Below are positions 1 through 64,000 of a stretch of DNA of 64,000 nucleotides, piece by piece. Both the position numbers and the translations under genes were made by a program. Source of the stretch: Octopus sinensis (Eukaryota); NCBI RefSeq assembly GCF_006345805.1, contig NC_043005.1, forward strand, positions 62,000,001 through 62,064,000, written 5' to 3'. The stretch's first letter is position 1, and every line of letters starts with the position of its first letter. A model generated the notes under the pieces. That model had not been told where the DNA came from. It did not search any database and was given only the letters and a program-made list of their open reading frames with translations.

Positions 1-1977
1 GCATTTGTGTCCCATAGAGACTGGTTATTATTTAACTCCATGTCAGCCTTTTTGAAACAAACCTGTAATTAGAAGCATTCAAGCCATGTACATTCCATCT
101 TTTGTGTATATATATTTGGTAGTCAAGAGATTAAAAGAGACCAGTTAGAATGATGGGAAGATAACATAATGAAAAAATCTGGGCTCACCTAGAAGAGAAG
201 GGTACAATCAAATGAAAAATGGAAGTGGATTGTAACCAGCAATCCCTATAAATGTCTGATAGTCTGATTGATAGAGCAACACTTTAGTTATCTGTTACTA
301 CATCACCCAATGTGTTACTACTTTTCAAGCTAATGAGATAGTGTGAAGGAAATTTAGCTACTATTTCTAGCTGGCTGAGCATGGAGAATATGGGTGGAGA
401 ACTTTTCATCTTCAGATTTGAAGCAGGTGCTGATCACCATCATTAAAAACCCACAAAGTAAAAAACGATTTTAAGCCTTAAGCTCAAAGCATTAATTTAA
501 TGTATTAGTCAGTGAATTGGTTGTGGATAGAATGCCTCAATATTTGTTCTAACTCTGTACTTTAGGTTCAAATCCCAATGTAGTCAACTTTGCCTTTTAT
601 GTTATTGATGTTGATTACAAAAGTACCAATCCAGGATGATGAATTAATGGAACTGTTACAGCATTGGACAACAAAATATCTTGCCGTATCAATACTAGCT
701 TTTTGTGTTCTGAAAGAAACCACTTGCAATAATACTAGTGCTAAGCTGTAGTGGCTTTTAGCTGGGGTCTTCACCTTAGACAACACTGGTAGCATAGATA
801 GGGTATATTTCGATGTATGGGCAATGGTTATAATTTCATGAAAATATCCTTGCTCCGGCCTATGTTTATAGATGTAGATACAACATAGTTATAAATTTGT
901 AAAATTAATGATTTATTAATTTATTCAATATAGATGTTCAATAACAGCTTTTTATATATTTGCAATTCAATTCAGACACTAGAAAAAAAATTCCCTCCCT
1001 GATGCCAGAAGCTTCCACAATTTATTCAGTAAAGTCATTTAATTATGTTATATGAACAAACAAATCATGCCAGCTTCCAAACGAAAATCTAATAACAACA
1101 ACTGCTGTGAATCATTCATATGTAACCTACATTTTATTGAACTAAGTTAATTGTAAATTTGTTTTAATGAACATTATAATTATCATATATATTATAAATT
1201 GAGGTTTTGATATAAATTATAATTTTAATAGAAATTACAAATCAGTGGTTTAATATAAATTATAATCATGTAAATTATATTTCAATATACATTATACTTT
1301 ATAATTTTAATAGAAATTATAAATTGTTATTTTTGAGTTGGATTATAAATTTAATATGACTTATAAACTGATGTTTTAATGTATGTTATAATTTAAGTAT
1401 GACTTATATATTGAAATGACTATATAAACAATATCAAACTTTGTCTTTTCATTCCAATGGATTGGCAGAATCAGCAATGCACGAGACAAAATATCTGCAG
1501 TATTTAGTTATGGTGTTTTATGTTCTGAGTTCAAATCCTGCTTAGGACAGCTTTGCCTTTCCTCCTCCTAGGCAATATGAACCTCCTAGTTAAGTCGCCT
1601 TTCATTTAGTTCCAACTATTTCTCATTTCTTGGATTGAAGTTTTCATATCACAGGTTCCATTGCAGTATGTGCTGACAGAACTCTGATTTTATTCTCTGT
1701 CAATTTTGGTGTATGTCAAGATTTATGATATCCTTCACAGTCTTACCTCTGTATACTTAACGACTAATTGCTATGATTTCTAGCCTCATGATATTTACAC
1801 ATCTTTTGTAGTTGATGCCATCCTTTGCTTCTCTTTAATATACAGTGTTTAATCTGTCCAGGTTATGAAATACACTGCACTTATAAACAATGGGAATATG
1901 ACAACCATTTTGTCGCTTCAGCATTACCAAGATGCAATCACAGCACATATTATATAACCTTATGTCACACTATTTAA

Positions 1978-2197
1978 CCCTTTAGCATTCAGATTACTCT
2001 GTCAAATGAAAAGTTTATTATTTATATTGCTTTGAATGAATCATACATTATCCTGTAGCTTTGACATTTTAATGATGTGATTGTTTATTTTTTAGAATGA
2101 TTTTGTAAGATAAGCATAAGATACTGGATCTGACTGGTTTGAACAAAAAGCAGGCGAAATACTTTAGTTAGATATGACCAGTTTTGATGCTAAAACA
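1978..2197. mobile_element. piggyBac-type MITE, copy 1 (TTAA|CCCTTTAGCAT...ATGCTAAAGGG|TTAA family)
   Basis: TTAA at 1974-1977 followed by CCCTTTAGCATTC; decayed right end GATGCTAAAACA|TTAA at 2186-2201; body matches copies at 26.6 and 39.8 kb. TTAA target and CCC/GGG ends are piggyBac hallmarks. Confidence 0.6.
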
Positions 2198-2920
2198 TTA
2201 AACATGAACATCTCACTAAAGTCACAACAAATTACTAGGTATCACAATCTCTCGTGACAACTTCACATATGTAAATGCACATACACATACAACAAGCTTC
2301 CATATTCACTCACACAATTTTGGTTTTCTCAGGACTATTGTCAAAAACAGTTATCTCTCTCTGTCTTTCCACCTCCCTCTCTCAAATGAGTCAATGTGGA
2401 AACCTCTGTGTTTGTTTCACAGTCTTTCCCTTGTACCAGTGCAAAGACACAATTTCTCCACAAGAACGTTTAAATAAAGAAACCTTTTTTTCATTGAAAA
2501 ATACAAAACGCATCTTAATATGCATGCATAACCAACTTTTATCCTTTTACATATTTCAATCACCGTACATAAATCCCCTCACTAAACAAGTTTTCCGAAG
2601 CATTTTTTTGTGTGTATATATATTCCCCTCCCCTTACCGATAGCTGAACAGTTATTTCCCTTGCCTACAACAATAACAATAATAACGATAACCAATTACC
2701 TTCCCTTATTTTTCTACTTGTGAAGTCATTCACTCATAAATATCATCACACACAACATAGACAAAATTTTAAGTAAATACATATTCAAATAAGTAAACCA
2801 TAATATCATGAATAACGAAAGCGAAACCAGTCGATATATTAAAAATTATATTAATACCAAGTAAAGTGTGCATTTTCCTGTTTTAATTTCTTATATATAT
2901 ATATATATATATAGTTTTTG

Positions 2921-3081
2921 TATGTGGCAGATGCACTGGGACAATAGGCACCAAAGATGTTCAGAAAACAGATTCCATCACATGCCAGGGGGAAAAAACT
3001 AGAAGTAGTTGATAGCTTCCATTACCTAGGTGACTAAGTCAGTAGAAGGGGTGGATGCTCTGAGAGTGTAGTTGCTAGAAT
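2921..3081 (+). mobile_element. RTE LINE ORF fragment
   Basis: Matches the reverse complement of ~21800-21960 of the long RTE copy (EKLEVVDSFHYLGD region). Confidence 0.75.
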
Positions 3082-3175
3082 TTTTGATAGGTGTGCAGCA
3101 CACATCTAGCACACCTGCAATATATGCCCCTGATATATCCACATACATACATACATAAGTACACACATATATGCA

Positions 3176-3306
3176 TATCATCATTTAGCATCCATTGTCC
3201 ATGGGTTGGATGGTTTGACCAGGGCTGGCAAGCTGGAATAGTGCACCAGATCCCAGTCTGATTTGGCATGGTTTCTATGGCTGGATGCCCTTCCTAACGC
3301 CAACCA
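3176..3306 (-). mobile_element. RTE 3' end fragment
   Basis: CATCAT tail plus GGCTGGATGCCCTTCCTAACGCCAACCA motif shared with the 3' UTR of the RTE copies at 20.6 and 42.8 kb. Confidence 0.7.
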
Positions 3307-3363
3307 ATCTACCACAGGTTCCTTCCATAGTTAGAGATCAGCTCTTCTTTGGGTCTTCTCAAT

Positions 3364-3490
3364 CTGTGGTAGAGGTAGACCCAGGAAGACATGGGACAAG
3401 GTGGTGAAGCATGATCTTTGAACTTTGGCCTCACAGAGGCAATGACTGAGACCTCTGGCATTATGTCATGCTTGAGAAGAAGACCCATCA
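3364..3490 (+). mobile_element. RTE ORF C-terminal fragment
   Basis: Translates CGRGRPRKTWDKVVKHDL, matching the end of ORF 41809-42279. Confidence 0.7.
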
Positions 3491-4024
3491 AGCCATATAA
3501 AATTGCAGTCATGGCAGATACTGGTGTCATGCAAATGGCAACCATGCCAGTGGCATGTAAAATCAACCATTACAGTCTAAAACAACATATGCACATATAT
3601 ATTATATAATTAAGTAAACGTGTGTGTGTGTTTGTAGACAAAAATGCTGGAGAGCTTTAAAAAGAATTTTTCAGCTAGAGGACTGTTTAGGACAAAGAAT
3701 GACAAATAGGCTACAAAACAGATGTTGAGAAAATAAATAGATAAAAAAGAAAAAAACAAAGGCTAAAGTAATAATGAAGGACATGCCATGGAAAGAGGAG
3801 AATAAGGAACTGGTTTCTTTGGGTCTTTTATTCCAATGACAGTTTTAATAATGAAAACATTATTATGACATTCCACAGACTTCATTTTAACAAGTTCCTG
3901 AGTTCGTTGCATACCTGTATTATGTATCTAATTCGAAGGGTGATTTACATGTGTGTATATGTAAATATGTATGTATATAAACACATGCATACATACATTA
4001 GATATATGTATGCATTTGTATGTA

Positions 4025-4032
<8 letters not shown>

Positions 4033-4079
<47 letters not shown>

Positions 4080-4465
4080 TCATATATATATATATATATA
4101 TCGTCATATATATATATATATATATATATATATCGTCATATATATATATATATATATATCGTCATATATATATATATATATATATCGTCATATATATATA
4201 TATATATATATATATCGTCATATATATATATATATATACATATCGTCATATATATATATATATATATATATATCGTCATATATATATATATATATATCGT
4301 CATATATATATATATATATATATATTGTCATATATATATATATATATATATATATCGTCATATATATATATATATATATATATATATCGTCATATATATA
4401 TATATATATATATATCGTCATATATATATATATATATATCGTCATATATATATATATATATATAC
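4033..4465. repeat. Compound microsatellite: (TA)n punctuated by TCGTCA
   Basis: Repeated (TA)n-TCGTCA blocks seen directly. Confidence 0.95.
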
Positions 4466-5252
4466 ACATGTACATACGTACATATACATGTATGTGTATG
4501 TATATACATACATTATATAAAAGTGCGTATTTGTATGTGTGTGTGTTTAGTTATTCAAATCCGTGTAAAAACTTTTTAAAAGTTTCTATGACTGACCTGA
4601 AAGAAATTTTTTTTATGTCACCTATTTGTATCTGTTTCAATTTCTTTTCATTTTAACACTTTACGCACGAACTAATCCAATAAAGCTCATAAAACAACAA
4701 TACCTTGATTAACAGTGCAAATGCAAGGCAGTGCATTGGGAGAATTGTTTCAGCCTTGAACACATTGTCTTTCCTTATTTGCTTCAACTTTCTATGCTTT
4801 GAGTTCAAAACCCACTGAGGTCCAGTGAACAAGTCTCTATCTGGTTACTTGACCTGCCATAAAAAGTAACCACATTTCCCTTAGTTTATACACCCCATTT
4901 AAATAAAGAAATCATTCTTTTATTTGTTTCTGTGGCCATGCAAGGGCATTGCCATGAAGAATTTTTAGTTGAATGAATCAACCTCAGTACTTATTTTTTT
5001 AAAGCTTGGTACCTATTCTTTTGCTGAACCATTAAGTTACAGGAATGTAAGCACACTAACACCAGTTATCAAGCAGTGATAGGAGATGAACTCATACATG
5101 TACATATACATGCATGCATATACATATATATATATATATTATATATTGAATTTTTCCCTGTTAGTTTGGAATAATATTCCCTCATATTATTACATATATA
5201 TATATATATATTTATTGGTAAAAATAGTAAGACAACGAAAGAGACGAATTTG

Positions 5253-5448
5253 TCTGTAAATGTAATATGTGACAGTTATTCGGTAGCCATGATAAACCTC
5301 CGAGTTTCGGATGCTGAGGTGGAAATCCACGCCGCCCTCTCTTCAGTTATCTGGCTATCGAGATGGTGGCGTGGATTTCCACCTCGGCATCTGAAACTCA
5401 TAGGTTTATCATGGCTACCGAATAACTATCACATATTACATTTACAGA
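5253..5448. repeat. ~196-bp near-perfect palindrome between (TA)n tracts
   Basis: TCTGTAAATGTAATATGTGA...CCACGCCGCC (5253-5336) pairs with GGTGGCGTGG...TCACATATTACATTTACAGA (5365-5448) with few mismatches. Confidence 0.92.
5281..5360 (-). ncRNA. Type I hammerhead-like motif (imperfect)
   Basis: Minus strand: TAGCCA-GATAA CTGAAGA [stem II region with GTGG/CCAC hairpin] GAAA CTCGGAGGT TTATC-A-TGGCTA. Both core motifs and an extended stem I are present; the cleavage-triplet register is ambiguous. Confidence 0.5.
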
Positions 5449-5683
5449 TATATATATATATATGATGGGTTCTTTCAGTTTCCACCTAACATATTCACTC
5501 ACAAGGTTTTGGTCAGCCTGAGGCTAAAATAGAAGACTCTTGTACAAAGTGTCATGCAGTGAGACTGAACTTAGAACCACGATGTTGAGGAGCAAGCTTC
5601 TTATCACACAGCCACCCCTGCATCTATAATCATTAATTTTCATATTTCTTTTGCTTACATTGTTCATAATTATTTCCATTCAC

Positions 5684-5921
5684 AGATACAGGAATAATTT
5701 GCTGTTGGTTTAGAGAACATGGTAGACTTCACATGCTTTTTGTTCAGCTCTGTGTATATTGTATGTAAATATATTCTAGTGATGTGACAGTATTTGTCGA
5801 GATGGATGAACAACCATATAGAGGCTTCATCATTGGCTTGAGATGGATTAGATAGTTGAAAGAGGAGTACGTTCAACCACAGATAGATTGCAAGTGATGT
5901 GACAGAACATTTGAATATCAT
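5684..5921 (-). CDS. Candidate coding exon with signal-peptide-like start (unverified)
   Basis: AG acceptor immediately before ATG 5921; MIFKCSVTSLAIYLWLNVLLFQLSNPSQA|NDEASIWLF...; GTGAAT donor after 5684; non-repetitive. No recognised homology. Confidence 0.25.
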
Positions 5922-7610
5922 CTATCAACACTTAGTCAAAATGTCTGCTTCTCTGTCAACTCATTCACCAGCAACTGTATATTCAATAGCAATGTTTCAT
6001 AAATAACAACATTTAACACTTTCAAACAAAATTGGAGACATTTATATGGTTAACAGAAGAAATATACATTCAAAGAAGAACCGTTTCTTATGTTTCTCTC
6101 ACTTTCAATCAATAGATATTTCCAAATAAGACAGTGAGAAAACATGGAGTCACGAAAAACTTAGAAATTCATTTCACAATATTAGCCAGAGGCATGTGAT
6201 TAGAGAGTTGCAATACAATGAAAACATAGAATACATCTGAGTTATAGTGCACCTTCTGATTGATATATTTTCTTATTATATAATTTACTGCATATCTCTT
6301 TTTATCAAAGTAATATTAATACTGCCCTGGGGTTTATTTATGTACAATTTATGTTAGATAGATTGAAACACCATACCAAGTTTATTTATATTAGCAGAGT
6401 CCCTTGTACTTTAACACAAACACACACATGCATGTACACACACACACACACATATACACACATACAACTGATTTATTTCTATTTTTCATGTCTTGTTAAA
6501 GGAAATCTAAGTCAAAGACACAGAAACATAGAGTTTACTTAAATAGCAGCTCTGTCCATGTGATTAATTACTTGCTTGCTTGTTTATTTGCTTGGCTGGC
6601 TTGGCTGGTTGCTTGATTGGTTCTCTTTACAATATATTTGCCGTTTTGTCAGAAGACAGTGTCCGTGACCATTTGTAGGTTAGACAGAATTGGCAGAGTC
6701 ATTAAATCATGAGATAAAATACCTTGTTGTATTTACTCTAGCTTCTGTTGTTCTGAGTTCAAATTTTGCTGCAGTCAATTTTGCTGTCATTTTTTTAAGT
6801 CAATAAATAAAGTACCACACAGTAGTGTGATTTGAGAGAGGACCAGCTGAGAGCTATGAACTAGCAGAATCATTAGACAATTTTTCTATGGACCAGGGGA
6901 TCATGTACACAGCAAAACTCAAACAGACATTGTATAACATATATATAATGTAAATATGATACCTATTTCATACAAAAACACCTTGAAGACTGCAATAAAC
7001 ATCATCATTTAACATCCGGTGTTCATACTGTCATGGATTGGACAGCTTGACCAGAACTGACAAGCTGAGGAGCTGCATCAGACTTCAGTCTGATGTGACA
7101 TGGCTTTTACAGCTGGATGCCCTTCCTAATGCCAACCACTTTATAGAGTGTGCTGGGTGCTTTTATGTGGCACCACATGGATGCTTTTACATGGCAATAA
7201 AATAGAAATGAAATTAAAAAATATATTCTTGCAGTGTGACCAAATATTACATGGATCTGGTTCTGGTTTGTGGTCCTGTAGTTAGGAACTGCTGCACTTC
7301 AAATTATGTGGCTTTGAATTGAAACACACTGTAAGACACCTTGGCCAAGTGTTTTCTTCCATAATATCAAGTTAACCAAAACCTTGTGAGGGCAATTTGG
7401 TAGATGGGAACATTGTAGAAACCTGTCCAGAGAAACCGTTCCTGGTAATGGGTATCAGACTTTATCTATTGCCTGGTTCCTGGATGACTTTAGCTGAGGT
7501 CATTCTGTTGCAGGCAATTGGATCAGGTCTTTAGTTTGAAGTTAATTTTCCTACCTTCCTCCACCAGTCCAGGTAACTCTGAAAAGAGTCATGGGCATGA
7601 CTTTTCTTCT

Positions 7611-7613
<3 letters not shown>

Positions 7614-7668
<55 letters not shown>
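7614..7668. repeat. (CT)n microsatellite
   Basis: Seen directly. Confidence 0.95.
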
Positions 7669-7673
<5 letters not shown>

Positions 7674-8403
7674 TGTCATGCCCACAAGTATCACTGATTA
7701 TATACATCCATGCCAAAGTTTGATAATTCATGATTTTTTTTTTCTGGGAAAATGTACAGCAGTAACATCTTGAATCCTTCTGTTAGTTTATTTACAGTTT
7801 ACCCTGCTAGTTTGCTGCCGAACTTATTGTTGAGGTACAGGGCCTATTGAAACCTTAGATAGATAGAGTGGTTCATGTGACATCAGGCATATCCAAACAC
7901 CAGTAAGCCAGTCCCATGCCTGAGCCTGATATACCTTAGTCACAGGGCGATATGCTGTTAATTGCTCCATACCCAAGATCTTTAGCAAGTACTGCCTCAC
8001 AAGCCAGAATATACCTGGAAATAGGGGATGGCTAAAGGATGACTGTATACACCTCTACACTCCTGAACTCCTGAGCTAGGTCTTAACCACTGGGTGCAGT
8101 TTAATATCTTCTCCAGAACATCTGACTAAAGCATTTTAAAAGAAAAAAAAGAGAGAGATTGCGCTGCAATCTGATGTCTAGTGATTGCATCAGAGTGGAT
8201 TAATCTAATAAACAGGCAGCATCTATCTTTTACTTGTTTCAGACATTGGACTGTGGGTCATGATTGGTCACCACCCCAGTACTTATTTTTCTTTTAAGCC
8301 TATTATTTATTCTATCAGTTTCTTATGCTGAACTGTTAAGTTATGGGAGCATAAGCAAACTAACAGTTGTCGAGAAATGGTGACAAACATAGACACACAC
8401 ACA

Positions 8404-8808
8404 TCTATAATAATAAATGCCAAATTGTGTCTGTTCAACCATCTGGGACTCCCTGTATCTCACGCTACATTTGCTCTACATAGACATATTATAGCTTTTG
8501 GAATCAGGATGATCCCAGGATTGAAAATCTGCCCTTCATTTGGTTTTCAAACACCCAGCATTGGGATCAGGTCTGGACGAAGATTTGTTATGCTAAAAGT
8601 GGAAAATTAATATTTTTTAAAACCTGAACTCCCCAAATTTGTGAAATTACAAGTTTTTCAATTAAACTCAATTTAACGTAATATTATATTGGTAGGGTAC
8701 CAATAAATGCTTTATTATTATTGCACTCTTTAGTTTTGGGCTGCAGACCTAATTAGCCCTCTGCAGGTGCTATCTTAAAAGTGCACATGGAGTGCAGCTT
8801 TTAAGCCA

Positions 8809-8809
<1 letters not shown>
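8404..8809 (+). mobile_element. Possible non-autonomous Helitron-like element
   Basis: Starts A|TCTATAATAATAAA; subterminal hairpin CTTAAAAG-TGCAC/GTGCA-CTTTTAAG; ends CCAG|T (not the canonical CTRR). Confidence 0.3.
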
Positions 8810-8854
<45 letters not shown>

Positions 8855-8856
<2 letters not shown>

Positions 8857-9238
8857 AAGCACTCCGTCGGTTACGACGACGAGGGTTCCGGTTGATCCGA
8901 ATCAACGGAACAGCCTGCTCGTGAAATTAACGTGTAAGTGGCTGAGCACTCCACAGACATGTGTACCCTTAACGTAGTTCTCGGGGATATTCAGCATGAC
9001 ACAGAGAGTGACAAGGCCGGCCCTTTGAAATACAGGTACAACAGAAACAGGAAGTAAGAGTGAGAGAAAGTTGTGGTGAAAGAGTACAGCAGGGATCACC
9101 ACCATCCCCTGCCGGAGTCTCGTGGAGCTTTAGGTGTTTTTCGCTCAATAAACACTCACAACGCCCGGTCTGGGAATCGAAACCGCGATCCTATGACCGC
9201 GAGTCCGCTGCCCTAACAACTGGGCCATTGCGCATCCA
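8855..9238 (-). mobile_element. Young tRNA-headed CORE-type SINE (family B) in a (TA)n tract
   Basis: Minus strand begins with a tRNA-like A/B-box head (TGGCCCAGTTGTTAGG...GGTTTCGATTCCC); its 3' part matches 39881-40186; CpG-rich. Confidence 0.85.
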
Positions 9239-10989
9239 CATATATATATATATATATATACATACATACACACACAAACACAATGGTTTTCTTTCAGTTT
9301 CCATCTACCAAATCCACTCACATGACTTTGGTCAGACCAGGACTATAATAGAAGAAACTTGCAGGGGAAATGAATATGGAACTGTGTGGCTGGGAAGCAA
9401 ACTTCTTATCACAGAGATATGCCTGAACCTCTGTACAATTTATGTTTACCCAGTTTTACTAAGAAGTGTCTAGAATTACTACATCACCTAAAGTGACCTT
9501 ATATTATTCATGAGTGTGATTTGAGGAAATTTTGACAGCTATTACTAGCAGGTCAACTAACCACTTATGCTTTTTAGTCTTGATAATGTTATTATTTACA
9601 TGAGTGAAATTTCTTACTCCATAATATCTGTTCACATCTAGCTTGTTTGTGCCATTTAAAAATTTAATGTTTTAGTAACAGACAGACGCAAATGCCATGC
9701 TGATAAAGAAGGCTAAAATTCCTGAGAATGGTCATTCTCACATCCCCTAATGTATTACTGTATTACTCAATTTGTTTTACTAACCCTAGACAGATAAAAG
9801 TTTAATCTTATTAAATCCAGGATTTCAAGTATTTAGCATTTGATTCCTTTTGTTACAGAAATGATAATGCCAGAGCTAAAGACATTCGATCTACTAGAAT
9901 TACACTATGTACTGTCTTAAATAAGAAAGATATATTTACCCAGTGGTTGGGATCAGGTTTGACTTGGCATTAAAAAAAAGATAACCAAAACAATAACAAG
10001 TGATGGGATATGAAACAAGAACTATGAGAAACATTATTTAAATAGCAGATTAATTTTTGAAAACATTGCCAACTATAATTTTCAATGAAATTTTGTAATC
10101 TTATTGCAGCTGTTTAACCTAGGGTCTTGAAGAGGATTTGGACAAAGGCTATAGATACAGCTCCTTCCACAAAAGTTTTATTAAATTAATAACACCACAA
10201 TGAAACAGACCAATATTCCAAGGCATTCCAGCAGTGAACATTCCTTTTATTATTTGTACATTAGGGACAAAATTATCCAATATATATTTTTATCACCTTT
10301 TTCTTTTCTTTTTTTTTTTTTTTTTTTTTTTGAGACAGAAGTGCAAGAAGAGTGTTACTTAAGAGAGATTAGATTTCTATATCTAGTAGAAAATCCTGTG
10401 CTGATAGAAAAACTTGTTAATTTGAGACAAAATTTTATCAGAAAGTCTTTAAAAGTCTTCATCTGACAGCTCAATCTTATCTCATCTTCTCAACTCATTA
10501 AGTTTGACATAAAGGAATTTATTGATTTCGTCCAAATGAAAAAAAAAAATAAATAAAGGTTGGTTAACTGATGTGTGATTTTTCAGTAAATTTAATTCAA
10601 AATATTTTTATGAATTCCACACATGATTTAAAAAAAATAATAAGCGGGTAAAGAATACTGTCTGCAACTATAAGATTGCATTATTCAGTTTTCAGGATGG
10701 TTTACACAACTATTTCTTTGTTGATAGGTTTAAAATCTCATCATTTCAATAATCCTATACTGTCTGATTAATCTTTTCTCTATCATCAGTTCCTAAAGTA
10801 TTTTGGGTTTTTTTTTTAGTTTTTACTACTTTTGAGTTTTCCTATTTTATAACCATTTTTCCATGCAAGCTTGAACTAGATATTATTATTTATTTTTTGC
10901 TTTTCATTTTTTTTTGTGCATCAATGTTTGGGAGGAGGCATGTGGTCTTATGGTTAGTGTTGGATCACAATAATAATCTTTTCTACTAT

Positions 10990-11170
10990 AGGCACATGGG
11001 TTGAAATTTTGCAGGAGGGGGCTAGTTGATTACATTTGACCCCATTACTCAACTGGTACTTATTTTATTGACCCCTAAAGGATTAAGGGCAAAGTTGACT
11101 TCAGCAGAATTTGAACTCAGAACATAAAGACAGATGAAATGCTGCTAAGCATTTTGTTCAGTGTGTCAGC
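10990..11170 (-). mobile_element. SINE family C, degenerate
   Basis: AAAGTTGACTTCAGCAGAATTTGAACTCAGAAC core shared with 14654-14886. Confidence 0.65.
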
Positions 11171-11490
11171 TCACAACCAAGATCCCACTCATAATTTGTA
11201 TTTGTGTGGATATCATTATAAAGAACATCCTGTAGGGAATAATTTCCCCACAAATACAATCCATAAAAAAAATGGTTAACCTTTTTGTCACCAACTCATC
11301 TCAGATTGCTTCTGGCTTTATGACAGAAAAATCTATCATTTTAAAGTGTTCATACTTAGTTCAAAACACTCCTGACATGATTTTATGGAAAATCCTTCAC
11401 TATCTTCTATTTATCAACTATCTTCCATTTATCACTATCTTCCTTTCATCAACAATTTTTTAGTATCTTTTAAATAAATTCAAACATATA

Positions 11491-11667
11491 GGCACAGGAG
11501 TGGTTGTATGGTAAGAAGCTTGTTTCTCGACCACATGGTTCCAGGTTCAGTCACACTGTGTGGCACCTTGGGCAAGTGTCTTCTACTATACCCTTGGGCC
11601 AACTAAAGCCTTGTGGGTGGATTTGGTTGACAGAAACTGAAAGAAGCCCATCGTGTGTGTGTGTATG

Positions 11668-11704
<37 letters not shown>

Positions 11705-11912
11705 ATTTGTGTGTCTGTTTTTGTCCCCCACCTTTGCTCTTGACAACTGATGTTAGTGTGTTTATGTCCCTGTAACTTAGCGATTCAGCAAAAGAGACCG
11801 ATAGAATAAGTACTAGGCTTACAAAGAATAAGTCCTGGGGTTGATTTGTTCGACTAAAGATAGTACTCCAGCATGGGTGCAGTCAAGTGACTGAAACAAG
11901 TAAAAGAATAAA
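11491..11912 (+). mobile_element. SINE family A, full length (head + internal microsatellite + tail module)
   Basis: GGCACAGGAGTGG head, GGTTCAGTC B-box, CTTGGGCAAGTG core, (TG/TA)n, then ...GCAGTCAAGTGACTGAAACAAGTAAAAGA tail; same layout at 27.4, 56.6 and 63.0 kb. Confidence 0.85.
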
Positions 11913-12266
11913 TAAAGACAGGTTAATGTTACTGAGAACATATTTAATACCTATGAAGGACTCTCTGTGTGTGGTCACTCAATCTGCAAGAAATAGCAGC
12001 CAAACTGCCTCAAGTCACACCTATTTCATAAAGAGAAGAGAAAGATATTGTCTAAGGTGGTCCTGTTGTCCTAGATACATCATGACCAAATATAAACTGC
12101 AGTGGTTATCACTAGAATGCCCTCTCTTGTACATCAGAATGACATGGGGCTAATCAACAACATTCAACAATGGAAACAGATTTATATTCATTGTTTTTAT
12201 CTTATCATATTGTCAGGAAGAGAGGCAGCACCAACAACCTTTATATTGGACTCCGCAATTAGCGGG

Positions 12267-12620
12267 ACAAAAGGTAAAGGTAAAAGAGTAAAAACTCCCT
12301 TCAGTCATGAATTGCCATGGGATTGCACCTAGGAAGTTTCCCTCCAAAGCACAAATCTTGGCAAAGTTGTTTATGAAAGACCAACAGTTGCCCATACGTA
12401 CCAGCCTCCCCTCTCCATGCCACTGATGATATCCAAGGGATAAGGCAAAGGCCAATACAGCTTGGCACCAGTGATGTCATGATTCTTTTCCACAGCTGAG
12501 TGAACTGGAGCAATGTGAAATAAAAAGTCTTGCTCAAGAACACAACAAACAGCCCTGTCTGAGAATTGAACTCACTACCTTGTAATTGTGAGCCTGGTGC
12601 TCTAACCTTTGAGCCATGCA
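12267..12620 (-). mobile_element. tRNA/CORE SINE with (TTTACC)n-like tail (family F)
   Basis: Minus strand: tRNA-like head, GTGTTCTTGAGCAAGAC core, ends TTTTACCTTTACCTT. Confidence 0.6.
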
Positions 12621-12899
12621 GGAAACTACTATCAAATTATAGATCTAGCATCATTGTTGACACCACTTAAGGCACCAAAGAAATGTGATAGCTTAAACCA
12701 GGTGCTTACCAAGGAATGGTCTCTCTAACAGATTTCCGCATAGTTACCATAAGACTTTACTCAACCCGAAGCTATGGTTGAAGATATTTGCTTGAAGTGC
12801 TGCACAGTGAGACTGAATTTAAAATTACCTAGGTTCAAGGCTAGCTTTTTGACCACATGCCATGGCTCTATCTATCTCACGTTTCAATTCCTGCTGGGT

Positions 12900-13150
12900 G
12901 CAGGAATTGAAACTTTGTTTGGCTAGGGTTTCAATTCTTGCACTATGCCACATAACATGTCTTCTTTAGCAAGATACTTCAATTCGTGTTGCTTCAGTCA
13001 ACTAAGCTGAAAATGAATAAAAGCAACAGCTTGTACAGGTTATCCCTGCAACAGACTGGTGCCCCATTCAGAAGAGTATCTTCTACTTTCATTTACTCAA
13101 ATGCTATGAAAGCTGGGATAAACTCTGGACTAATGAACCTGTAAGCTTCA
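12900..13150 (+). mobile_element. Old CORE-type SINE remnant
   Basis: Degenerate CTTTAGCAAGATACTT core followed by CCCTGCAACAGACTGG...CTGGGATAAACTCTGG, resembling a widespread SINE central domain (recognised from memory). Confidence 0.45.
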
Positions 13151-13614
13151 AACTGACAGTCATGGTGGAATGAAAACATGGTCATGAAGTCAGCTTTGCA
13201 ACTACATGATTTTAAGTTCAATCTTACTGTGCAACTCTTCAGATGAATGTCTTCAACCATAGTCTTAGGTTGACCAATATCATACAAGAACTATGCGGAA
13301 GTCTGTTAGGGAGATCATTCCTTAATTGTGTTTACTGTTGTCATATTTGCCAATAATAAATGGCTGTCAGTCAGTTTTAGCGATGAGTATTCGGTTGTTC
13401 AGTCAACTGAGATACCTGCATATTGAATTAGCATGGGAGTCAGAGAGTGGGTATTCTACAGTCATGTGTATACTTTACATAATCTTCAGGTAGAATCAGT
13501 GTTATACAGTGCATGACAAAACCAATCCCTTTGAATAACAAGTTCATCTGACCAGCTTCCACATAATTCCATCTACCCAATTTTACTCACAAGGTTTGTG
13601 TTAATCCACAACTA

Positions 13615-13999
13615 CCATATATGCTTGCAAATAGGTCACACATTTTTCACCAAAAGTTTTGATAAAAATCAGGGGTGCGACCTATCCACTCAACATTACA
13701 GGGATCGGAATTAGAAAGCAGCATATCAATAGTCCAGGTGCACACCCTGGACCTGGGCTTTTCAGTTTTTAAGTTGTTATGGGAACATTTCTGTGACATT
13801 TATTTATTAGAGAGCGGAAACCAGAAATTTGCATACTGGTCTTTTTGACAACATCGATTCAAATATTAGTTATATTTATGGTAAAAAAAAGGGCCATGTA
13901 ACTCCCTAGATTATAGAGTGACCTATCTGCAAGTCAACTGCAAATACTTACTTTGACAACCCCTAACTAAGTTTGTGACCAATCTGCAAGTATATATGG
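13615..13999. mobile_element. Tc1/mariner-superfamily (pogo/Tigger-like) MITE
   Basis: TA|CCATATATGCTTGCAAATAGGTCAC versus GTGACCAATCTGCAAGTATATATGG|TA: TIRs match 22/25, TA target duplication. Confidence 0.75.
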
Positions 14000-14653
14000 T
14001 ACTATAAAAGACAAAAGACATTCACCCAAAATAAAATGCTGAGGGATCATGCCTGGTACCTCATGATTGTGAAGCAAACTTCTTAACCATTCAGCTATAC
14101 TATAGCCAATAGTAAACACACACACATACACACACACACAGATTATAATTTTTCTTTCAATTCTTTATTAATTAATTAATTAATTAATTAATTAATTAAT
14201 TAATTAATTGGTTTTATTATATGCATCAAAGTATTTTATCACACCTCTGTGACTTGCTCATAGATAGATACATCAAAGAGAATAAAAGTATGAAAAGCAA
14301 AAACTGAACTTGTTGAAAGACTACATTGGTGTAGAAGAAAAAAATTAAAACATTTACGAGCCAACATGGAGGCCTCTACATGGTCATTTGAGTATCCAGA
14401 AATAGGAGTCAAATCTTCCAATCTCTTTACTGAGTTAAAAAAGAAAAAGACACAAATACCCTAGAAAGATACATATCCACAAAAGATGGTATGGTCACAG
14501 CAGGAATGACTTTGATCACAGATCTACTTCGTCACTGCATACTTGGGTCTAAACAACAACAGTTAAAGACTCTATTCATAGATACTAATAGACAGATTGC
14601 ATTGTGAGATGAAAGATTTTGATATAAATCATCATCATCATTGTTTTAATATC

Positions 14654-14886
14654 TATTTCTTTACCACCCTCAAGGTGCTAAACACAGAGAGGACAAACGA
14701 GGATAGACAAATGGATTAAGTCGATTCTATCGACCCCAGTGCGTAACTGGTACTTATTTAATCGACCCCGAAAGGATGAAAGGCAAAGTCGACCTCGGTG
14801 GAATTTGAACTCAGAACATAGCGGCAGACGAAATACTGCTAAGCATTTTGCCTGGCGTGCTAACGTTTCTGCCAGCTTGCTGCCTT
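14654..14886 (-). mobile_element. SINE family C
   Basis: Reverse complement of the 15552-15772 copy. Confidence 0.85.
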
Positions 14887-15551
14887 CATTGTTTTGATAT
14901 CCTCATTTCCATGCTTGCATGAGTCAGATGGAATTTATTGAGACAAATTTTCTACAGTTGGATGCATTTCCTGTTGCCAACCCTCATTTGTTCTCCAAGC
15001 AAGTGTGCACTGGGTGCTTTTCTTGCCCCACTGGCATTAGCAAGGTTAACATGCAGCTTGCAGGTTTCATGTTAGTAGATGAGGGTTAAGGGATGAAAAA
15101 AGTTGGTGAGTCAGAATAGGTTCTTGTTTTAGGGAAGCTACATGGCTACTCACATATATGAAAGAGTCAGAAATAAATCAGTAGAAACTGCAAAAAGACC
15201 AACAGTGATGAATACAAGTATATATCTCTTTGTGTTATGTTTGGTCCCCCACCACCGTTTGACAACCAGTTTTTGTTTGTTTACATCCCCATAACATAGC
15301 AGTTTGCTAAAAGTAACCAATATAATGTGACAGGCTTAAATTAAATAATAAGTACTGGAGTTGATTTGTTTGACTAAAACCTTTCAGTGTGGTGCCCTAG
15401 CATGGCCACAGTCCAGTGATTGAAGTAAAACTATAAAATGATATGAAACATTCTAAACACAGAATTGAGATGGAAAATTGAAATAGTTAAAATAGCAGAA
15501 ACAAATGATAGTGTCTAACTTGGGAAAATAGAACTGCAAGTACTCTGTAAT

Positions 15552-15772
15552 AAGGTGGTGAGCTGGCAGAAATGTTAGCACTCCGGGCGAAATGCTTAGC
15601 AGTATTTTGTCTGCTGCTATGTTCTGAGTTCAAATTCCGCCGAGGTCGACTTTGCCTTTTGAGGTCGATTAAATAAGTACCAGTTACGCACTGGTGTCAA
15701 TATAATCGACTTAATCCGTTTGTCCTTGTTTGACCCCTCTGTGTGTAGCCTCTTGTGGGCAGTAAAGAAATA
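15552..15772 (+). mobile_element. SINE family C
   Basis: AGCTGGCAGAAATGTTAGC...TTCTGAGTTCAAATTCCGCCGAGGTCGAC...TTGTGGGCAGTAAAGAAATA. Confidence 0.85.
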
Positions 15773-15896
15773 AGTGCTCTAATACAACCAGTTATGAGAC
15801 CACCCACCTATATTCCTTTTCTACCCTTAAATTGTTGTTCCTCTAGTGTTAATGAATAATCATTTGTAGTTTTCTAAATCAACATCAGCCTCCTGC

Positions 15897-16010
15897 TCAT
15901 CATCATCATTGTCATCATTATTATCATCACCACCACCATCGTTATCATCATTATCACAGTTACCACTATCATCATCATCATCACCGCCATCATCATCATC
16001 ATCATTGTCA
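15897..16010. repeat. (CAT/CAC)n degenerate microsatellite
   Basis: Seen directly. Confidence 0.9.
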
Positions 16011-16109
16011 TAATTTTCATGTCCCACTTTTCAATGCTAGCATGAATTTGATGAGATTTGTTGGGGTCGTATTCGATCACAAGATGCTTTTCCTGCAACC
16101 AACACTTAC

Positions 16110-16280
16110 ATGTTTTACTTGTAGGGCATTTTTATTCTGTTGGTCTTCATACACAGAAACTGATAAAACTGCTGAGCGACAGGGTATTCTGTTCACAGGA
16201 TGTATAAATATAACAACTAGTATTGCCAAAATGGCGTCGATGCAAAGACAACACAGAAATAAACGCACTCACGCATGATT
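16110..16280 (-). promoter_or_regulatory. Candidate promoter / first exon (CpG patch, YY1-like motif, strong donor)
   Basis: AAAATGGCG at 16228-16236, several retained CpGs in unique DNA, minus-strand CAT|GTAAGT donor at 16109. Confidence 0.25.
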
Positions 16281-18235
16281 ACATGTGCACATTTACACAA
16301 TAGGCTTCTGTACAGTTTCCTGCCTCCTATTTCATTCACAAGGCACTGGCCAGTGGTCTATCCAAGGCCATAGTATAAAACACTTGCACAAAGTGCCACA
16401 TTGTGAGATTGAACTTGAAACAACTTGATTACAAAGCAAACTTTACAACTTCAGACTTTATATTTAATTTAAAATATATTTATGAGTTCCACAAACTAAA
16501 ATTGAAAAGAATACCACCTGATATTATAAGATTGGACTATTCAGCTTGCTGGCTGGTTTTATATCAGTATTTCATAGTTGATAGGTTAAAAATTAGCTGT
16601 CTCCATAATCCTCTGCTTCCAACTGTAAATTGGTTGGTTATTAGAAGTTAAAATGAAATAAATCTGCAGCTGTCAGTTTAATCTTTCTTCTTTTTTTTCT
16701 TCTTTCCCCTCACTCAGCTTGTAAAGTATGATTTAAAATAAAATATAAAATGATTTGTCCAAAATGGAGATAGAATACTTGATTATTAGGAGGAAAAAGT
16801 AGTTCTGTGTGGTTTCCAGTAAATTTAATTTAAAAACATATTTATGAATTCTACATGTGAAAATTGAAAAATAAAATACTGCCTGCTAGTATGTGATTGT
16901 GCTATTTGGCTTCTAAACCATTTTTATATCAGCACTTCAGAGCTATAGCTGATAGGTTAAAAACTATCTGTTACCATAATCCCTTATTTCCAGCAATAAA
17001 TTGATTGGTTATTCTTGACAGGCACGGATTCCATGCCAGTCAAGGATTAACTATTATTCTTCAGCTTAGCTATTCTTTCTCTGGGAGTAATGAAGATTTT
17101 CTGACAGGACCCAAAATTAAATATGTCTAAAAATCAAAGTCAGATTCATTACCACCCACTGAAGCAAACTCTGTTATCACCCACTAAAGCAAATCCTGTT
17201 TAACAGCAAATTAAAGCTACATTATGCTATCATTAATCTTTATTTTCCTTTTATAATTTATAATTTAGTGTTGCTGGATAGAAAGGGTTCTTTCTGTTTG
17301 CCTGCCTGTCTCACTGTCTGTCGGCAAGTATTGGTTCTTCTAAGAGAAAAAGGGATGACTGTGGTTGTGATGTTCTTATTACTGCTATGCTGCTCATAGT
17401 AATGCATCTGAGATAATTAAATACATGGATAAAAGGAGATAATTAGTACATTTAATCGCCTATTTGAAGTAATGCAATATGTGTGATGTTTAAACAGTCC
17501 ATCAACCATTGATGAATGAATTTCGAATTCATTGCATATTTGTTTTGTTTGTATTTTTACTTGTTAATCTTTTTTCTTTTGTATAAAAGAAAATTTAAAG
17601 CCTAATTTTATATTGAGTTTTATTTTTTTTTTTAATACAAAATTTTACTTCAAAATGTTTTTAGGTCAGTTAGAAATCTTAAGGTGGAATTGTTTTTAGT
17701 GTAGCATTTTAACTCCCCAGTTCAGTCCTGATCAAGCAGGCATACAATCAAAGGCATTCCAGCCATGGCCATTCAGTTTTCTTTCTTTTTTTCTTTGTGT
17801 TTGTGTGACCTACTTGTTCAATATGTACTTTGTTATTTAAGACAGCAGACACTGTTTTGAGGGAGATGTGGCTATTATTCTAACATGTCTAGTGACCATA
17901 CAGACTCCCCCTCATTAGTTTGTTAAAACAGTAGATATTTACATAATTCAGAAAATCAGTTTCCTGTAGTTGGTACTTCAGGCGATATAACATCTTTTCT
18001 GGCCAAACTAGATAAGCAACTGAAATTTGCATAGAAGAGCAAGAGAGAAACAAGATTGCCAAATAGGTTAGAACTGCAATTCTGTTACTTTACAAGATTG
18101 TGTGTTGTCATTTCATTATAACTATCTGAGATGAGTTCTTAGTTTGTGGTTATCTTTTAGACTAATTAAATTTGTATTTTTATCATTTACATGTACATGA
18201 CATTTTGATAGGTTTGATCTCTTATTATTATGCAA

Positions 18236-18552
18236 AGGCGCATGGCTTCGTGGTTTGGGTATTCAGCTCGTGATCATAAGGCCATGAGTTTGATTCCTGG
18301 CAGTACATTGTGTTCTTGAGCAAGACCCTTTATTTCACATTCTTGAGTCCACTCACTTAACAAAAATGAGTTGTACCTGTATTTCAAGGGTCTGCCTTGT
18401 CACAATCTGTGGCATGCTGAATATCCCCAAGAACTACATTAAGGGTACACATGTCTGTAGAATACTCAGCCACCTGAATCTTAGATTCATGAGCAGGCTG
18501 TTCTATTGATTGGATCAACTGAAACTCTCATCCTCATAACTGGAGTGGCATT
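18236..18552 (+). mobile_element. SINE family B, older copy
   Basis: GGCGCATGGCTTCGTGGTT head and body colinear with 39881-40186. Confidence 0.75.
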
Positions 18553-18699
18553 TAAAAAAAAAATTTTTATTACGTATTCTATTCTTCTATAGGCATGGTT
18601 GTATGGTAAGAAGTTAGCTTCCCAGCCACATGGTTCTGGGTGCATGGCACATCGGGCTAGTGGATTTGGTAGATGGAAACTGAAAAAAGCCCACTGCAT

Positions 18700-18766
18700 A
18701 TATGTATGTATGTGTGTGTGTGTGTATGTAAATATATGTATGTGTATATCTACATATGTATGTATG

Positions 18767-18797
<31 letters not shown>

Positions 18798-18803
18798 TAT
18801 GTA

Positions 18804-18837
<34 letters not shown>

Positions 18838-18853
18838 ATGTATGTATTATGTA

Positions 18854-18909
<56 letters not shown>

Positions 18910-18992
18910 GTATGTATTATGATGTGTGTGTGTGTGTGTATGTATGTATATGTAAATATATGTATGTATAACTACATATGTATGTATGTATG

Positions 18993-19045
<53 letters not shown>

Positions 19046-19370
19046 TATGTATGTGTGTGTATGTATATATATATATATCTATGTATGTATTATGTATGTG
19101 TGTATATATATATATATATACATGTATGTATGTATTATGTATGTGTGTATATATATATATATGCATGTATGTATGTATTATGTATGTGTGTATATATATA
19201 TATATACATGTATGTATGTATTATGTATGTGTGTATATATATATATATATATACATGTATGTATGTATTATGTATGTGTGTGTATATATATGTATATAAT
19301 GTATGTATGTGTGTGTATATATTTATATATATGTATTATGTACGTAAGTATATGTGTGTATGTATATATA
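18700..19370. repeat. Long degenerate (TA)/(TG)/(TATG) microsatellite array
   Basis: Seen directly; recurring ATGTATGTATTATGTATGTGTG units. Confidence 0.95.
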
Positions 19371-20597
19371 TCAAATCATCCCATAAGTTCTGTCCGAATT
19401 TTGAATAAACAAAACAAGTGATCAAATGTTATATTTAATTGAAATTTAATCATCAATGTACTTTCCCTGATTATCTATGTTTTCCTTCCATCTATTTACA
19501 AGCTTTTTAATTCCACCAATGTAAAACTCTTTTGGCTTCAAAGCAAAGAACTCTGAAATGTCAGTTTCAACCTCCTCCTGGCTTGCGAAAATTATGTCCA
19601 CCAAATGATTCTGTAAACTATGAAACAAATGGTAGTCTGAAGGAGCAAGGTTGGGAGAATAAGGTGGATGAGAAATTTTTTCCCAACCAAGCTTTTTGAT
19701 CTTCTGTGATGTCATCTTTGCAGTGGGGAGGCCATGCATTGTCCTGATGAAACATCACTCCTTTTCAATTTACTATAGTGGGTCTTTTTTTCTTTAAAGC
19801 TTGGTTCAAACACTTTAATTGCTGACAGTGCAATCCCACCAGATAGAGAGAACCTTTTTCCCAGGGAGTTCCCTTCTGGATTGTGGTTGAGATTTTTCCC
19901 TTTTACTAAGCCACTGTTTATGACATTTAACATTTTGATAGAAGATCCATTTTTCATCATCAGTCACAAGTCTATCCAAAAAGGTGAAATGAGTTTGCAA
20001 GAATGGAGAGAAGGGCAGATGTCAACTCGGGATTTACGGTTGCTTTCAGACAATTCATGAGGCACCCATTTTCTAAGTTTAGGAAACTTTCCAAGTTGTT
20101 GAAGATGATGATGAACAGTTGTATGGTTTGAACTAAGCTTTATTGCCAATTCTTCAACTGATAATGCAGGGTTTTCATCAAATAATGCCTCAAGGAGCTT
20201 ATCATCAAACTCAACTGGACGTCCTGTTTAATCTTCATCTTCAAGGCTGAAATCTCCACTTCTGAATTTTGCAAACCATCTTCTGCAAGTTCTTTCATTC
20301 AAGCATTCTTTCCCATGAGCTGAGTGTATGTTTCGAGTCACTTTGGTTGCAGGGTTTCCTTTTTTGTACTCATAAAGCATTATGAGCCTCAAATGCTCTC
20401 TGGATACTTCCATGTTAGAAAGGGTTTTAATGAAAGAAATTTTAATTCTATTATTCTGTAAAACAATATTTAACTAGTTTAAATGTACACAAATGCATAA
20501 AAATAATCTTAAATTCCATCAGACATTGTAAAATACTACTAAATTTCATTGAATTTTAAAAAAGGTCAAATTGGACAGAACATATGGGATGACCTGA
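19371..20597 (-). mobile_element. Full-length decayed mariner transposon (D,D34D type)
   Basis: TIRs TCAAATCATCCCATAAGTTCTGTCC / reverse complement TCAGGTCATCCCATATGTTCTGTCC; ~1.23 kb. Confidence 0.92.
19446..20413 (-). pseudogene. Mariner transposase pseudogene
   Basis: HTH N-terminus (RRWFAKFRSGDFSLED), WVPHEL, LVTDDEKW, FHQDNA and YSPNLAPSDYHLF, split over frames by stops and frameshifts. Confidence 0.93.
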
Positions 20598-20610
20598 TGT
20601 GTATATATAT

Positions 20611-23003
20611 CATCATCATTTAGCGTCTGCTTTCCATGCTAGCATGGGTTGGACGGTTCAACTGGGGTCTGGGAAGCCAGAAGGCTGCACCAGGCCCAGT
20701 CTTATCTGGCAGTGTTTCTATGGCTGGATGCCCTTCCTAATGCCAACCACTCCGTGAGTGTAGTGGGTGCTTTTTACGTGCCACCTACACAGGTGCCAGA
20801 CGGGGCTGGCAAACGACCACGGACGGATGGTGCTTTTTACGTGCCACCGGCACAGGGGCCAGGTGAGGCTGGCAATGGTCACGATTGGATGGTGCTTTTT
20901 ACGTGCCACCGGCACGGAGGCCAGTCGGGGCGGCGCTGGCAATGGCCACGGTCGGGTGGTGCTTTTTATGTGCCACCAGCACAGAGGCCAGGCGAGGCTG
21001 GCAATGGCCACGATCGGATGGTGCTTTTTACGTGCCACCGGCATGGAGGCCAGTTGGGGCGGTGCTGGCAACGGCCACGATCGGATGGTTTGCTTACGTG
21101 TCGCCGGCACTGGTATCACAGCTGCAATTTCCATTGATGTTGATCGACTTTGATTTTGGTTCTGATTTCTGATATCTGATTTGATTTCCACTTGCCTCAA
21201 CGGGTCTTCACAATTGGAGTTTTGTGTCCCAAGAAGGAAAGGTATGCATAAGTCAACTGGTTACATCCCATGTAGAGGCCACGGGTTATGGTCTCACTAG
21301 TTCTGCCTGGTCTTCTCACGCACAGCATACTTCCATAGGTCTCGGTCTCTAGTCATTTCCTTGGTGAGACCTAAAGTTCGAAGGTTGTGCTTCACCACCT
21401 CGTCCCAGGTTTTCCTGGGTCTACCTTTTCCACAGGTTTCCTCAACCGCTAGGGTGTGGCACTTTTGCAAACTATCTTCAGCCATTCTTGTCACATGACC
21501 ATACCAGCACAAACGTCTCTCTTGCACACCACAACTGATGCTTCTTAGGTCCAACTTTTCTCTCAAGGTACTTACACTCTGTCGAGTATGAACACTGACA
21601 TTACACATCCATCGGAGCATATTGGCTTCATTTCTTGCAAGCTTACGCATATCCTCAGCAGTCACAGCCCATGTTTCACTACCATGTAGCATGGCTGTTC
21701 GTACACATGCATCATACAGTCTGCCTTTTACTCTGAGCAAGAGGCCTTTTGTCACCAGCAGGGGTAGGAGCTCTCTAAACTTTGCCCAGGCTATTCTTAC
21801 TCTAGCAGTTACACTTTCAGCACACCCACCCCCGCTACTGACTTGGTCACCTAGGTAATGGAAGCTATCAACTACTTCTAGTTTTTCTCCCTGGAATGTG
21901 GTAGAAGTTGGTCTCTGCACATTTTCAGTGTTTATTGCTCCTGAGCATCTGCCACAAACAAAAACTATTTTCCTAGTTAGCCTTCCTTTGACATTGCTGC
22001 ACCTCTTATGTGTCTATAGCTTACACTTGGTGCATCTTATAGAGTTTCTACCTACACCTTTTCTACAGATCGAGCAGGGCCAACTACCTGAAGGCGTTTG
22101 TGATTGGTTTACCTTCCTACTTATTAGGACTTTGGTTTTGGCTAGGTTGATTCTAAGGCCCATCGATTCTAATCCTTGCTTCCACACCTGAAACTTCTCC
22201 TCCAGTTCTGATGGTGACTCAGCAATTAGAGCAAGGTCATCAGCATAGAGAAGCTCCCAGGGGCATCCTGTCTTGAATTCCTCTGTTATTGCCTGGAGGA
22301 CTATGATAAATAGGAGGGGACTGAGGACTGAACCTTGGTGGATGCCAACCTCTACCCAGAATTCTTCACTGTACTTGTTGCCAACCCTCACCTTACTAGC
22401 AGCGTCTCTGTACATGGCTCGCACAGCTCTCACTAACCATTCATCTATCCTTAGTTTCCTCATTGACCACCAGATAAGGGATTGGGGGACCCTGTCGAAG
22501 GCTTTCTCCATGTCAACAAAAGCCAGGTACAGGGGCTTATCTTTGGCTAGGTATTTCTCCTGCAGCTGTCTTACCAGGAATATAGCATCAGTAGTACTTT
22601 TCTCTGGCACGAACCCAAACTGCATCTCATCTAAGCTAACTCTCTCTCTAAGTAATTGGGCTATAACCCTCTCCGTAACCTTCATTACCTGATCCAGCAG
22701 CTTGATACCCCTGTAGTTATTTGTATCTAGGGCGTCACCTTTACCTTTGTAGCAGTTGACTATTATGCTGCTACACCAGTCATTGGGAATGACTCCTTCG
22801 TGTATCACCTGGTTAACTATACGGGTGACTAGGCTATAGCCGACACTACCAGATATTTTGAGCATCTCTGCAGTAATTCCTGATGGGCCAGGGGCTTTCC
22901 TTGTCTTCATGCTTGTAATTGCCTTAACTACTAAGGAACTGTCAACTCGGATTGCTGGTCCCTCTGTTGGGTCGACATTTGGCAGACTCTCTTTATACCA
23001 TTC
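20611..23003 (-). mobile_element. 5'-truncated RTE-clade LINE with 3' UTR and (GAT)n tail
   Basis: RT motifs YKGKG, QFGF, AFVDMEKAFDRVP, HQGSVLSPLLF and LLYADD; C-terminal GRPRKTW; tail at 20611. Confidence 0.95.
21297..23003 (-). pseudogene. RTE reverse transcriptase ORF, interrupted by one TAG (22014-22016), containing a PHD-type finger
   Basis: ORFs 22014-23054 and 21297-21920 are in the same frame across CTKCKL*THKRC, where W is expected at the stop. Confidence 0.9.
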
Positions 23004-24843
23004 GGTGAATAAGTTGTCATATAAATTAAGCAAAAATGAAAATAATACTGACATCTCATTTTAACAGATATATTTACCAAAATTACATAAAAATATTTTG
23101 AAATACTAAAGAATAAATTTATTCAATAAAATCGCGACTGGCTTCAACCATGGCATCCATACGACTTTGGAATATCCTGCAACTCTTTGGGACAGCTTCC
23201 TTGTTTAAGTTGGTGAATGCTGCCATAATCCTTGCCTTCAGTTCACCTTTGGTGTTAAGGAATTTTATTGGTCTCTTGCTCAACTGTGCCCCACACATAA
23301 TAATCAATGGGGTTGCAGTCTAGGGAGTAAGGTGGCCAGATGTTAGGGATGATGTGGTCGCAGAAATTGTCTGACAGCCATGACTGAGTTCTGCTTGTGT
23401 GGTATGATGCAGAGTCCTGTTGCCAGTCATAGGGTCTTCAAGTAGCCACCCTCTTGACCCAGGGCAGCATGTGAAATTGTTTTTCCCACAATAGTTCAGA
23501 ACTCCAGTAACAAACTCATTTGCATACAGCTAATCAAAGCTCACCTTAACCTTGTTGTCACATTAACAAACACACTTTACCAAGTAAACTTAAGATGAAG
23601 AACAGTGTTGTGAGTCAACTGATTGCCAAGTTATACCTGATTTTAGGAGAAAAGTAATTAGATAGATTTGCATCTATACCTATTATTGGATTTTGTTAGA
23701 GCCCCAGATGGTAAAGATGTGGATGGGAAAAATGTGGGTAGTGGGTGATGTGCTAGCAACCCTTTTCCCTTACTGTTTTACAAAGTAAACAACAACACAA
23801 ATAACTGAGCAGAGGTAGCCATGGTTGAAACAAGAACAACAAGCATTATTAAAAGAGAAAAGAAGTATAGTCATTCCTTACCCAAGTGACCTTATCTTAT
23901 CCCCCATCACTTGTTATGCACTCATAAATTAGCTTGATAGTTGAGCTCTGATTGGTTGTATGCAAATGAATTCATAATTGGTGTCTGGAACTCTTGTGAG
24001 GAAAACATTTTTGCAGGCAGCACTACCTCCTCCAGGCACTTGATGTAGGTTTGTGTTGAGTGTGAGGCCATGTGGGAAGATGAATGGAGGCATAACATTG
24101 CTATAACTAGTGATCACTCCGAACACCATGATGTGACTGGATGTTTGATTTTTATCACTCAGTACATATTCAGGGGCCATGGCAAACCAACAGTTGTTCT
24201 GTGTGATCACCATCTGATCCTGGTAGAAAGTTTTCTCTTTTGATAAAAACCAAAGCATGTTCAGTTGGAGGGGATGCTTGAGTTTGTTCAAAAGCTTCAT
24301 AGCATGGTCTTTTCCCTTGTCCTTGATGGCTCGGGATTAAAATTGGCCCTTCCTCATCTTGTATGAGGAATACCAAATGTTTTCATGCACTACCTGTCTG
24401 ATAAGAAATTCAGACACTCTCATGACCTTGGCAATGGACCTGATTGACTTGGAGGAATCGTTGTCAATCATAGCCTGGATTTCACTAACAAATTCAGGAG
24501 TTCTTTTCTTATCAGAATGATCAGAGTGAGTTTCCTGAGTTGCCATACCATCGTAATCACCATTAGACTTATCCAACTCTTTCTGAATCCTCTGCACTGT
24601 CCTCAGATTGATACCCAAACACACTGAAACATTCGTAATGGAACTTCTGGCATGAATGGCCAGCAGTACAGCATATCGTTTCCAAATCTCTGGCAGAGTG
24701 AATTGTCCTATGGTGCTGTTTTTTTCACAGATAGTGCCCACCTGATACTACTATATTGTGTAGTCGACAAAATAAAAAAAAACAATATGCATGCACAAAA
24801 TAAAAAATGTAAAATGGTGACAATTTACCCTTTGCACTCTCTA
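23004..24843 (-). mobile_element. maT-like (D,D36/37D) Tc1/mariner element, decayed and interrupted by a MITE
   Basis: ORF pieces 24337-24741 (HTH), VMVFGVITS, WQQDSA and WPPYSLDCNPIDY; 36 residues between the second and third Asp as read; TIR remnant GGTGACAATTTACCCTTTGCACTCT near 24815-24840. Confidence 0.85.
23470..24015. mobile_element. MITE with ~75-bp TIRs, TG...CA ends and 7-bp TSD
   Basis: TSD GGCAGCA at 23463-23469 and 24016-24022; removing the insert restores EEVVLP|WVKRV in the host transposase. Confidence 0.85.
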
Positions 24844-25292
24844 TGTGTGTGTGTGTGTGTGTCTTTGTGTCTGTGTTTGTCTCCCATTATTACTTGACAA
24901 CCTTGTAGGTGTGCTTACATCCCCATAACTTAGTTGTTCAGCAAATGAGACTGATAGAAGTACTATGCTTTAAAAAGAAAAAAGGTACTGGGGTCAATTC
25001 ATTTGGCTAAAATCCTTCAAAGCGGTGCCCCAGCATGGTCGTGGTCTAATGATTGAAGTAAAAGATAAAAGATATGCAAAGTAGTAGACTGGATTTGAAC
25101 TAGAAACCCCTACTTCTAAGCTAAGCTATGTTCTAACAAAACAGTTTAAATGTAAACATAGCCCACTTACAAGGTTTCATACTCTGAAAAGTGGGAGGTC
25201 TGGTTGATTATATTGATACCAGATCTTGAATATTACTTGAATACATTTTATTGGTTCTTGTTAAAAGTTTTAATTGCTGAGGACTAAGTTAA

Positions 25293-25500
25293 ATCATCAT
25301 CATCATCATCATCCTATAATGTCTATTTTCCATGCTGGCATGAGATTGATGATTTCACCAGAGCTGGCAAACCAGAGAGCTGCACCAAATTCCAGTCTGA
25401 TTTAGCTTGGTTTCTATGGCTGGATGCCTTTCCTAATGCCATCCACTTTACAGTGTGTGCTGGGTGCTTTTAATGAGGCACTGGCACAGGGCTTTTGCAG
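25293..25500 (-). mobile_element. RTE 3' end fragment
   Basis: (CAT)n tail and GGCTGGATGCCTTTCCTAATGCC motif. Confidence 0.75.
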
Positions 25501-25648
25501 GCCAATCCTCTTCACCAGGGGATGTAGCCTTAACACTTCTGTTGTGGAGAAAAGGTTTTCTTGAGTATAGCAAGGTGCCAAGTAAATGAAGTACTACAAA
25601 TATTCTATATATGTAGCTTTATTTATGTTACAATATCTCTAATACCCT

Positions 25649-26045
25649 AAGGTGGCAAACTGGCAGAAATGTTAGCACACCAGGCGAAATGCGTAGCCGT
25701 ATTTCGTCTATCATTACGTTCTGAGTTCAAATTCCGCTGGGGTCAACTTTGCCTTTCATCCTTTCGGGGTTGATAAATTAAGTACCAGTTATGCACTGGG
25801 GTTGATGTAATTGACTTAATCCGTTTGTCTGTCCTTGTTTGTCCGCTCTATGTTTAGCCCCTTGTGGGTAATAAAAAACAGGTATTTCATCTGTCTTTAC
25901 ATTCTGAGTTCAAATTCTGCCAAGGTTGACTTTACCTTTCATCCTTTCAAGGTTGATAAATTCAGTACCAGTTGCGTATTTGGGTCGATCTAAGCGACTA
26001 GCCCCCTCCACCAAAATTTTAAGTCATGTGCCTAGAGTAGAAAAG
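25649..26045 (+). mobile_element. Dimeric SINE family C insertion with 17-bp TSD
   Basis: TSD AATATCTCTAATACCCT at 25632-25648 and 26046-26062 encloses one full monomer and one headless monomer with a different tail. Confidence 0.88.
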
Positions 26046-26588
26046 AATATCTCTAATACCCTGGATGTATTGAGTGCAGCAAGGCACCATTTTTACCATT
26101 TTTCTTTTTTCACTGACTTTTCACTGTACATACATCATAAAATGATAAAACAGAAATAACCAGTACATTTGTTTTGGGCAAATAACCTTATTTTAGACCT
26201 AATTACTTCTCTGAAACATTTCTCACAGAATTTACACCAATTTCCCAAGTAGAATTGAAACACATTATTTTGAATTGGTCTGTTCAATTAAGATTTCATG
26301 AATTTTCAGGGAATAATAGCTTTCACTGGGAAACAGGGAATAGAAAATGGATTTACTCTGCAAAATACCCATACATTCTAAAAACAGGAAAATCACTTTA
26401 AAAATATCACTGAAACATCAATATATACAATAAGTGTTCATGTGTAGTTTGTGTGTAAACTATATTTGTTCAAATTTAGATTAATTCTTTTTGCAATCGT
26501 ATCTCTAATAGAATCTGGTGATTGATTATGAATTATAAAAATAATCAACAATTTGAAGGGATTTTGTAAAATGACATGTTTTCAATAA

Positions 26589-27069
26589 CCATTTATTATT
26601 TAGATTACTCTGTCAATGTAATGCGTATTTATTTATGCTAGCGGTTGTCAACTGGGGTCCACATAGCCCTTGCGGAGTTCATATAAGATTTTGTTGTTAA
26701 AATTTATGTGCAATGAACTGGTTAGTCTTCAACAAATACACAAAGTATTTTAACAATCTTTTAATACAATTCCCAATGATATTTAATCATAAAAATAAAA
26801 TGGGATTTTTTAAAAATATTGAATGGCTATAGGGCTCCACTAGAATAAAATAGGAATCAAGGGGGTCCATAACAAAAATGGTTGAAAACCACTGATTTTC
26901 ACTCTCTTGAATTAATCATGCAATGTCTTGTAACTTCAAAATTTTAATGATACAATTGCTTATTTTTAGTGACAGTGTAGGGTAAGTGTAAGAGGCCAGA
27001 TCTGGTTGGTTAAAACATAAACCAAGTAGAATATTTGGATCATATATAAGCAGTTTAAATGCTAAAGGG
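26589..27069. mobile_element. piggyBac-type MITE, copy 2 (hosts a hAT MITE)
   Basis: Right end AATGCTAAAGGG|TTAA at 27058-27073; left part AGATTACTCTGTCAA matches copy 1. Confidence 0.7.
26639..26894. mobile_element. hAT-like MITE
   Basis: TIRs TAGCGGTTGTCAAC / GTTGAAAACCACTG with subterminal GGGGTCCA motifs; the 8-bp TSD is only partly conserved (ATTTATGC / ATTTTCAC). Confidence 0.65.
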
Positions 27070-27440
27070 TTAAGTTGATGTGCAAAACATAGTGAGTTGG
27101 CAGAAGCATTACAAGATTGGTAAAATATGATATTTTTCCCTACTCTTTACAATCTGTTCAAATTCTGCTAAGATTAGTTTAGCTTCTCACCCCTCTGAGG
27201 CTGATAAAGTAAGGCACTGATCTATTACTGGAGTCGATGTAATTGACTAATCAGCTCTCTTCAAAATTGATGGTTTTATGCTTAACTTGGAAATAATTAT
27301 TAATTTGGTGCTTGAAACCAAATTTCACAACAGGTTTTTAATAAAATTATGATAATTTCACGAGCAGGCTGTTCTATTGATTAAATCAATTGGAACCTTC
27401 ATTGTTTTAACCACCAGAGTGCCAGTTATATATATATGTA

Positions 27441-27840
27441 TACTCTTTAACTCTTTTCAGCCATTTGACTGCAGCCATTCTGGAGCACCGCCTTTAATCG
27501 AGCAAATCGACCCTAGGACTTATTCTTTGTAAGCCTAGTACTTATTCTATTGGTCATTTTTGCCGAACTGCTAAGTTACGGGGAGGCAAACACACCAGCA
27601 TCGTTTGTCAAGAGATGTTGGGAGGACAAACACAGACATGCAAACACACACACACACACATATATACACATATATACGACAGGCTTCTTTCAGTTTCCGT
27701 CTGCCAAATCCACTCACGAGGCTTTGGTCGGCCCGAGGCTATAGTAGAAGCCACTTGTCCAAAGTGCCACGCAGTGGAACTGAACCCAGAACTATGTGGT
27801 TCGTAAGCAAGCTTCTTACCATACAGCCACTCCTGCACCT
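27441..27840 (-). mobile_element. SINE family A, full length, young
   Basis: Reverse complement of the 11491-11912 layout, with CpGs retained. Confidence 0.88.
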
Positions 27841-28222
27841 ATGTATGCATATATGTATATACATGACAGGCTTTCAGTTTTCATCTACCAAATCCACTGA
27901 CAAGGCTTTGACTGACACTTGCAAACGTACATACATACAAGTACATATATAATAGTAATGATGATGATGATGATGATGACTGGTAGTGGTTATAACTATG
28001 AGGAAAAGGAGGAAGATGAAGCTGGTAATGAAAGGGAGGAAAAGAAGAAACTGATCATATTGGTGGTGGTGGTGGAGTTAGGTGTCAATAGTGATGAGGA
28101 TGATGATTTAGTTAGTAGCCTCATACTTAATCTACCAATAAGTTTTACTTTCTTAAGTAAATTACCTGGAACCAGAAATAGTATCTCTACACAAAACTAT
28201 TCTTGTAGTGTGTGTATGTATG

Positions 28223-28256
<34 letters not shown>

Positions 28257-28760
28257 TGTATATGTGTATGTGTGTATGTATATGTGTGTGTGTGTGTATA
28301 TAAAATATGTGTATGTGTGTATATATATATATCAGGTGATTTTCTTTATATGCCTGCCAGATATTTTCATCTCTGAAAAAGAAAAAAAAAACCATACAGA
28401 GCAATACAAGGTTGTTGACTGAAGGTAAATAAGAGAGTAGTGGTGCGTTAAATTGATAATGGGTTTGATAAACTGCATAAGCGTAAGACAACTGGCTTGA
28501 TGTATTTTAATTATGTCATTAAAAGATAAATAAAAGGAAACAAAAAAAATAAGATTTTGGATTTTGATGACGTTGCAGATGAAATGAGAGCAAGAGGCAA
28601 CAAACTCTTCAAGGTTAGGATACTGACACACACGCACGTACATTCGCACACATATGTATGTATGCGTATATGTATATATGTATGTGTGTATGCATATATA
28701 TATATATATATATACGCACACACTCGTATATGATGTATACATATGAATATATACATATAT

Positions 28761-28952
28761 ATCATCATCATCATCATCGTTTAACATCCGTTCTCCATGC
28801 TAGCATGGGTTGGACGGTTCAACCGGGGATCTGGGAAGCCAGAAGGCTGCACCAGGCTCTGGTCTGATCTGGTAATGTTTCTACAGCTGGATGCCCTTCC
28901 TAACGCCAACCACTCCGTGAGTGTAGTAAGTGCTTTTTACGTGCCACCTGCA
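28761..28952 (-). mobile_element. RTE 3' end fragment, young
   Basis: CATCATCGTTTAACATCCG...GTGCCACC. Confidence 0.85.
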
Positions 28953-30015
28953 TATAAATATGAAAAATAGGACAAAAACAAAATAGAGGATAGTAAAACA
29001 TTCAGACAGATTGACAATACAAAGAGGGACAGGGAAAACAACAATTAGAAGAACAGGGAAAAAAGAAGGACGGGTCATTTGTGGCCTTCTTTCTTCAGTC
29101 AAGTTACCAGATATCCTTATTGTTTCAAGCAGTTACACTTGAAACAGTTTGATCTGGTTCCCCCTAAAAGAGTCTCAGCCAAGAGCATTAGGTCTTTTGT
29201 AAGAAATCTTGCAAATGTGTATGGCAACAAAGACGAAAAAAGGGAGAACCTGAAACACAATTAAAAATACAAGCAACAAGAATATAACAACAGGTGTCTT
29301 TTGACTGAGAATGAATCAAATTGAGCTGGTGTATATGAAGTGAAAGCCTAAGGGCAGGAAGGAACACAGGAGGTGGACATAGGTGTTGGTGGTCGGCAGT
29401 CAGACCAAGAAAGAATGATCATGGCTAGCCGGACACCAGTCAAATGGAAGGAGCAGAGAGGGTTAGGGGGCAGTGGAATTGAAGGATTAGAAAAAAATCA
29501 AAGTGACAAAAGGAAAGGTACAGGGGAGATAAATGAGGAAAAGTGGGAGTTAAAAAAAGAGAGGGCCAAGAAATTTTGCAAGGAAAAGAAAAGAGGAAGA
29601 AAGTATGAGGGAGACTAAAAGATAGAGTAAAAGTGTTGTGCAAAATTTAGATACTATAAGGTGAGCACAAGTGTGTATGTACTCCACTATATGTATATAT
29701 AAATATTAAAAATGGAACAAAAATACAATAGAGGACAATAAAACATTTAGGCAGACGATACGAAGACGGAGTGGGAAAAAAAGACAGGTCATTCATGACC
29801 TTCTTTCTTCAGTCAAGTTACCAGATGTCCTTACTGTTTCAGGCAGTTACATTTGAGACAGTTCGATCTAGTGCCCCCCTCCCAAAGTCTAAGCTGAGAG
29901 CATTAGATTTTTTGTAAGAAAGCTATCAAATGTGTATTGCAACAAAGACAAAAAATGGAGAACATGGTACATAATTACAAATGCAAACAACAAGAATATA
30001 ACAGGTGTCTTTGGC
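28952..30015. repeat. Pair of ~330-bp diverged direct repeats (28952-29303, 29697-30015) around a purine-rich spacer
   Basis: Shared CCTTCTTTCTTCAGTCAAGTTACCAGAT, GCAGTTACA, GAGCATTAG and CAAGAATATAAC(AAC)AGGTGTCTTT. Confidence 0.85.
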
Positions 30016-30061
30016 TCTGGTGGGTAAGGCTGATTGGGAGTGGAGGAATTAGCTTTATCCA

Positions 30062-30845
30062 CCACCAGAGCCAAAGCCGCATACCTGAGAAATGAGATTG
30101 CACGTATAAACAACAATTGCAGCTAAGTGACCGACAAAGCCATCAACACCAAGCAGTTCCTTAGAGACCGAACCCTGAATAGCTACACACCATCTTCAGC
30201 CAAACAACTGTGCCTAAAAAACATCAGGGTCAATAAACCCCGGAAGAACCATCATACTACTAAGTCTGGCATGTGCTTCCTAAAGCTACCACATTTTGAT
30301 GACAGAACTACTGCAGTGATACAACACGCAGTCTGCAGGGAAAGACTCGACATACAGATAGTGCACACCAGCCCATCCTTGAGAAAAGCTCTGCCCAAGA
30401 TCAACACCTCTCACTACTCCTAGGAGTGCATATTTCGAACTGCCCCATCGAAGACCCTGAATTGTACCAGAGGACCTATGCTGTATAAGAGATCATCTGT
30501 GGCAAATGTGCATCCTACGTAGGAAGCAAAGAAAACTGCATATACTCATGAAGGAACACATACAGACAGACATGAAGAAATCTCTACAGAAATGCCAGAT
30601 CCAGGAATTCGCAGTGCACATCAGGGCAACACAGCAGAACAGGGGCAACCTTAGAATCTCTAAGGCCATCTTCATACACCAAAGGAAACCAAAAATCAAC
30701 AGAAGAGAGTTACAGGAAGCTAGCTGGTTGCTATAGCAACACCTTTCTGCACATGTCCACCCCACACATGCTCACACACACGCACATCGGCAACGTTTGT
30801 TAATTTCTTGAAAATGAGGTCATAACCCTGAAATATTGAATGCAA
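30062..30845 (+). mobile_element. Penelope-like element 3' fragment (linker + GIY-YIG), decayed
   Basis: LKLPHFDD linker, AV*EIICGKCASYVGS (GIY-YIG-like), NLRISKAIFIHQRKPKINRRE C-terminal motif. Confidence 0.75.
30803..30840 (+). ncRNA. Degenerate hammerhead remnant downstream of the Penelope GIY-YIG
   Basis: TTC TTGAAAA TGAGG-TCATAA-CCCT GAAA TA TT GAA: two core changes from CUGAAGA; AATATT is the double CpG-decay product of AACGTT. Confidence 0.35.
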
Positions 30846-30984
30846 GGTAAATCTACATTAATTCATACATTTGTTTCTTGTGATTTGCATTTACTTCGCA
30901 TTGTTCTGGCCTTACCTACAATCCTTTATACAATATATTCTACACAATATTTCATAGTAATTATTCCATTACATATATATTTAT

Positions 30985-31012
30985 ATACATATACACACAC
31001 GCACACACATAC

Positions 31013-31088
<76 letters not shown>

Positions 31089-31132
31089 GTATATCTATCT
31101 ATATATATATGTATGTACATACATATGTATAT

Positions 31133-31178
<46 letters not shown>

Positions 31179-31222
31179 GTATATCTATCTATATATATAT
31201 GTATGTACATACATATGTATAT

Positions 31223-31267
<45 letters not shown>

Positions 31268-31280
31268 CTTACACACACAC
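30985..31280. repeat. (TA)n array with a duplicated higher-order unit
   Basis: ACACATATGTATATCTATCT...GTATATTGATATAT occurs twice (31081, 31171). Confidence 0.92.
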
Positions 31281-34134
31281 ACACAAGATTTGTGTATGTG
31301 TCTATATATCTTAAAGATCTGAAAGGGATCTGTTTTGCTTTTTAAAACTATTTCTCTGTTTAAGCACTGTTGATTTACAGAGATGTTTTAAGCATAGTTT
31401 CTCAAACTCTTTTCTCTTTTTTCTGTTTTTACCTTTCAAAAAGATTCATTACTGCTAAGTTAGCCATGACTAAGTATATATTATATTTAGCTAATTTTCC
31501 GCACAAGATCAGTGAGATGTAAACTTCTTTGGAGGGATGATGAAGTTTGAAAATATTCAGCTTTAATTATGTCCTTTGTTATTTTTTCTTGATTAACATT
31601 TTCAAGGTTGTTAACTTAGAATAGAACTGATTAAAAAAAAAAAAAAAAAAAAATAGTTTGGTATTTTTTTGTTTATTTTATTTTATTTTGGCACCAATTA
31701 ATTTGAGTGAAAAATATTCGTTTGGGCTTTTATATTTTGGATATTTCTTTTCTGAAGTAAGTGAAAAAATATTCTTTATAAACATCACACATTCGCACAT
31801 ACACGTGAACACATAAATATATATGTGCACACTCACACACACACACACATATGCACACACACTCACACACTCTTGCAGTTAATTGTATATGTGTGTTTGT
31901 GTATTTGTCCTTTGATGGAAAGCCTTACAAATGAGATCCCTTGAGATATTTATTCTGCATCAAGTTAAAGATACTCTGCTGTTACTGACATCATCAAAAA
32001 TGCAGTGAATCAGTAAGTCATCCATTGGAGACCTGTAACTAACAATCATTCATCATCATCACCAAATTGAAGGAAGATCTCTAATGACACAATACAATTA
32101 TCAAACTATATAGTTATGACACTGAAGGAGTATTTCCAATGACTCATTTGAGTTTTCAAGCTAAACATGCATTCTAGGTTTGGTGTTGCTCTTACAGAAA
32201 AGCATAAATGTCACAGAATCTTGCTTATATTTCCCTAAAATATAGAGAAATAGGACCTTTGTGTTTTGACAGTCATGTATTTTTTGTGCCAATGATATAG
32301 CCATTATATGGTCACTCATTCTGGCGGAAATAGCAGCCAAATCTTCTTCAAATCACCCATTTTATGTCTTCAAGAATGGAAAGACTCGTTGGATAAGTTG
32401 GACTGTGATACATGTCTGAATAAAAGTTAGAATGGTTACAGCTTGAATGCTTTTGATCATAGGTCTATTTAGTCACTGGTGACCTAGAGGGGCTAAATAA
32501 AAACAACAACAACAAAACCTATGTGAGAGTAATTATATGGTTGCTCAACCTGCTAGAACTAGCAGCCAAATCTTCAACTCACACCATGTCATCTTAAGGT
32601 AAAAATGGTCACTTTGAATAATGGTTTCGAATTTTGCACAAGGCCAGCAATTTCAAGGGTAGGGCTTTAGTTGATTACATGAACCCTAATACATTGGGCT
32701 GGTACTTTATCTTATTAAGCCTGAAAAGATGAAAGGCAAAGCTGTTCCTGACAAGATCTGAACTGAGAATGTAAAGAAAATTTCACGAAGCATTTTGTTT
32801 GGTGAGCTAATGATTCTGCCAAGATGGAATGGTCATAGCTGGAATGTTTTTTGATCATAAGTCTACTCAGTCTATACATTGAACCCAATGTGTGGAGCAC
32901 TTTAGGCAAATGACTTTTATCATGGACAATGCCTAGTGAGTGGAATTTGGTAGGTGGAAACTATGCAGAAGCTTTTCACTAATACATGCATGCACACACA
33001 CACACACACACACAATTAGAAGGTAAAGCTTATTGAATTATAACTGAATTTCACATTACTGGACATTCAGATGATTAAAGTAAGGAAGCAGCAAGATTTA
33101 TGAGCAAAAATATTTGTAGACACATCAAAACTTGATGACTCTGAGATTTGATTGGTTGCTAAAAAGACCATTTGAAAATGCACCACACATTCATCTATTC
33201 AAGTATCATATCCAAAACACTTTACACACACACACACACACACACTCATGCACTCATGTTTACATGCCAAAAAACTGATATTCCATGTGTTCAGTATTAT
33301 ATGTGTAAAACACATAAAAGCAGCAAGGTGCTTGTTGTTAATGAAAAGTAATTGAATAATGTTTCCATATGACCGTCTTTCAGAGTATATCCAAAGTCAT
33401 AATTAAAACCTGTGTATGTATGTCTTTTGTGAAAAATATTTATGCACAGACGTGTTAGATTTCTAGAAAAATATGGGGGAAAAAACAGAAAATAAAATAA
33501 AGAAAACTGAAGTGAGATTCCTATATCCAGGATATTAGAGATATTGTAACATAAATAAGGCTACATATATAGTATATTTGTAGTACTTCCCTTAGTAGAT
33601 GCAGATACTAACAGATATTAGCAAGTGCATTTGTCAAGCAAAGCTTCAGCTGTGAGAGAGAGAGATTATAGAAATATCTTTTCTCTCTCTCAAACAAATC
33701 AACATTGCATTACTCTCTATATGCAGTTACTAACAGACATTAGCAGTAATGTATAGCTTCCAATATGTGGAAGCAATTATTAAAATATTGTTTTGTCTCT
33801 CAAACAAATCAACACATATATTTGAAAGTCAGTCAAAAGTATAAGTTAGTTATAAATGTGTTGGTACTCACCACTGATACGGAAGGAAAGAAAGTAGCAT
33901 GAAAGTGCTATTGTGAGAGGCTGCCAAATGTGGAAGAATGTATGGGATAAACAGGGGTTACTGCATGCTGACCTTACAGAGGGAGTAGCATGGTAATTAA
34001 AGTGATAAAAGGAATGAAGAAAGAAAGTTGTGAGTCGATCAAAGATAGTTGCAGAAACACTCAAAATATCTGTTGAAGTAGGATGCATGATTACAATCTG
34101 TAGAGTTGATTTAATTAAGTCATATGTTGGGGCA

Positions 34135-34498
34135 AGCGAAAGCGAAATCGAATTGAACCAGCCAGGATCACTGGTCTGGTGGTGCGTAAAAAGCACTATC
34201 CGACTCGTGGCCGATGCCAGCGCCGCCTCGACTGGCTTCCATGCCGGTGGCACATAAAATACACCAATCCGACCGTGGCCGTTGTCAGCCTCACCTGGCA
34301 CCTGTGCAGGTAGCACGTAAAAAGCACCCACTACACTCACGGAGTGGTTGGCGTTAGGAAGGGCATCCAGCTGTAGAAACATTGCCAGATAAGACTGGAG
34401 CCTGGTGCAGCCTTCTGGCTTCCCAGATCCCCAGTCGAACCGTCCAACCCATGCTAGCATGGAGAACGGACGTTAAACGATGATGATGATGATGATGA
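34135..34498 (+). mobile_element. Young RTE 3' end with (GAT)n tail
   Basis: GGCGTTAGGAAGGGCATCC...GGACGTTAAAC(GAT)n. Confidence 0.9.
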
Positions 34499-34542
34499 TA
34501 TAGGAAGGTATCATATCCAATGACTAGTACAGCAGAATTATC

Positions 34543-34574
34543 TATTTCTTTACTACCCACAAGGGGCTAAACAT
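34543..34574 (-). mobile_element. 32-bp 3' stub of SINE family C with 12-bp TSD
   Basis: AGCAGAATTATC at 34531-34542 and 34575-34586; the insert is the reverse complement of the family C tail. Confidence 0.85.
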
Positions 34575-37317
34575 AGCAGAATTATCATAAACTGTTACAA
34601 AATCAAAGGCAGTGCCTATGAGAGAAGCAACTATAGAGAAATCAAACTGTTTGTTCAAGTTATGAAGATCACAGAGAAAGTATTAGCAGAACTAGTCTGT
34701 GACAAAGTAGAGATAGATGAAATGCAGTTTGACTTTATCCCCAGAAGAAGCACTACAGATGCAATCTTTCTAGTGAGACAACTGTGGGAGAAATGCTTGG
34801 CTAAGAATAAATTGCTCTTCCTGGTTTTCATTGATTTGGAGTTGTTTGGCACAGTACTACACTCAATAATTAGATAATCACCGAGGAAGCTAGGTGTAAA
34901 CAAATAGTTTGTGAGGGCTGTAGGTAAGAAAGAAGACAAGATCTTGGTACCTTCAGGAAAATGGCCATACATGATGTTGGGAAAAGGAGTAAGTAAAACT
35001 CTATACATTGAACCCAATGTGTGGAGCACTTTAGGCAAATGACTTTTATCATGGACAATGCCTAGCGAGTGGAATTTGGTAGGTGGAAACTATGCAGAAG
35101 CTTTTCACTAATACATGCACACACACACACACACACACAATTAGAAGGTAAAGCTTATTGAATTATAACTGAATTTTACATTACTGGACATTCAGATGAT
35201 TAAAGTAAGGCAGCAGCAAGATTTATGAGCAAAAATATTTGTAGACACATCAAAACTTGATGACTCTGAGATTTGATTGGTTGCTAAAAAAAAACATTTG
35301 AAAATACACCACACATTCATCTATTCAAGCATCATATCCAAAACACTTTACACACACACTCATGCACTCATGTTTACGTGCCAAAAAACTGGTATTCCAT
35401 GTGTTCAGTATTATATGTGTAAAACACATAAAAGCAGCAAGGTGCTTGTTGTTAATGAAAAGTAATTGAATAATGTTTCCATATGACCGTCTTTCAGAGT
35501 ATATCCAAATTCACAGAATAGAATAAATATGCTATTTTATCCAAATTGTGAAAATTCTCATCAGATGTTGTACTTTTCTGTGAGATAAATATTACAGCCA
35601 TTAATATAGAGGGACATGTGTTTTATCAGTTTTATAATTGTTCATATCACTACCTTTTAACCTCTCAATATATTTAGATGGTGATGTATCTTTTTCAGGC
35701 TTACCTACCTACTTATGCATGTAAAGGCTGGATATGGTGGTCTCTGCAAAAGAAACTTTCATGATTCAATGGAGGGAGAGGAGGCTGCAGCAATTCATTC
35801 TGGAGTGCAGGGAGCCAAATGAAGCAAGTAAGCCATTTTGGTCATCTACTGTATTTGTCTCCATCCATTGTTATTTTCATCAGGTCTGGCCACTGGATTG
35901 AATATGATCATACATGAAGGAGTGAAACTGACAGTGTACAACTCTTCCTCAGTTAAAAAAAAAAAAAAAAGCCACCACATAAGTTATGAGTCATTGTCAA
36001 GGATGACTAAATGATCCTTACCACTCTGACTGATGAGCATGATACCTATATATAGAAGACATGACAATATTTACATATCTTTGAATGTGAGTGGATGTAT
36101 ACATTATGGGTTCTGCATATGATAATTGAATTGATGAATGTGTGTTACATTCCGAAATGTTTGTTGACAACCATTCAAATCTCAATGATTTATGATATTT
36201 TGATGTGTTTATGAATTACTTATATATTGTCACACTGTTTCCCTAATATAATGGTTGGAATAATCTGAAACATGAATGTAATTGTTACAACTTAGGACCC
36301 TTTAACTTCAAATAAATTAAACAAGCTTTAATTCATATGCTGAGCACTTTTTTTGTAAGCACAAATCTAAGCAATACATTTTAAAATGTGTACGATATGC
36401 TATCAATATTGCTGACATCAAGTTTACAAATCCCTCAAGGCTGAGCCTCTATGTAGCATATGTATATAACAAAAATCAAATTGATTCTATTTCAATTTTG
36501 ATTCTCATAGAAACTGATGTATTCACTTTTATATTCTATTATATTATATAATTTCTCTAAGCCTTACGTTTATGAACAAAAATACAAATATATATATATG
36601 TGTATGTGTAATATATATATATATATTATTCAAAGGAATTCCAACTCTGTCTATTTTCTTTAATGTTTTATTTATATTCTTTATCATATTAATGTAGAGT
36701 ATAGAATATATAGTATAAATAGTATATATAGTAAAATGGAATGAAGTATTGTTTTATTGAATAGATGAAATATTGAATATCAAATATTAAGGGACTGTAA
36801 TATAGTCCCTTAATATCAAATATTCAGGGGCTATATATATATATGCTTCTGGCCAACATATCTGATGAGTTGTCTATATTGCCAAGAGCAATAGTAGACA
36901 CAAAACCAATGGTGACTTTGTGAATGACTATATGACATAACCAACCATCACAAAAAATATACTATTTAACTGCATAAAAGTACAACTGCTCAAAATATTT
37001 TTCGAACTTATGGACAACTGACTGTGTGTGTGCGTGTTATATTCATCATCATAATAATCATTGATTATTATATTTTAAATATTATTGAAGATATATACTC
37101 CTTCAATCCTTATGTGGTGATATAATGACATCTGTACAATGGCTATATACACATTTTAATACAACCATTGTTGGAGAAATTGAATGTCTTTCATGTGGAA
37201 GATAAACTCTAATGATAAAGTATTTATAGAATGTAGAGAAGTCACTGGAATGGTTTCCCACTGGCTTATCCTATTCTATCAGTAGTCTTTAACTCAGTAC
37301 TGTTAATTTGACAGTGT

Positions 37318-38000
37318 GAGGGCACATGGCCTAGTGGTTATGGCAATGTACTCATGATCATGAGATCATGGTTTCAATTCCCAGACCAGGTACGTACTTG
37401 TACTTGTGATGGTATTCATCCAGGGCGGGTTGAGCCGGCTTCTTCTCTGGTCCTGATGGCATCACGAACCAGTAGCAGTAGGATTCATAGAAGAAGTTTC
37501 GTGGAAATATTGAATTCACAAGCGGTTCCCGACATCCCGCATGCATATCCCGAGTGACGGGACGCCCTGTTTACCGCGGAGTGTCCACAGATGCAGGGAC
37601 AGAACGAAGCCACTGGTTGCCGATCAGACACCTCTTGGGATTTTTCACCAGTGCCCCGTTGGCCAGGCTGCGGCCCTAATACTGCTCGGTGCCAGACCAA
37701 TCCACCTTGGGTGGCCCTACCAGGAACCGAAGTTCCCGACGGCATAGTTCTGATACTGCCCGGTTACACCACCCTACCGCTTTGAAGAGGGGTTGGACTT
37801 TAGGGAGGAACCAGACCAGGTAGTGCATTTGCTAGAGCAAAACATTTCATCTCATTGTCCTGCAATCACTTCTACTTCTGATGTGTGGTACATTGTGCAC
37901 CTGTTCTGACAATGTCAGTTTGATGGAGAGAGTGAGCTAATGTACAGCACAAGCATTTGATCACTATAACAAAATCCTTTGCACAGGTCATTTAGCAAGA
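37318..38000 (+). mobile_element. Old tRNA/CORE SINE split by a younger insertion
   Basis: GGCACATGGCCTAGTGGTTA head; the body resumes after 37822. Confidence 0.65.
37393..37810 (-). mobile_element. 418-bp GC/CpG-rich non-autonomous retroelement with (CAAGTA)n-like tail, probably RTE-derived
   Basis: 12-bp TSD CCAGACCAGGTA (37381-37392, 37811-37822); minus strand ends ACAAGTACAAGTAC; contains CCTGGTAGGGCCACCCA, which I recall from RTE 5' regions. Confidence 0.75.
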
Positions 38001-38227
38001 AAGCAGGTTGTTCAGCAATATTGAATGCTATTGGCATTGTCTAAGGGAAAAGTAAAGACTTATACAGCTTAGTACAAATGTTACAAGCAAATTCAGAATG
38101 TAAAACTAGAAATTCAATTAATTTCACCACCCGTGACTTTTGTGTTATTTTATTAATCCCAGAAGAATGAAATGCTAAGTTGACCTTGGTAGGATTTGAA
38201 CTCAGAATGTAAAGAGCTAGAATAAAT

Positions 38228-38583
38228 CATCATCGTCATCATCATCATCGTTTAACGTCCGTTCTCCATGCTAGCATGGGTTGGACGGTTCGACCGGGGA
38301 TCTGGGAAGCCAGAAGGCTGCACCAGGCTCCGGTCTTATCTGGCAATGTTTCTACAGCTGGATGCCCTTCCTAACGCCAACCACTCCGTGAGTGTAGTGG
38401 GTGCTTTTTACGTGCCACCTGCACTGGTGCCAGGCGAGGCTGGCATCGGCCACGGTCGGATTGGTGCATTTTACGTGCCACCTGCACGGAAGCCAGTCGA
38501 GGCGGCACTGGCATTGGCCACGGTCGGATTGGTGCATTTTACGTGCCACCGATATGGAAGCCAGTCGACGCGGCGCTGGCGCA
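38228..38583 (-). mobile_element. RTE 3' end fragment with internal repeats
   Basis: (CAT)n tail, conserved 3' UTR and about 3 VNTR units. Confidence 0.9.
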
Positions 38584-39809
38584 TCAGATTATTTTGTCCA
38601 GTGCATTAGAAATTCTGCCAGGGTTTATACTTTATCTTTTTGATATTGGTTTCAAATTTTTTGGCACAAGGCCAACAAGTTTGGGGTAGGAAGAAAGCCA
38701 ATTACATCAATAGCAGTGCTTGATTGGTACTCATATTATTGACTCCTAGAAGATGAAAGGCAAAGTCGACCTTGGCAGAATTTGAACTCAGAATGTGAAG
38801 ATGGATGAAGTGCTGCTCCAAGTATTTTACCTGGTTTGCTAACAATTCTGCCAGCTCACCGCTGTTTGCTTTCTCTCATCATTGATATTGGCAGGATGAA
38901 AGGTTAAAGTGACCTTGTTGAGATTTGAATTCAGAACATAAAATGCTGGCACAAATACAACAAGACATTTTGTTTGAGTCTTTAACAATTCTGCCAATCG
39001 ACCATCATTATTGAAGCATGACATCATAATTGGAATTACTTGAAAGTTGTAACTTCATAGAATAAAATAATTGCTTTATATTACATTGAACACTGCGATT
39101 TGACACTATGCTGACTCAGCCATCTGCAGCTGCAGCCTGTTCACCATAAATGCTGTGTCATAATATCATTGATGATATAACTGTAATAAAATGAAGGATT
39201 TACTGGATATTTAAAAATTGCTATTCAACATCTCAATGAACTTTCTTGTTGAAAGAATTGAGTGGTCATATACTGAATGAATGAATCACTCTTATGGAGA
39301 GAGAGAGCGAGAGAGAGAGAGAAGGGAGTGTGACAGACAGATAAACAGAGGTGAAAGAGAGAACTATGGATAGCAGAATCAATAGAGTGATTGACAAAAA
39401 GCCTTGGAGTATTTAGTCATTTCCCTTCATGCTCTCCGTTCAAATCTGGTTAAATTCAACTTTGACTTTCTTACTTCCAGAGTTGATAAAATTAATTAGG
39501 TGCCATTTAATTGAATGCTTCCCCTCTCCCACAAAATTGTGGCTTTGTGTGTCTATGCTAGAAATTTATTACTTTTAGAGAGTTGGGTGGTTTGGTAGTT
39601 ATGGTAAACGCTTCAGTCTAAATGCCTTCCAGCAGTTAATCTTGACCTATGTTCTGCCAGGTTTAATTTTACTATTCACTGTTTTAGACTTTATGTTATA
39701 AATATCAGTAATATAATGAGGATTGATTCAAATAGCTGAGTACAGTACTGGCTGGGAGGTTGAAATATTCACTTTGAAACTGTACGGTTCTAGGTTTGAT
39801 TCTGCTTCT

Positions 39810-40334
39810 TGACACTCAGATTATTCTGCTTATTTATTCATATTGTTTTCAATTAATCATACATTATCTCGTAGCTTTGAAGGTGCGTGGCTTAGTGGTT
39901 AGGACATTCGGCTCACGATTGTAAGGTCGTGAGTTCGAATCCCGGCGACACGTGTCCTTGAGCAAGACACTTTATTTCATGTTGCTCCAGTTCACTCAGC
40001 TGGTAAAAATGAGTTTGTACCTGTATTTCAAAGGGCCGGCCATGTCACACTTTGTGTCACGCTGAATCTCCCTGAGAACTACGTGTCTGTAGATTGCTCA
40101 GTCCCTTGTACGTTAATTTCATGAGTAGGCTGTTCCGTTGATCGTATCAGCTGGGACTCTCGTCGTCGTAACCGACAGAGTGCTCCTATTTTGTAGCTTT
40201 GAGATTTTGATGATGCATTTATTTAATTTTAGAATGACATTGCAGAGTAGTTGTGAAAAGCTTGATTTAGTCAGTTTGAACACAAAGCATGTAGAATATC
40301 TGGACCTGAAATAGACGGTTTGGATGCTAAAGGG
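39810..40334. mobile_element. piggyBac-type MITE, copy 3 (hosts a SINE)
   Basis: Right end GATGCTAAAGGG|TTGA; body colinear with copy 1; left end decayed. Confidence 0.6.
39881..40186 (+). mobile_element. SINE family B with TSD
   Basis: tRNA-like head GCGTGGCTTAGTGGTT...GAGTTCGAATCCC; GTAGCTTTGA duplicated at 39871-39880 and 40193-40202. Confidence 0.9.
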
Positions 40335-40533
40335 TTGAACAAATGTTAGAAAATTAGCAGAAGTATGTTATCGTTAGCAACATTGGCGTTGTAAGAAGAA
40401 CAAAGGGGAGGAGACTCAATACATGTATAGAAGTATAGAGCATATATTTATGATTTAGGGAATTGAAGATAGAATTCTTTTCAGTGACTGATTAGTTTCA
40501 TCTCAGAATAAAAACTTATTGTGTGTGTGTGTT

Positions 40534-40567
<34 letters not shown>

Positions 40568-40729
40568 AATATAAATATAAATAATGATGGTGATATATTG
40601 AATATTAACTTAATTTAATTAACATTCAATTTAAAACCAGTAGCCTAGCATATAGAAAAATCTGAAAATTCAGAAAAATTGTAATACATGCATATAATAA
40701 AATGCGTATAATAAGAGATGACCACTAAG

Positions 40730-41305
40730 TGGACATCCAATATGCTAGAAGAAGATCATCTACGATCTAACTACAAAGAAAAGAATGTTCTCTAGAGAAA
40801 TTCAGCAAACACCAGAACAAAAGCGGGTAAGACAGATGAAAAATCATAATTGGAATTACTTGAAAGTTGTTACTTCATAGAATAAAATAATTTCTTTATA
40901 TTACATTGAACACTGCGATTTGACACTATGCTGACTCAGCCATCTGCAGCTGCAGCCTGTTCACCATAAATGCTGTGTCATAATATCATTGATGACATAA
41001 CTGTAATAAAATGAAGGATTTACTGGATATTTAAAAATTGCTATTCAACATCTCAATGAACTTTCTTGTTGAAAGAATTGAATCACTCTTATGGAGAGAG
41101 AGAGCGAGAGAGAGAGAGAAGGGAGTGTGACAGACAGATAAACAGAGGTGAAAGAGAGAACTATGGATAGCAGAATCAATAGAGTGATTGACAAAAAGCC
41201 TTGGAGTATTTAGTCATTTCCCTTCATGCTCTCCATTCAAATCTGGTTATACAAAATACAGAATTTAAATCGTAGATGATCTTCTTCTAGCATATTGGAT
41301 GTCCA
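40730..41305. repeat. Perfect 37-bp inverted repeats enclosing the second duplication copy
   Basis: TGGACATCCAATATGCTAGAAGAAGATCATCTACGAT at 40730-40766 and its reverse complement at 41269-41305. Confidence 0.93.
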
Positions 41306-41314
41306 ATTATACGC

Positions 41315-41358
<44 letters not shown>

Positions 41359-41570
41359 GGGTTCTTCCAGTTTCTGTTCATGAAATCTACTGATGAAGCT
41401 TTATCCAGCCTAGGACTATGGTAAGAAACATGTATTCAAGGTGCCATACAGTGTGCTAACCCAAAACCTTGCAGTTGGGAAGCAAACTTTTCAAGCCTAC
41501 AGCTGAGCATGTACTTCTCTCTCTCTCTTTGTATGTATGTGTGTGTGTGTGTATATATATATTTTCAAAA

Positions 41571-41772
41571 TGTGACCGCGTGTGTATCGTTAGCGATTTT
41601 TTTTTTTTCCTCCGTCTTCCCTTCCTTGGATCTTTCCTTTTCCTATGTTTCTGACATTTAAAACGTTAAATCCTCCTTCTTTCTTTCCTTTCCTGAGCAT
41701 CCTATAGCACTATACTTGTTCCACGTCCTCGCATTGTTGTGTTTTCTCTTTGTGTTTTCATGTTTGAATTAA

Positions 41773-41774
<2 letters not shown>
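41571..41774 (+). mobile_element. ~200-bp microsatellite-embedded element; hammerhead stem II deleted
   Basis: Colinear with 49031-49230, but GTTT CTGAC ATTTA AAACGTT lacks the stem II segment. Confidence 0.8.
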
Positions 41775-41809
<35 letters not shown>

Positions 41810-41812
<3 letters not shown>

Positions 41813-42891
41813 TGGTGACAAAAGGCCTCTCGCACAGAGTGAAAGGCAGACTGTATGATGCGTGTGTACGAACAGCCATGCTACATGGCAGTGAAACATG
41901 GGCCGTGACTGCTGAGGATATGCGTAAGCTCGCTAGAAATGAAGCCAGTATGCTCCGATGGATGTGTAATGCCGGTACTCACACTCGGCAGAGTGTAAGT
42001 ACCTTGAGAGAAAAGCTGGACCTAAGAAGCATCAGTTGTGGTGTGCAAGAGAGACGTTTGCGCTGGTATGGTCATGTGGCGAGAATGGATGAAGATAGTT
42101 GTGTGAAAAAGTGCCACACCCTAGCGGTTGAGGGAACCTGTGGAAGAGGCAGACCCAGGAAAACCTGGGACGAGGTGGTGAAGCACGACCTTCGAACTTT
42201 AGGTCTCACTGAGGAAATGACTAGAGACCGAGACCTCTGGAAGTGTGCTGTGCGCGAGAAGACCCGGCAGGACAAGTGAGTCCACAACCCGTGGCCTTCT
42301 ACATGGGATGGAGCCAGCCTACGTATGCATACCTTCCCTTCTTGGGACACAAAACTCTACTTGTGAAGACGTGTTGAGGCAAGTGAGGATCAGAATCGAA
42401 ATCGATCAATGGAAATTGCGGATGTGCTACCAGTGCCGGTGGCATGTCGAAACTCTGCTTGTGAAGACCCATTGAGGCAAGTGAGGATCAGAATCGAAAT
42501 CGATCAATGGAAATCGATCAATGGAAATTGCAGATGTGTTACCAGTGCCGGTGGCATGTAAGAGAACTTTCCGTTTCGCGACCGTTGCCAGCACCGCCCC
42601 GTTTCGTGTCCGTTGCCAGCCTCGCCTGGCCCTCGTGCCGGTGGCACATAAAAAGCACCATCCGTTCGTGGCCGTTTGCCAGCTCTGTCTGGCACCAGTG
42701 CGGGTGGCACGTAAAAAGCACCCACTACACTCACGGAGTGGTTGGTGTTAGGAAGGGCATCCAGCCGTAGAAACACTGCCAGATTTGACTGGGCCTGATG
42801 AAGCCTTCTGGCTTCACAGGCCCCAGTAGAACCGTCCAACCCATGCTAGCATGGAAAACGGACGCTAAATGATGATGATGATGATGATGAT
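41810..42891 (+). mobile_element. 5'-truncated RTE LINE (ORF C-terminus + 3' UTR + (GAT)n tail)
   Basis: Open ORF 41809-42279 (GRLYDACVRTAMLHGSETW...GRGRPRKTW), highly similar to 21297-21920. Confidence 0.93.
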
Positions 42892-42897
42892 ATATAT

Positions 42898-43402
42898 CAT
42901 CATCATCATCATTTAACGTTCGCTTTCCATGCTAGCATGGGTTGGACGGTTCAACTGGGGTCTGGGGAGCCCGAAGGCTGCACCAGGCCAGTCAGATCTG
43001 GCAGTGTTTCTACAGCTGGATGCCCTTCCTAACGCCAACCACTCCGAGAGTGTAGTGGGTGATTTTATGTGCCACCGACACAGGTGCCAGACGAGGCTGG
43101 TGAACGGCCATGCTCGGATGGTGTTTTTTTTCATGTGCCACCGACACAGGTGCCAGACGAGGCTGGCAGACGGCCACGCTCGGATGGTGTTTTTATGTGC
43201 CAGATGAGGCTGGCGAACGGCCATGATCGGATGGTGTTTGTTACGTGCCCACAGCACGGAGGCCAGTCGATGTGTTACTGGCTACGGCCACGTTCGGATG
43301 GTTTTCTTGTGTGCCACCGGCACTGGTACCACAAGGATACAAATTCCATTGATGTTCATCTATTTTGATTTGTTTTGATTTGATTTGATTTGATTTTGAT
43401 TT

Positions 43403-43405
<3 letters not shown>
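42898..43405 (-). mobile_element. RTE 3' UTR copy, tail-to-tail with the preceding LINE
   Basis: (CAT)n begins 6 bp after the (GAT)n tail; ends in (GATTT)n. Confidence 0.9.
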
Positions 43406-43436
<31 letters not shown>

Positions 43437-44706
43437 CCTTTTCCCTTGGTTTGTATAGATCTCTGTCTCATGCTCCTTGGTTTGTGTATGTGAGACATTG
43501 CCGTTTGGAGATTAAGTGATTGCTCTACTTTACATTGGGAAGATTTTTATCACCGCTGAACTTAATGAAACTAGAAGACAAGCAAATGAGTAATCCTGTA
43601 TTTGGTTGCTCAGCTTGCTTGAAATAACAGCCAAATATCCATCAAATTTCACTTTGTCCCACCATCTGAAAAAAAGCAAGGGACATATTAGATAATATAG
43701 TCTTAGATATGCATTGCCAGTATGAAGAAAGATTATCATGGCAAAAATACATTTGATTATAGATCAGCTAAGTCATGATTGATCAATGATTAAACTACAA
43801 AAACAAACAACAGATCAAAGGAGAATCCAACAGAGTCTGTTGCCTTGCCATCAGCTGAATAATTTGAAAGCCAACAGGCAATATATGAGAGGAACTGTGG
43901 ACCAGGGGATCAAAGCATCATTGGCAATGAGCTACAAACGGTATATCAAGGAATAGACTTCCTTAGCTAGCTCTGATTTCCATACTGTGATGACCATGAT
44001 GACATATAATCCAACCAGCTTTTTGATCCTCTCATAAATAAGGATATGAGAATAATATGAGGCTTGAAGGAATTGGGAGAATTCTTGCCAGATTTGGCAT
44101 TAATTATACTAATTTACTATTTTCAGAGTAAGTCTTGGGCAATAGGGTATTTCATCATGTGAAACGCCATTTGATATATTTATTTATTGATTGATTTTAA
44201 TATAGAATATGCTTGGGTTTAATTTTTGCTTGTTTGTGTGTGATAACAACATCAACATGTGGGAAGTTATTAAAGTACACCATTTCAATCTAGCTATTCT
44301 TCTGTTTAGCTATTCTTCTGTAGGTTTCTTAATTTACAAAGACAAAAAAAAAGAAAATTCTGTTCTTTGTTTTGCATTTCCTTAACATTACAACACGAGC
44401 AAGTGAAAGAAAAGGACAGAAGCTATAGAAATACAGAGATAGTGATAGAGGAAGAGTAAGAAGACGGGAGGAGAGAGAGAGAGTAATGTGGTGAGTAAAG
44501 AAGGAGAGGTTATTAACCATTTGTGACATTATCAGCTTACAGATTCTTTTGAACAGATTGACATATTAATGCAGTTAGGATCTGCAGCTGTTTATGTCTT
44601 AAGTGATTGTTTGAAGTAGCTGACATGGAACACAGATACAAGGAAATAATAATAATGATAATAATAATAATAATGGGTCAAAGCAACACTTTAACAAACA
44701 ATCCAT

Positions 44707-44749
<43 letters not shown>

Positions 44750-45099
44750 AAAACGTGTGTGTATGCATGTATGTATGTATATCATTCTATGAATTTTGTT
44801 GTTGAGCAGCTCCAAGGTAGCCCTAATCAAGTGGACCCATGATAAATGTTGTTCTAGCTATGAACATCATGTTTTTACTTTAGACATTATATATATATAT
44901 ACACACACATATGTGTGTATATGTATGTATATATGAATTTATATATATATATATATATAAATATGTGTGTATATCAATATATATATACATGTATATATAT
45001 ATCTATATTTATATATATGTATATATATAAATATGTATATGTATATATATATATATAAATTTTATTTATTCTTTTCGAATATTTACTACTGTACCAAGG

Positions 45100-45660
45100 A
45101 CATTCTATTTCTACTGTGATTATATGTGAGTGTGTGTGCGTATCCAGTTATATGCCATACCCAGTAAATATATTTCTTGATGTTACAGAGGTGAATGTGA
45201 AGCATATAAATGAAAGGGAGAAGGAAGAATGAAAAAAAAGAGAGTAAATCTAAAAAAAAAATGATAAAATTTAACAAGCGAGTTCTGGGAGAGAAGAGAA
45301 ATGATGAAAAAAATTGAAGGAAAAGTGGAGAAAAATTATTTCAATAAATCACCGATAAATTAAATATATATCAAACATAATGCTGGTGAAAGTTCATGGG
45401 GATATGCTACCGGTGCAAAGTCCTGGAAGATAGAAATGTCCATAATATGATGAGGAGGTGATAATTGAAAATCTTTAGAAAACCAATAGATGCGTAAGCA
45501 TATGATGGAGTTTTAAGCATTTATAATGGAAGAAAGGTGAAAGCGAAAGTCCTGAGAATTCTGGGAAGGAGGGGCTTGTGTATGTAGAAATGGTGTAGGT
45601 GTATTAAGAGCATGTGGGTAGGTGTGGATAAAAAAAGTTAAAAGGGAAAGAAATCTTTAG
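45100..45660 (-). mobile_element. Possible very old Penelope-like 3' remnant
   Basis: Minus-strand translation faintly resembles FPxN...TC...TSP and HxMDISI...YPHEL, followed by a pyrimidine-rich tail; weak. Confidence 0.25.
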
Positions 45661-45869
45661 GGAGATGAGCTAGTGGGTGAATGGCAGTACGTATGTGTTT
45701 GTGGAGAGTGGATATGTGAAGGTGAGCATGCATGACCATGAAGATGTGTAAGGGTGTGTGTGTGTGTGCATTCGTGCATGCATGTGTGTGAAGAGATTAG
45801 TGTATGTACAAGGCAGTGCTGAAAAGTTCCTGGCTTTGGGTAAAAAAAATACAAGAGGATCAATTAATT

Positions 45870-46340
45870 ATGATTTAATCCAATATATTCTTCTCTCAAA
45901 TTAACACACTTATTGCTTTGTTTTTATAAACCCTTTTGTTCTGGTAGATGTTATACCAACAATACACCAAAGCCATATCAAATGGCCAAAAGCCCTTTGG
46001 GTCATTCCTTCTCCTTCAACTTTCTAACACCCTCCGTAGAATCTTTACTGCTCCTAACAAGGCTGTTTTCTGCAACATCCCCATTCTGATGGTAATTCTT
46101 AGCTTCTCAAGTCATGCATCCAACCTTTAACCAGCTTCCCCCAGTGTGCCAACCACAATCAGTACCACTTCTACATGCCTGATTCTCCATAGTTTCCTGA
46201 TTTCCTATTTCAACTGATATATCTCCACTTTTTCATTTTCCTTCTCATTCATCCTGTGGTCCCACGGTGAAGCAATATCCACAATAATTGCTTTGTTCTT
46301 CATCTTTTCTACAACAACAATGTCAGGTTTTCTATCCACA
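45870..46340 (-). mobile_element. R4/NeSL-like LINE 3' fragment (restriction-like endonuclease)
   Basis: RKPDIVVVEK...IVDIASPWD...KENEKVEIYQL, then MLQKTALLGAVKILRRVLES. Confidence 0.8.
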
Positions 46341-46472
46341 AGGGCATCCAGCTGTAGAAACTCTGCCAGATGAAGACTGGAGCCTGGTGCAGCCATTTGG
46401 TTTGCCAGTCCTCAGTCAAATCATCCAACCCATGCTAGCATGGAAAGCGGACGTTAAACAATGATGATGATG
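46341..46472 (+). mobile_element. RTE 3' end fragment
   Basis: AGGGCATCCAGCTGTAGAAAC...GGACGTTAAAC(A)ATGATGATG. Confidence 0.85.
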
Positions 46473-46509
46473 AATAAAATGGTCATACTGGATGGTCATG
46501 TCCCACAAG

Positions 46510-46950
46510 ATCTCGTATTGCTGGGCAAAATACTTAGTGGTATTTCATCCATATTTACATTCTGAGTTCAAAAGTTGTCAAGGTTGACTTTTCCTTTCAT
46601 CCTTTTGGGGTTGATGAAATAAGTACCAGTTGAATGCTGGGGTTTATGTAACCGACTTACTTCCACCCTCCCCTGAAATTACTGACATTGTGCTAAAATT
46701 TGAAATCATCATTACTATCATTATTATCATCATTAAGGCAGCAAGCTGGCAGAATTGTTAGCACACTGGGAAAAATGCTGAGCAGCATTTCATCCATCCA
46801 TATGTTCTGAGTTCGAATTCTGCTAAGGTTGACTTTGCCTTTCATCCTTTTGGGGTCAATAGAATAAGTACCTGTGGAGCACTGGGGTCGATGTAATCAA
46901 CTGTCCCCTCCCTCAAATTTCAAGCTTTGTGCCTACAGTAGAAAGAATTA
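46510..46950 (+). mobile_element. Two adjacent SINE family C copies
   Basis: TTCTGAGTTC...GTTGACTTT..CTTTCATCCTTT cores at ~46560 and ~46805. Confidence 0.75.
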
Positions 46951-47529
46951 TTATTATTGTTATTTGATGATAATGATGATGATCATCATCATCTTCATTA
47001 TTTAACTTCTGCTTTCCATGCTGGCATGGGTCAGATGGTTTGACAGTAGCTAGTGAGCTGGAGGACTGAGCCAAGCTCTACTGTCTGTTTTGGCATGATT
47101 TCTACAGCTCAATGCTATTCCTAATGCCAACCACTTTACAGCTTACACTGGGTTATTTTTTTCTTTTTTATGTAGCACCAGCACCATGATGGTCAGGAAT
47201 AATGATATGATAGTCACGGCTGGAATGGTTTTGATCAAAGATCTACTCAGTCAAGACTGACTCAGGGTTAAACCCAAACAACAAAAGTAAAGGGCATGAT
47301 ATTTTGTCCCACCTAAATCAGTAAGAAGGTCCTTAAAAATTATTTGAAGCATTTCTGAAATGATTAAACAGCAAATACTATTGTTTAAATTATAACACAA
47401 GCAAATCAAAATACCAAGTTTCTGGTAATTGACCCTCACATCAGCCCTTAACCCCTCCACCAGAAGACAGAGATGGGGCCTCTTTGTGGTTGCTTGGCTT
47501 TTTCAAAGTCTTTCTTTTTTACCGTTTAG

Positions 47530-47596
47530 TAAGGATGCAGAGCAAGTGCTTGTGATTGTTTTAAAGGCTTCTGAAACTGTGAAAGGGAAGGGGAAG
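47530..47596 (+). CDS. Candidate internal exon (unverified)
   Basis: TTCTTTTTTACCGTTTAG acceptor, AAG|GTATGT donor, open frame KDAEQVLVIVLKASETVKGKGK; no recognised homology. Confidence 0.3.
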
Positions 47597-48107
47597 GTAT
47601 GTTCAGATGATAGACCTGGTCTTGGATACTTGCAACTGCATGGACCCTGCTAAAAGCACCTGAGTGCCAAATGGATATTGCTAGAAACAGCAACCAAAAA
47701 TTGTTTCAAATAACACTCTGCTATCTCAGAACAGAACATGTTGAATGATGTGGTCCCAGGTTTGATGGGGTGGTCATAGAGTGGAATGTCTTTGATCATA
47801 GGTGTGTTCACTCAGGATTGACCTATGAGTCAGTCCTGATTCATAAATATAGTTGGTGTGGGTTGGACTGAACTAAAACAAACAAGGCCAATAACCATTC
47901 ATGTGAAACAGTGAAGCAATAAAACTGCTCAAGCTAATAGGGAAAGGCAACAGAGAGAGAGAGAGAGAATTCTTATACAGTCAATCGATCTACTAGAATC
48001 AGCAGCCAAATAACATTCAAATTACACCCTTATCAATAAATACTTTCTTTAAAAAAATGAAAATACACATTGAACCATGTAGTTCTAGAGACACTCACAC
48101 CACTGAA

Positions 48108-48143
<36 letters not shown>

Positions 48144-49030
48144 AAAGAAAAATGTGATGAGATGGTCACAGCTGAAATGTCTTTCATTATAGATTTGTTT
48201 GATCTGGTCTGATCTGATAGTAAACAAAAAATATAAAATCAACTTTCTAATCTTGTTATAGTTGATAATATTTTCTTGTGTTTTTAAAAATTAATTTGAT
48301 AATTTTTGATTAATCTTTTGAAATTAATCTCTCAGTAGAAAGATTAAGGCACAATTGTTGTGGTAAGGTTAAGGTGTTGAACTACTGACTTGGTGTTATA
48401 AGTTTAAATCTTAATTTTAAGATATTTTGTTAAAGCTTCATCCCTTCCCTTGAGAAAAGACATGCATATACCTCTAGTTTTCTTGAATGAAAGAAGGGAA
48501 AACAGAAAAAGAAAAACCCCGCAAAAAAGTTTGAGTGGTTGGCATTAGGATGGTGGTGGTAGTGTGGTTGCTCATTTAACTGTAAAATCAATTGTTTCAA
48601 TAAAATCATTATCTCGGTCATGCAACTGTAGAGAGAAATAACAATCAATAAAAAAAACAATTTTTTTTTTGTAAAAACATTGAAAAGCAAACAAAATAAA
48701 TTAACAATAAAAATAATTGTGTTTTGGCTCCGACATCTGGGACTTTGCTGCTGTTACACAAACAAATATCTTAGGCTGCATGCAAAACAAAAGATGTTCC
48801 AAATGATTGACACAGAGGTCACTCATTAAACATTTCAGACTCTAACCCAATTACAATAAATGTAGGCATGGCTATGGGGTAAAAAGCTTGCTTCTTAAGC
48901 ACATGAATCCAGGTTCAGTCTCACTACATGGCACCTTGGGTAAATATCTTCTATGGCCTTGGGCTGACAAAAGCCTTGTGAATGGATTTGGTAGATGGAA
49001 ACTGAAAGAAGCTCATTGTGTATGTGTATA

Positions 49031-49226
49031 TGTGACCACGTGTGTATCGTTGGCGATTTGTTTTCCTCTGTCTTCCCTTCCTTTGATCTTTCCTTTTCCT
49101 ATGTTTCTGATGAAGAGCTCCGCTTGAAACGTTAAATCCTCCTTCTTTCTTTCCTTCCTTTCTTGAGCGTCCAATAACACTATATTTGTTCCACGTCCTC
49201 GTGTTGTTGTGTTTTCGTGTTTGGAT

Positions 49227-49230
<4 letters not shown>
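49031..49230 (+). mobile_element. ~200-bp non-coding element carrying a minimal hammerhead (Penelope pLTR / retrozyme-like)
   Basis: Second copy at 41571-41774; both are bounded by TA/TG microsatellite. Confidence 0.75.
49103..49137 (+). ncRNA. Minimal type I hammerhead ribozyme
   Basis: GTTT CTGATGA A GAGC-TCC-GCTT GAAA CG TT AAAT: intact core, 4-bp stem II, palindromic AACGTT stem III, short stem I. Confidence 0.7.
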
Positions 49231-49257
<27 letters not shown>

Positions 49258-49545
49258 GTTTGCGTTTTTTTGTGTCTGTGTTTGTCCCTCATCACTGCTT
49301 GACAACCAATGTTAGCGTGTTTATGTCCCTGTAACTTAGCAGTGTGGTGAAAGTGACTAATAGAATAAGTACCAGGTTTAAAAAGATAAAATAAGTCCTG
49401 GAGTCAGTTTGCTTGACTAAAATTTTTAAAAGTGGTGCCCCTGCATGGCTGTAGTCAAATAACAGAAACAAATAAAAGATAAAAGATCACACAAACAGCA
49501 GTCACTCTGTAGGGTGAACTACAGTTACCTTCTGGTTCTGTGTTA

Positions 49546-50818
49546 TTAGGTTGTTCCGAAAATAATAGCTGATTCCAGAAACAATTTTATTCTGGAGAAA
49601 TTAACAATAGATATGTTTTGATTAGTCAAAGTATGAGCCATGAACATCTATACATCTCTGCCATCAATCAACGAGATTATTTATGCCTCATTGATGAAAA
49701 CTTATTGGTTTTGATGCTAAGAAATCTTTGAAAGATGATTCCACCTCTGGTTTGGACCTGAAAGTTTTATCACTTAAAAACGTGTTTAAATGCTTTAAAA
49801 AATGGTAATCAGTGGTGAAATATTAGGAGAATATGGAAGATGTAGTAAAGTCTCGAATCCCAAGTCTGTGAGTTTCTGCAGCATCATTCTTGCAACATGT
49901 GGCTTTACATTATCGTGAAGCAGAATTGGGCCACACTGATTCACCAATGCAGGCTTCATTTTTTGAAAGTGAGCATGCATTTCAGTGAATTGATTGCAGT
50001 AATTCTGTAGTGCTCTGATTGGCTTCCAGAAAGCTGTAATGGACAACACCAATTGCAGACCACCAGACAGTCACCATAATCATTTGCTGATGCAACTTTG
50101 GCTTTGAGAAATGTTTGGGGGACTCATCACAATCAAGCCATTGAACAGATCATTTACAGTTATCATAAAGGATCCACTTTTCACCACAAGTGACTATTCT
50201 GTCAAGAAAAGGATCGTTGATGTTTCACAGAAAGAGCATTGAGTACACTTCAGAAAGCCAAACTTTTTGATTTTCTTTGAGCTCATGCAGTACCCATTTA
50301 TTGAGCTTTTTCACCTTACTAATCTTCTGCAGATTGCATGAGACCATTTCGATACTGACACCAAGTGCCTGAGACATTTCTCTAATACTTTGACATGGGT
50401 TTTGTGTAACAATTGCTTTCAATTGTTCATTGTCAAGACTGCATGACCATCCTCTATCTTCTTCATCATCAAGGCTCTCATCACCACTATGGAATTTCTG
50501 ACACCACTTTCGTACTGTGTGATCACTTGTGGACCCTTCTCCCCATGCTCTGTTGATATTGGCAGCAGTTTGGGAGGCATTGTGCCCAAGCTTGAACTCC
50601 TGAAAGAAAAGTAAGCGGTCTTTTTTTGTCATGTTTATAATTAAGGGTGCCTATGCTTCAAGAATGTTTTCTGTCTGAATTAAGTAGAAAATTATTAAAG
50701 AACATACATCAATTATTAAGTATGTCAAAATTCACCAAAAATATAATTAAAATACTATGATAAAAGTGTGTTTCAAAACACAACACTTAGAGCAGCTATT
50801 ATTTTCAGAACAACCTAA
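49546..50818 (-). mobile_element. Full-length decayed mariner transposon (Hsmar/SETMAR-like)
   Basis: TA|TTAGGTTGTTCCGAAAATAATAGCTG versus CAGCTATTATTTTCAGAACAACCTAA|TA: TIRs match 25/26. Confidence 0.93.
49700..50632 (-). pseudogene. Mariner transposase pseudogene
   Basis: FKLGHNASQTAANIN, KWVLHEL, IVTCGEKW (first catalytic D changed to G), LLHDNVKPH and PYSPNISP. Confidence 0.9.
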
Positions 50819-51073
50819 TAACTATTATTTTCCAATTATATTCTGTCTCAGTCTTATCCTTCTGAAATGACCAAAATGCATATGTGCAAGTGTAGCTGTG
50901 TGGTTAAGAAACTATCTTCTCAACTAAGTGGTTACAGGTTCAGTTCTACTATGTGGCACTCTGGGCAAATGCCTTCTGCTATACATCCAGGCTAACCAAA
51001 ACCTTGCAAGTAAACTTGGTAGATGGAAACAGAAAGAAGCCTGTTGTATATGTGCAAGTGTAAGTGTAGTGTA

Positions 51074-51104
<31 letters not shown>

Positions 51105-51127
51105 TTGTCTTGACCTCATATGATGAA

Positions 51128-51335
51128 GGCACGTGGCCTAGTGGTTAGGTTATTCAGCTTGTGACTGTAAGATTGTGAGTTTGATGGTCAGTGATGCGTT
51201 GTATCCTTGAGAAAAACACTTTACTTCACAATTCTCCAGTTCACTCAGCTGGCAAAAATGTGCTGTACCAGTATTTTAAAAAGCCAGCTTGTCACATTCT
51301 GTGTCATACCGAAGAATCTCTCTGAGAACTATGTT
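51128..51335 (+). mobile_element. SINE family B, partial
   Basis: GGCACGTGGCCTAGTGGTTAGG head and CORE-like body. Confidence 0.7.
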
Positions 51336-51479
51336 CGTGTGTGTGTCTTTGTGTTTGTCCTTTCCACACCACTTAACAACCAGTGTTGGTTTGTTTATGA
51401 CTCCTTTACTAAGTGATTTGGCAATAGAGACTAATAAAATAAGTACAAGACTTTAAAAGAATAAGTACTCAATTCTGTT

Positions 51480-51705
51480 GTGGTGGGCTGTGCCACATAA
51501 AAAGCATTGGTGTGGGTACTGGTACCACATCAAAAGCACCCAGTGCATTCTGTAAAGTGTTTTGCATTAGGAAGGGCATCCAGCCAGAGAAACCAAGTCA
51601 AAACAGACTATGGAACCTGGTGTAGTTCCTGACCTTGCCAGTTCCCTTCAAGCTGCCCAAACAATGCCAGCATGGGAAACGGATGTTCAATGTTGATGAT
51701 GATGA
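51480..51705 (+). mobile_element. Old RTE 3' end fragment
   Basis: AGGAAGGGCATCCAGCC motif and GATGATGAT tail. Confidence 0.7.
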
Positions 51706-52739
51706 AGTACTGGAGTTGGTTTGTTTGGCTAAAAACCATTGAAGACAGTGCTCCAGCAAGGCCACAGTTCAATAACTAATACAAGTAAAAGATGAAAGAT
51801 GAGTGAAGCAGAATTTGTACATATTCTTATGTTCCAAACTTTTGACAAAGTAAATGAAATACGTGGTACATTTTAAAATGGCTGTATTTTCGCTTTGTTT
51901 TGTCTTGTTGTTTCCAAACAATGGTCATGTTTTTGGTTTTGTTATGAGAATTCTTCCAGAGATTTGCTGCAAACAAAGTCTATCTAAAAATAGCACTAAA
52001 GAAAAATGAAACAAAAATAAATAGATTACTAGGAACATATGCTTAATTAATCCTCAACAGAACCTGATTTATCAATACGTAATAATTTCCAAACAGCATG
52101 ACTCAAGCTTAACAAATCTATAGAAAAATAAGCAATGTATATAGAAAATCAGTTGAAAATACTTCAGGAATGGATAAGAGTAGCTGCTCTTTGTTTATAT
52201 TTCATTACTGTTTGTTTTTTGTTTTTATGATTAATTCTAAAATATATATGAAAACGCAGCACATCTTCATTATGAAGAAACTTTAATAAAGGAGTTAATA
52301 TGTTATGATACATTGTATATGTATGTGTATACAGCATATGTATATACTGTATGTACATATGTGAACATGTGTGTGTTTGTGTGTGTGGTTACAGGAGATA
52401 AGGTTGGACAACTGCTGTGCTGACGATGGCTTTTGAACCAGAAATATGTGCTGATGACTTACCTCCAGACAATAAGTCTATCCTTTTCCTTGATGCCATG
52501 TAAACTTGGGAGAATTCTTGAATATGGATATTAACTCCACTTCATATAGTGGAGATGTTCATAATTGGCATTTGGTAATTATAATACATCCTCTAGATGT
52601 GGAGATTATTTTTTTTTTTAAATCAAGAACTTCTGTTGTAAGGTATTTGGTATACCTGTATTTGTCCATGTGTTCAAATATATGTCATGGCCCACTCTAA
52701 GTTATTATCACTCTAAGTGGAAAGAAACTCACGCATTCA

Positions 52740-53020
52740 AACCTGGATCACTGGCTCCAGAGGCGCAGGCCTACACAACTATGCCAATCTGGTGCTCGCT
52801 TGAATTGGGGCAAATTAAAGCTTTATGAATTTGGCCTTTGTTCTTCCTAGACCAGATCCAACTTGAGGCCTTCTCCACCGCTTCTCCCATGGCCTTCAGT
52901 ATTCTAGTCCTGCTTCTTCCAGAGATGGACAGCTGTTTCATGAGGCTGTAAGCAGATGAGCCTACAAATCCCCTGATGCCGACCTTGGCTGCGGAGACTT
53001 TGGTTTTGAATCCAGCATCC
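52740..53020 (-). mobile_element. HERO-like (RLE) non-LTR retrotransposon C-terminal fragment
   Basis: KVGIRGFVG...GEAVEKASSWIWSRK resembles the HERO C-terminal EVGCRGF...AERASxWLW motif. Confidence 0.65.
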
Positions 53021-54489
53021 CTCATATAAAAGCAAAAAAATCCCTTATCTTTTATCTTTTACTTGTTTCAGTCATTGGATTGCAGTCATGCTTTGGACCC
53101 TACCATCAAGGGTTCTGTCAAATAAATCAATGCCAGCACTTATTTTTTTAAAAACCTGGTACTTGTTCTATCAATCTTTCAGAACTGCTAAATTTAAAGG
53201 GATGTAAATAAACCAGCACTAGTTGGCAAGTATGGTGGTAAGGAACAAACACACACACACACCATCTGTAAGTGATACAGTAAAAGATATGCAAGACTTT
53301 CCTCAAATTTAAAATATGAATTTGCTTTTGTTATCCATATTCCAATGATGGAGCTTTGCATCTTTGTTAACCAGTTTCTTCCTCACAGGAAGATTTCAAA
53401 TAATTAAAAATAGATGAGAACATACAGGCATACATTCATGTATAATCCATCCATCCATCCATTTATCCATCCATCCATCCATCCATCCTGCCATTCCACA
53501 ATGCAAGTGTAAAATGGAGAGAATATTGGTTTTCTTGTAGAATAGTCACAACTGCTTTTATTCTTAGGATGAGAGAACTGGAAAGCTATGAAATCCATGA
53601 CATTTTCACTGGTACTAATGGCATAAATCGCTTTAGATGGAAATGGATCTTACCTTCTGCTATAAGACTCTCATCAAAAATTAAAAGAATACTACCAAGC
53701 AAATAAAGAATTTGCTGATTTTTCACAACATTACTCTTGTATTCTCTTTGTGAAGTTCATACATCCAAATACGTATGTGTTTGCACGCACACATGTGTGT
53801 GTGTATGTATGTGTGTGCATACAGTTATAGGTGCAAACGTAGTTGTGTAGTTAAAAGTTTGCTTCTTTACAGCAATGATTTGGTTTTAGCTTCAATGCAT
53901 GGCACTTTGGCTGAGTGTCGTTTTACTATAGCTCTGTGCTATGCTGCCCTGTTCCTTGTGAGGGTATTTGTTAGACTGAAGCTGCAAGCTTATTAAGTAC
54001 ACATGTGTAACCAAAATATTATTGCAAAAGGGAAAAATCAAATATAATGTGAAGTTTGAATGAAGATGATACATCGTAAAAATGAATGAGTGAAGAGCAA
54101 TTAGTTATGAAGATGGCCATTTATTTAGTTGGTTATAATTTTGTTACAGTATAAAATAAAAACGATGTTGTTGCATTGTTTGTTCATGTATATACATGAT
54201 GGTGGGTTGTTGCAGTAAAATTTTTTCAGATTCCATGGATTCTTTATGTGTGGGAGCTAGCTCAATTGTCAGTTGCTAGAGAGGAAAAAAAAAAAGAATG
54301 AGATTTGTATTATCAGGCATGGTTGCATGGTCAGTAGCTTGCTTACCAACCACATGGTTCCAGGTTCAGTCCCATTGTGTGGCACTTTGGGCAAGTGTCT
54401 TCACTATAGCTTTGGGCCAACCAAAGCCTTGTGAGTGGATTTGGTAGACAGAAACTAAAAGAAGCCCATCGTATATATATATATATATA

Positions 54490-55087
54490 ACTATAAACTA
54501 GGGTATCTGAGAGATACCACCATGCTGAAATAGCAGTCAAAACCCTGACCCTAAAGCCACTTTGAATGTTCATATAGCATTAGGAGAGAAAACAGAGACA
54601 AAATAAACTAGCAAAAAAAGATTTTTCTGGATAATTCAAGATCCTGTATTTCTGGCTTTGCCTCAGAGAAGCTCTGCCTTCTTCAGTTGAATATACCAGA
54701 TAAGCACATAAATACAGATATATATATATATACCATCCGAGCGTGGCCGTCCGCCAGCCTCGTCTAGCACCTGTGTCGGTGACACATAAGAAAACACCAT
54801 CCGAGCGTGGCCGTCTGCCAGCCTCGTCTGGCACCTGTGTCGGTGGCACATAAAAAACACCATCCGAGCGTGGCCGTCTGCCAGCCTCGTCTGGCACCTA
54901 TGTCGGTGGCACATAAAATCACCCACTACACTCTCGGAGTGGTTGGCGTTAGGAAGGGCATCCAGCTGTAGAAACACTGCCACATCTGACTGGCCTGGTG
55001 CAGCCTTCGGGCTTCCCAGACCCCAGTTGAACCGTCCAACCCATGCTAGCATGGAAAGCGGACGTTAAACGATGATGATGATGATGA

Positions 55088-55135
<48 letters not shown>

Positions 55136-55315
55136 CATACGTTATACTTACATATACGAATGCTCATACATACATATATATGCACGTATGTACAAGGGCA
55201 GCTTAAGTTGCCTGCCAAACAGCTCCAAAGTGCTAACATTTAAAGTGGCTTTAGGGTCAAGGTTTTGACTGCTATTTCAGCATAGTGGTATCTCTCAGAT
55301 ACCTTAATTTATAGT
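54490..55315. repeat. ~85-bp inverted repeats (54490-54580, 55222-55315)
   Basis: GGTATCTGAGAGATACCAC(C/T)ATGCTGAAATAGCAGTCAAAACC(C/T)TGACCCTAAAGCCACTTT occurs on opposite strands. Confidence 0.92.
54733..55090 (+). mobile_element. Young RTE 3' end with ~52-bp internal repeats
   Basis: CCATCCGAGCGTGGCCGTC...GGCACATAA repeated 3-4 times, then the conserved 3' end and (GAT)n. Confidence 0.9.
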
Positions 55316-55496
55316 TTTAAAAAAAATATTACCTTTGTATGGAATTTATTCCCATGTTGGCCACTTGATAAGATCGATATTTAAATATCGATATTATCCT
55401 TATTCATAAATTTATATATATATGTTTATATATATATAATTAATAGTAGGAAATATATTGTTTAATTATTATATCTTCATTTATTTTATATTATTT

Positions 55497-55601
55497 TTGA
55501 CCTGACGAGTGGCTATATATTTTTAAATCTTAATTTTAAATTGAATTAATATTAACTTTTAATATTATCGATTTATATAGTCATGAAATGCCCGTAGTCA
55601 A
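55497..55601 (+). ncRNA. Type I hammerhead ribozyme with long AT-rich loop 2
   Basis: TTGAC CTGACGA GTGGCTATATA...TATATAGTCAT GAAA TGCCCG TA GTCAA: 5-bp stem I, 11-bp stem II, GUA cleavage triplet at 55594-55596. Confidence 0.75.
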
Positions 55602-55721
55602 TTTAATGTTTATTTAATTTAGTGATTTTTAGAATGTTTATTATATATTTAAATTCTTTCTATATGATTTATTATAGATAATATCTTTCACTATCAATTG
55701 AATTACTTAGAGGTTTTGTCT

Positions 55722-55757
<36 letters not shown>

Positions 55758-55758
<1 letters not shown>

Positions 55759-56094
55759 TACAGAGATGTACTTGCATAGCGAGTGAGCTGATCTGAGATT
55801 GTGTGCTGAAGCAGTTACAGAGTGGAAGGTGTTTATAAGCCATTTAAAAACACACAAAAACTGTTAGATTCACTTCAACCTTTTAATTTAATTTGCCAAA
55901 ATATTTTCATCAGTTTGAGACCGCAATCTGATCACTGGCAAAATTCCGTACAGCATGGAATTTTGTCTAATCAGGATCTCGGTCTCAAAGCGACAAAAAT
56001 ATTTTGGCAAATTAAATTTAAATGTTGAAGTGAATCTAACAGTTTTTGTGTGTTTTTAAATGGCTTATTAACACCTTCCATGCTGCAATTGTTT
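55758..56094. mobile_element. Foldback / palindromic MITE-like element between microsatellites
   Basis: 55823-56080 is a ~258-bp near-perfect palindrome centred at ~55952. Confidence 0.85.
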
Positions 56095-56159
56095 GTGTGC
56101 GTGTGTGTGTGTGTGTGTGTATGTGTGTGTGTATATATATATATATATATAAATAAATA

Positions 56160-56878
56160 ATCTGTGTGTATATGTTTGTGTGTCTTTGTTTGTCCCCCCC
56201 ACCATCACTTGACAACTGATGTTGGTGTGTTTACATCCCCATAACTTAGCAGTTTGGCAAAAGGAGACCGGTAGAATAAGTACTAGGCTTACAGAGAATA
56301 AGTCCTGGGGTCAATTTGTTTGACTAAAGGCAGTGCTCCAGCATGGCTGCAGTCAAATGATAAAGCAAATAAAAGAATAAACAAAGTAAAAACTGAGTTG
56401 TCCCTCTTTTCCATTCAACTGAGATGTTTGTTGGGCAGATGGCAGTAACCAAAGTGGTCTGAACATAATCCCCTCTGAGTGTATATAAAGTTTGGCAACT
56501 AAAATCATGAAGTGCAGAGAGGAGAAAACAAAAGGCCAGAAATTTATTTGACAATCAATAAAGATGTAGACTCAGTTTCAAATCTCAGCTAGTCCCTAAA
56601 TATATATATATAAGGCCGACCAATGCCTTGTGAGTGGATTTGGTAGACGGAAACTGAAAGAAGCCTGTCGTATATATGTATATATATGTATATGTGTGTG
56701 TGTTTGTGTGTCTGTGTTTGTCCCCCTAGCATTGCTTGACAACCGATGCTGGTGTGTTTAGGTCCCCGTCACTTAGCGGTTCGGCAAAAAGAGACCGATA
56801 GAATAAGTACTAAAAGGTGGTGCTCCAGCATGGCCGCAGTCAAATGACTGAAACAAGTAAAAGAAAGAAAGAAAGAAA
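56160..56878 (+). mobile_element. SINE family A pieces (tail 56160-56385; partial head + tail 56612-56878)
   Basis: Direct match to 11491-11912. Confidence 0.8.
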
Positions 56879-57454
56879 TATGCTTGTGCATGCACATCAT
56901 CATTGTTTTAATACGTACTTTCCCATACCGGCTTGGGTCAAACAGTATTCATTAAGACAGACTTTCTATGATCAGATACCCCTCTTGTCACTAACCCATA
57001 CCTGTATCCAAATAAGGTGATGTTTCTCACATGACCAGATACATTTCCATGCAAGATTGGAAACACCACTTGTAAGGACAGTGTTACTTGCTTACAACTA
57101 TCACATGATGTTAAGGCAAAGAAACAGTCACATATGCACATATACATATGTACATACATACGTGCATACATACATACATATGTACATATGTACGTATGTA
57201 CATACATAATGCATGCATGCATACATGCCTACATATATACATACATCAGGTTTCTTTCAGTTTCTGTGTACAAATCTGCTCACAAGGTTTGGTCAGCCTA
57301 GGTCTATAGAAGAACATGCTTGTTCCAGGTGTCACACTGTGGGATTGAACCCTCAAAATGTTCAGTTTACTTCATAACATCATGGAAAAGCAAATGTAAA
57401 CATGATGATTACAATGATGATGATTTATATTTATTAAAACTCAAAAAGAATCAG

Positions 57455-57902
57455 GCCTGAGCTTGATAAGCCCTAGTCTAGATTAGCTCTCAGCTAGATC
57501 AGCTCTGAGCTTGGTCTGAGTTAAATGAACTTTGAACTAGATGAACTCTTAGCTACATCAGCTCTGAGCTAGATGTACCCTGGGCAATATTAGTGCTGAG
57601 CAATATCAAACCTGAGCTAGATCAGCCCTGAGCAATATCAGCCCTGAGCTAGATCAACCCTGAGCTAGATCAGCCCTGAGCTAGATCAGTCCTGAGCAAT
57701 ATCAACCCTGAGCTAGATCAGTCCTGAGCAATATCAACCCTGAGCAATATCAACCCTGAGCTAGATCAGCCCTGAGCTAGATCAGCCCTGAGCTAGTTCA
57801 ACCCTGAGTTAGATCAGCCTTGAGCTATATCAACCTCAAGCTAGATCAATCATGAGCTACATCAACCCTGAGCAAGATCACCGCTGAACTAGACCATCCT
57901 TG
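57455..57902. repeat. 16-bp minisatellite (TGAGCTAGATCAGCCC / TGAGCAATATCAACCC)
   Basis: About 28 units, homogeneous in the centre and degenerate at the edges. Confidence 0.93.
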
Positions 57903-58772
57903 AGACTTTCCAGATGAAACAGTTCTTTTTTCAGCCACAATTTATCTTGGACCACATCATACAAGACAATAATGATATGAAGGGAAATTGACCACTACTT
58001 TTAGAAATTTGAGACATCATGGGGGAGTTTACTTATTTGCTTTGATGTAAATAGTTACAAGCAGTCCCCAGCCTGAACCAAGTGAGTTACGAACTTGAAC
58101 TTAATACAGAGAAGCTACTGATACTTTGTTTTCAATTTTACAACAATCCTGATATTTATAGTGTTGAACAGTAATTAACTATAGTACCTGGTTATTAGTA
58201 ACCAGATGTGAATCACTAAATTGCTTGCAAATGTTCAGCTGGTGCTCTGTCAAGTTAGGTATCTGCAGCTCTTAGCAACTGGAAGACACTTGTTGACAAA
58301 CACACACATACACACAAATGCACATACATACAAAAAAAATAAGATAAAAAATGAAAAATAAAAGAATGCCTCATTACATTCAAATCATTTCCAATTGAAA
58401 TACATTAACAAGAATTTGGTAAAAGAATAAAGAAAAAAAAAGACAAAAGGGAAATACACTAATACAATTCCATTACTACTAAGAGTCTTAACATATGTCT
58501 AATGTAGATGTGACTTTGTTTTTAACGAATGCTTGACAACTGAAGAATATGGATTTTTCCCTTTAGACAGTGATAACCATGTTTTGGTCGCAAGGAAAAT
58601 GAAGCAACGAAACAAAAGAATGTTATTGATTACAAACTATTTCCTTTATGAAAATAAAATATTGTATAAAAGCAAACAAACAAACAAACAAAGAAAAAAA
58701 CTGGTAACATTTCATAAGGCACAGTATATTTTTTTATTTATTTGTTTATTTATTTATTTTTTATTTATTTGT

Positions 58773-58803
<31 letters not shown>

Positions 58804-58924
58804 TTACGATGGCTATTTTTGCACAGAAAGTGATTTAAATTTCTTCCTGTCCTTTCTCCATGTTATTACATGGAAACTAAATGAGAGACTAGAAAAGAAA
58901 GATGAGTTTCGTTAAACATCATTA

Positions 58925-58932
58925 CTACTACC

Positions 58933-58995
<63 letters not shown>
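58925..58995. repeat. (ACT)/(ACC)n microsatellite
   Basis: Seen directly. Confidence 0.93.
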
Positions 58996-58996
<1 letters not shown>

Positions 58997-60024
58997 TCTA
59001 TTTATTTTCCTATTTCAAATTCTGTGCATGGACAAGGAAAATTAGAATATGTTGATTCCAGATTGAATGAAGCTGAAAGAAATTCATCTTAGAAGAACAA
59101 TATTACAAAGTGCTGCAGCTAATGGAGTCCCAATGTATTATTATTGTTATGTTAGACTCAAGCCAAGATGATATCTATTTGAGAACACTATTCATGGTGA
59201 GATTCCTGCTATCACATGTCCAGCATACTTACAAAACGTTGTAAATCAATGTGATTAAGAATAATAGTCGCTAAAGCATTCCTTCAGGTCATTAACTGTA
59301 ACTAATCCATGTGAATGAGAAAAGTAACTTATTTAACAACTGTACTATAACAGAATATTGCTAGGGGGTGGGTGGGGGTGGGGGAGAAGAAGGGATGTGA
59401 ATGATCTCCATCATCATGTCTTATTAACTTCAGAGCATTAAGAAATTAGTTATGTGAACTGCAATTAAAGATGTATTGTCTCTTCTTTGCTGATTAACAC
59501 ATTACTCTGAGTAACAAACGGAAAGGGCATGTAAAAGGATTGTCCAAGCATAGAATTTGATTGTGAAGTTGGGGTCAAAATCATTTAGCATTTTCTATGA
59601 ATTTACAACATAGGAAATTTTGTTTGTAATTGCTTTTGTTTAATTCCAGGTTTACTCTGATTGATTAGAACTCTGACCAAAGATGTTCCAACTATGAACA
59701 CTTTATTTACAGACATAATATATCTGTGATTATGTTATATAGTGGGTACTTTGTTTTTAATTTAAGATAGTAGGGTGTCATTTGTGGAAGATTTGGCTGC
59801 TGCCTTTAATAGTTCTAATGACCACATAGAGGCTTCTTATCCAAGGAGCCACTGCAATGTGAACAGTAATGTTTATACTCAAAATATTGATTCTGCTATG
59901 AATTCAAAAGAGGTTAAATATCATCAAATATGTATTTGAGACACCCACCCACCCACACATACAATAACTAAGTTTGCACTGTTACTATGAGGTCCTAGTT
60001 TCAATTCTGCAGCTTAGCATAGTG

Positions 60025-60616
60025 GGAGTGGCTGTGTGGTAAGTAGCTTGCTTACAAACCACATGGTTCTGGGTTCAGTCCCACTGCGTGGTACCTTGAG
60101 CAAGTGTCTTCTACTATAGCCTCGGGCCAATCAAAGCCTTGTGAGTGGATTTGGTAGACGGAAACTGAAAGAAGACCATCGTGTGTATATATATATATAT
60201 ACACACAAGATAAGAAAATGGAGAAATACATCTAAATCAAATATCAATTACCAAATAATACTCAATCACATACTTTATTAAACCACCACATAAGAGACTG
60301 TAGGGTTAAACATAAAAAAGCAGAACAAATCAGCGTACATAAAGGAATGTACATAAAAAAGTGTACATAAAAGAATAATGTTGTATAATAAATAGAATAT
60401 ATATAAAAAAGAGAATATAAATATAAGTAATTATAAATATAAGTATAGTAATTTGTGGTAAATCATTTTACCTTTGCCCATATAATACAGTAAATGAATT
60501 GATTGCATCGCAATCCTTAACATTTATGTATTAACTTTGTTGGGTACTTCACTAGCAGTATATTGGATATATGTTATCCCATGGAGGGTTGCATTTACAA
60601 CCCCTATCTCAGTTTG

Positions 60617-60654
<38 letters not shown>

Positions 60655-60863
60655 AGTATATGTTTGTATGTCTGTGTTTGTCACCCCAACATCGCTTGAC
60701 AACCGATGCTGGTGTGTTTACATCCCCATAACTTAGTGGTTCGGCAAAAGAGTCTGATAGAATAAGTACTCGGCTTACAAAGAATAAGTCATGGGGTTGA
60801 TTTACTCGACTAAAGGCGGTGCTTCAGCATGGCCACAATCAAATGACTGAAACAAGTAAAAGA
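60025..60863 (+). mobile_element. SINE family A with a ~430-bp AT-rich insertion in its microsatellite
   Basis: Head 60025-60185, tail 60655-60863, unrelated DNA between. Confidence 0.75.
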
Positions 60864-61219
60864 GCATCATGGGCAAGTGTTATTTCTTGTAACCACAGGT
60901 TTTTCTCTTACCTTGTGGTAAGATGAAAATTGTGTAGAAGTCTGTTGTATGGATTGTATCTGTAATTCAAAGATCCAACCCAGTCACACTGTATCGTGCT
61001 GATTCCTTCTGAAAATTAAACTAAGATTACATGTGTTTGTGGAATACTCACCAACACACATGCTACTTGAACTGACATCATTGTATAGTTTATTGAATAA
61101 TTGAGCACTTATGGTTAGAAATTCAAACTGAGATCACACTATGGTGCAACACCATCAAGGTCATTACATGGTTTAAGGCAAATAGGGTAAGGGTAGAGCT
61201 TATCTTACCCAAATTTGAT

Positions 61220-63010
61220 ATAGTAGATTTTTACTCATCTATATCAAAGGAGCTCTTGTTAAGGCACTGGAATTCACCAAGGCCCACACTGAAGTCAGTG
61301 ATGAAGACATATGCATTATCATGCATGCCAGAAGAACCCTACTCTTCAGTAAGGGGTCAGACTGGGCCCAACACACTGAACCAGAGGGTGTCTTTGACGT
61401 GGTAATGGGTGCATTCAACAGTGCTGACATATGTGACCTAGTCGGTCTCTTCATCCTAGATACACTTAAAAAGAAATTCCCTTCAACTAACTTTGGCCTC
61501 TACAGACATGACGTGCTGGCAATATCAAGAGGGGTCAATGGCCACATGCTAGATAGGCTCAGAAAGGACCTCACAGGCATGGTGAACTCCTTTGGACTGA
61601 AGGTCATGATAGAAACCAACCTGAAAATGGTAGATTTCCTTGATGTGACCCTTGACCTGGAATCTGCCACCCCGTGCTACAACTGGGCTCTGGCTGCAAG
61701 TGGTTTCAAGGATAGCATTAGTTACATGCCAGACCCTAGCCCCATCAAGAGAAAGCACTGCTGGAAAGTGCTGTGGTTCATGCTGCTCTTCTCTTTAAAC
61801 ATTAAGACCATTGTAGGTAAGATTTTCCTTAGTTTAGTTGATAGGCACTTCCTCTGTATGCCCTGAGACTTTTCTTTGGCTGTGCATCTAATGTAAAAAA
61901 CATTTTAGTAGGTAGGCCTGCACCCAAGGCAGAGGCAGGATGCTCAAGCAGGGGTAGCACAACTTGTCTGCTGAACAGCTGCTGCAACATGGAGACAGTA
62001 GTATATGAGGCAGAGGTAACAGCCACAGGACCAAATGGACAATTGGGCTTGCAGAAGTATATGGGGGCAATGGAAAGCCTCTTCAGAACCTGCTTTAACA
62101 ACCACAAGTCCTCTTGCAACATCCCAGAGAGACGTAATGCCAGAACTCTAGTCCAGCACATTTGGTCTTTGAAAGAAAGTGTCACAAAGTACAGCATAAA
62201 GTGGAAGATCCTGGAAAAAATGCAAGCCATACTTCAATAGCAGCAGGAAGTGCAGGTTATGCATGGCTGAAAAGAGAGCAATATTAAAGTGTATCCAATG
62301 CCTGGATGTTTACCTGAAAAGCAGGAGTGAGGCATTTAATCCCTGCCCATATGAAAGGAAGTACATCTTATTGTACCTGCATGCCCCACCATGACAGCAA
62401 CAACAGATCCCTTTGACCTTCCACAAATGCCCTCAAATCCGGCAAAGAGTTTGACTAAAGCACACAATGCACCCATACACACGCACACCCCTATTAGGCA
62501 GACACTGCGCACTATAGACTGTCTCCCATCACCCCCAGCATATACCCCTTTCACACACATTGTTCTCTCACACACTGAGATACCCCCCCCCATCACACGA
62601 CCTTATCCCTTACAGAAAGAAAACAGACCAACGAACACTCCTATATATATACCCACAACCCCAGAAAAAATTATGCACATGACACCACATCCACATAAGA
62701 GCACCACACTTAATAACACACACCTCCCTGACAAAATGCTTTAAGATAACTCTTAATGGCCTCACAGCATACCCAACCAAAGGGCACAACTCCTAACTTA
62801 ATCCCCTGGCACATTTTCATATCACCACTCATTTTCACTGCAACAGCTGACTGGTTGTGTTAATCCACCTCTGATAATAAAGAGGAGTCACCATATTCCC
62901 TTCCATATCAGCTTACCCTGATGAGTGTAAGGTTATATAGTCAGATTGTTATCAAACACTCCATTGTATTCCTTGCATGAAACTGATTGGTAAGATCAGC
63001 TGTGATGGAT
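61220..63010 (+). mobile_element. Penelope-like retroelement relic (RT + Cys-rich linker + GIY-YIG + 3' repeat)
   Basis: FDVVMGAFNSADICDLVGLFIL, GLYRHDVLA, FLDVTLDL; VVYEAEV...KYMG...HIWSLK...IKWKIL; internal deletion and stops. Confidence 0.88.
62912..62994 (+). ncRNA. Type I hammerhead ribozyme in the Penelope 3' repeat (stem III decayed)
   Basis: CTTACC CTGATGA GTGTAAGG...CCTTGCAT GAAA CTGA TT GGTAAG: 6-bp stem I and 8-bp stem II. Confidence 0.7.
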
Positions 63011-63034
63011 ATATAATACTATATATTTCAGATA

Positions 63035-63372
63035 AGGCACAGGAGTGGCTGTGTGGTAAGTAGCTTGCTTAACAACCACATTGTTCCAGGTTCAGTCCCA
63101 CTGCGTGGCACCTTGGGCAAGTGTCTATAGCTTCAGGCCAACCAAAGCCTTGTGAGTGGATTTGGTTGTTGGAAACTGAAAGATGCCTATCAACATCACT
63201 CGACAACCAATGCTGGTGTGTTTACAACCTCGTAACTTAGCAGTTCAGCAAAATAGACCGATAGAATAAGTACTAGGCTTAGAAAGAATAAGTCCTGGTG
63301 TTGAGATGCTTGACTAAAGGTGGTGCTCCAGCATGGCTGCAGTCAAATGACTGAAATAAATAAAAGAATAAA
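63035..63372 (+). mobile_element. SINE family A lacking the internal microsatellite
   Basis: Head joins the tail module at ~63190 without (TA/TG)n. Confidence 0.82.
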
Positions 63373-64000
63373 ATATATATATATATTTTCACCATCCTCA
63401 TAACTATTTTAAGTTATAATTTTAATGCTTGCATGAATCAGATGAATTTGTCGAGGCAGATTTTCTGTGGTCAGGTATGCTTCTTGGCTGCCAACCATCA
63501 ATTGTTTCCAAGTAAGGTTTTATTTCTCATAGTCATTTGAACAAGGAAAAACTGAATGATCATCAAGGTTTTGTGACTTATTGTAAGCACTGTTTTATGA
63601 ATGTTTATTTCTATCTGTCAGCATGCAGATGTCAAGGCAAGAGAATGATGCATTCATATACATACACATACAGACATGAATGCATGCACACACACACGAA
63701 CTTCCTACAGTTTCTGTCTACCATTTCCACTCACATGATTTCAGTGAATCTAAGTCTATGTTTGAAAGAAACATGTAAAAATAAAGAAGTGAATGATGTT
63801 AAGTGCTGTTTCATTGTTATGAATTTACAAGGAACACTACTGTTCCAGGAAAAGAAATCAAGTTATGTTGACGAGTACTGTTCATTGTAGAAAATTGTGT
63901 GTTCTGAGAGAAGCTAAAAACATATTTGTGGAAGTGGTGATTACTTAAGCGTTAGAGTGAGAGTTCTTTTTACAGTCCAGTATTTTGACAGTCTTAATTA

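Follow-up and report, generated by a model that had tools for sequence, protein, structure and literature searches.

The 64-kb stretch of DNA analyzed here, which we refer to as the window, is AT-rich octopod nuclear DNA (GC about 0.36) with many SINEs and LINEs, in which LINE reverse-transcriptase ORFs, mariner-like ORFs and microsatellites are abundant. No host exon was recognizable among its ORFs of at least 70 aa, and scans of the window against Rfam and for tRNAs gave zero matches. The locus described here consists of a copy of a neighboring segment, enclosed by two inverted arms and situated beside the (TA)n tail of a SINE. Its features, together with other inverted repeats that were compared with it, are listed in Table 1.

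Table 1. Features of the locus and of comparable inverted repeats. Positions are those of the window unless another sequence is named.
Feature	Position	Strand	Description
Donor (original) segment	39023..39452	+	Defined by alignment and nhmmer
Imperfect TA/TAAA tract	40534..40584	.	Preceded by (TG)n
AT-rich unique sequence between left TA tract and left arm	40586..40698	.	No other copy in the searched DNA
Left arm	40699..40770	+	11-nt piece, 17-bp stretch absent from the right arm, then 45 nt
Spacer between left arm and copy, 72 bp	40771..40842	.	Unique in the window
Captured copy of the donor	40843..41249	+	407 bp, defined by alignment; junction with the spacer at 40842/40843
15 nt (TACAAAATACAGAAT) between copy and right arm	41250..41264	.	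No template found
Right arm	41265..41318	-	Reverse complement of the left arm minus 17 bp; directly abuts (TA)19
Perfect (TA)19	41318..41355	.	Identified by TRF; touches the right arm
Old tRNA-derived SINE body	41357..~41510	-	Multi-copy repeat in the window
Inverted repeat A	5253-5333 / 5368-5448		81 nt, 94%; near-perfect hairpin, 34-bp loop
Inverted repeat B	54489-54570 / 55235-55316		82 nt, 94%; 664-bp spacer
Inverted repeat C	55823-55906 / 55997-56080		84 nt, 96%; hairpin, 90-bp loop
O. vulgaris near-perfect palindrome, ~310 bp	14018-14329 (region 14018-14340) of the OX597824.1 20-kb locus		

The octopus DNA used for comparison amounted to 84 kb, i.e., the 64-kb window and 20 kb of the Octopus vulgaris chromosome OX597824.1, to which repeats of the window are 85-98% identical. 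The closest named relatives of the LINE 3' ORF at 41809-42279 are from O. vulgaris and O. bimaculoides (69-85% identity over partial length), and paralogous LINE copies were obtained with this ORF from O. vulgaris OX597824.1 and from the ENA contig ERZ22665968:k127_13032110. A search with a reverse-transcriptase ORF of the window gave relatives at 50-60% identity, the few named ones being non-octopus, and the ORFs at 41809-42279, 50225-50632 and 33846-34460 are themselves absent from the recorded proteins. The ENA contig, which is filed as metagenomic, is 89-91% identical to window repeats, and a protein labelled as belonging to a Herbaspirillum metagenome-assembled genome (P0049) is 79% identical to octopus LINE reverse transcriptase. 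Judged by these identities, both look like animal (octopod-like) DNA within microbial or metagenome records.

The donor segment (430 bp) and the captured copy (407 bp), which the earlier note had described as near-identical, match in direct orientation. The alignment contains four substitutions, at copy positions 40871, 40893, 40996 and 41235, and a single 23-bp gap in the copy, whose placement is ambiguous by 3 nt (TGA microhomology). Outside this gap the identity is 99%, and the length ratio 407/430 corresponds to 95%. The two segments lie 1.8 kb apart in cis, with the donor upstream, and no other repeat pair of the window exceeds 96% identity. Beyond the duplicated segment the flanks of donor and copy lack similarity in the alignment, and inspection of this alignment revealed 0-2 nt of microhomology at both ends of the copy. 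Another direct duplicate in the window, 32871-33399 / 35000-35513, is ~530 bp long, with 94.9% identity and 2.1 kb between its members.

The composition of the donor reveals the direction of copying. It consists of about 343 bp of unique DNA, including a (GA)n run, and ~87 bp from the start of a tRNA-type SINE, which lies on the plus strand and runs on to ~39573. When the region 39360-39600 was used as an nhmmer query against the window, at least 10 other SINE copies aligned unbroken over ~39366-39573, and hence across the breakpoint at 39452 (for example 46746-46953, 11158-10979, 14875-14745 and 1457-1605), whereas the alignment of the captured copy ended at 41252. Because position 39452 cuts a multi-copy SINE that continues beyond the breakpoint, 39023-39452 is the parent and 40843-41249 is derived from it, and the location of this boundary within a SINE also means that the captured piece is an arbitrary local chunk rather than a repeat unit. 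Such arbitrary boundaries rule out the second insertion of a mobile 430-bp unit. The wider proposal that the segment is itself a mobile repeat inserted twice, or that unequal recombination or segmental duplication produced the second copy, gains something from the SINE fragments that crowd the region, but it seems to us extremely improbable, given that the right end cuts a SINE mid-way and that just two copies exist in the window, having neither a tail, nor a target-site duplication, nor similar flanks.

The donor locus is not free of transposable elements within its flanking 100 bp: its right end lies inside the SINE and its left end abuts SINE-head units. Tandem repeats occur directly upstream: a 68-bp unit is present three times in succession (38369-38567), and a SINE-head unit of 143 bp twice (38733-39018). 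The first 110 nt of the donor were considered as a third tandem SINE-head unit, and this assignment was dropped in view of a merely weak similarity.

The arms contain a perfect 37-nt inverted repeat (40730-40766 / 41269-41305), which extends to 45 nt at 96% identity (40726-40770 / 41265-41309). Further out, beyond a 17-bp indel in the left arm, the repeat continues with the 11-nt sequence ATGCGTATAAT (40699-40709), whose partner is 41308-41318; the left arm also bears a 14-bp tandem duplication (ATGCATATAATAAA/ATGCGTATAATAAG, at 40688-40714). The 37-mer is the longest perfect inverted repeat of the window other than microsatellites when arms up to 1.5 kb apart are considered, and chance is not a credible explanation for it. 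Arm identity is 48/48; counted over 60 nt, the arms show 3 differences, versus 4 in 407 nt for the captured copy (Fisher P = 0.05). The similarity decays at the inner ends, with two mismatches in the last 8 nt and an indel in one arm, a pattern that looks like that of older transposon terminal repeats or of an older palindrome, as opposed to that of a copy made in one step.

The arms were placed by nhmmer at these two sites only in the window, and none is found beside the donor. Together with the AT-rich left part (40586-40842, GC 0.30) they are single-copy across the window, the ENA contig and the 20 kb of O. vulgaris. Exact searches with an arm 30-mer and an arm 24-mer gave 0 matches in metagenome contigs, viral contigs and prokaryote genomes, none of which is an octopus genome. 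A concatenated query of six-frame peptides, made from the donor, the arms and the left part, gave nothing in the protein database, and a literature search for the arm strings found none. The region 40586-40698 is probably ordinary local (host) DNA. The arms are separated by 494 bp, 407 bp of which are the captured copy. The 72-bp piece to the left of this copy presumably represents the left part of the spacer, or loop, of an original hairpin. The 15 nt to its right (TACAAAATACAGAAT) recur nowhere else in the window when up to 2 mismatches are allowed, and comparison by eye with 40772-40786 in direct orientation gives 12 matching positions out of 15; they are either the right-hand end of the original spacer or filler made without a template.

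The (TA)19 tract that adjoins the right arm is followed by a SINE body whose reverse complement has A-box-like and B-box-like pol III motifs at its 5' end (seen by eye in the consensus). A (CA/TG)n(TA)n tract is present at this end in each of the ten other copies of the SINE in the window, from which it follows that (TA)19 is the SINE's own 3' tail. This SINE has diverged to 66.5% identity with the consensus derived from its copies in the window, as against 48/48 for the arms and 99% for the copy, and the event is therefore much younger than the SINE and its tail. The imperfect tract on the left is possibly the remaining half of this SINE's tail, or else a separate microsatellite. The left arm starts 113 bp to the right of that tract, and the arms are thus not the two ends of a (TA)n-flanked block. 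If they are taken as termini, TA occurs on both sides (TA-CATGC...GCATG-TA); this match is uninformative as a target-site duplication, since the right flank is (TA)19 itself. At the (TA)n/arm junction there is microhomology of up to 4 nt (ATAC). In these respects the description given in the earlier note proved accurate: the perfect 37-bp inverted repeat is present, as are the additional 11-bp match outside an indel, the (TA)n on both sides and a donor without arms. Farther to the right, a 5'-truncated LINE 3' end (41775-42400), which includes the ORF mentioned above, starts directly at a perfect (AT)18 (41775-41810); here, too, a repeat junction coincides with a TA microsatellite.

An RNA intermediate was also considered, for example through template jumping or twin priming by a LINE reverse transcriptase during retrotransposition into (TA)n. 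SINEs of this genome do end in (TA)n and use each other's tails as insertion sites (tail-to-tail pair at 42614-43168), and LINE reverse transcriptases are present in the window. However, the region 40586-41318 has no retroelement sequence, no tail and no target-site duplication, the captured piece would be an implausible transcript unit, and the adjoining SINE is far older than the event; we regard an RNA-mediated capture as highly improbable. Neither a tail nor a target-site duplication was found around 40843-41249 specifically. LINE/SINE 3' transduction and retrocopying were rejected because no copy of the arms or of the left part lies beside the donor and because the copy lacks a tail and a duplication. 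Helitron capture was discarded as well, since neither orientation of 40586-41318 has 5'-TC...CTRR-3' termini, and inspection of the flanks by eye led us to reject the end and duplication patterns of hAT (8-bp duplication), piggyBac (TTAA) and PIF (TWA) elements.

The window was scanned for young inverted repeats of at least 35 nt and at least 85% identity with arms up to 2 kb apart. Six structures were obtained, namely two SINE pairs and four repeats with arms that are unique in the window, the locus described above being one of these four. In repeat A, the right arm is in contact with the (TA)n tail of a SINE on the minus strand (5467-5613); on the left, at a distance of 41 bp, there is another (TA)n. 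In repeat B, it is the left arm that makes contact, with the (TA)n tail of a SINE that lies on the plus strand and ends near 54467, and the 664-bp spacer contains another SINE-like repeat copy with its own microsatellites. Repeat C has a (TG)n(TA)n run at a distance of 20 bp and, on its other side, (TA)n at 66 bp. Thus, an outer end touches a dinucleotide tract in three of the four unique-arm repeats (A, B and the main locus; permutation P = 8e-4), and in all three this tract is a 3' tail belonging to one and the same SINE family. The adjoining SINE bodies at A and B are older than the arms, because they are 82% and 89% identical to the consensus, respectively, versus 94% between the arms. Target-site duplications of 2, 3, 4 or 8 bp were looked for at A, B and C, and none was found.

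In the 20 kb of O. vulgaris, the near-perfect palindrome is the only repeat of this kind; it is in contact with (AT)n(TG)n at its right end, nothing in the window is related to it in sequence, and its flanks show a possible 7/8 match, TATATAT[G/A]. Altogether, the five structures have five unrelated arm sequences, four of them touch a TA tract and three are plainly without target-site duplications. As far as these sequences allow a judgment, and bearing in mind that the sample is small, the local making of inverted copies at TA tracts would fit better than five transposon families. Older long-arm inverted repeats are also present in the window (12711-13323 and 35245-36208). An inverted pair of tRNA-type SINEs (14654-14877 / 15561-15772), 683 bp apart, is 85% identical over 224 bp, its best stretches reaching 93-95%. 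In a SINE-like pair at 42614-43168 the two members are joined tail-to-tail at (GAT)n(AT)n(ATC)n, an arrangement suggesting that the tail microsatellite of one retroposon served as the insertion site of the other.

These additional repeats also bear on whether the locus is an artefact of assembly, in which a chimeric or mis-joined consensus at (TA)n would have generated a false duplicate and a false inverted piece. The bounding (TA)n tracts are indeed hard to assemble. However, the copy differs from the donor by the four substitutions and the 23-bp gap and is not just the same consensus repeated, the junctions of the small mosaic are sharp, and similar repeats occur at four other places, one of them in the independent chromosome assembly of O. 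vulgaris. We consider an artefact quite improbable.

On balance, we lean toward reading the locus as the scar of error-prone break repair or of template switching during replication, formed without an active mobile element. According to this proposal, a break would have occurred in or beside the spacer of an inverted-repeat, and hence hairpin-forming, structure adjoining the (TA)19 tail. Copying synthesis repairing this break would have left its proper template, copied the 430 bp located 1.8 kb upstream while slipping over 23 bp, and then joined back. The arms themselves would most likely be a local fold-back duplicate of 40699-40770, i.e., one generated by an inverted template switch, and they may have formed at the fragile (TA)n tract either together with the capture or shortly before it. 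Of the 476 bp between 40843 and 41318, all but 15 nt are templated within 1.8 kb, as one direct piece and one inverted piece, and the template of the inverted piece (54 nt) lies 495-620 bp to the left. The 23-bp skip at a 3-nt microhomology would fit slippage-prone copying of low processivity. The weak microhomology at the junctions (0-2 nt), the untemplated 15 nt at 41250-41264 and the decay at the inner ends of the arms count against the template-switch reading.

Two variants of this scenario can be envisaged. If everything happened in a single step, the left part would have been invaded, in inverted orientation, by a 3' end from the margin of the (TA)n tail, with ATAC being common to the junction; about 57 nt would have been copied and 17 skipped before a switch to the upstream donor, of which 430 nt would have been copied with 23 skipped at the TGA microhomology, and the final join would have been made at 40842. 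If it happened in two steps, a hairpin resembling A or C would have formed first, with a spacer of ~87 bp (40771-40842 plus 41250-41264), and this spacer would later have broken and been filled from the nearby donor. We slightly prefer the two-step variant because it accounts for the 15-nt piece and for the slightly higher divergence of the arms.

The earlier note had attributed the capture to template switching or transduction during the insertion of a mobile element with a long arm and a short inverted arm. Template switching is retained as the most likely route, in the sense of local copying at the DNA level; transduction is not, as no arms lie beside the donor. The insertion of such an element is without support: the arms are single-copy in the DNA that was searched, the left arm lies more than 110 bp inside the supposed element, the sole possible target-site duplication is a trivial TA, and the (TA)n on the right is the 3' tail of the older SINE and not part of an element.

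A more specific role for a transposon has to be weighed separately. Tan et al. 2021 (Nat Commun 12:4280, PMC8277862) described 370 animal Pack-TIRs, in which host DNA lies between the terminal repeats of a transposon. In a strict form of this explanation, the arms would be the terminal inverted repeats (TIRs) of a small non-autonomous, TA-targeting, Tc1/mariner-like transposon of ~200-250 bp that inserted in the (TA)n tail of the SINE, and a later internal break would have been filled with nearby DNA, independently of transposition. The architecture agrees with the published definition of 100-5000 bp of non-TE DNA between inverted ends and a unique nearby parent of at least 90% identity (PMC8277862). 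Moreover, TA can be placed on either side of CATGC...GCATG, the inner arm ends decay as transposon terminal repeats do, the two spacer pieces (72 and 15 bp) would represent the interior of the transposon, and the window contains mariner-like ORFs and the two older long-arm inverted repeats. On the other hand, neither the window nor the 20 kb of O. vulgaris contains a further copy of the arms, and the metagenome, viral, prokaryote and protein collections gave zero arm matches, although a family of low or moderate copy number could be missed in 84 kb of octopus DNA. A TA flank says nothing within a TA tract, the analogous repeats A, B and C have no target-site duplication, and the five inverted repeats are all unrelated in sequence. 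We therefore judge this explanation unlikely, although it is the origin of the arms, as transposon ends or, as we would rather think, as local fold-back copies, that constitutes the main uncertainty.

The locus represents one more case of a known mutational outcome, one that is neutral and situated in octopus DNA that is rich in repeats and non-coding; its value is that of a clean and very young example with both junctions intact. The recurrence of unique inverted repeats at (TA)n tracts is a more interesting lead than the single locus. We tentatively raise the idea, of which we remain somewhat doubtful, that the (TA)n tails of octopus SINEs are hot spots of strand switching during replication or repair that make new hairpins out of ordinary local DNA, which then break and take up nearby sequence. 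If true, such hot spots would provide a transposon-independent route to MITE-like and Pack-TIR-like structures, at about one per 15-20 kb sampled. Should the association with (TA)n hold genome-wide, it would have implications for the origin of hairpin and MITE-like structures in cephalopods, for the way in which fragile AT microsatellites reshape cephalopod genomes, and for repeat annotators, which would mislabel such structures as DNA transposons.

Several known systems resemble the locus in part. It shares with MITEs of the Tc1/mariner type a length of a few hundred bp, inverted ends and a TA-rich site. It differs from them in that there is no second copy in the 84 kb of octopus DNA, a sample far too small to exclude a family, and in that there is no informative target-site duplication, the sister repeats A, B and C likewise lacking a TA duplication. 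Abortive gap repair, which leaves filler DNA, is known in internally deleted DNA transposons such as maize Ac/Ds and Drosophila P elements. The likeness here is that the ends are kept while the interior is replaced by nearby sequence through template switching; the difference is that abortive gap repair needs an excising transposon, whereas no transposase-related family is tied to the octopus arms.

The similarity to Pack-TIRs is more extensive. Tan et al. concluded that single-copy Pack-TIRs arise by transposition-independent filling of gaps at internal breaks, and they found the parents to be mostly less than 5 kb away in cis and the median junction microhomology to be 2 bp (PMC8277862). Likewise, the octopus locus contains a few hundred bp of host DNA between inverted arms, has a unique and near-identical parent in cis less than 5 kb away, exists in no further copies in the DNA searched and shows little or no junction microhomology. 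Its 494 bp of non-TE interior between inverted flanks falls within the range of 100-5000 bp. The published criteria also ask for a unique parent with at least 90% identity and a length ratio of 80-120%, and the values found here are 99% outside the gap and 95%, with uniqueness referring to the window. Two differences should be noted. First, a Pack-TIR requires that each flank include 10 bp or more of terminal sequence from a single annotated TIR family, and the arms in PMC8277862 are accordingly annotated transposon ends, whereas the octopus arms are single-copy in all the DNA searched. Second, the 100 bp flanking the parent must be TE-free, which serves as a filter against segmental duplications; the octopus parent is flanked by SINE pieces, and the pipeline would have filtered the locus out. 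This requirement is a filter of the pipeline rather than a feature of the mechanism. The main text of PMC8277862 mentions neither octopus nor any other mollusc.

Finally, Yu et al. 2024 (NAR 53:gkae1159, PMC11724301) have shown that induced breaks in yeast give rise to fold-back inverted duplications and to templated, sometimes inverted, insertions. The octopus locus resembles such fold-back, MMBIR or FoSTeS events in having a local inverted copy beside a presumed break, together with a templated insertion from another locus, and one end that is joined with little homology. It differs in scale, the yeast pieces being mostly 5-34 bp and the octopus pieces 54-57 bp (inverted) and 407 bp (direct), and in that the octopus events are fixed in the germline and adjoin a (TA)n tract. 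By analogy, the events in yeast can be regarded as the non-transposon version of the same chemistry.
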